Source: Oikopleura dioica (taxonomy: Eukaryota > Animalia > Chordata). Taken from it: a DNA stretch of 64,000 bases. Under the pieces are notes generated by a model, which worked only from the letters and a program-made list of their open reading frames with translations, was not told the origin of the DNA and did no database searches. The DNA lies in NCBI GenBank assembly GCA_907165135.1, contig OU015569.1, positions 7,006,001-7,070,000 on the forward strand. Reading direction: 5' to 3'. Below, in pieces: positions 1 to 64,000 of the stretch (its first letter is position 1; every line of letters begins with the position of its first letter). The position numbers and the translations under genes were made by a program.

Positions 1-1326
1 GGTCTTCTATTCCGAAAATATTCAGAATCCCGTCATCTCAGTTTTCTAGCCACTTCTATCGAAAGAGAGTTGCATGAAGCACGCAGCGCTTTGTCCCTTC
101 TTCGCTTGATTAGTAAGTCACGAGAAAAGTACAATTAAGAAATTAATGGTTGAAATAGATGCAACATTTTAGGATGGCAAAAGATAGGGGTCAACGGTAA
201 CTCGGCTAGATTTATCACTTTTGAAACGAAACAATATTTAGGTCTCTATTTAGTTCTTCTATTCTTGAGAAATTTCGAAATTGCACTAGTGATTTAATAG
301 TTCCCTCTTTTGGAACATGGCTGTTACAATTACAAGATAATAGATAGATAAATTTAGATCATCCTTAGGCATTTGCAGTATAAAGTTATTTCTTTGATTG
401 ATTTGATGAAATGTGCCGCGCCCGGAATCCCCCGGGACTACTTTCAAACGATAACAAAATTATTTGTGTATTAGAGATTTTCGAAAAGTTTAAACACCAC
501 AGTGAACAGTCGAATCGCGCTTATGAATTAAAAGACAGAGGTAATTTTTTTTACAGTTAATAGATCATCATCCCGTTTGATTTGGTCAGTGCGTATGATG
601 GGGAAAAACAACCATATAAAAAGAAGTCGACTTTCTTATGAAATCCGTAATAATTTAGCGCATTATAAAAGTGAATCGCTTCCCGGCATCATCTCGATTT
701 TCATTCATAACAGTTGTTTTCAGATATGCTTCAAAGGAATTGAAACTAAGTTATGGTGAACAACCCCCTCAATGGGTCGACAAAGCACAAGTCTATCCCG
801 TAAGTATTTATATTTATTTGAGCTGGGAGATGTTTTTGTTTCCAAAAATCGGGATTAAACAAAACGAGTTTTTCATTAATACTATATGATCTTAATTTAA
901 TCATTCAACAAAGGAAAAGTAATGCGTACATAATATTCCCTTTCGTTGAATTTTTAACTCAAGCGTTGTCTGCCTTTTACCATCTGTCCGAGTGGGAGCT
1001 TCTGCCCACGAGTCACGATAATCCCATGGTCCCCATACATTCTTGCAGGACGAAAAATACGGAACCAGTTTTATGGAGTGGGTCCATAATTTTTAGAGAT
1101 CATTATTATCCACCCATAGATTCGGGGGTCTGACACAATGTGCCTAAATGGCGATGGCGCTCGAGGGCTGCTCAAATTATCAACTTTGTCGAGGGAATTT
1201 TTGTTTTGAAATACATATACTCCTCCCATCATTACCTCTTATCCTCAAAACAGTATATAAATATGAATCGGTACTGTTAAAACGAAGACTCTTTGAATTC
1301 CTCCGTGAAAGAACTAGAGATAAAAT

Positions 1327-4300
1327 ATGACGACATCGGACGAAGACGAAGAACTACCTCGCAGGGGCTCGGATGTCCACCTGACAAGATCAGGCTCGGT
1401 GTCCTGCCGTCGACCCTCAAGACCTCGTCTCTCTTTGTATAATGTCCAGTACAACGCTCGTACTGGCCGACAAAGTATTCCAACGCCCTCGGCGCATATC
1501 GGTGTCGGCGACATTCGAGAAAACGCCATGGGTTTTATGGAGAGTCTTTTTTACGGTCAATACGTGCCTCAGGAAGAGTTCCGATTGCTTTTGGGTCAAT
1601 TAATTTTTCTCTGCAATTAATATTTTTCCGCTTTCAAGATCAGAAAAAATTAATGCCCTGCCCTGCGAAACTTGGCCGAACTCTTAGAAAAGTCAAGGAG
1701 AGAATCAAAAGCGACCCTTCAACAGCGAGTATCGAGGACTTCCCATTCCATAGACACAGAAAATCTAGTCAATACCATATGGTAAATACCCGCCGTTTAG
1801 ACCCGAGGGAAAACCATACTATTCCCACCATTTAATTATGTTTATATAGAATAATAATATAATTAGAATGACATGCACGCATACTCTTTGAGAGCATCAT
1901 TTATTTATGATCAGAAAAAACACTGTGGACTTTGTGTATCGTCAAAGAATCTATTAAAGCCGGACGCTCCGTTTCCCAGATTAGCGAGCCCAAAAATACC
2001 ATCTGCACTTGGCGGTGGTAATCTGCGGTCACCCGCATAGGCTCGTTGCAGTTTTAAATGGTTTTCATTTTGGGCGTGAACCCTGATCAAGACGACGGGA
2101 TTGTGACCAGATTGACTCTCTCGGAGGACACGGTTACTGCGCTAGTTGACAACGACCCTAGTCTCGCGCGAAAAGACTTCCTTCATCCTTTTTTTTTAAT
2201 TACTAGAAATCATCTTTTTATTTTGATACATTCAAGCTACGCCAGGAGGAATCCAGAGCCAAGGCTAACTCCAATATGAGGCTTAGCTTAACGGTCGAAT
2301 GTTTCTTCACCAGGACAAGCAAATTTACTACTACTAATTCTGAAAGTTAATCCCAAATCCCCAGTGGAGCACAGCATCTCCCAGCGCCTTTGTTAAGTTC
2401 TCTCCAAAGCTATTTTGCTCTCGAGGCAGAAATGCTCTGCTCGTGGGCTCGTTGCCAGCGCGCTTCTTTGCACATTCTAAATCATAGTATTCAGCCAAGA
2501 AGAAACTTTTGAAACAGCAGCCGAATCTGATCACATCGCAGGTAAGAAATCGATTGAGTTGTTGACTTCCGGGCCTTTTGCGGCGGTCAAGTCGAAAGCC
2601 CAAAATCGAAATCAATAGACATCAGCCAAGAAAAACAACGAATTTCGATCATCTCCCATCACGCCATAATCGATTGTCTGCGAAAATATACAAAGTGACT
2701 GAGAAACTCGGCCATCTTGGTGTTTTTGGGTTCATTTCCATACCTCGGCTGACTCGAGCCAGTTTATTGTATTAGCTTTCGGCGGCGGGAACATATGGAG
2801 ACGCTTATTTAATTATGGCAATTTATTTTATCGTTTTGGCCGGGTCTTTTTATTTAAATACTTAAAAAATTAAATTATTTTTCAGAAGGAGATGGCGATG
2901 TGCTCTATCCCGCACTGTATCCAGTGGTTTTATTCTGCCTGGATCAAAGAAGTACTCCCCGCTATTGGTGCCTTCGTTCTATTGCCAACCCGTGAGTTGC
3001 TTTTCCATCGAAACTTTTTTAACTACTCTAATTGTCACAAATAATTGATCTAACAGGAGATTAGACAATGCTAAAAAGGATAGACATTGACTGTCGACAT
3101 AAATCAAATCCTTGATCGATAATGCAATTATCATTTATTTGATAAATCGTGCGTATCAGGCTTAGAAGCACTAACTTATCAATGTTCAATTCCATAATTA
3201 AGTGGGGATAGCGAACCGTCCCAATTTAACACTGTTTTTTCAGCTGGTTCGAAAGAATTTCGATTCTCGTTATCCTTATAAATTGTATCTCCCTTGGTCT
3301 TTATGATCCCTGCCAGAATAAAGCCGGTGCTGATTGCCACTCTACAAAGGTGAGACTTGAGGCAAAAGTGTGTTCTTTTTACTGGGAATTTAAGTGCCGA
3401 ATCTTGGAAGTCCTGGATGATGTTGTCTTTGCATATTTTGCCGTTGAAATGGTTATAAAAATGATGGCCATGGGTGTTTGGGGAAAATTGGGCTACCTTG
3501 GGGATAGCTGGAATCGCCTAGATTGTTTCATTGTCATTGCCGGTGCGCTAGAATATTGCCTTCATTTGGACAACATGAATCTCACCGCGATCAGGACTAT
3601 CCGCGTTTTGCGTCCACTGCGCGCTATAAATAGAGTTCCTTCCATGCGTATACTTGTAATGCTTTTATTAGGCTCGGTTCACTCGAATAATTGCAAGTTA
3701 TGCCGACTTCTTTTCTCCAAGGGTCATGATCAGATAGACCATAATGTCGGGGCGCTCAATTACCTGCAACAAGCTAATTAAACTCGTCAGGCATATGTTG
3801 CTGCTTCTCGCTCGTTCTGTGCCTGAATAGTGATTTTAATTTTTTAATTTGGTGAACCTACTGCACAAGACACCTTGCCTATGTTGGGCAATGTCCTCAT
3901 GCTCTGCACATTTGTCTTCTTTATATTCGGCGTCGTTGCCGTCCAGCTTTGGAAAGGAGTTCTTCGACAACGATGTTATCTTGATCTTCCTGAAAACCTC
4001 GCTGGCAACGAGACGCAGCTTAAACTCGACACTTACTATGGGCAGTACGATGAAGAAGCGGTCATTTGTACGACTGATGGAAGCCAGGGCCTTTTTCGCT
4101 GTGCAGCGGGATTCCTTGAGACCTACAGAGACTCTAGCGGTGAAAAATGCACTGGTGGAGCTGAACTCTGGGATGGTGTGTCCGGCCTCGACCAGAAGTA
4201 TAACGTGAATGGAACGAACCAGTGCATCAACTGGTACAGATATTACACAGGTTGTAATAGCGGCCCAGAAAACCCATTCAAGGGAGCCATCTCTTTCGAC

Positions 4301-7300
4301 AACATTGGCTACGCCTGGATTGCCATTTTCCAGGTCATCAGTTTAGAAGGATGGGTAGACATTATGTACTACGTGATGGACTCGCATTCCTTCTTCAGGT
4401 TTGAAAAGTGTTTTTGAAAAATTGCGAATATCAAAATTAAGTTTCATATATTTTATTCTTCTGATCGTTATTGGCAGCTTCTTCATGATCAACTTATGTT
4501 TGGTCGTCATCGCCACTCAGTTTAGGTATGAACAATCAAATAATAAAAATTTCTAAATTTTAATAGTGAAACTAAACAACGAGAACAGCGACTAATGGAA
4601 GAAGCTAGACTTAAATTCATGTCCAACGATTCGACTTTGCATTCGTATCAACCCCCTGGCAGTATGTATACCGAGCTTTTGCGCGCAGTTGGCTCATTAT
4701 TACGCCGCGTTAAACGTAAAATGTAAGTAAAACAAAAACTGCTTTGCCAAAGTATCTATCGGAACGGGTCTTGCAAAGAAATTATTCTTTGGGCTGGGAC
4801 AAGAATGATATGCCCGCCTTAATAATACCTGGATTGTTTTTTCTCTTGAATTTGGACATAAAAGAGGAAAATTTTAGTGAACGGCATTGTCAAAAAGTTT
4901 TCTGTTCGCCAGTATCAGAGGGTTCCTCTGATTCGCGTAATACACACCACCATCATCACCATCACCACCACCATCATTATCATCTCGGGGAGCAAGCGCC
5001 TCCCCAGTACAGGTAAGGGGTAGATGTTTGTCCATTTGGTGTTGTTGGCCCGTTCCTTTTTCCTTTTTTGTGGTACATTCGTTGCCTAGATGGCTGACTC
5101 CAATAACTGACTTGATTGTTTCAGCACAAGACTACAGCTTATGAATTCCCCTCACGAGTCAAAGGATTCATCTATTCATGAGGCTCCGATGAGTTCTTGC
5201 CGAAGCCAACGGGTGACGACGACATTTGTTACATCAGACATGGATTGCTCGTGTTCGGATTACGATCCAGAAGATAAAGGAGCTTTCGAAATTGATGCCG
5301 AAGAAGTGGTAGATTTTCGCAAAAGCAACCAGAATCGCCCGTGTTCGAAGACAACGAGCGCGCCAAAACGAGAACGCTGCAACTGGCTTTCAAATACGTT
5401 CGGCACGTGCTGGATGGTGGTTAAGACAGAGATCGATGCAAACTGTAAAATATTCAAGCGCATTGTCGACTCGAAGTACTTTGGACATGGGATCATGATC
5501 GCCATTCTGATCAACACGTCGTCGATGGGAATCGAGCACCACAATCAAAATGAAAAATTAACAGAGGCGCTCGAGGTATCGAACGTTATCTTCACAACCA
5601 TCTTCACTCTCGAAATGGTGATGAAAATCCTGGCAGACGGGCTCTTTGGATACTTGCAGAACTTCTACAATGTTTTTGACGCAAGCATCGTCTTTGTTTC
5701 CATTTGGGAAATCGTTGATGACACTGACGCAGGCGGCCTGTCAGTCCTCAGAACTTTTAGACTTCTCCGAGTGCTTAAGCTCGTTCGATTCCTACCTGCT
5801 CTTCGTCGTCAACTAATTGTTCTCATGCGCACAATGGACAATGTTGCTACATTTATGATGCTCCTCTTTCTTTTCATCTTCATCTTTTCAATTCTTGGAA
5901 TGCATCTTTTTGGCTGCAAATTCTGCTGGATCAACAAGCATTCCGAGACAGAATGCGATAGAGCGAATTTTGACAGTCTTCTTTGGGCGATTGTCACAGT
6001 GTTTCAAATTCTGACCCAGGAAGACTGGAATCTAGTCCTTTACAATGGAATGGCTTCGTCTGGGCCTCTGGCTTCTCTCTACTTTATCGCGCTGATGACA
6101 ATCGGAAACTACGTGCTCTTTAATCTGCTCGTCGCGATTCTAGTAGAAGGATTCCAGGCGGAGGTACGATGGATTTTTTTGCAATTTTTAATTTGAGAAA
6201 ACAGGGTTATTATCAACATAAAGCCGAAATTTTCATGGCTGATCTCCGCACCTATGCCCATGATAGGCTTTTTGCAATGGCGAGAACGCAATCTGTGAGA
6301 GAACTTAGATTTTCTTTTAAATGAGTAGAAAGAATCCCATATTTAAAATGGGCTATTTGAGCCCCCGTTAATAGTCAAAAATTCATTTTTGATATAAATT
6401 TACTCAAGTAAATTTATGTTTCAATGTTAGAGGCTCTTTTTAGGTAGACAGATGGCTAATTTACTTTTAGGGTGATGAATTTGAAGATGAAGAAGATGTT
6501 TCTGAGCAGCTCGTTAAACGTCGAGAAACAATTGCATCTCGAATTGCTGATAGTAAGTGGAACTGTGGGAGTTGAATTATCATCCATCAACGCCCATTCA
6601 GACATAAATTTCTCTGTGTAATTTCTTTTAGAGGTTTGCTAATTTTACCGCCTCTCGTTCGCGCCTCTTAGTATCTTAGCTTTAGTTGAAAGGCTCATAC
6701 TACTGTATCTTCAGCACTGCCTGTTATCACGCAAACTGATGCTACACCAGTTAACTCTCGAAATCCTTCACGGGCAGCAAGTTTGCGACAAACAGCAACG
6801 GCAAATCACTCGATAGAAGTAACAGAGCATTTTATTAACCCGACTGGAGCCGACGGGACATATTCGAACGGAGACGGCAACTCCAATAAGGCTGATTTGC
6901 TTATCGTAAGCAATCAAAATGACCCTGTCAGCGCACAACCTAGCCCAATACGAAATCTTCTGTCACCTCAGCCATCTCTGGTAAGATCGAAATCAAGGAA
7001 GAGCACTCTCAAAATAACAAACTAAGAATCCCAGCAGATCATCCGTGTCCATAACGACTTCCCACTCTGACATCTCACGATCTCGACCTCTTCCTTCAGA
7101 AGATCAGACAGTAAGTCAGAATCACCTAATAAAGGTGCATAAATACTTCAGATCGACTCTAGCACGTATAGTGGGGTGAAGGCGTATAGACGCCACCATC
7201 ATACCCACTATCGCAACAAAGAGGTATTCATAACTCTCTATGCTCTACGCATTTCGAGAAGTTGCATGGCCTCTGTCTCGTATTTTTATTTTTTTATTCT

Positions 7301-10300
7301 ACGTACATTGTCTTTATTAATAGGATTCGCAGTTGCAAGATAACAAAGAGGCAAGTTTGTATCGGCAAACATCAGTCCACCGCCGGGAACCCTTGATTGA
7401 ATGTATAAACGATCCAAATTTCAATGAACGTGCGAACACGGACACGTTCTCTCGTGTGAAAGTTCACCAGCATTTAACAGAGTCAGCTATGTACACAGCA
7501 CTCATGGTCCTGGCGTTTGCGGGATTGCATCCGCCCGATTTCAACCCGAGTCGATTCGAGAAACCGAAATTGTCTGAAATGAGGAAAATTTTGCGCAAAA
7601 TCGTTATGGACTACCGCGCTCGTGGGCCTAGCGTCGCTATGCGCAATGAAAGGGGACTTACGGGACTATACGTGGCGATAAAACGCGGCGGGTTCGATGA
7701 AAATGGCAAGACAGAAGATGACCCTTTTTTGTCTATAAGCGCGGATCAAATGCTTAAAAATTTGGAAACTGATTTGAACATTTGTCCAGAGATCAACGTT
7801 TTAAAGAAAAAATCTCAGTCAAGAATGCGCGGACTCCAAGTAAATTTTCCAATGTTCTAGTTCCGCTAGATCGAAGCTGCTGTTGAAACAGAGTTTTAAC
7901 ACAGTCAATCATCTTAGTGGTAAACTAATCTTCGCAGGAAATAGGCGTTTTTTGTTTTGGGGGGTATTGTCTCTCCTTCATGTTGTACACGTGTCTTTGT
8001 TCTACTAGTAAAGTAGAAATCGCCTGTAGTGCTTCTAACAATGTGTTTATGTAGACCCTGATGATGTGCACTCACTGTTTCTGTGGCCGCCCGCCTGCCT
8101 GGGTTTACAATCGTCAGCGATACTCCTTATTCTTATTCTCGCCACGGAACTCGTTTCGAAAAACGTGCCGAAAACTTACAGCTTCCAAATGGTTCGACTA
8201 TTCAATTCTCATCTTCATTTTTGCCAACTGTATTACAATCGCAATGGAGAGGCCTACTTTGGCTGACGACTCGCCAGAGAGAGCGTTGCTCAATGTATCC
8301 AATCATCTTTTCACGCTTGTTTTCTTTATTGAAATGAACATCAAAGTAAGTCTTTAATTCTTACTTTCTTTATCAAGGGCGCTCAGGTCCTTGCGCTTGG
8401 ATTTTACTGCGGCTCAGACGCATATCTCCGTTCTGGTTGGAATGTGCTGGATTTTCTGTTGGTCGTTTGCTCGATCGTGGACACATTTTTTGTGATTTTA
8501 TCCGACTCCTCGCCGAAGATTTTAGGAATATTGCGAGTATTCCGTCTTCTGCGTACGTTACGCCCTTTGCGTGTTATTTCACGCGCACCCGGTCTAAAGC
8601 TTGTCGTCCAAACGCTCATCTCTTCACTAAAACAAATTGGAAACATTGTGCTCATCTGCTGCGCATTCTTCGTCATCTTTGGAATTCTCGGAGTGCAACT
8701 TTTCAAGGGGAAATTCTACTACTGTGACTCGGATGATTTACGAGATATAAAAACAAAAGAAGATTGTATAAAGATGGGTTATAGATGGCTCAACCAGCGT
8801 TACAACTTTGACAATCTCGGCCAGGCTTTGATGAGCTTGTTTGTCTTGAGTTCAAAAGATGGCTGGGTGCAGATCATGTACAATGGTATCGACGCGTACG
8901 AGGTCGACAAACAGCCAGTAAGGTAATCATCAACGATCGAATGTTTTTTTGTCTTTCTAAAGAGCCTTAATTCGCAATACTAAATAATATTAATATTTAA
9001 TCTAAACTAACCCTTAGGAATCATAATCCATGGATGCTTCTCTACTTCATAAGTTTCCTCCTGATTGTTGCTTTCTTCGTGTTAAATATGTTCGTCGGTG
9101 TGGTTGTGGAAAACTTCCACCGGTGTCGCCAAGAACACGAAGCAGAAATGCAGCGCAAAAAGATGGAACGTCGGCTGAAGAAAGAAAGGCGGCGAAATCG
9201 CGAATTGCGTCGCGCACAACGTCGCCAAGCGAGAATAGAAGCCGGCCTTCAGAAGCAACATTCCGAAAAGAAAGCGCCGAAGAAACTTGGCCGCTTTGGA
9301 AGAAAAAAAGTAACAGAGGATGTGAAATCCAAGTTTGCAACTGCAGGTAAAGAAAGAACTCTCTTTTATGATTCCAAGTGCATAAAAAAGATTTTCTGTC
9401 TCGCACGTTGTCCCGCGCGAATTTGCCAGGGCAAGTGTCCTACATCATATCCATTGCCTCCATTGTAGCTAACCGTGTCTATCATTAGTAATTCCATTCA
9501 CACTCGGCCCGATGCAAATGGTAAACTCAGATCTGGAAAAGGCTTTGCAGGGGTCGGATTCAGACTCGGATTTCTCCGTGGTCCGAGATTCGGCTCCGCG
9601 CTCAGCACCGCGGACTCCCCGCCCAGACTCGTGTCAGACCAAAAACTCGACCCGTCATCGGTCAGAGTCGGCCACTTCGAACCGTACTGCAACGGTCGAA
9701 GTAGTCGAGCTCGACGAGACTACTAATACCGACTATTCCCGCCGTAACACCTTTTCCACCGGTATCGCACTCATCATCAGAACATCAAATCTATTTGTTC
9801 GATATTTTGTCATATTTTTTACGATTGCCTTCCAGAAATCAAGGAAATAATTGTTCAATCACCAGAAGTCCAGGGCTTGAACAATGTAACCTACAAAATT
9901 TTCGGGCTCCAAATGCGAATAAAAGAAAGCATGTCAACCTTTTATCGACACCATTTTGACCCAATCCCAATTTTAAAGTCGTAATCGAGAATTGGATTTT
10001 TGCATGAACGAAAGACCGTAATGATGTTATTTTGAAAATTTTCTAACAGCCCACATTTTAGTGACAACTTTGAAAGCATTTCATAGCAGACAATCAGGTT
10101 ATTAACACATCATCATCTCGAAAAAAAATTTGTTTCATAGAATTAATTCCTGTCATAAAGCGAGCCCATTCTTTTCGCCGATATGATATCCTACAAAGAG
10201 AAAAATATTAAAAAAATTTTCCTTTTAAAATTGATTTGCCGAAAATTTCTGCTCTCTCGGATAATTTGCGGAATAAGTTATATTGCCGGGAAAATACAAT

Positions 10301-12442
10301 TTTGTGCAGTCGAAATTCTCATCTTGATAGGAATTTACCAAGAATTTGACAAACTTTAGAATCATCATTCTCGCGACCGTTTAATTTTGTTGTTTACTGT
10401 TTCTTAGAGCACACCCCGCAGCTCAACAACTACTCCCCCGGACGACAGAAACTTCACGATATTGTAACGCATCGTTATTTCGAGCTCATCGTCGCTTCGA
10501 TCATAGGATTGAATATTCTCGCCATGTCACTTGAGCATTGGAGCCAACCGAAAATCATCGATGACATTCTCATGTACTCCAATTGGTTTTTTACCTTGGT
10601 TTTCGTCATTGAAATGTCACTGAAAATATTTGCACTTGGTTTTGGTGGATATCTTGCAGATAAATGGAACCAGCTTGATATGGTCATAGTTTTTCTGTCC
10701 GTCATCGGTATTGTCTTAGAAGTACTCAATGAAGGGCACAAGGTACACTTTAAAAGCACAAACCGTCCATTTAACTTACTATAGCTTGGTGTCGTTACTA
10801 TTCCAATAAACATTAGCATCATCCGGGTTATGAGAGTTCTTCGGATTGCTCGTGTGCTAAAGCTGCTGAAAACTGCCAAAGGAGTACGGAGGCTTCTCGA
10901 GACTGTCGCTCATGCGCTTCCACAAGTCGGTAACCTTGGTCTCCTCTTTCTCCTCCTCTTCTTTATTTTCGCCGCTCTCGGTGTTGAGCTTTTTGGAACT
11001 ATAGGTAAGTCGATTTTTAAAACTATCTATATCGATGTTTTAGTATGCGATGAGGACAACCCGTGTGAGGGTCTCGGACGACATGCTTCTTTTGCAAATT
11101 TCGGTATTGCCTGGCTCACACTTTTCCGCGTGTCTACCGGCGACAATTGGAATGGAATCATGAAGGTATTTACTTTTAATTTTATTATGCGATGGATTTA
11201 ATTGGCATATCCAGGATGCGCTTATGCGCTGTGGCGACGCTTTTAATGCTTCAGAATCGGCTTGTGATCCTAATGTGAGACATCTTCGTCTTATATGTGT
11301 AGCCTAACTGTCGTCATACACCTTTTTGTATTAGAAAATGAACTCCTTTTTAACTAAATTTTGTTGTAATTCACTTCATTAAAAGCAATTTAGGACGCAT
11401 TGCGAGACCCAAGTTTGGGAGAATGCAATGATGATACAGTTTGCACTGAAAACTGTTGCGTTTCAGGATACATTGCGCCAATCTATTTCGTTATCTTTGT
11501 CATGATGGCTCAGGTAATTCCGTCTCTTCGTTCTTTTGTTAAAAATGGCTAGTTTGTTCTGGTAAACGTTGTCGTTGCTGTCCTGATGAAACATTTGGAA
11601 GAGTCGAACTCATCAGCTGGAGACATAGAAGACCCAGATGCACCGGCAAAGCGCGTTGGTGAAAACGATGTGCGAGATGTTGCACAGTCATCAAACGCGG
11701 CCAATTCTTCTAAGAGTGAAAAACGCTCAAGTTCTCCAGGAGGCGGAGCATCTTCGATACCTCAAATAACCGTGGAAGAAGTTGATGAAACCAGTAGATT
11801 CACAGAACCGACGGAAGAAACAACTCTAATGAGTCAGTCGGAGTCATCAAAAGTTACATCTTCGCGCTCCCAAGGCCACTTATACGAAATTTGCAAGCCC
11901 GAAGCTGCCCATATGATGCCTGACACTCCACCAAAGAAACTTGAGGTCGTTATTAAAAATCGAAAAGAGCGGCTGGTTTCTCAACGCGCTTTCGACGAGA
12001 TAAGCCATGTGATCTATGAGGAATCTTCTGATTCGGACGGTCCGACTCATCCTCGTCACAAGATGATTGACCGACGGCGCGATAAGCTTCTTGGAGGAAT
12101 AAGGATAGATTCAATAGAAGACCACGAGGGATCATCTTCTCCCCCTTACGACGATACCAGACAGTCTGGCTCAAATACCTCTCTCGACACAATCTACCTC
12201 GCGTGAGTAAAACTCTGGAGAGTCTTTTCTAAATGATTTTTATAAGGGCACGGAGAGCTATGATCCTTGATGGCTACAGCGAAGATCGAGGATCGTCGGT
12301 GGGAAACCGAGCGGACAAGAGCAGCGCGACGACCGCAACAACGCTGACTGTAGACACGGAAATGCGTTTCATCGACTCTCCGTGCTCGGTACATCGCTCT
12401 CCCAACTCGGAAAGCTCGAACCATGCGCCGCAAACTCAGTGA
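1327..12442 (+). CDS. CACNA1G/H/I: Voltage-gated T-type calcium channel alpha-1 subunit (Cav3), multi-exon
   Basis: Four 6-TM repeats with S4 motifs ([16 protein letters not shown]; [14 protein letters not shown]; [18 protein letters not shown]; [17 protein letters not shown]). Pore loops SLEGW/TQEDW/SKDGW/TGDNW give the EEDD filter. Poly-His in the I-II loop. N-terminal [23 protein letters not shown] exon at 2886. First exon 1327-1594 joins it in phase 1 (start less certain); last exon ends 12442. Confidence 0.95.
4945..4983 (+). repeat. CAY repeat encoding the His11-Y-H tract of the Cav3 I-II linker
   Basis: CACCACCATCATCACCATCACCACCACCATCATTATCAT; a poly-His tract is a known feature of Cav3.1/3.2 I-II loops. 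Confidence 0.85.
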
Positions 12443-12878
12443 GAAAATAGACTCAGACGACCCTGCCGCCGCCTGCGGAACGCTTCATCCTCAACACTGC
12501 CTGTTTCCTTCCTACTCTAGAATTTTGCTTTGATAGCATAATTTATTTCTACTGTTTTTTTACTTCGAATTTATTTACTTCTTGGCCGACCCTACGGTGA
12601 TCGCAGTACAGCAAGTAAAAGTGTATAAACTGAATTCAACTGATTTTCAATCAAAGCACAACTAAACAGACACTTATTTACAAACGAGTTTATTCTTTTA
12701 TGCCAGAGCAACTCACGGATTGATTTCGCTATACGAAGTATTCGAGCATCAAAGCCAAATCACAGCATTGAGCATTTACAAAGTTTAGTCATATTACAAA
12801 TTTTTGTTCGTTTTTTTCCTTGAACCAACAAAGACGGATTACACATTGTCGCGTATTCAAAAAAATCAAGCACGAATA

Positions 12879-13589
12879 ATGGGCATCCAAGGGAAAATCG
12901 AAAATCTTACAGAAGAACAGATCAAGAGAATAACATGCTCAGTGTGTTTGGAGATATATGAAGAACCGGTGGAAGTTGCATGTTGCAGACAGGTTTTTTG
13001 CAAGGTCTGCCTTTTAAAATTTAAGTATTAGGCAAATCAAGCTTTAAGAAATGTATTTTGGCTGTATCTGGTAACAAGGGGAATAGCTGCCCAATTTGCA
13101 GGGAAAATCTCGACATCAAAAGATTAACAAAAGCACATCCTTTTATCTTGGAGCATTTGTCCACTGTCGAAATGAAGTGTCCTTTTCCAGAGTGCCCAGG
13201 TAAAATGAATTTTAAACTCTGAAATTTTTATAATAGTCAAACTTTATGAGATCATAATGTTTCAGAATCAAACACATACGAAGCGCATATTAACCACATC
13301 AGCAGCTGTTCGAGAGGACCTGACAGTGTGTGCAACTCGTGCAATCAAAATGTCCCACGATTGGATTTTGATGATCACCTGGAAAACTGTCTTCAAAGGT
13401 TCTCCCAGGCATTAATTATTAAAACTCACTAACTTCGCAAGATACAAAGAGCTGGTAAAGAAAGCCGAATACATGATCACAAAGCTTCGCATGGAAAATC
13501 GACATCTAAGAGAGAAGCTTACAAACGCAGAAAGACGTGCCAGTATGAACCAAACAAGCAATTATTATGCACCGCATATGCTCGAATAA
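12879..13589 (+). CDS. RING finger + TRAF-type zinc fingers + coiled coil (RNF41/RNF151-like E3 ligase), 4 exons
   Basis: Spliced translation gives CSVCLEIYEEPVEVACCRQVFCKKC...CPICR, then MKCPFPECP...HINHISSC and CNSC...DHLENC, then a coiled-coil tail. GT-AG introns; AATAAA overlaps the stop. Confidence 0.8.
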
Positions 13590-13767
13590 AAGAAAAAAGT
13601 TAAGAACAATCTTTGTGTAATTTTTTATTAGGTCATATTTTGAAAAATTCAGTGAAGAGGGTAGTGAAAAGTAGGCTCGCAATAATAAGATGTGAAGTTT
13701 TCTTATCCGGAAAGGTCTCAGCACACGCTAGAATATGACATAACAAAATCAAATGTCGAACCTAAAC

Positions 13768-14551
13768 TTACATGATCGATCTTGATGCTGGTTGGTTGTT
13801 GTTTGACTCCGTCGATAGAAGAGCTTTGATCAGCTGTTTCTCCAGAAAGACACGAGTAGACTAAAATATTCAACATCGATTATTTCACGAAAACCATACA
13901 AATGTTAAGGAGAAAGAACGATGAAAGAACTTCCTGAGATTCTTAAGAAGCACGAAGTCAGACATTCGGATGACCGTATCTCGGATTACTTTCTCTTCGC
14001 GAAAGCGGCGATATACTTTTGATCTTCCCATCTTCTTGTAGAACTCGGACTCATCCAAATACTCGTCTGCAAATGAAAGAGGACGGGCATTCACTTTGTT
14101 TAAGATTTCATCTTTTTAGGGGATTTGAATTTTTGGAAATGAAAATCTCAAACGAACTCAGCTATTTAGATCATTTGAATTCCCTCGCAAAGGCCTGCTC
14201 AAACTTCTTCATCCTTCGGTTTTTCTTTTCGATCATTCTAGCGGCGCTGTCTGACTCGCGTCGCGCATCATGTTCGTTAGCTTCGCGCTTTTCCTCACTT
14301 TCTAACCGGATCTCCGCTGAACAAGTACTCATTAATGTCTGATAGACTGTAGGTCTACTAGACGGAAGACCTGCGCTAGGAATTCCGCCTGTGATTGGAT
14401 CAAAGATCACCTGTTACGCGGTGAAACTCCTCCAATGAGAAGGTAGTTGATCGCGGACGAGGAACTGGCGGCACAACTCTTGAATTTCGAGTAAATTGAC
14501 ATTTTCGATTCGATTTTTCAGAGCTTACCTTAGCTTTTGATCGCTCTTCAT
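13768..14551 (-). CDS. Hypothetical charged/coiled-coil protein, ~5 exons
   Basis: MKSDQKLR|VVPPVPRPRSTTFSLEEFHRVT|VYQTLMSTCSAEIRLESEEKREAN... joined by GT-AG introns; ORFs 14171-14410 and 13885-14094. No recognisable domain; 3' end uncertain. Confidence 0.5.
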
Positions 14552-15441
14552 GGTCACGGAACGAGGACGAACTGGCGAGAAGGTTCTAAACTTTCTAAGA
14601 GAAACAAAAATGCAGAAAGAAGTTGGCGCTTTTGCACCACGTGAGGGCACGAGAACGAATGAGGCACTAAGGAGCACTTTTCAGTGTCACAGAAAGAAAT
14701 TAGTAAAGCTGAGATAGAGAAGCAAAAGAAGAAAATTTGAGCTTACTAAGAGTAGAAGAAAGATAAATGCGCAAGGGCTGTGAGTCGGTCCCTCGCACAT
14801 GCAACTTTCTTCAACCTTTTGGTTTGAGACACTCGACGCGTGAAATCGTTTCCACTTTCCTACAGATTTTTCATGGGGGTTTAATGCGAAAAAAGCCTCG
14901 CTTTCATCGTTTAGAAATGGATTTTACCTGTTTCGAACTGTAGCCGTCTTCGACGAAATGTCAGTCTCCCTGGTTCTCAAAACGCTCTTTCCCATCTTAT
15001 AATTTTTACTTTGATTCGCAGAAGGAAACGAAGCCTATTTGCTACACCTGCTTCTCTCACTCAAAACCACGACATTTTTGAATTGACCAATTAGATTTAA
15101 AAATAAAGTCAGAATAACACGAATACATTAAAATTTGATATGCTTAAACTGACCTTGATATTGATGATATAACCGGGAATAATATGAGTAAGAAGTGGCC
15201 GCATTATTTGAACCTGACATTTTTGCGATTGACATTTGCTCCATTAGATGGAATTATGATTTTTCTGCAGCAGATTCGTTGAAAACTGGACGTTCGATCT
15301 GAATATGTATTCAGTGGCATTAAGAAAATGATTTTCCTTTCCCCAATTTATTTCACTGGCAATCGTAAAGATTCATTCACATAAAAATCAGAGAGAGCGA
15401 AAGCTTCAGCCGGTTGATCAACGAACAAAAGTTGGACAACG

Positions 15442-18400
15442 ATGGCGACGAACTCGCTCTTGCTGTTTTTGACGATACTAATCGGCAAAAACGCCGCGCA
15501 AAATTCCAGCAGAAAAGATGTCACAATTAAAGGGCAAGAGTTTACCGTTTTTCGTAAGAGATCGACTTGGGAAGACGCAGCACTCCTTTGCGCCGAAAAT
15601 GGTCTACAATTAGCGACGGTGAACAGTGCCTTCGAAGCAGCACGTCTTCAGACCATCGCCGGAACTTATACTTGGATCGGGCTCAAGTCGAACAATGCGG
15701 CTGCAGGACCCTGGCGATGGATTCATGGAGAAGTCGCCGAACGCGCAGATGTCTCGTGGGGACGTATTCAGCCTAATGAGAGAGCACAAGAAGCATGTGG
15801 CTATATCGCTACCAGCTCTGGAATCATTGGCGATACAACTTGCGAAAAGCGCTACATGGTCGCTTGCTCCCCCAATCAGTCACTCTCTCGAATGATTTTC
15901 GAAGAAACCACCAGCACAGAATTGCCAACGACCACTACTCCAGAGGCGACTACGTCTCTGCCACCTACGACGAGCACGACTACAACGGTGAAAATCCCCA
16001 TCGAGCAATTGCCAGCCGCCACATTTGGAAAGAATCTGGATCTCTCTGGTGCTGGACACCGCGGGCGAGTTCGAGATCCTCTCGTCTCTTTCCCTGGTCC
16101 CGTTGATGACTCGGCGACGAACAGAGAGGTTTTCGTTAACTACGACACTAATGGCGACACAATTACAGGATTCAGTGATACTATTGATCCAGAGATCGAG
16201 TACGTTGAAGCCGATGGAGTTTTTATGTTTTATCTCGATTACATGCAAAATCCAGAGGAGCATTGCAACAGTGACTGGCCTAACGATCTGACTCAGCAGC
16301 CGATGGGACTTGACAGTTGCTTAGATACTGATCCCCTCGTGCAACCCGATCCTTTCCCCGATACTGGTTACCACGAGTTCTCTCCCGAATGTCATGGAAC
16401 ACCTGGTGACTGCACTGCCAGTGATACCTGCTGCAACGTTCATCGAGGCATGAACTGGACCCGAGCAGTCTGCAAGTGCCGTGAATATGGAGGCGAAATC
16501 GCAACCCCGTACAGCGCAGTTCAGGATCAATATATGTACGATTTCATTCAGTCTATCTGGGAATATCGGTTCAATAGAAACAACTCACGGTACTGCCGTG
16601 ACGAGAACGGAGATACTCCCGGTACACTTGGAACAGATGATTGTCCGATCGTCCAAGAAGGTCTCACAACTGCCACCTGGGGTAATGAACTAATTTGGAT
16701 CGGTTACAACTTTGACCCTACAAACAATAAATACCAACTTGTTAATGGTACATTGATGAATCTCGATTATCACTACTGGGGTCTTATTGGAACTGGTATT
16801 GATGGCAGAAAGAGACGTGCTCTTGATGATATCAATATAGTAAGCCCTCAGCAAACTATCATCACCATCGATAATAGCCATATTAATGGCGGATCAGATA
16901 TCATTCTTGATTACGATGAATTGGGCACAGACCCCATTTGCATCGCTATAAGATACGACGTTGACGACCAAGATCCTACCGCGCCTCACAAATTGCAATG
17001 GATGGAACGTGATTGTGGTCGAGCAAAGTCCGTCATGTGTGAAGTAGATTTCCGTGAAACCCAGAATTGCCGTTTCGGAAATATTCCTATGAATCATCCA
17101 GACTACGACGAACTCACTAAGATTACAACAGATGCCTGGTCAGCAGCACCAGATCCCTGCACAAACTGGCAAAAGTGTGAGGGGGGTGAAATCGTCAATG
17201 GTACTTGTGCAATTAACGAAAAATTTGACACAGTCCTTCGAATGTGTATGCCTGCAATTACTCAGGAGCCTTGCAACATCAACGAGTGTAATGTAACCAA
17301 TCATGTCTGCACCGGGGACAATATGCATTGCGAGGATACAATTGGATCGTATGCCTGTATTTGCGATCCTGGATATCAGTGGAATCCAGAAAAAGCTTCT
17401 GTTACTGACGCATTGAATCCAAATGGACGAGAACCTTCTCCAGATAACAATTTCTGGGTTTGGCCAGTTGGAAGTGACCCATCAGATCCAAGTTATGTTC
17501 ATGACGATAGTGGACTCTACGATCCAAACCAGGGTGACATGTGTATTGATCTCGATGAATGTTTTGTGAATGAATTTACTTGTCCCGCCAATTCTGAGTG
17601 CAGCAATCTGGATATAGTCACCACTGGACGACCGTATGAATGCGTTTGCTCTAATGGCTACGTTCCTGTGTATAATATGACACAAAATACGACCGACGCG
17701 AACGGAGTCAACTACTACGACGTCGTTTCGTGTGAAGATGTTAATGAGTGCGATTGGGGCAATGTAACATGCTCTGCTGTCACGATGTGCGTCAACACTG
17801 ATGGAAGCTTCCACTGTGGCTGTGAAGTTGGATACACCACTGATCCCGCCTGCAACGCATGCATCGGAAACGCAACAGCTGATGGATTCGCCACAGACGC
17901 CAATCTGTGCTCTGCAGAAACAGCAGCCGCTGGAATCTCCAATTGCTGCGGCAATATCAATGAATGTGAAGATCCAGTCCTCAATCTTTGTCCAGTCAAC
18001 TCAGACTGTATCGATAACGATGGAAGCTTCTTTTGCGACTGCCATAATGACCTTGAATACATTAATACTGACAATTATGTTTGCGAAGACAAGGATGAGT
18101 GCAGCAACGCCACGTGGAACGGATGCGATCCAAATTCTGTCTGTCAAAATTTGGACCCAAGCTACATCTGCAATTGTAACCCCGGTTACGATAATTGCGC
18201 GAATCCTTTCCAAGAAATTTCTGGCACTTGCTGTGAAGATCGCAATGAATGCGAAAAAGACGCACCTTGTGGTATAAACGCCGACTGTACCAACTTAGTA
18301 GGACTTCATACTATTTGGGGCGATGATCTTATTGAGCGACTTATCGGATATTACTGTAACTGCTCGGATGGTTTCGCGGGCGAAGCTTACAATGCATGTT

Positions 18401-21400
18401 TTGACATCAACGAATGCGACAATAGCACGACAAATGCATGCGACGAGGAATCTACCTGTATCAACACAAATGGAAACTATATCTGCACTTGTAACCTAGG
18501 TTACACATTGAATGGAGATAAAAATGAGTTCTACGATGGAACTGACCTCTCTGACTGTATTGATCTCGATGAGTGTCTCACAGATGATTTCAACGACTGC
18601 GATGGAAATGCGACTTGCACTAATACCGATGGAAGTTTCACTTGCGCTTGTAATCCTGGATATGAAGGCGACGGCAAAACATGTCTTGATATTCAGGAAT
18701 GTAATGATCCCCGTGATAATAACTGCGACACAGGAATTATACGACCGATTCTCTCGGATATTGCTGGAATCTGCGTCAACGAAAATGGTGGCTACACATG
18801 CGAATGCCCTGAGGGATACACTGGAAACGCATTGAGCAGCGTTGACCCTATGGGAGAAGGTTGTTCCGATGTAGATGAGTGCGCGTCGAATCCTTGCCAC
18901 GCAGATGCTGTTTGCACCAACAATGTTGGAAGTTTTGAATGTGAATGTGCCACTGGTTATAAAGAGACTGCACCTCTCCCTGCTCAAGAATGCGTAGATA
19001 TTGATGAGTGCACGGAAGTTGTTGGTGTCTGTCACGAAGACGCAGATTGCGCTAACGATGTAGGATCTTATACCTGCACTTGTATTACTGGTTACTCTGG
19101 AGACGGGCAATTCTGTTCTGATATCAACGAATGTGCTGATGATGCTTCAAACGACTGCGATTCGCTTGCGGATTGCCAAAACACCGACGCGAGGTACCTG
19201 ATCACTATCTACATTAACAATTGACGTTAATTTAAGTTACACATGCACTTGTCCGGATGGTTACGATGCCACCGGATCTCCAGCAGGAGCATCATGCGAC
19301 GAAATCGATGAATGCGCCGCTACTCCGGGTCCATGTGATGCTGATGCTACATGCACGAACTATCCTCCAGGAAGCTACACTTGTACTTGTGATCCTGGTT
19401 TCTCTGGAAATGGAGAAATCGGAAATTGTACAACTGTAAATGAGTGCACTGACAACCTCCATAATTGCGACCCACTTGCTGAGTGTACTGACACTGAAGG
19501 AAGCTTTGAATGTGCTTGTATTGATGGCTACTATAGCCTTGGAACTCCTCCTGCCAGATCAGGAGATTGTTTCGACATCGATGAATGCTTGAATCCGGCT
19601 GACAATAACTGTCATCAAAATGCCACTTGCACGAATCTTGTCCCACCAGATAGATTTTCTTGTGCCTGTAATGCTGGCTTTGTCGGCGATGGATTAACAT
19701 GTACTATTCCTGACGAATGCGCTGATAACTCGCATAACTGTGATCCACGAGCGGAATGTACGAAAGAACCTGGTCAGACCGGCTTCACTTGTACTTGTCT
19801 CACTGGATATACCGACGTTCTTACTCCCGATGGCCAAACACTTGCTGCGCTTATTCCAGGTCTTGCCTGTACGGACATCGACGAATGTGACATTACACCC
19901 TCCGTTTGCACAGACAATGCTCTTTGTACTAATACTGTAGGAAGTTATTCCTGCGGATGTGAAGACGGATACCAGGGACCCGACCCAGATACATGTGAAG
20001 ATATTGATGAGTGTGCTACTTCACCTGATCCTTGCGCTGCCGAGGCTACGTGTACAAATAATCCAGGTTCTTTCACTTGTGCTTGTCCTACGGGTTACTC
20101 AGGCAACGGATTTATCTGCGAAGACATTGACGAGTGCAGGGTTCTTCCAGATACTGGATGTGATGATGGAGCAAATTGTATAAATTCTCCTGGCTCATAC
20201 AGCTGCCAGTGCAGAACCGGTTATGACAGCGTAAACGGAACAGGGACAACTGGCGACTGTCAACCAAAGAATGAGTGCCTTGACACTCCCTGTCCCGTCG
20301 TTGGTGGTATTTGCACTGACTTGCCTCCAGACCAGAATGGATATATTTGTACTTGTCAAGATGGCTATCAATACATTCCCGACATAAACTTCTGCGAGGA
20401 TATTAATGAGTGTAACGAGGTTCCATGCACTGCAGGGGCTGAGTGCACCAATACCGACCCAGGTTTTGAATGTTATTGCGCAAATGGATTGGTTCAGTCG
20501 AACGGAACAGGTCTTTTCTCGTTCGCAAATCCACTTGGTGACTCAACCTGCGATGACGTAGACGAATGTACTCTTGGAATCAGCAGTTGTAATTTGACAA
20601 CATCTATCTGTGTCAATACTTATGGAAGCCACCTTTGCTATTGCAAACCGGAATATGCTGATGACGGGTTCGGAAACTGTGTCGACAAAAATGAATGTGA
20701 TTTGGGCCTTTGTCCTTTCCCGCAATCACCAAATGGAACTGACCTCTGTGTCAACTTCGAGGGAGGATATCAGTGCTTCTGTCCGGATGGATTTGATGGC
20801 AACGTTGTTGTCACTCCTCTTGCTCTTGACACAGTCGAAGGACAAGTAGTAACTGCAGAAGGTATAAAATTTTGATGAACAAAATTAAGAAAATTTTAGC
20901 AACCGTCTACGAGTGTGGAGACAGAAATGAGGTTAAATTAAACATGAATTAATTGAATATGAACTCTAAATTAGTGCGTTATCCAAACTGGCGTTGATTG
21001 TCCTGTCAATAGTGCGTGCACCAATATTCCCGGAGGAGCTTCCTGCGCTTGTGATGAGGGTTTCGAGAATGTCCAAACAGATCCAACCCAATTTCCTATA
21101 TGTCAGAACATTAATGAGTGCGCAGGTGCCCATCTCTGCCTAGCATCAGCCACTTGCGTTGATCTTGAAGGTAGCTACAGATGTCAGTGCCCGACGGGTT
21201 ATGAAGGAGACGGAGTCAATTTTTGCGAGGACGCTGATGAATGTGCTATTGCTGCTGCATCACGAAGAAGACGACAAGTGATATTTAAATCGATTTTCAA
21301 TCTTTACTTAGAATTTTAGGCTGAAAACTTTGATAATACTACACAAACTGTCGATGGCGCTCAGTGTGATCCAACAGCAATTTGCTTAAATACAGATGGC

Positions 21401-22708
21401 AGTTACACTTGTCAATGCCCACTTGGAATGATGGAAGATCCAACGACACGACAGTGCCTCGATATCGATGAATGTTCAAGTGGAACTCACAACTGCTTGG
21501 CAGATGAGTTCTGTTTGAATTTCCCTGGATCTCATTCTTGCTTCCGTGTGTATAAAACATAAATCTAAAAGTTAATCGTATTTAGAACTGCCAACAACTA
21601 CGGCTCAGCCAGCTATCGAAGGAGATCCTCATATTCGGGTAAGATTAAATTGTCTTGTTCAGTTATAATCTATTGCACCAATTGACCTCGATACTGACCT
21701 CAATCGCACCAAGACTAATGAATCTTTTGCATTTAATTTAAATTGCTCGCGACAAATAATTGGTGTGAACGCACTTGGTGTTGAAGTCAAAATGCGACCC
21801 CCATATAATATATATGATATGGGCCATATTTATCTGAAAATATTTCATTATAGGTCTCGGCACCACACGAGGAGCCGGTTTGTTTCGATGTCTCTGATGA
21901 TAATGAGTCAGTTTTATCCCTTATCTCTGAGGGACCAGAGGGAGTTCAAGTCAACGGACAGGTACTCATTTACAAATAATTCTTGCTAGCATTATTCTTT
22001 CAAGGTCTTTGAAGAAGGAACTAAAGGAAAAGTTTGCCGACTTGAAACTGTTGGCATAGTTTCCCCTGGTGGAGTTCAGGTGGCTGTTTACGTTGATCAA
22101 GTCACAATTGGTCGAGAAGGACAGGTAAAATTCAATATTTAATAAAAACATTCTTAAAACTTATTTCAGGTTTACCAACGATTCTATTACGATCGGGATG
22201 CGGAATATGGAATGGACGATGTCCACATCGAAGTTCATCCAGCTGAGAAGGGCAAAAATCCGCATCGGGGCGTGCTCGTCTCTATCGGACATTCAGGCGA
22301 CATTCGATTTAATGTCGAGTACAAGCGAGCGAAGAAGTCTGCTTCCCTGAACGTTGAGAGAGGAAGTGGTCTCAAAGAAAGACTCACAGGGGTACTTGGC
22401 TCGACAATGCACGGAGAAATTAACTACCACATGAGCAAATCGGGAGGAATTGTTCTTCCTAGTGGAAAGTAAGGCTCAGTCGTAAATGGACTTATATAAT
22501 TACATCTTTTAGGGAAATCCCAGTTACCATGGTCAACTGGAATGTCCACCACAAGTGCCACAAAATGGAAGCATCGATGGTAGAAGATTTCCTAGGGCAC
22601 GCAATCTCAGACTTCCGCGTTGAGGGTCTCTTTGGAGCACCAAGCGAAAAAACAACGAGCTGGATGAGCGCTATCTTAGATGTATTTGGATTCCCCAAAA
22701 GGAGATAG
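15442..22708 (+). CDS. Large secreted mosaic protein: signal peptide, 2 C-type lectin domains, Thr-rich linker, peritrophin-A/CBM14-like domain, 27 calcium-binding EGF repeats, ITIH-type C-terminal (GDPH) domain
   Basis: Hydrophobic N-terminus; WIGL and WIGY lectin motifs; repeated D-[IV]-[DN]-E-C...C-x-N-x2-G-S-[FY]-x-C-x-C units. Terminal exons translate as EGDPHIRVSAPHEEPVCFDVSDDNESVLSLISEGPEGVQVNGQ...DFRVEGLF; stop TAG at 22706-22708. Confidence 0.9.
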
Positions 22709-22963
22709 ACTATCTCAGATAGTTCTCTAACTTTATTTGATATCGTGAGGATCAAAACCAAATCAAATATTTTGTAAAAACCACCTCTGAAGCTGTACAT
22801 ACCTCGATCGCACGCTCACAAACCTTTCTCATCTGTTAATAAACAGCCAAATTTTGATAAAAATATTTTTCTCTAAATTTATTATTCTAAATTGAGTTTT
22901 ATAATGAAGAAATTTTAAATGAACAATGTACATTGTGTGAACATTAGTAAAAATTAATAAATA

Positions 22964-24034
22964 CTATTTATAAGGAACAGTGCAAATAACATCTGTATAC
23001 TTCTCATAAAAACGTCTCATAAGACTTTGCATCGAATCGCGCGATGCCTTTTCTTGTTCGAAAGTAGCATCATCTTTCGTTTCGTCTGTTGCGTTTATGA
23101 ATTTCATGACTTCATCTGGCGAGTAACCGAACAAGACGAAATCCAGGTAATAGTGGCGGTAGATTTTTTCGCAGTTCCTCGAGGGACACTCTGCCATTTT
23201 AACTCATCTGCTTTGGCTGGAGACCAAGCGTATTTCTCTCCCAGTTTCACATCCTCGCCCAAACCGAACATTTTCATGATAACCTCAGACTCTTCTCCGC
23301 TGTTCTCAAGGTGCGTGATGATGTTGTAGTCTATTGCGCATGGGTGGCATTGCGAGAAAGTGGAAGTCCAGTGGAAGTTCATTTTGCTGTTTCCGGGATT
23401 AGCCGCAACATACTGCGCAAAAGCGGTGAAAGAGTTATTCATTCCTTGCGGCGGGTTTCCCAATGCTTCTTGAAAAGGCTTCACGCCGCGCCAGTACGAA
23501 AGGTAGCTCGAAGTCACTCTTTGCTTGTCTCCCCACGCAGAGTATAGTCGAGAAAAAGGGTTTCGAACATTTGCTATTCGGAATCTATTTTCTTTGAACT
23601 TGCTTGATCTCGTCTCGGTCGCTTTTCTCAGCTTTTCAAGGTCTACTCGCGGCAGAATTTTATACATGCTATGACCAAGTAGCTCTTTCGGGTTATAGTT
23701 TTTCTGAGTGTGGTTCAGATACACAGCTGACATCGCTCTTTGCCAATTAGTCGTCCCTAGGATAATATGTTAAAAAGTTATAAGAAAAGCAGCTGTAGCT
23801 ACGTGGATCTCTCCGCATCTTACTAACCACACTTTGGAGGAAGACAAATCATCAGATTCAAAGGGCTTGTGATATCGAAAACGTGCGATTTCCGATTGAC
23901 ATTTGAAGAACAGTGATGAACGTTTTTAGAGACAGAGGACACAAAATTTGTATCGTGAATCCGGCGATGGAAAAAGATGAGATCCTCAAACGTTTTTGTC
24001 TCATTTTGTGCGAGCGCTTCAAGCTCAGGAAGTA
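22964..24034 (-). CDS. Carbohydrate sulfotransferase module (Sulfotransfer_2; CHST8-14/HNK-1ST family), probably the C-terminal half of the fusion gene starting at 27546
   Basis: 5'-PSB motif CLPPKCG|TTNW across intron 23757-23827; 3'-PB motif VRNPFSRLYSAW; HW...CHPCAIDY and YYLDFVLFGY. One apparent frameshift in the T6 run at ~23164-23169. No signal anchor of its own. Confidence 0.85.
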
Positions 24035-24131
24035 CTTTTAAGGGATAAAAATATTAGCATATTTTAGGAATTCCAACTATTTGAAAAATATTATCAAGAA
24101 GATTCTGCAGAGGTTGTTTGGCAAAGATTAC

Positions 24132-27100
24132 GATCCGTTCCTGAGCACGATTTTCGCATTATTTCAACTCTTTTTTCAAACGTTTTTTGAATTTCTTCAG
24201 TTTTCGAGAAATCCTTCCTTGCGTCATCACTATCATTGTCTTCGGTAATTACAAAGTCCAGATTAAGCTTGTTAGATAAAACTCCGTTCGTTGTTCTTTC
24301 CACAAGAACGTTACGACTCCACGTAGACATTGTCGAGAAAATAAACGTGTCCGAGAGAAATGACAATTCTTGGCTGAGCAGCGAGTACTCAAATGGCTCC
24401 AGATCATCCAGCGTCTTGTCTTTAATAAATTTGATGATATCCTCGTCGGTGTACACTTTCAGAGGATGAAGAGTCTTTTAGAACGCTTGCGAATTCTTCA
24501 TCAGAAGGCGGCGTGAATATTATCAGGACGCGAATTTCTGCCGATTTTAGATGCTCCTAAAGCCAAAGTAAAAATTGCCACTGTCGAAACTTATGATTAC
24601 CTTCAGAGACTGACAGAAAAGCTGGGGATTAACGCGAATCTCCCGAATTTTCTGAATGACCTTTTCGTAATCCTTTCGGACTTTCATGAAATCCTTCGCG
24701 TCGTATCTCCAGTGAAGTGCACCAAATTTGTCTATTCTCATCCCTTTCAATATGTCAACGGCACTTTGTTTTAGCTTCAGCGGCCGACTGGTCGCACTAG
24801 AAAAAAGATTATCCCGCCATGTTTTCTTTTACTCCGGTTATCGCGGTGCAGACTACTACTCGGGATTCGTGGATGCAACTTATTCAAATACTAACCTGAC
24901 AATTTCTTTCCCAAGTTCGTATTCGCTCGAATTAATTTGGTTAACATCTTGAGAAAACTCTTTCCAGTTGATTAGGTAAAAAGGATTTTCGAGAATAATG
25001 CACTTTGCGTTGCTGAAGCGTGAAATACTTTGACGCACAGCCTGCGCAAATTTCGGTAGGCTCAAGTTTTTTGACGTGAACGTGAACCTCCTCGCCTTCT
25101 TAATTTGATCATCCGAAATCCCGAGCCAGTCCAAACTTTTCTTCCTGTATTTCGGGAAGTCACCGGCAGAAAAATCAACAACTACTTCCAATTTTCCATC
25201 GCACAAGTCGCTCAATTTGTGCCCAGCATCTTAATGTGATTGCGCTGATTCCGCCATTGGGCAAGAATAAATACTCACGAACAACATGGAAATGTCTTTC
25301 TAGTGCGAAAGTATCGATAACGTCATCTGGACTGAGTAAACCTCTAGAAGTGTCGGCTGTGTAGTGATCGAAAAATGCAGGCAGGATGAGCTTAACATAA
25401 AAATTGATTTCGCAAATTTCGTGCTGACTTTCCGTGCACCCAAAAGTTTTAGCCCAGAGTCACTTTGCCGTTACATTTTCGCTACTACCCCGAAGATCAA
25501 GAGCGAAAGATAAAATACCAAAATTGGAAACTTTCCAATTTACGTTGAAACTAGAATAGGTGTTTCAGGATGGTTTTAGAGTCGCCAAAATATGCGGTCG
25601 TAAGTTGTCACCTGGGAACCAGGTTCCATGATTAGAAAATTTTGCCAATCTGGGAACCTGGTTCCAAGATTCGATTTTATTTCTAATCTGGGAACTTTAG
25701 TTCCTAGATTGAAAAATTTTCGAATCTTGGAACCAAGTTCCCAGGTGACAACGACGGCCTGCCCCAAAGTCGGTCGCGAATCTTGGAACCTCATTATTTC
25801 ACTGATTGTGCTGATTCTAGATGCACAATCTCTTTTTATGTTATTATTTGTAGTGAATTTCGCACAAAATTGGCTAATTATGACCATGATTAAATGAAGA
25901 ACCCTGTTACTTTTACCTTGGAAAATCCGCCCCTCGCGTTAAACTGTTCTGTGTTTTTGCCGAGTGACCCTTATTAGTGTTTAACTCTAATTTCGAATTG
26001 AACAAATCTCCAAATGAATTAAACTTAAGAACAATATTAACCTTACAAACCTAACAGTCAATGAGCGGGAGTGCGCTCCGCGCCTGTCTCTAGGGTCGGA
26101 CCCCTTACTAAGGTTTCCTTAGTAACTAAGGGTAAGGGTTTTGAAACTGATGAAAATCAAGAAAGGCCTAAGGAAGGACTAAGGGCCTTCCTTACTAAGG
26201 CCTTAGTAACCTTAGTAAGGATTTGATGTAGTTCGTTTTGCAAAAATGTTCTTATTGATAAAAATGCCAGTTATTTTAGTCAACGACCCTTTATTAAGAA
26301 CGATTGGGTATTTATCTTGCTGTCAGTAAGTTGAGACATTTTTATCAAATTCCTTCATAACTTGTCCTTAATTCATTTCCTTACTAAGGCTTTTGTAAAG
26401 GCTTTTTTATAAAAGCGTTCTTGAAATGCGTAGGCCGTCGAAAAAATCCTTTTTAAAATCCTTAGTAAGGAAAGGAATTAAGGAAAAATCGCTAAGGTTT
26501 GAAGATCCTTACTAAGGATCTCTGAAAACTAAGAAAGGAACTATGGTAAGGATTTTTTTCAGCCGAAATCCGAAAAAGGGTAAGGAAAAAATCCTTACCT
26601 TACTAAGGAAAGGACCCTTAGTAAGCAAAAAAATAAGGAAGGAAGTCCGACCCTAGCCTGTCTTACAGTAAATCTCAGGTTTGACAGTGTCAAAACGGGA
26701 AAAAATCATATTTTTGCAAAGAAAAGGTTCCAAGATTCGCTTTACTGGCCGTCGTTGTCAACTGGGAAATTGGTTCCCAGATTCGAAAATTTTTCCAATC
26801 TTGGAACTTTTGTTCCCAGATTAGAAAAAAAATCTAATCTTGGAACCGGGTTCCCTGATTGGTAAAATTTTCTAATCTGGGAACCTGGTTCCCAGGTGAC
26901 AGCATACCACCAAAATATGCGGAACCAGGATGGGCATGTTACACGCTCCATGAAATTAGCGGCGAGTCGTGTTTTATCTTGGAGTTCTACAAAACACGGA
27001 ATAACATGAGGACCCCCTTCGGAAATAACAAATTGTAACGCTGAATCACCCTAAAGTTTTTTGTTAATGAATCCTATCTAAAATTGACTGGAAATTCTCA

Positions 27101-27546
27101 AATGAAGAATCATTTTTTTCTCAGGAAAAATTCATCCCTGGACGTCTCTTTATTTGTTGACAAGTTATTTCTAACCCACCGGTAGGTTAAGTTGATGGTG
27201 GCAAATAAACTCAAGTCAACCCGCTGAATTAATTCTTTCTAAATCATTTGACGAGTTGAACGAACAAATTTACAGCAACAACAAGTCAGGGACTTACCTT
27301 TTTCTTGATTGTTTCTGCGATAAATAAAGCCTCACGTAAGCCTTCTATTTGATTATTCGGTCCATAAAGCAAAATAGGAATCACGAAACTCTCATTTTCG
27401 TAATTTTCACTGTGCAAGTAGTCTTTTTCGTTTTGTGGTGAATAAACGAGTATTCTCGTGAGCTGGATGAAAGCAAGAAGAGAAATAATGCAAAACACAA
27501 AATTGCTTCTGACTGTCATAAGCGATCTCAAAGAATGCCGCATCAT
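24132..27546 (-). CDS. O-fucosyltransferase-like (O-FucT/POFUT-fold) type II membrane module, probably the N-terminal half of a fusion with the sulfotransferase
   Basis: N-terminal TM (FVFCIISLLAFIQLTRILV); GPNNQIEGLREALFIAETIKKK|LILPAF motif; ALHWRYD; SQELSFLSDTFIFSTMSTWS. First intron (~25392-27298) carries nested TIR elements. One frameshift at ~24470-24480. Confidence 0.75.
25596..26911. mobile_element. Non-autonomous Mutator/Foldback-like TIR element
   Basis: ~190-bp imperfect TIRs starting GG (GGTCGTAAGTTGTCACCTGGGAACC / GGTTCCCAGGTGACAGCATACCACC), built from palindromic AATCTGGGAAC...GTTCC(A/C)AGATT units. 9-bp TSD AAAATATGC at 25587-25595 and 26912-26920. No transposase ORF. Confidence 0.85.
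26090..26656. mobile_element. MITE (hAT-like) nested inside the previous element
   Basis: Perfect 12-bp TIR CTAGGGTCGGAC/GTCCGACCCTAG. Flanking direct repeat CCTGTCT (GCCTGTCT, 8 bp, if the boundary is shifted by 1). About 10 copies of the CCTTACTAAGG/CCTTAGTAAGG motif, mostly subterminal. Confidence 0.85.
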
Positions 27547-28727
27547 TCAGTTTTCTAGCAGATTTATTTCTCTTATCGCGGATAATTCCGTTCGGCTGGC
27601 GCTCTTATCATAAACTCCATTTTTCTTTATCCCCTGACTTGGGACCACGATTGGGCTTTTTGGCCTCGAAAAAGCTTGGAATCATGGAATTTTCAATTCG
27701 AATTTTATTTTCGTTTTTTTTGGGAATGTTCGTTTTCGCGCGCGCTAGTAAAGTGGATGTAGAGGGAGTTGCTGAGCACGAGTGGCCCGACTTATGCTCG
27801 AAAGCTGATAACTCCTCAACGGCAAGTAGGGTAGTAAGTAGGGCGAGTAGTAGTAGAGACGATGATGGATCGTGAGGCGGTGGTGCAAAAACTAAGTTAA
27901 TAAGATCTACTCTTACTAATTTTAAGAGTTATCTGTCTCGTTCACGGGAAATGGGGATGTGGCAAGTTGAAATTTCAAGAGTCCTTGCCGCTGGAGCTTT
28001 GGGAATTTTTCTTTGCTTTGAAAACGCGGGAGATCCTCTACTGATGATTATTTTTGAAACATTGTAGAATCAGAAAATTTCAGCGGATTTTCAAAAAGAG
28101 TCAATACTGATGGCCATGCTTCAATATAAAAAAATATTCTTCTGATTAATCCTCTAGTACAAACCACGAATTATTTAAAGTTATTTGAAGGCGCCTAAGA
28201 TGAGTGATCTCATGTCTCTTTCACATCACTCATGGTCGAAGATATAGAAACTGTACAACCCAAGCACCAAGTACACTTTATCATGCTATGCGAAAGCAAG
28301 TACCTGCAACTAGGGTTATACAAGAGTTCCACACGATATTTTAATTAATCTCTGCGGGACGCGAACTCTTTAGAAATCACTTTTCGAAGTGAGGATGCTC
28401 ATCGGACTCCGGGTCCCACGAAGATTGTTTCAGTGCTCCACCTGATCGGTGAACAAAATTTATTTGTTTAGCTGCTTGTCAAATATTTTTCTCGACATGC
28501 TTTAGCCTTTGTGATGAAGCTTCTTTGCTGGTTTATTAATTACATCAAGAGGCTAACAAATTGGACGATGCTCGCTAGTTGAAAGAATATTTTTATGCAA
28601 ATCATCAATCAAAGCAAACACCGAAAGTCAAAGGTTGCACTTTTCAAGGCCTCAAAAAAAATAGAGAAGTAGAATTTGCGCTCAATTAGATATATTTTCA
28701 TTATTTATTGTATTATCATTCAGAATT

Positions 28728-31400
28728 CATGTCACATTCAGAGAGTAAACGTGAAGGGTCCTCAGGTATAGGCGACTTGCGTGTAGGAGTCTGATCGAAC
28801 TTTTTCATTTAGAAAATAAATTAATCAAAAATGTGTTCGTGCGAAAATGATGAAAGCTCTTTTCCTTGGAGAGCATCGGAAGAGGTCCGTCTTTACGACG
28901 AACAGAGTTGGCTTTGCTTGGCTTGGACTGGTGGTGCTTTATTCTTTCAAAATGGATCCTTTTGCTGTAATAAAGTATAATTTAAGTATTAAAAGACTAG
29001 CCAGAATGTCTCGCAGGTGAGAAATATCCGTATGAGCCCACACATTTTACAGCAAATTATATATAATATATTCTACGAAGTATAATTTGAAAGAATTCCT
29101 GAAAAGGGTAGCAGCAGCTCGTAGTCGGAATAATTAGCTGAAGTCGGAGCAGAAATTTACGGCAGATTTTGTGGCTAATGAAATTGTTACTTGAGGAATT
29201 CGGAATGAAAGTCTTACCGAGTAAGGGTAAATCTGTTACGAAAGTCGTGACTTAAAAAGGAATATAAAATGGGATTCAGAACTGCGTTAAAGTAGGCCAG
29301 GACAAATGTGAGGTCAGTGGTTATACTGTTGCTGTTTGAAAATCGTTTGAGAGTGTTGTCATGATGCCAGAAGCTATTTGTAGCGAAATTGATGAAATAC
29401 TGGGTTGATAGAGTAGCCAAACCCTTTTCTCGAAATAATTGGCTATTTTGTCTAATTGTAATTAAAGCTCGTGCAACTTCTGTTCCTCGACGGCATTTAA
29501 AATATTCACGAACAATTTTTTTGATAATGTGGACCACATTTCTGGAGAATATTTAAAAGATTAAAAAACGAGCCGTCTTACGAACAAGGTGCAATTGAGT
29601 TCAGAAAGAAATGTTTTGGTAGTACATATTATGGTAACATATTTAACCATGAAACATCGTTAGCTGTAACCGCAAAGTGGCGTTTTTAGAAATGTTTTAA
29701 AAGATCACGACTTTTATCAAGATTTTCAAACTTTGCCTGCAGGTTGTTCTGCTAACGTTAACTCCGGTGATTTTCGCGATGTGCCACAAGTGAAATGGGA
29801 GCCAGCAGAAGATAAAAGATATGATAAGAACCATAATGAGAATCGTCACTCGTTTTCTTGCGCTTATCGTCGTGCTGAATTAGGGCTGGGGTTAGGGTTA
29901 GGGATGGTTTGAATACCTGGGAGCGATCTTGTCACTTTGCAAAGTAGATTGAAACGATCTTGAGTGTGCTCGCTTGTGCACTTGGTTCATCGTTAGAAGA
30001 ATGCGCATGTAACAGAAGCAGATGGCGGCGACTTATCCGAGTTCATTAGAAATGCTGCCGGGATTAAGCAGCTCTAATCGCCCAATCCTTAATTTAGGGT
30101 ACGCACGAAGCTCATCTAACAAAGATTATCGCACTTTTTAATTAAACTATACGAGAGATAATAAATTTTTATAAAAGTTGCAGAATAGAAATGTACATTA
30201 ACAACTTCTGCTGGAGTATTTTAAATCCATATCTTGTTTTGGCAGGTGCAAGCCAACAAACCCGGGCCTGGAATAACGAATCCAATCAAAAAGCACTGTA
30301 CAAGTACCATCGGAATATTTGCGAGTGGGGGTGGCGGCAAGACATGGCTCCTTGTCGGTGATTTGCGTCAGGAAAAGCTATTCATAATCTTTGCTTCTGG
30401 CATAAAAATCAACTTACAAAGCGCGCATTGCTGGGAGCCTCCTTTCTCGACTTCGTCCGTATAAATAATCAGTGGGATTACGACGATAAGAGACGCGACC
30501 CACACGAAAGTTACTTTCTTTACTCAAAAAGGAATGCTAAGGTGTGATTACTAATAATAGTTACTACAGGCAGGAGTCAGACTCTGGTAAGAATCTAATT
30601 GAATGAATTTATTGTCACTGATTTCATTAGTTTTTGAGTAATGCCTGAGATAAGGAGAAATGTTCTCTTGCGGAAGATCGTAATACCGTTTCTGCAAATC
30701 AAGGTGTACCTGTTCAGGGATTCCATAATCATAGATTGATTATTCACCCATCAATGAATGAAGTGAATTTATGGATCCCAAACTGTCAAAAGCCATGGCC
30801 GTCTGGCAAGTCATTGAGAAAAATATTGCTGATGGAAAGATGGAAATTAGAGTTCTTGATATTAATATAAAACGAATGAATCTCATCATTCAAGATTGTC
30901 TGTGGTTGGACTATAGTAAAGCTTTTAAATTTTCTGAATGACCTAACAAAAGAAAAATTGAAGCAAAGAAGTTGACTAGTTTGATTGCTTCGGACGATTT
31001 GCATAGAAACGTTCCATAGCGCCAAAAGGCATTCAGCTTTTGATCTGCTGCAAACGGGAGAGACATGATCTAGAATATATATTATTTATGTATGGGCAAT
31101 AAAGATAAGAGTATGTTTATATTGAGTTTCTAACCAGAAGAGCGTTGGCCAGCGCCAAGTGAAACGCGTAAAGACCAGATGGCGACTTGAGGCCATCGCG
31201 ACTGAGCCCGAGAACAAGAACGACGAGTAAATTCGAAAGGATCCCAATGAAAAACAGGGCTATGTAAATCCCAGCGAAGGCTTTTTGTTCAGGCGTTCGG
31301 AACTCGGCGAAAAAATCCTTGTCAAATGTCAGGTTTCGAAATTTGAGCTCGAGGTCGATTGTTGACAGATCTTCCGAGGATGTATTAATTATTTGGGGCA
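28728..31400 (-). CDS. Class A peptide GPCR (somatostatin/opioid/allatostatin-C receptor-like), multi-exon
   Basis: TM1 IYIALFFIGILSNLLVV; TM2 FHLALANALL|IMSLPF; W-x-Y-G-x-F-L-C-K; FASIFLL|TAMAFDR|Y; TM4 FVWVASLIVVIP; TM5 GFVIP|VAAICFCY; TM6 FIFCWLPF; TM7 NAVLNPILY. Start and stop are approximate. Confidence 0.85.
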
Positions 31401-32201
31401 GGGAACTTTCTCACTACACATGCCAAATGCTATCAATTCGTGCTGCTTATCCTAGCGTGAGTGTGGCTTACTGGTTTATATATCCGAGCCTAAATCGAAC
31501 TCCATTTCATCCTGTGATGATTTTCTAGGTTTTCTTTTCCTCTCTCGTTTTTTTTTTCTAAACTTGCTCTCTCCTTTTTTCGGTTTATAAAAAGTTAACC
31601 TCCTGCTTGTTCTGAGAGAGAATTACAGAATAACTGTAGGGCGCCATCTATTGAGAAAATCACGCGCTAAGCTCAATAAGTTATAATCACTACAGAAAAC
31701 CTGTGCAAGCTTTAATAAATCCTTAAATAAAATGATTATTGAATAAGCATTTAAACCACTCCTCCTGATATGTTTATATAATAATACGTTTTTTAAATAA
31801 AATCTTATGTTAAACTACTTAATTTTGACATTTATAATAGATTTTAGTCAGAATTTAGCCCACTCCTGAAATTCGAAGTTGCACATTTTTTAAACTGTAA
31901 ATATTGATTTATAAGAAGGATAAATATGATAATATTTCTTTCATCAAAGTTCCACTATTTTGGTTTGATTTTTGCTCCTTATGTCGATACTGGTAAAAAT
32001 TCTAGGGCAAATGCTTGATGACCTTGGTTGTGGTTGCCTGCCTCGCGGGCGCACCACCACCCGGAGTCACCCCTAAAAGAAAAATATAATTCCTGCATCC
32101 TGTATTCTCTGACCGGTTTATCAGCCGAGCGGAATCGAGAAATCCAAAAGAGAATGCGTCGATAAATACGCCAATTTGTCAAACTTTGAAAGTGTTTCAA
32201 A

Positions 32202-33880
32202 ATGAGTGAGTGGCAATTCACACGAAGGAAAAGAAAGTGGGGACGAACGCTTCGAACAGGTAAAAATTCAATGGAACGGCTAGAGTGTAAAGAGTTAATT
32301 TCCCAAAGTTGTTGTCGTCTCCAATATACTCTTCTGGTTCGTTGGATGTGGCATTTTATCACTCGGAGTATGGATGAGATTTATTCAAGGTCCAGTCAAG
32401 GAGCGGACGCAATATTTTTAACTTCTCAAGGCACGTGGTCCAATCATTGGACCACGGCCACTTTTACCCCCTGTATTTCCCGTTTTAGTAATCTGTTTGA
32501 CCTGAAATTTGTAATGTGAGCTGATAGGACGAAAACGAACCACTCTGTGAAGTTTCGAATGAAAACTCAAAAGTGGTGGCGTTTTGCGCCATATTTCTCT
32601 TTCGCTCTCTGGTGGAATATCGAAACGGATTTTTCGATTTTCAATTGTTTATTTTTATAGAAGAGGGTTCAAGCTCTCTAACAATATATTTATAATCTTT
32701 TTTACACAACGGAAACGCCAATTAGAGCCAAAAGTTCTGAGCGCTATTTTTCACACTATGAATTTGGCGCGCCGCGCGGGGCTGGATAATGCATTGTGGT
32801 CCAATTATTGGACCCCGTGTTTTGAGGGTATAGTAGCGCGCCCGTGTTTTGAGAAGTTAATGTATTTGCTAACTTATCTTTCTTCCAAAGAAACAGCTTT
32901 AAATTATTAATAGTGGTCACGGTAAAACAGATTCAGACACGAGGCGATTACAATTTGTCAAAATCTACAATGAGACAGATTTTATTGAGTCCAAAACGTA
33001 GGATTACTTTCTCGAATACCAAGACTTGCGCGTGGCCTTGGCGTTGATCCTGGCTTCTGGGATTTTATTTCTCGTCCTGTCACTCGTAGGCACCTGCGGT
33101 GCGAATATGAAAAATGAAGGCATGGGGTTTTTAAGTGATTTTGACGATTATCGTCACTGTATTACAGTTGGATTAGCCTCGAGATCGCTAAAATGATCCC
33201 GTTGAAAAGTACTCCTCAGTCTTTACACGATAACAATGGCGATTCTATGCACATGCGAAATAATCTCGATCTTCGTCTTTATTGCACAGAAAAAGGACGA
33301 CTTGCTGCAGTCCTTTGGCAACTGGTACAACACAGAGGTCTTTATGCGGCTAGACCAGACGAAAGCACCGACAGTTTGGCAAAAGAACAGGAAGATTGTT
33401 GAGCACGTTCAAGAAGCTCTCCACTGCTGCGGTCTCCAGTCCGACTCCGATTTTCAGGAATATCACGTCGTGTCCGCCAAAGACGCCGAGCAGCTTAGAG
33501 CCACTTGCATTCTCAAAAATGGGAACCGCGACGGGGAGATTCAGGTAAATTAAAACATGCTCTGATTCGGAGCATTCAATGTTTTCGCTTATTGTCTTGC
33601 CTTTTAATTAGACATCGTTTTTGCTCTGAAAATAAGATCGAAAAGTGATTTCATGTAGAGTCTTTATTATAGACAATTAATTAATTTGATTTTGTTGCAT
33701 AATTTATGTATGAATTATTCAGCGGCCGGAGTTTTACAAAGATGGCTGTTTCAATGCACTCATCTCAGAAGGAGAAAAGTTCATTACATATCTGTGGATT
33801 ATATCTCCAATCGTCATATTTAACCAGTTGGTCGCCCTTGTCAGCACGATCCTCTTTGTCATTTACTTGATAAAAGGTGG
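32202..33880 (+). CDS. Tetraspanin module (4 TM), continuing in frame into the PDZ array
   Basis: NILFWFVGCGILSLGVW (TM1); LSLVGTCGANMKNE (TM2); TCEIISIFVF (TM3); LHCCG in EC2; GCF; TM4 IVIFNQLVALVSTILFVIYL. No stop codon after TM4. Confidence 0.85.
32422..32856. mobile_element. TTAA-flanked MITE (piggyBac-like ends) in tetraspanin intron
   Basis: TTAA|CTTCTCAAGGCACG ... CGTGTTTTGAGAAG|TTAA; palindrome GTGGTCCAAT(C/T)ATTGGACC near both ends. Confidence 0.7.
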
Positions 33881-36800
33881 CAAATACGACGACGATGACG
33901 AGGATTGCTCCGCTCTTGTAGATCAGCTGGATACGATGTCGATTAAGTCTTTCCAAGACTACTCCCGCAAATTTCAAGAGGGAGAACAGCTGCCAAAGCC
34001 AAAAGTCTTCCGGATAGTGAAAAATCTCGTATTCCTACGTTTGGGATAGGACTCGAGTACAACGAGGAGCGTAAAGGTGTCATAGTTCAAGCAATCGACC
34101 CCGATTCGAATGCAGAATACGCCGGCCTGACCGTGAATGCGCGGATTATCGAGATTAATGGTCTTGTTGCGCAGGGCTCAACAATCGAGGAAGTCAAATT
34201 CAAAATCGACGCTGCATTAACCGAAATTAAAATCCTGGTGGTTGAAGAAAAAGCAGACGCGATTTATAGGGAGTGCAAAGTTGCGGTCAATTTGAGAAAC
34301 GTTGAAGGAGTCACTGGCGACGAGAACGACTATAAGCCGAGATTGGTAAAACTGGAACGGTCTGACTTGAGCGAGGGCTACGGATTCAATCTGCTGTACT
34401 TGGACGACAGAAAAGGCGAGTACATCGAAGAAGTTCAGCCAAGGGGACTTGCCGATCGTGCCGGGCTAAAAGTTGGTGATCGAATCATTGAAGTGAATGG
34501 AACTAACATCGAGACCTTCAAATCGAGAGAAGTGGTCAGCCGCATACGCATGGCCGAGTTCTCCGTGACAATGCTTTTGGTTGACCCAAAAACAGACGGC
34601 TACTTTCGCAAGAAAGCGGTTACAATCACGTCTTCCCTCGCTGAAGAATTCTTCGACGAAAGAGTCGGCAAAGTGCGAAAAGGCAAAGCGAAGAAGGATA
34701 AGGTATTCTTAAACCAGTTTTTACATCGGTAATGGCATTCTTTGTAGACACATATCAAACCTCGTTATTGCCGATTGGTGAAAGCGCACAAAGAGGATTA
34801 TGGCCTTTATGTTGTCATAGATAATAATCGTATTGGACAAGTCGTCCGATGGGTCGACTGTGGTGGCCCAGCTGACCGAGCAGGATTAAGGAGAGTGGAC
34901 ACTATTTTTGATATTCTATCACATTGATTCTCAGGGTACTTTCGCAAGTATAGCACATTTTCAAACGAAAATTGCGTTATTATAACATTAACAAGCTGTT
35001 CACTCTACGCGTCAGAATAGGAGACAGAATAATTGAAGTAAATGGTATTAACTGCGAGTACGAGACACATCAGCGACTTGTTGCCACCATAAAGGTTACT
35101 GGTTCATAATTAATGTTCGATCGAGCAAATAAGCCCTTTAAACACTACTAAAGCAATTTTCACTTGAAAGATTCATTTGATCGGAAATAGTTATGAACCA
35201 AGGACTAGGCTGGCAAAAATATTTGTCACTTTATCGTCGTCGATGAAGATTATGACAGGCAGTACAAGCGCGGCAAGCCTAGGCTCTGCAGAATTTTTAA
35301 AGAAGATGGCGCTTTTGGCTTCTGCGTATGTTACGATGACGAAAAAGACGGCCATTATGTTGAAGAAGTAGATCCAGGAGGACCTGCAGAGCGCGCAGGA
35401 CTAAAGACAGGCGATCGCGTTATCCAAATTAATGGGATGAACATTGAAGCAGATGACCATGAAGACTGTATTCAACGCTTGCGTATGTGCGAAGTCGAAG
35501 TACTGCTTCTTGTGACTGACGCGAAGGTAATTATTGGCTTTTGAACTCGAGCTCCAGGCATTTTTGTAGGCGGATACACATTACAAGAACATCGTTGACT
35601 TCAAAATCAAAGGGATGGAACAGATCGACTGGGATGCGATCTCGATTCCGGCTGAGCCATATTTCATGCCTTTGGATTCTGACGCAGAAACAGAGCTGCA
35701 AGAAGACGACACAATAACGTTGGGAATGTCAGACTCGATCTCACTCTCTGAAACAAAATCATTCACAACATTTACATCGGAAGGAACTCTTCGCGGAGAT
35801 CTTCAACGCTCGACACACGCTCTCGGCGTACCTCGTAATTGTACTTTGTTGAAGACCGACCACGAACAACATGGATTCTTCCTTGCTATTGATCGAGACA
35901 GAAATGGACAGGTCATCCGGAGAGTAGAGAAAGGTGGCCCCGCTGACTCGGCTGGTCTTAGGGATGGAGATAGAATCATTGAAGGTAAGGAAAACATATT
36001 TAGGCCTTCTTTAAATAAGCAAAAATAAGTGAATGGTATCAACTGCGAGCGATACTCCCACGAGCAGGTCGTCGACTTGATAAAGAAAGCAGGAAACGAA
36101 ATAAGGTTCCTTGTGATTGATGAAAGATCTGACGACGTCAAAGCGAAAAATAAGCCATATCTTTTCCGCATTGTCCAGGTACCGAGTTGATTCTGAACAT
36201 ACTAGCCATAATTATTTGACAGGGAAAATCTGGATATGGTTTCTATATCTGGCACGACGATGACGGACATTATGTGGAAGATATCACAATAGGCTCACCA
36301 GCCGATAGAGCTGGTCTTCGAGCGGGTAATTTTATTTTGACATTTCCGATAATTCAAATCGACTTTAGGTGATAGAATTATCGAAATTAACAACGTCAAC
36401 ATTGAAAAAGAATCCACCGAAGATGTTTTTACCGAATCAAGGTATGAATCGAGTTCTCTATCTTTATTAAGAATTTTTAGGCTTGTCACAATGTGGTTAA
36501 TTTGTTAGCAGTTGATGCCAAAACTTTCGTCTACTACAAGAAAAACAATATCGGCATCACCGCTTACAAGGCTGATATGAAGTTTTCTGGTTGGAAAGGC
36601 TGGGGCGGGTTCGACAGAGGAGGAAACGCCCAGGGAATCGATGAGAATAGCAAGACAATTTCAGGAACGGTCAATTGAAATCTTGAGTTATTGAAAGAAA
36701 AATTATAAAAATCTTATTAATTTATCTTATGAGTTATGTCTTGACGTGTTTTTCGACCAATATAAAGCGCAATCTACGTTCATACTGTCAAAAGACGATG

Positions 36801-38436
36801 ACGAAGACTGGGGCTTCAAACTTGCAAATACAACATCATTCAACATCGATTCAAATGAAAAGAAAATCGGTCACAATATTCATTGGGTCGAGAAAGGCGG
36901 CCCCGCCGAGTACGCGGGTCTTCGTGATGGCGACAGACTACTTGCTGTTGAAGACGTTGATGTGACGGACTACGCCCACGAAGAGGTTATTGCCTTGCTT
37001 GAGAAAGCGCAAGAGGCGTGTGAAGTCAAGTTACTCGTTCAATACACTGAGTCTATTGATGCTTACACTCCGCACGATGTCGAAATGGTTAAGAAGCCCG
37101 GCGAGACCTTTGGTTTCCATCTCTGGTTCGACGACCAAGGGCACTATGTCGAAGATGTTACAATTGGCTCCATTGCAGATAAAGCCGGTCTTAAAGTGGG
37201 CGATCGTGTGAAAGAAGTCAACCACAGAAACATCGAGCTCGAGATACACGAAAACTGTGTCTCCCGAGTTCGTGAAAGTGGCGACACTGTTCACTTGAAC
37301 GTCATGTCCGTCCAGGCGGATCAGCTTCGCGAAGTTGTTACCCCTAGACGAGTCCTCCTGACTAAAGAAAAGGGAACGTTCGGATTCTACATCAACCAAG
37401 ATGACAAAGGACACTATTTTGAGCTCGTTCAGGAAGGGATTGAACAAAAAATAAATGAAATTATTGTAGAAAAAGAATTATCAAGACAAAACAAAATTTT
37501 ATTAAGATAAAATTGTTCAATCTCTTTCCAGGCTGGCTTAGCTGCAGACAAAGCTGGAGTATCTACTGGTGATCGTTTGATTGAAATTGGTCGTGTTTCT
37601 CTCGAAGGACAAAATCATGACTTTGTCGTGAATAAAATCAAATCTGCTGGAGAAAGTATAGAAATCACCATCCTTTCGACTCGAAAAGAACTGCCGCAAA
37701 TGCAAGCCGACGAGTTGTTGGAAGACTCGCCGATTTTCGCTCAGCTTCTTGGAAAAGAAAAGATTGATTACAAGGTGGCTCCAAGAATGTTCCAAAATAG
37801 ACGACGCAGAGGAAAGCAAGAAAAGAGAGGAACGAATTTTAATAATCCTTCAAAGGCTAAAGCCGAAGGAGAAGGTAAGAGGAAGCCATTAATGTCTCTA
37901 CAAAACAACCTTAGGTGATGCGGAAAGCACTGAAGGAGACAAAAATAAGCTTCGAAAGCGCAAGAAAAACGCGACGGAAAGAAAGTCAAATTCGATGCCG
38001 GCGAGGATAATGTAGCTTTCGAAATCGACGACGAGGAGAAAAAGAAACGCAAAAAGAGGCGCAAGAAAAAGGAAGCTGTCGGAGATGATAAGGACAAATT
38101 ATCAGATGATGACGAACAGAAGAAACAACGTCGTAAGCGAAAACAACGACGAGATGAACCCGTTAACGACGAAGAAAAAATCGAAAGACATAAAGGTGAG
38201 ACAAGAACTAAAATCGTTGTTTGTAAAAAAAAATCTCAGCTCTGCGGAAGAAAACAAACGCTGCCCGTAAAGGTCTTTTGATGGACGGCAAAAAGTCCTC
38301 ACGAAAGCTTGAAAAGACCCAAGCTGGAGATTCAAAGCAAAAATGGGACTGGGAAATGGATCAGGACACTAAACTCGGTGCCATTGCCGAAGAAGCCGAA
38401 GCCGAGGCACCTGTTGGTCAGCTCGTTGATTACTAA
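33881..38436 (+). CDS. Nine NHERF/PDZK1-type PDZ domains plus Lys/Arg/Glu-rich tail (C-terminal part of the tetraspanin gene)
   Basis: Nine repeats with P-R-x-C/V-x-L...[YF]G[FL]...GGPA-x2-AGL-x2-GDR-I-I-E-V-N-G patterns across multiple exons; stop TAA at 38434-38436. Apparent 1-nt deletions at ~34020-34024 and ~36426-36430. Confidence 0.85.
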
Positions 38437-38736
38437 AACAATAATGAATCTTTTTAAACAATATAAACTTATCAAGTACATTCAAACCTACTTATGCCTG
38501 TATGACCCTTCTACCTGCCAAAACCAATTCAGTAAAAGTCTGTAAAAATAAATATACATATTTATGAAGTGAATTTAAAAATAAGTGCGATGAATAAATC
38601 TCATTCAAGTGCATCGCAGACATTTGGTGATCACAAGATCGTAAAAATAAGGTCGTTTAAGTTGTTCCACCCCTCCCAGTTATGGTCAAGAAAATTTTTC
38701 GATGTCAATCACATAAGATCGAGAATTTGGCAAACG

Positions 38737-41700
38737 ATGACTTTATCTGAAGAAGATATAAGAGAGGGACTGGCCAATCTCTGCAAACCTTTACCTACAG
38801 GACTACTGGAACAAATTAACATATTTAAACAAATAATTTCAATCTTCTATTTCTTCGAAAAATTTGACAGAGAATCAGCACGCAAAATATTAAGAGATGT
38901 TTAAGGGTATAGTTATCGCTCAGGCCTACTTTGAGCTTGAACTCCTCTGGACTTGTAAATAGTGAGAATGTCCTTAAGTGCTAGAATTTAAGATCTATCT
39001 TAGATCTTACTATTGACAAGAGCTTTTTAAAAAATTCCTTCATTTTTGCCACGTGACGACCCCTCAAAGTTGGCATCTCGGCCAAAATAGGCTATATAAA
39101 CGGCCGAACTCCTCGAAATTTTACAAAAAAGTCCAGAATCTTTTTAAGTGGATTATGTAGGTCAGACCCTTATCTTAAAATTGACAAGAGCTTTTTTCAA
39201 TTACTAAATTTTTTCTTATAAAAATTTTTCGAAAATCGATTGAACCTATTTTTGACCTAAACAATCTCCTAAATTACCCTGAGGGCACTGCCCAAACTTA
39301 ACCGTTTTTATACCAGTTTGAAGCCCTAAGCATAAGCTTTCAAAAAATGTGTCATATGAAGCCCTTCTGAAGCTTCTTAAAATGGCCAAAATTTGGCTTA
39401 TGGGCAAAATGCATTAAAATTCGCCATTTTCAGTCTCAATTTCCGGAAAACCGGTTGAGATAGAGATAAAGGTCATGACTCATGAGGACTTTTTTGTTCA
39501 GAATTTCATGAGGATTCTAAAAATGGACTCAGATTAAAAATTTGAGACTTGGCAAAGAGCGATGACTATACCCTTAAATCAAGTGTAAAAGTTTCTAGGA
39601 TGCTCAGTTTTTGATCCACGAAAGAATTACCCGATCATCCGGGTTTGGACGAAAATGTTCCACACGCACCGAAGAGGGTTCATGGATTAGACTCAGAAGA
39701 AATACAACAAGCAATTTCTAATGCACTGCGATACTTTGATCGCGAAAGTCATGACCAATTACAGAAGGAGTTTCTTGAGGAGCTGAATGATTATGGGCAC
39801 ATCTACATGTACCGTTTTAGGCCGACTCGGATCCCTATCAAAGCTTATCCGGTTAATTTGTATCCATGCAAAACGAAGCAAGCTGCTTGCATGATGCACC
39901 AGATAATGAATAACTTAGGTAAGCAAGAAGTTTTAACGTCGAACAAAGAAATAGTTCATTTGTCACCTTAGTTCTGCGGTCAAATCGCTCGTTAAAGTTC
40001 GTATATGTAAAAGATTCTCGGCCTAATTCCAATAAAATTGTTATACTACTCTTGACGCAACCTTATTTCAGATTATGCCATCGCCCAATACCCGAACGAG
40101 CTCGTAACTTATGGAGGAAATGGACAGGTTAACCAGGGTCAAATAATATTCTATATTACATGTTTAGTGTTTCTGCTATTCTTGCGACCAAATGAGTTGT
40201 GTTTAGGTCTTTTCGAACTGGATTCAATTCCGGTTAACGATGTATTACTTGTCGATAATGAATGAAGAACAGACTCTTGTGATGAACTCCGGCCATCCGC
40301 TTGGCCTTTTTCCGAGTTCTAGAAATAGTCCGAGATGTATCATTACCAACGGAATGATGATTCCACGATTCTCGACGCCATCACAGTATCAAAATCCTTC
40401 GCGCTCGGAGTAACACAATACGGACAGATGACGGCTGGATCTTGGTGTTATATTGGTCCTCAAGCTATGGTGTGAGAGTCTTATTTTAAGGGTAATCCTA
40501 TACATCGGCGCGGCGCTGCTCGATCGATCCGCGCTCCGCCAGAACCTATTTTTCACTAGGCCATAGAATTCGACCGGAGTGAGATTTTTTTAAAATTCAA
40601 AAAGATTCGTAATCTTTAAACTCTCTTCTATTGCTCTAGCAAAAATGAAAAAAATCGGGAACGAGGAACTATCTGAAAACCGTCGGTTTCCTTCAAAGGA
40701 CATTTCCCGCCAGATTTTTCATTCAAATTTCACGAAAATCAGATGGTCTTGTAGAAAATCGTCTGCTCTACAATTCCTCTGATTTAGATTTTCCTTTAAC
40801 GTTCTCAAAAATTCTCGATGATAGTTTGAAGAGAGTGCTATTCTTCTCTGCCGGAGCGCGCCGTGAGAAATAGGAAGAAGAGAGGCGCGAGGAAGCATAG
40901 CGCTGTTTTAAAATGACCATGTAAAATAATTGAGAGCGCAAAAAGAAAATCTAAATCAGAGGAATTGTAGAGCAGACGATTCTCTACAAGACCATCTGAT
41001 TTTCGTGAAATTTGAATCAAAAATCTGGCGGGAAATGTCCTTTGAAGGAAACCGGCGGTTTTCAGATAGTTCCTCGTTCCCGATTTTTTCATTTTTGCTA
41101 GAGCAATAGAAGAGAGTTTAAGGATTCCGGTCGAATTTTATGGCCTTGTGAAAAATAGGTTCTGGCGGAGCGCGGATCGAGAGAGAAGCGCCACGCCGAT
41201 GTATAGGATTACCCTTAAATGCTCTCAATGCCTTACGTTTTACATCATTTAAAAAGGAATTGTACATGGAACAACACTGACCGTTCTTAACGCCTTTCGG
41301 AGGAAGTTTGACTCGTCCAATGGCGCAGGTCGAGTGTTCATCACCTCTGGACTTGGTGGTATGAGCGGTGCCCAAGCAAAGGCTGCCACAATTTGTGGCT
41401 GCGTTGGAGTTATCGCAGAGATCGACAAAAGTCATTTGATCAAACGCCAGAAACAAGGATGGCTCGATATTTACACAGATGATGTTGATGAAATCATCTC
41501 CTAATTCGACATTATCGCGAGGAAAAAGAGCCACTTCGATAGGCATTGGGTTCATATTTGCCTGTGGAAAATGATGCTTTCTAAAAGCTTCTTTCAAAGT
41601 TTATCTTAAAATAATGAATGAACCAAAAAAGGCTACCACGGAAATATAGTTCGTTTGTGGGAGAAGGTGGTGGAAGTTTACGAGAAAACTGGCGAGCTCC

Positions 41701-42978
41701 TTGTTGATATTGGCTCAGATCAAACGAGTTGTCATGATATCCGCGGTGGTGGATACCTTCCGATAGAATTGACAGCGGAAGAAGCTAAAACATACATAGG
41801 AATGGTTGCATAAATTGCATCAAATGAAAATCAAAAAGAAAATCATTAGCGAACCTTAAAAGCAACAAACGAGGAAAAATATTTGGAGCTGGTTCGGGAA
41901 CACTCCGCCGTCATATAGACGCCCTTAACAAACTTTCAAAAGCTGGACTTTACTTTTTGACTACGGGAATGCTTTTCTCCTTGAAGCTGGGCGAGCTGGA
42001 GCAAACGTATTTGAGAGCGGATCGACAACGAAATTCAAGTACCCTAGCTACGTACAACACATTATGGGAGACATTTTCAGGTTCAGTAGCGATGAGAGCT
42101 TTCCGAAAATCACCTTCTTTTAAGTCTTGGATTTGGTCCTTACCGCTGGATTTGCTCATCCGGAAAGCCATCAGATTTATCTAAAACGGACGAAATCGCA
42201 ATTTCTGTATTAGAAGGAATTGTCAACGAGGGAATCTCTGACGCCTCCAAGCAACAGTACCAAGACAATCTCCGCTGGATAAAAGAAGCAGACAAGCACA
42301 AATTGGTCGTCGGCTCTCAAGCGCGAATCTTGTACACTGACATGAAGGTAAAAGTTACTGTTAACACGATTAATATGAGACTAGGGTCGTTGGAAACTTG
42401 CAGAAGCGTTCAATGATGCAGTCGCAAAAGGAGTCATCAGTGCCCCAGTTATCTTGTCAAGAGATCACCACGATGTTTCAGGTAGTCAGTTATATACTGT
42501 CTCGTTTTAGAGTCATCCATTTGAGTAGATTCTTAATACGTATTCAGGGACTGACTCGCCTTTCCGCGAAACGAGTAATATTTACGATGGATCGGGGGTG
42601 ACAGCCGATATGGCAGTGCAAAATTGTCTAGGTTCGGTATTTCGTAGGCAGTGCAAATTTACTAAAATGACTCAAAGGAGACGCCGCACGAGGGGCAACC
42701 TGGGTGTCGCTGCATAACGGCGGCGGTGTAGGATGGGGTGAAGTGATGAACGGTGGCTTCGGTCATGTGCTTGACGGTTCGGAAGAACAGATAATCAAGG
42801 CAAGACGTTTTCTATCATGGGATGTAGCAAACGGTGTAGCAAGACGCTGCTGGTCAGGTATATGCACCTGCGAAGAAATTAAGGCTGATGATATTTTTAA
42901 GGAAATGCGCTTGCGAAAATTGCGATTCAAGAAGCAATGGACAAAAATCCAAATTTGATCATCACGCTACCACATTAG
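38737..42978 (+). CDS. UROC1: Urocanate hydratase (urocanase), multi-exon
   Basis: VPHAPKR, YGHIYMYRFRP, MMHQIMNNLD, YPNELVTYGGNGQ, YGQMTAGSWCYIGPQGIVHGT, SGLGGMSGAQ, SDQTSCH, DYGNAF, LSRDHHDVSG, SLHNGGGVGWG, WDVANGVARRCW. Four apparent 1-nt homopolymer deletions. Confidence 0.95.
38905..39573. mobile_element. TTAA/GGG MITE (Kolobok-like) in urocanase intron 1
   Basis: TTAA|GGGTATAGTTATCGCTC ... GAGCGATGACTATACCC|TTAA (17-bp TIR, 1 mismatch). Confidence 0.85.
40490..41214. mobile_element. Long-palindromic TTAA/GGG MITE (Kolobok-like) in a urocanase intron
   Basis: TTAA|GGGTAATCCTATACATCGGCG ... CGCCGATGTATAGGATTACCC|TTAA. Arms are ~290-325 bp and highly similar; the left arm has a ~30-bp extra segment. 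Confidence 0.9.
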
Positions 42979-43553
42979 AGTCTTGGAGTATATTGGACTC
43001 TGTTCTTCAATAGCATATCTAGTGACTTAAAATTTGAATAAAATCTTATTGAATTGAATTTATTATCGCTTGTTGTTTACATATCAGAAAAATACGCTAC
43101 CAAGAAGGGGTAGAATATGAAATAGAAAGAACTAGAGAAAGTATAGAGAGCAGTAGCTTAGTACAAAGATGGAAAAATGCATAATTTGGTCAAGAATATC
43201 TTTCACTCAAAAACTCTTCTTTTCTTTATCAAAGAAAGTCAATATTCAAGACATTGAATTTTAAGTACAATTTCACAGTGCAAGCATCATGATTCGTAAA
43301 TCATGATCGATTTAAAGCCGTAGTGTAATTTTTCGTGCACTTATGTATTCGAACACTTGAGTATTCGCGCGAAAAGTTTTGTCGAGCTATTCTAGAGTTG
43401 ACCATCTTCCAAATGGCGCGGTTGGCAGGGCAGAAATATATTAAGTTGAGTTTTGTCAACAGCTGAAATTGTAGTCGAGGCTTTTGGAGCAGAGTTGAGG
43501 GGCCGATTTCTTGGTACACAGACTTGTGTACTTTTGCAAATGCGGTTTGAAGA

Positions 43554-53629
<10,076 letters not shown>

Positions 53630-55654
53630 CTGAAATCGACATTTAGCCTGAAAATCGCTGGGAGAATGAGAATGAGGCCTACCCAGTGGAGAGAGAGTAC
53701 TGAAGGGCATTGACTGCTAGTACTACTTCTGAGGGGCGATGTGCCAGTGCATTATTCTAGTCATCAACACCTCGGGCGCTTACTTTTTGGCTTATCAAGG
53801 CAGCGGTGTAGCTTTCGTCCATCTTGTCTGTCATTTTCTTCAATTATTAGGCTATCTTTCGAAACTTCCTTCTTTTTTCTTTTCTTTGCTCTCCTTGCCG
53901 TTTTCTTTGAACTTCTATCTCATTTCACGATTCCAGTCTGAAAGCAAGAATTCGGGTAAACCTTGAATAATATAAGCCCTGCGCGCTCGTTGAAGAGAAC
54001 TATCAAAGGCGCTGATCACTCATTCATAAAATAATCATAGGTTACACGTACAAGTGCGATCATCCATTACTTATTCAGGTGCTTTCTCTGGGGGATAGAT
54101 TTATTTTCGCGGGTTAGCTTCGGAGGCAGGGCTGCCCTTTCGTTCTAGCGGCAACATTCTAGCGCCCGCCCGAACGCTATCGGAAGACGCTGGAGAGGAT
54201 AATGAGGAGAGAAGGAAAACCGAAACGGGGACGATATTCGATTCGCTCGTTTTTTCTCTTCGCTGTTCGGGCTCATCCTCTCTAAATGTCGTCCCACGAT
54301 GTTCTTAAGGTCGCCTGCCACTAGATAGCGCAATTCTCTTGTTGAAGTCGGCGGGGTGCGCGGCAGTGGAGACAGGTTTTTATGAGTTAGAAGAAGCTGT
54401 ATGTTTTGGGTGAGTCACTGGGCTCTAACGGGAGGCTCTCGCGCGCCCCTGAAGAGCAGAAAACGCTCGAAACGCGCGCACACCCTAGCCCAAAGCTCAT
54501 TCCATGGTCAGTCCTTACTGTAACTCCTTTTTCCGCCTTCACATTGAGAAACAATGCTTCTCCCCGACCGCTGGCCCCCCATTGGTCGACTAGAAAGGGA
54601 CTGCAGGAGGTCTGAGAAGCGAGAAAAAAACATAACAAGGTGCCCATCAAGTCGTTAACAATAATTACGATTTTCTTTTTGAACTTTCGTCACCAATTAC
54701 GTCATGAGAATAAGTTAAGCTAGACTCAAGGCTAGTCAGCCTGATGACCTTGCTTTTCAAAGAAAATTAATTATTGGACTAAGTTATTGGGTAAGTCTTA
54801 CCAGTTATTATCGACACTAGAAGTGGTAAGTTCAAATCTAACGATTTTTCTAACGCCTTTCCCTTAGAATTTCTAATCATCGCATTCGCTATCCAATAAG
54901 CGCGCGTTTTCGAAAAACTCTAGTGGATGGGTTCTGATGGAAGACACAAACTGCTCAGAGAGGAGTTTGAAAGCGCGCGTTTCTTGGCGCTTTTCTGATT
55001 AGAAACTTTTTCTTCCAAATTTCTAAAGAACTACGAACTTAGCTTTAGAAATTCTAAGTTTAGAATGTAAGTCCGTTTAAGAAACAATTTCAGATTTTAA
55101 TTTACCGACTTTACCAATAATTTATCGACACTCCGTATTAATAACCGCAGTCACTAAGAAACATTGTCCACAAGACGAAAACAGTATATAATGAGAATAA
55201 AATCATGCTCTTAGGGAACATTCTGCTATTAGCTCGAACGAGAAAAAACGATTATGATGCGTCGATTCAGCGAGAAAGATAAAGATGCAGATGACAATTG
55301 TCAATTGAAAACATGACTCGAACTTTTATTTGAGCAAAACAGAGGCAGTCAGCTCTCTAGCCGAGCAAAATGCATAACCAAGCACTCGTAGTTGCGTTTT
55401 TCGTAGAGTGTCACTTGCGCGCTCTTTTCGTAAAATAGGACATCTCCTGAAAAACAGAATCATTCTATTGCTGCGTTATCAATTCTTTTCAGCGTGGGAA
55501 TTAAATAGAATTTAGATTAACTATTACTCATAATCTATTAGTTAATAACTAATTATAATTCTTGTTGCCTTCCATGCTTTCGGTGACAGCGATAAATTTC
55601 GATCCACTGGAACTCTTAAGAATACATAGATCTCATATAAAATCTCATTTTACC

Positions 55655-56157
55655 GCGTCTTTGAAGTAAATAGATATGTCCCCAGAGGAACTCTTCAAGA
55701 TCGAAGAATACGTATTTTTTCTCCCGCAACACAACTTCAGCTCCATATCTACTGGCTGTTTAGGTTTGTCGATTTCCTCATTTCTCATTTCTGATCAGCA
55801 TTCTCTCAAACTTCCCTGGTTATCGTCGATGTAGATTTTCAAGCTGCTCTCGTGGCGCTTCGGGTGGTACTCGGTTTCTGGACGCTCACGCGTTGTAATT
55901 TCTACCTCCACCGAACTCTTAAAATGAAGTCTATTTGATAGAAATTTGCTTCGGATCATAAGTTTACATTTCCAAAAATTTAAGACGCGTTTTAGTGACG
56001 AAGGTTTCGAAGTCTTCGCCGGAGATGCCATTTCGCACTTCGTACCCGACACACCCTCCATCGATCTAAGAATGCAATTTTTCCCATCATTACTAGAAAA
56101 CCCTCATTACTTTTGATCTTCTTGAGAAGAAACAACTTTTTCTCTTCCATCTTCCAT
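55655..56157 (-). CDS. Possible small hypothetical protein
   Basis: ATG exon MEDGREKVVSSQEDQK|gtaatg spliced to the ORF at 55795-56061. The frames do not close cleanly and no homology is recognised. Confidence 0.25.
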
Positions 56158-56536
56158 CTGGTTTCATGTGATTTTTCGGATTATCTTTTTGGCGGAAATC
56201 TGGCTAAATGAAAAGTCTCCTTTCCAAAAATAAAAGTGGCTTTGTAGAGGGCCCTTGTAATCTAAGCATGTCTTTTGAAAGCAGATCACCAGACAAAAAC
56301 TAATTTTCCTTATAAGTTATATATTGTTGTAATTATCTTGGAGGGCAACGGATGGGCAGTTGCTCATTGTTCTCCGTAAAATACAAGCGACAATACTCGA
56401 TAGCTGCCAACATTAACATGCCGTCGATGAATCACAACTAAATGCAGTACGTCGGTCTCCAAGGACCTAGCCTTTGGTAAACATAACACGTATTTATGCT
56501 GAAAACTGCAAACACGGGTTTCAGATTGTTTCCACA

Positions 56537-57597
56537 ATGTTTAAGATTTTTGTGGCGAGTTTGCTGCACGAGGCTGTCGGGGTTTCGTGTATCGTTTGCT
56601 CGTCTGTTCGAGAAGAGTCAGTCAAGGTGACCGAAAACAGCGAGCTATTGAACGAGTGTTTTATTTAGTCCTTTTCTGGATCAGTGGCATCCATCGGTTC
56701 CAAAGGAGATTGCTGGAGACAGCCGAAAGCTGCCAACTTCCGCTCAGAGGAATGCGCGCTCGGATGCTACTCGCTTTACTACGCCATGCAGAGTAAATAC
56801 CAATACCACGTTAATTCGTTGTTACAAACAAGTGGCTAGTTGAAGACACGGACAAAGGCAAAATCGAAAAACGAGTGGTAGAGCGTGGATGTCAATTCGA
56901 TATCGATGGCGAGGCAGGAGTACGATTCCGCTTTCCTTCCGATGGAACATGCGCCGGAATGTGCAAAGTGGCACTCCGGGAGAAAAATTACGGAAATTAT
57001 GGAACGATAAACGCTATTTTCGACACAAGTAGCTCCGCAACAGGTTCATATATCATTTGTATAAAGTACCTCTTTTATTTCAATCGTTAATCTTTCGAAA
57101 GGAAACTCGTATCCGTACGGTTCTCTGGAATGGTCTGCCGCTGGTCCTCTTCGTTGTCATCAGTGTTCAACGCACGGGCGCGTGGAATCAAGCGCAGATA
57201 TCTCTTGCTTGAGGCCAGAGGGATCAGGCTCAACCTGTCCCTCTGTCAACGCAACAAGTTGCTACGAGACAACTGCCTTATTCAACGTGACAGATGAATT
57301 TGGAGAGAAAAAGTAATTCGCGCGCAACGACTTTTGAGATAGAATTAATTAAGTGAATATGCTTTTGCAGAACGAGGCTGCAGCAGCGCGAAATCAAATT
57401 CTCTAACAGACTCGATTTTCTCGAAAAGTCACGAGCTCTTTAACGATACTGAACGCGAGCTGACCACACATTTCTGCAACGGAAATGGATGTAACTCAGC
57501 ATTTCCAGAAGAAGTATTAGATTTGGACAGTTCAGCTTCCAGCCTAAACAATTTTGGAATGCTCTCGGCTTTTATTCTCCTTCAAAATGCCTTATAA
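56537..57597 (+). CDS. GPI-anchored protein with two Ly6/uPAR (three-finger, quiver-like) domains
   Basis: Signal peptide; C-x2-C starts (VSCIVC, LRCHQC); ERGC motifs; terminal FCNGNGCN; hydrophobic C-terminal GPI signal SSASSLNNFGMLSAFILLQNAL. Confidence 0.75.
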
Positions 57598-58009
57598 ACC
57601 GATTACTATACTTCAAATATATATAGCTCTATACTTTAAGTTGCATTTTTGAAAGTCCAATATTATAAACTTCAAGCTGCGAATGCAAGGCCGCACATTT
57701 TTGCGGCTGCGCGCATAATCAATTTCAATTTCTCGATCTATTTTTAAGAATGTAGGTCGAATTTAACTTAATTTCAACAGTTTATATTTTCAGCGGCACA
57801 AAAAATGAACACGTGATTTGTGTTGTAATAGAATAGAAATTCTAGATATAATAATCAAAAAATGGGCCACTTTTGTCGAGGCTTTGATTATTATATCCAA
57901 GAAGATGTTTTGAAAGCGATTGAAAGACTTCCGGGAATGAAAACGTTTTTGACAAATGTAGTTGCTTCAATATTGTCGACAACGGCAGGGAATACTGTGC
58001 GTTTGTTTA

Positions 58010-58696
58010 TTCAGTAGGTCGGGCCAGAGTTGACTCGATTTGTGTAATTTGTACTTCTAAATAGTGTTGATTGAGATTGCATTTCTGATTATCGAACCTT
58101 GAACTGCTGGAGAAGGGTTTTGCCTCTGCGAGAGCATGAAGGAAGGGAGCTTCTTCTTGCACATATAAAGAAGTGGCCCTCCTATCAGAACTAAGATGAC
58201 GATGATTGAAATTATTGCTTTTGCTCCTCCCGTCAGTTCCCTAATCAAGCAATAGTTCACATGAAGATGTTGAGATGACTCACTGTTCGGTTCCTGGGTA
58301 TTCCCAGTTCCCATCCGCTGCATTCTGCCAAATTTTGTTTTGATCGGTCTCCGCGGGCTTCAATCTCTGTAGAAGATCTTCGTCCTGTATCTTCTTAAAT
58401 TGCCCTCCACTGGAACTCAACTCGCCCAGTGGATTCTCCATTTCAGCCATAGCTCTCCTGGCGTTTTTTTTTTCTTTCAATTATTCTATTTTTCTCTCTT
58501 CAGGATTTATTCTCGGCAGGAGATCGAAAGCAGGGGTTCGCTATCTCGCCAATGAAACTTGTGCGGACGCTTTGCCCAGCGGGAAATGCTCAGTAAGACA
58601 ACCTCCCCGCACCATCAACACTGGTGCAAAAACGTAAAACATGAAATTATAGCGTTTTCTCCCTGCCATTTTTGAATTGGTTTTGATTTGCATCAT
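58010..58696 (-). CDS. Small single-pass membrane protein, unknown function
   Basis: Putative signal peptide (FMFYVFAPVLMVRG), polar ectodomain ORF 58280-58480, TM AIISIIVILVLIGGPLLYMCKKK. Exon structure unresolved. Confidence 0.45.
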
Positions 58697-58799
58697 TTTC
58701 TGGAAACGTGCAACTTATGTTTACAAATTCCGGGAAGGAGTGGTGATTGATTATGGATTTGAGGAAAAGCATAGAATATTCTAGTTGGCAAGGGCTTAT

Positions 58800-60667
58800 T
58801 TATTTAACAGGTTTCGTCAAAGTTGAACGCTTTCTCATAAAATTAGCGCAGAGGAAAAATATGCCACCAATGACGAGACAAATGCCCGAGACGAGAACCG
58901 CTGTGTTCATCTTCCCAGTTTTGTCTGCCAGACTCGCCGCGAAAATGGGCATGCCAAAGACGCCGATGCATTCTATCAAGCAAGTGAGAGCAAGTGCATA
59001 TGACAAGAGCTCTATTGGTACACAGTCGCTGTAGCAAGCTGTCATCAGCGAAATCGGCGCTGCGTTTACTTGGCGAAGAAGTTTATCTTGAAGTCGTGTG
59101 CTGGTTAATCATACCTACTGGCAGAATCATCGAATAAATCTGAAACTGCGTCTCTGTCGATAGAAACAATCCAGCAATTACATTTAGCGCGCCGAGAAGC
59201 CCGTGAAAAAAGCCAGCAATGCCGAGCAATCCAATCTTCCTCGCAAAGTCTTTAGTCCACAGATAGCCCGCAGAGGGTCTTACGAAAATTTCAATAAACG
59301 CCATTAACATAAGCGCTTTAGTGGCAGTGAATTGATCGACGCCAACGTGCTCTGTTGCTAATTTAAAGATTTCCAAAAATCAAACATTTTTAGCGAACTC
59401 AAAAAATAAGGATTAAAGTTTCCAATTTGGGAATCCCTTTACGAACGGCACAATGACAGGAAATAAAGTTATTCTTCCAGATTCGCAAAAAGTCGAGGCT
59501 AAAGTGAAAACCAAGTAAATTGGTCGAGAAAGAAGAGACTTTATAATTGACAGGAGCTGTCGATCATTTTCATCGGAATCTGATTGCTGAAGAAATGATT
59601 TTCAAACAAATATAACCGGTTGATGATCTCACTTTCGCAGGATGATCAAGATCCCTTAGTAAAGCTCCGCCAATACAGGAGTTTGCAGCGATCCCAGCGT
59701 AAATCAAGAGTGCACCTCGAGCCCCGTAATTTTCGTTTAGATAAACGAATAGCGGGGGAAAGAGAATGCAACAGATAGAAATGCCTGTCATTCCGAAAGA
59801 CAAGGCTAACGGGCGCCTCCTGTCGAACCACTTAGTAACCGCAACGGATGAACTTATCAGTCCAAAGTTACTTCCAAGACCACTTATCGCAAATCCAACA
59901 CATAATTGCCAAATTTCGCTAGCTTTACATGGAATTGCCTGAGCACTTACCTTAATCAACATTAAATCCTTCATGATTAGCTATATAATTTAGACAGAAA
60001 TATCAAATTCCATTCCTTGTGAACAAATAATATATCCAGAGGAAGTGAGAATTCCTCCAGCGATTCCCACAACTTGAGTTCCAAATTTACGATAACACCA
60101 GCTGCTGAGAAAGCCTCCACCAAGAAAAAACGACGGCAAAAGAGTTATCGCTAAAAATGAGACGAAAGGCTGCTATAAATTTGAAATTTCTAGTTTTGTC
60201 GACTCTTTCCCATAGTTATGTCAGCGTTTGATGCGTTGAATGTTTCCTATTGAGGGGTTCTAATCTGCCTGCCCAAGCACTTTCAATCAATACCCTTTAT
60301 TCCGCTTGTTTTAGAGGTAGGCACATTAGAACTCTAACCCGAAGGGGAACAAAGAAGACTGTCAGAGATTTCAGAAATCCACCGTAAAATCCCACTGTCA
60401 CAATGGTTGTTTACATGGTTATCACAACATATCACATTTCCAGCTTTGGCGTAGTATATGTAGAGATATCAATGTATAATTAAACAACCATTTTATCAAG
60501 AATTGACCTAACGCAACAAACCACCCGAAACCACCATCAGGCGCTGCCGTAGAAATATTCTCTTTCTCCAGCGCTTGGTCTTCATCGCCGTCGCTCGTTC
60601 TCGATAGCTGTGATAAAGGAGGTCTTTGGAATGCTATAGAAAAAGATCTAGCGCGACCTTCCGACAT
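58800..60667 (-). CDS. SLC16: Monocarboxylate transporter (SLC16/MCT family, MFS), multi-exon
   Basis: APDGGFGW N-terminal motif, WFDRRRPLALSFGMTG, YGARGALLIYAGIAANSCIGGALLR, and multiple TM helices. Confidence 0.88.
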
Positions 60668-61016
60668 GTCCTGAGGCGAGTGGCACAGTGCGAGTGTAGC
60701 TGCTGCCGCCGTTTTGATCATAAACGTCACTCCTAAAGTGCCAGCGCCAACAACAGTCATGAATAGCTAGCAGTTCCCACCACCGGAAGCGAAAGTGAAT
60801 ACGACTGAGACTTACTCTTATTTTTATTTCTTCCAAATTGCGTCAATTAAAATTTCCAAGCAATAAACCTCGCACTAAGAACCCTGCTTATGTCAAGTTT
60901 GAAATACCTTATTTGCCGACGAAAATGTTTTATCTTTTGTATTTACAGTCACTTCAAAAAGAAGAAATTACGACTCTCTTGTAGCAAGCAAGCTAAATAA
61001 GCTCGTAATTCTATAT

Positions 61017-63125
61017 TCACAGCGGGCTACAGGGAAGTAAAGATTCTCTTATGTTCTTTGGATAGCAACTATCAATCGTGCGCCCAGTGTACCGCCAGAG
61101 ACGATTGCCAGATCCTATAAGAAAGATACCACCAGCGCTGTCCGTGAAAGCACCCGTAATTTTAGCAGGCGCAGCAGGAAACTTGAATTTGTTCTTTCAT
61201 CAAGTAAGAATAAGTTTCTATTCACCTTATCACGAAGACTGCTGTGGAAAATAAATAACAGACGTTCGCCAATAATGATCGATCTGTAGATCGCCCCGTC
61301 AGATATCGCGAACAGCGTCCCAGACTCTGCCCACATTGCGCGCGGTACTGTTCGGAGAGACAACTTTTTCGTTTTAATTGGATATCCCTTCTCTAGGCGC
61401 GTTCCACTAGAATACTCATCAGGATAAAAATCCATATAGAATCATACCTGTATGAAAAGAAATCGCCGTCTCTTGTGATGAAGAAAAACTTCTTATTGAC
61501 TTGATCATAAGTGGCGGCAACAACTTGACCATGAAGATTCGAAAATGTTTCGATAAGCGGGCGCCTTGGGGTCAACGCCCCTCCGGGCAATCTGGATAAG
61601 CTATATCTGCCTTGAATAAACTAAAAAGAACGATAAGCTTAACAAAAGAGAATGGTCAACCATTATGCGAGTGGGCGAGATCGTCAAAGCAGCAGAAAAT
61701 GCCCCGTTGAGCGGGGAATTTTCTTCCTCTTTCTTGCGACTGCGTCCAGACTTCGGTGTGCCATATAAATCTTGAATCGCTTGAATATCGTCCCAATTGA
61801 GTTTTATAAAGTTACGAAAACGAGGCGCTTAAAATTTTAACATCCCCATGGAGTTTGCTTCAGTCAATATACCTTTTGATAGCTTTGGATCATTGTACCA
61901 CGCATTCATGATGCTACCATCAATGCTTGAGTGACCCAGCCCTAGCATATGTCCTATTTCGTGTGTTGCCACAGCGACAAGATTGTTAAAACCTTTCCTT
62001 TCTCGTGTGCTCCATTTTTCAGCCATGTCGAAATGAGCCTGGCCAGCCGTAGGGAAGAACGCTATTTATGGTTAATTTTTCAAATCTCGTAAAATTTCGT
62101 ACCATGTGCAAGCTCGCCTCCTGGACCGTCGAATGCTCTGGATCGACCACACTCATGATTGCGCTCGCGGAAACCAATATTCAAGTCAACATTAGATCTT
62201 CTCTGGCGTTTCTTCTTGCGCTTGCGCTCTTCAAAAGTGAGACCAGATGCAGTCGCCCAAATTCCTAAAATAAATATCAAATGGCTATGTACGAACCGGT
62301 GAAATTGAGACGCGAAGCACGTGGTTTTAAAAGAGTACTTGAGCAGAATCCACAAACATATCAAAATCATTCTTTCAACACTCGCCAAAAGTGAGCCATT
62401 CCAAGAGTAAACTTGAGAGCGGTGGTGCTTTCATCTAATTAACTCCTCTTGAGCAATCTAGTTGCAGCTTTAGCACAATCATTTATCGAAAACCAAACAC
62501 CCCACAACGGTTAGCCTGCTATAATAATGCCCCCTATGAACATAGCATAATTTATAGTCACCATTGACCTAAAATATCCATGGGGGCTATTTGGGACCTA
62601 TCAAATCAACGAGTGGCCCTTGAAAGCGACCTCCCTTAGCAAATATTGACCGCTCTGAGCGCAGTGGGTGTCCAATTTACCAAAATTATGGATCAATAAA
62701 TCTGACGCAAGGGGTTTACGAGAGTTGCTTGACCTTCTCTGTCCGAAAATTAGTGTCATAGCAAAAAAGCCGTTTGGTTTATAATCAAATTGGTATAGCT
62801 TACCTAGGGCTTTCCGAAAGGCGCGTTTTACTTGTAGATCTGAGAGTGAGTAAGGTTTATTCTGAATTGGTTTCTAAGAAATCATCTGAACTGCAGTCCA
62901 TACCTGCACATGAAAAGTTAGCTTGTGCGTGTCCCATTTATTTTGAATGTAGCGACGGACCCTTCTTTGCGCCGAAGGTGGACTATCTTCGGTCGATTCT
63001 TCGAAATCTCCGTCATCATTGCCACAGCGACCGCTTTTTAGTAGCGTTATTGTATCGACGTCTAGTTTACCCGTTTCCTTGATTCCGCCCGAATGTTGAA
63101 CTTTCTTCAGCGCTTTGGAGAGCTC
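61017..63125 (-). CDS. MMP: Matrix metalloproteinase with prodomain, furin site, catalytic and hemopexin domains (5' exon not resolved)
   Basis: ETGKLDVDT...GRCGNDD cysteine switch; RVRR|YI furin site; FDGPGGELAHAFFP; HEIGHMLGLGHS; SIM Met-turn; hemopexin GYPIK and CYPKNIRESLLPC. Confidence 0.9.
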
Positions 63126-64000
63126 TCTAAAACAGCTTTAGCCTTTACTAAACAAAGGAGATGATTTTGTATAATGAGTGTTTCCAGCTCATCACGGAGG
63201 AGTCCTTTGATCGCAATATCGCTGATCAAAGTTGTCTAACTCTTGATTCTTGTTGTTTAAGTTGGCTTCTCCCGTAATGACTTCCCTAAGACGTCAATTT
63301 TTTCCTTCCGATAGTGATGGATTTTTCTGTGCGCAAACAGCCCCTCGCGATAGTGCTCAATTATATTCTCTTCCGGGTGCTAATAAATACCAAAAACTTG
63401 GACTTCGAAATGAGCTCAATAAAAAGAGTGCCCGCACTTGGGAACTCACAAGTAAAAACATTTTGCATAAATTCCTTCCGTCCACTCGCTCAGGTGGTAA
63501 CGATAATAACCGACTCGACAATTTTGTGGTTAGCAAGGACCGTCTTTCTGTGCGCTAAACGGCCTGCTATCAAAACAAAGAGGTTATCGCTGCTCCTGTT
63601 AGGTCTTGTGACGATCGTGTTTTCTCGGAAATCAAACAACATAAAATATCCGACCACAAACAGTTTACTCTTGTTTCTAAATCACTAATCTAAATTGATT
63701 TGCTTCGAATAAATAATCTCATTCCTAGAGTTATAAACTAGTCGCAGGAATTCAGGAATTTTAAGCCTGGCAAATTATTCAAACAAGATCAAAGAAGCTC
63801 AAGTGAACGCGCAGGTTAAAATTTCAATTAGCCTTTGTTGGTCAAGTCAAGTTCAAGATGAAGAGGGAAAAGAACGGATTCAGGGAAAACTTTCCAAAAA
63901 AGAGTGTATTTTTTCACTTCCAGAAGATGCGTCAATCTTCTGAAGAATCGGGTTTGCCTGGGATAACATCGATCAGCTTTTTATCGATTCTGACGACTCT

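What the first reader, a model, noticed from the sequence alone, without database searches (positions are those of the whole stretch)
32202..38436. Tetraspanin fused to nine NHERF/PDZK1-type PDZ domains
Seen: within one exon (from 33723) TM4 continues with no stop through ...YLIKGGKYDDDDEDCS...EGEQLPKPKVFRIVK, the first strand of PDZ1. Adding one A to the A5 run at 34020-34024 gives KKSRIPTFGIGLEY...AGLTVNARIIEING. Eight more PDZs and a charged tail follow. Known: tetraspanins normally have very short cytoplasmic tails and recruit PDZ proteins in trans, and NHERF/PDZK1 proteins are soluble with 2-4 PDZs. I know of no described tetraspanin-multi-PDZ architecture. Inference: a ~1,500-aa self-anchored membrane scaffold that hard-wires tetraspanin microdomains to transporter or channel clustering.
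Basis: partly seen in the sequence, partly recalled or inferred. Interest (0 to 1): 0.85.

Follow-up and report, generated by a model that had tools for sequence, protein, structure and literature searches.

The report
Tetraspanin fused to nine PDZ domains
In the planktonic tunicate Oikopleura and its relatives, one gene joins a four-pass membrane organiser (a tetraspanin) to a chain of nine protein-gripping PDZ domains, hard-wiring two protein types that in vertebrates are separate and only bind each other.

Summary
Confirmed. The A5 at 34020-34024 is an assembly error: contigs from three runs (two DNA, one spliced) read A6. One 4,747-nt spliced contig runs from the tetraspanin exons through the PDZ exons. 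With three read-supported single-base additions the 17 exons give one 1,511-aa frame: 4 TM helices with a CCG/4-Cys loop, a 41-aa linker, nine NHERF/PDZK1-type PDZ domains and a charged tail. An intronless wild contig encodes the whole protein (1,512 aa, 96% identical). The genome (size and annotation fit Okinawan Oikopleura dioica) has two more fused paralogs; the scan noted both before (s1-326465, s1-543367). Homologs occur in other oikopleurid-like and Fritillaria-like contigs. An intron-rich animal contig, probably an ascidian (unverified), has tetraspanin plus PDZ1-2 only. The fusion sits unnamed in automatic UniProt/NCBI entries; I found no paper on it. Best reading: a self-anchored membrane scaffold that clusters transporters or channels by their C-termini. 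Ligands, tissue and location are inferred, not shown.

The parts
32202..38436 (+). Whole coding region, 17 exons: 32202-32259, 32309-32400, 33002-33119, 33210-33544, 33723-34702, 34748-34890, 35016-35094, 35209-35526, 35570-35984, 36030-36178, 36223-36325, 36369-36441, 36481-36664, 36768-37432, 37532-37874, 37915-38195, 38240-38436; 1,511 aa
   Evidence: Joints and pieces of spliced contig X4 record 17 fix introns 1-14; the last two introns rest on splice signals and on the 96% near-gapless match to L024
32202..32259 (+). Exon 1: start codon and 19-aa basic cytoplasmic N-tail
   Evidence: Same N-terminus in L024, L025, L015/P0035; intron 1 seen in X4 and X17
32250..33869 (+). Tetraspanin domain (aa 17-250): TM1 aa 20-38, TM2 61-79, TM3 97-115, TM4 231-249; large loop with CCG (33425-33433) and two more Cys
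   Evidence: Hydropathy and Cys list; Pfam PF00335 on exons and on L024/P0059; fold of a homolog's domain matches CD9, CD53, CD81
33870..33992 (+). 41-aa acidic, probably disordered linker between TM4 and PDZ1, inside one exon
   Evidence: pLDDT under 50 in the ortholog model
34020..34024 (+). A5 run, an assembly undercall of A6
   Evidence: Extra A in X1, X3 and X4; in-frame KKSR in orthologs L007, L024, P0019, P0020, P0061
33993..34249 (+). PDZ1 (aa 292-377); no His at helix-B position 1
34331..34588 (+). PDZ2 (aa 405-490); best solved relative NHERF1 PDZ1; no His at helix-B position 1
   Evidence: (E 1e-18)
34754..35244 (+). PDZ3 (aa 531-614, three exons); the most conserved domain, 80-99% across homologs and the PAR paralog
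35272..35523 (+). PDZ4 (aa 624-707); best hit NHERF2 PDZ1
   Evidence: (E 1.9e-18)
35524..35824 (+). 86-aa acidic, Ser/Thr-rich spacer between PDZ4 and PDZ5
   Evidence: conserved at 91-93% with the adjoining PDZ5 half in L015/L016
35825..36124 (+). PDZ5 (aa 794-878)
36149..36519 (+). PDZ6 (aa 887-968); holds the T-run undercall at about 36425
36773..37312 (+). PDZ7 (aa 1019-1110) and PDZ8 (aa 1116-1198)
37337..37681 (+). PDZ9 (aa 1207-1288)
37682..38433 (+). 223-aa charged tail (29% K+R, 22% D+E); holds the A-run undercall at about 37964
38341..38391 (+). Conserved tail motif pair: W-[DE]-W-E, then ten residues on L-x-x-I-x-E followed by acidic residues (fits the PP2A-B56 docking consensus)
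   Evidence: Kept in L008, L015, L016 and the PAR paralog; only such motif in the protein; chance about 0.4% per 20-aa tail window; consensus from PMC10970375
32418..32860 (.). 439-bp MITE-like insertion in intron 2 with terminal inverted repeats, flanked by TTAA; polymorphic; not part of the protein
   Evidence: about 40 copies scored; absent from run X3

Best explanation
A real, spliced, conserved gene for a roughly 1,510-aa integral membrane protein: a complete tetraspanin whose fourth helix runs on into a cytoplasmic array of nine NHERF/PDZK1-type PDZ domains and a charged tail (shown; about 97% sure). Tetraspanin topology puts both termini, and so all PDZ domains, in the cytoplasm (inferred from the family fold). 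The tetraspanin part places the protein in tetraspanin-rich plasma-membrane patches. The PDZ array then grips the C-termini of several transporters, channels or receptors at once, as NHERF1-4 do, without needing to be recruited (inferred). Six domains (3, 4, 5, 7, 8, 9) keep the helix-B His that selects S/T-x-hydrophobic ends. PDZ1, 2 and 6 lack it and may take other ligands or serve as structural partners. PDZ3-6 are the conserved core. The tail motif may dock PP2A-B56 and so tie ligand release to dephosphorylation (motif-level inference). History (inferred): a tetraspanin fused to a duplicated NHERF-type gene; the array reached nine domains before oikopleurids and fritillariids split; O. dioica has three paralogs and keeps a soluble PDZK1-like gene.
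For: A6 in three runs and one spliced contig across the gene. One 1,511-aa frame. Intronless L024, 1,512 aa, 96%, with Pfam Tetraspanin plus 9 PDZ. Paralog L002 has tetraspanin and 5 PDZ in one stop-free 875-aa ORF; PAR paralog 1,496 aa. Continuous fused ORFs in P0005, P0020, P0038, P0041, P0042, L025, L029. Position-wise conservation: tetraspanin 38-61%, PDZ3 80-99%. NHERF-type PDB and Atlas hits. Vertebrate CD81 binds EBP50/NHERF1 and they colocalise on microvilli (PMC2610370), the same pairing in trans.
Against: No protein-level evidence, no ligand, no tissue or localisation data. The ERM-binding end of NHERF1/2 is absent (no EBP50_C hit), so an actin link is not shown. The only raw RNA reads laid (X17) came from a divergent lineage and did not cover the junction. 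Contigs are not single molecules. AlphaFold gives no fixed arrangement of tetraspanin and PDZ1-2 (pTM 0.37).
Confidence: 0.6

Rival explanations
1. Same fused protein, but it works on internal membranes (secretory granules, endosomes) as a sorting or transport adaptor for PDZ-ligand cargo, rather than as a resident plasma-membrane scaffold.
For: The conserved W-[DE]-W-E motif resembles W-acidic kinesin-light-chain motifs, and the L-V-[DES]-[LY] end resembles a clathrin box (both from memory; conservation shown). Some tetraspanins, such as CD63, traffic through adaptor complexes (PMC5390497).
Against: All PDZ domains tested are of the NHERF type, whose members act at apical membranes. The motifs are short and degenerate, and the terminal one differs in the PAR paralog.
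Confidence: 0.22
2. A cell-junction or adhesion scaffold, working like a four-pass junction protein plus a multi-PDZ protein (MPDZ/PATJ-like) in one chain.
For: Nine PDZ domains is the scale of junction scaffolds. Tetraspanins partner adhesion receptors (family knowledge).
Against: The PDZ domains are NHERF-type, not MPDZ-type. The genome has a separate MPDZ/PATJ-like gene at C4:6.81-6.83 Mb.
Confidence: 0.1
3. The long frame is a precursor or one isoform: cleavage in the acidic linker, or alternative transcripts, release a plain tetraspanin and a soluble PDZ protein.
For: The linker is exposed and probably disordered. Some orthologs have an intron in the linker (L007, L016).
Against: In this genome TM4, linker and PDZ1-2 share one exon. 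No alternative joint was listed in that exon. The short protein P0002 is a gene-caller read-through into an intron. The linker sequence varies between paralogs, with no shared cleavage site evident.
Confidence: 0.07
4. Two neighbouring genes (or a broken gene): A5 is real, the tetraspanin stops at 34049 and the PDZ part is separate.
For: The assembly as given stops at 34047-34049. Oikopleura has operons (from memory).
Against: A6 in all three runs that cover the place; in-frame fusion in orthologs and both paralogs.
Confidence: 0.01

Closest known systems
Tetraspanins (PF00335), 4-Cys type such as CD9, CD81, CD53, Tspan2
   Same: Four TM helices, small loop of about 22 aa, large loop of about 115 aa with CCG and four Cys, short N-tail; sequence and fold match CD9, CD53, CD81.
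   Different: C-terminal cytoplasmic part of about 1,260 aa instead of the typical 4-19 aa (PMC5390497). It carries PDZ domains rather than a PDZ-binding motif. No ordinary tetraspanin subfamily could be assigned.
NHERF family: NHERF1/EBP50, NHERF2, PDZK1/NHERF3, PDZD3/NHERF4
   Same: PDZ2, 4 and 8 hit NHERF1/2 and PDZK1 best; PDZ2 model superposes at 1.1-1.6 A on NHERF PDZ domains; Atlas features give PDZK1/NHERF3 clusters.
   Different: Nine domains instead of two or four; integral membrane anchor; no EBP50_C ERM-binding end; charged tail with W-[DE]-W-E and LxxIxE.
CD81-EBP50 complex (PMC2610370); CD63-syntenin (PMC5390497)
   Same: A tetraspanin C-terminus coupled to a PDZ scaffold; CD81 and EBP50 meet on microvilli.
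   Different: There the link is non-covalent and uses up one PDZ site; here it is covalent and leaves all nine free.
Automatic entries E4X9K0/CBY19129, E4Y229/CBY15923, CAG5090923 (PAR.g12771), CAG5098012 (XSR.g15330)
   Same: Same family; XSR.g15330 is this gene's public model and already joins tetraspanin and PDZ.
   Different: Unnamed or 'PDZ domain-containing protein'. XSR.g15330 is cut to 947 aa at the T-run error; E4Y229 lacks TM1-2 and is wrongly joined to the downstream urocanase gene.

Membership tests
Tetraspanin | Four transmembrane helices in 1-2-3, long loop, 4 spacing | tested here: met
   Four hydrophobic segments and no others in 1,511 aa; AlphaFold helices
Tetraspanin | CCG motif and 4-8 Cys in the large extracellular loop | tested here: met
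   Cys 162, 163, 189, 210; invariant across homologs (the distant paralog L002 has CCF)
Tetraspanin | Pfam PF00335 above the curated cut-off | tested here: met
   88.7 bits on L024 and 90.3 bits on P0059 against 32.1
Tetraspanin | Tetraspanin fold | tested here: met
   Model of homolog P0005's domain (pLDDT 80): top Foldseek hits CD9 (E 1.6e-7), CD53, Tspan15, CD81
Tetraspanin | Short cytoplasmic tails (typical, not absolute) | tested here: not met
   N-tail 19 aa fits; C-terminal part about 1,260 aa does not
Tetraspanin | Palmitoylation and lateral association into tetraspanin-enriched microdomains | not testable with these tools
   A conserved juxtamembrane Cys after TM2 (aa 82) is present; use not shown
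NHERF/PDZK1 | PDZ domains of the NHERF sequence type | tested here: met
   (PDZ2, 4, 8 directly; others by Pfam and mutual similarity)
NHERF/PDZK1 | Soluble protein with two or four PDZ domains | tested here: not met
   Nine PDZ domains behind four TM helices
NHERF/PDZK1 | C-terminal ERM-binding region (NHERF1/2) | tested here: not met
   No EBP50_C hit on L024, P0021 or the last exon at E up to 0.1
NHERF/PDZK1 | Intact carboxylate-binding loop and helix-B His for class I ligands | tested here: inconclusive
   Loop kept in all nine; His in PDZ3, 4, 5, 7, 8, 9 of the window, absent in 1, 2, 6; PDZ7 has Asn in L024
NHERF/PDZK1 | Binds C-termini of apical transporters, channels or GPCRs | not testable with these tools
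   Needs peptide-binding screens or pull-downs

The most novel reading that the evidence does not exclude
A tunicate-specific family of self-anchored membrane scaffolds. It arose as tetraspanin plus two PDZ domains in the tunicate ancestor (the intron-rich contigs L034-L041 being an ascidian), grew to nine domains and several paralogs in appendicularians, and builds patterned apical membrane domains, for example in the epithelium that secretes the house filters, by holding several transport or secretion proteins at fixed places under phosphatase control.
Probability: 0.25. Interest if true: 0.85.

Novelty: new variant of a known kind. Interest (0 to 1): 0.7.

Why it matters
Tetraspanins are known as short-tailed organisers that depend on cytoplasmic partners. 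This is a conserved natural fusion with the very scaffold type that binds CD81 in mammals, which supports a functional tetraspanin-NHERF link. It also gives a single gene in which membrane anchor, each PDZ domain and the tail can be removed one by one in a tractable chordate. PDZ3 is 80-99% conserved while the tetraspanin drifts to about 40%, which points to an old ligand that can be found. The work also corrects three frameshifting assembly errors and two wrong public gene models.

Tried and rejected
Real frameshift or two genes: rejected. An in-frame 33-nt intron at 34017-34049: rejected, it does not reach the PDZ frame and the spliced contig shows no joint there. P0002 as a natural short isoform: rejected, its end is intron read-through and the gene continues with the linker and PDZ1. 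A frameshift near 37795 suggested by an overlapping frame: rejected, no indel in the reads and L016 keeps the same frame. Other long open frames at tetraspanin hits (L003-L005) gave no PDZ. The multi-PDZ genes on C4 and C5 look MPDZ- and GRIP-like, not NHERF-like. The first tree had a wrong-frame L002 row; it was redone and does not resolve the paralog order. Three homolog searches and one all-representatives search found no named non-Oikopleura fusion; they are limited by length and word sharing, so this is not proof of absence. Four paper searches on tetraspanin with Oikopleura, tunicate or Ciona found no description. The host of L034-L041 could not be verified: the ids are not in the library and the likely source paper is not held. 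No exon continuing after PDZ2 was found in 8 kb downstream in L038.

Full report
Setting. The window is G000:C2:7006001-7070000 of a 64.28-Mb, 19-contig genome. A public model of this gene, Oidioi.mRNA.OKI2018_I69.XSR.g15330, lies on a contig of the same length as C2. So the genome is very likely the Okinawan Oikopleura dioica assembly and the gene lies in the X-specific region.

Observation. The exon that starts at 33723 encodes the end of the large loop, TM4, an acidic linker and the first strand of a PDZ domain; as assembled it stops at 34047-34049. Contigs of three runs carry one more A behind 34019: X1 (DNA, no other difference from the window, possibly the source sample), X3 (DNA, another study, 46 substitutions) and X4. 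X4 is labelled 'DNA?' but its record 17 (4,747 nt) skips every intron, so it is RNA-derived. It runs from the tetraspanin exons through the PDZ exons into the tail. The same table shows two further one-base shortfalls, a T behind 36425 and an A behind 37964 (X3 has a G two bases on). With the three additions, 17 exons give one frame of 1,511 aa with a single stop at 38434-38436; with only the first, the frame ends at aa 964. Four introns have GA donors and one a GC donor; all end in AG. Raw RNA reads of X17 come from a divergent lineage; they support introns 1 and 2 but do not cover the junction.

Independent confirmation. A JGI contig, L024, is intronless and encodes 1,512 aa at 96% identity, with the same first and last residues. 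Pfam finds Tetraspanin at 88.7 bits and nine PDZ stretches on it. CBY15923, a model from another O. dioica assembly, also reads through the junction. Exons were joined only inside scripts, for the frame check, coordinates, one pairwise comparison with L024 and rows of a local tree or domain table.

Anatomy. N-tail 19 aa; TM1-4 at aa 20-38, 61-79, 97-115 and 231-249, with no other hydrophobic segment; large loop with CCG and four Cys. A model of a homolog's tetraspanin part matches CD9, CD53, Tspan15 and CD81. A 41-aa linker leads to PDZ1-4, an 86-aa acidic spacer, PDZ5-9 and a 223-aa charged tail. PDZ2, 4 and 8 match NHERF1/2 and PDZK1 best among solved structures. All nine keep the carboxylate-binding loop; six keep the helix-B His. 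PDZ3 and 5 are 54% alike, PDZ4, 6 and 8 are 47-52% alike, which suggests growth by duplication of a PDZ pair (inference). The tail has no ERM-binding domain. It has a W-[DE]-W-E motif followed by L/M-x-x-I-x-E and acidic residues, kept in L008, L015, L016 and the PAR paralog. This fits the PP2A-B56 docking consensus (PMC10970375); binding is not shown.

Family. The genome holds two more fused genes: C1:15.214-15.218 Mb (PAR.g12771, 1,496 aa) and C2:3.203-3.207 Mb, where tetraspanin and five PDZ domains share one stop-free 875-aa ORF. A profile of the junction region finds only these three. A soluble PDZK1-like gene remains at C2:2.26 Mb. Marine contigs hold close orthologs (L007, L015, L016, L025: tetraspanin about 60%, PDZ3-6 88-99%) and homologs of the PAR paralog (L028, L029, P0017, P0018). 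A third group (L006, L008, L011, L012) has non-canonical introns. Two introns in L012 read AG...AT with a YAY triplet before the donor and at the acceptor, and one in L008 has the same YAY frame. That is the signature described for Fritillaria (PMC13326754). L008 has all nine PDZ domains in the same order. So the nine-domain form probably predates the oikopleurid-fritillariid split (inference from intron type, not from a taxon label).

An outlier. L034-L041 come from an intron-rich animal with GT-AG introns of 0.1-4 kb. Exons for TM1, TM2, TM3, the CCG loop, TM4, the acidic linker, PDZ1 and PDZ2 lie in order on one strand over 10 kb. Its PDZ1 and PDZ2 group with the fusion's PDZ1 and PDZ2 (100/100 and 100/99), apart from the soluble PDZK1-like domains. 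No PDZ3 exon follows in 8 kb, and a guanylate-cyclase gene converges from the other strand. It may be a two-PDZ form, or the gene may continue beyond the contig. From memory the JGI ids belong to metagenomes of the ascidian Ecteinascidia turbinata; I could not verify this, and no transcript shows that these exons are spliced together.

How it most likely works. Shown: one membrane protein frame with a tetraspanin and nine NHERF-type PDZ domains, transcribed, spliced and conserved. Inferred: the PDZ array faces the cytoplasm; the tetraspanin sets its place in the membrane; the array binds several membrane-protein C-termini at once; PDZ3-6 hold the oldest ligands; the tail may recruit a phosphatase. 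The precedent is CD81, whose tail binds EBP50/NHERF1 and which colocalises with it on microvilli (PMC2610370). I put the plasma-membrane scaffold reading at about 0.6, a trafficking adaptor at 0.22, a junction scaffold at 0.1, processing into two pieces at 0.07 and two separate genes at 0.01.

Known or new. It is a tetraspanin by fold, motif and Pfam score, with an atypical tail. It works like a NHERF protein but is not a member as defined: it is membrane-anchored, has nine domains and lacks the ERM-binding end. The architecture is present in automatic entries (E4X9K0, E4Y229, CAG5090923, CAG5098012) without a name. Paper searches found no description, within a library that lacks most subscription journals. 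Atlas clusters show the two parts only separately. The scan had already noted the two paralogs. Verdict: real; a new domain architecture built from two known families; function untested; interest 0.7.

Noticed in passing
window 32418-32860: 439-bp MITE-like element with terminal inverted repeats, TTAA-flanked, in intron 2; about 40 copies scored in the genome at 74-97%; absent from the haplotype in run X3.
   Followed up: partly
window 34020, 36425, 37964: Three one-base homopolymer undercalls in 4 kb of one gene; the public model XSR.g15330 is cut to 947 aa as a result. Other apparent frameshifts in this assembly deserve the same check.
   Followed up: yes
window 32401, 33120, 34891, 36665, 37433: Five of 16 introns have non-GT donors (four GA, one GC), fixed by a spliced contig.
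   Followed up: yes
window 39645-40400: Urocanase gene just downstream; CBY15923/E4Y229 wrongly joins it to the tetraspanin-PDZ gene.
   Followed up: partly
window 40485-41219 and 38900-39578: A large palindromic element (arms of 205, 94 and 46 nt, 89-96% complementary) and a second element with 22-nt terminal inverted repeats; both look like non-autonomous DNA transposons.
   Followed up: no
L020:2900-7300 (G000:C2:2.26 Mb): Soluble PDZK1-like gene with at least four PDZ domains and a Pro/Glu-rich repeat tail.
   Followed up: partly
P0009, P0043, L012:1900-2190: Some Fritillaria-like homologs have a long charged N-terminal extension (over 200 aa) before TM1, so both tails are long.
   Followed up: no
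L038:550-10330 and 12760-17840: Intron-rich homolog with tetraspanin plus PDZ1-2, followed by a convergent guanylate-cyclase gene; host probably an ascidian, not verified.
   Followed up: partly
L016:16066-22289; L015:8097-8885: Downstream neighbours of orthologs are a sodium-sulfate symporter family gene and a potassium-channel gene; neighbours differ between species, so probably chance.
   Followed up: no
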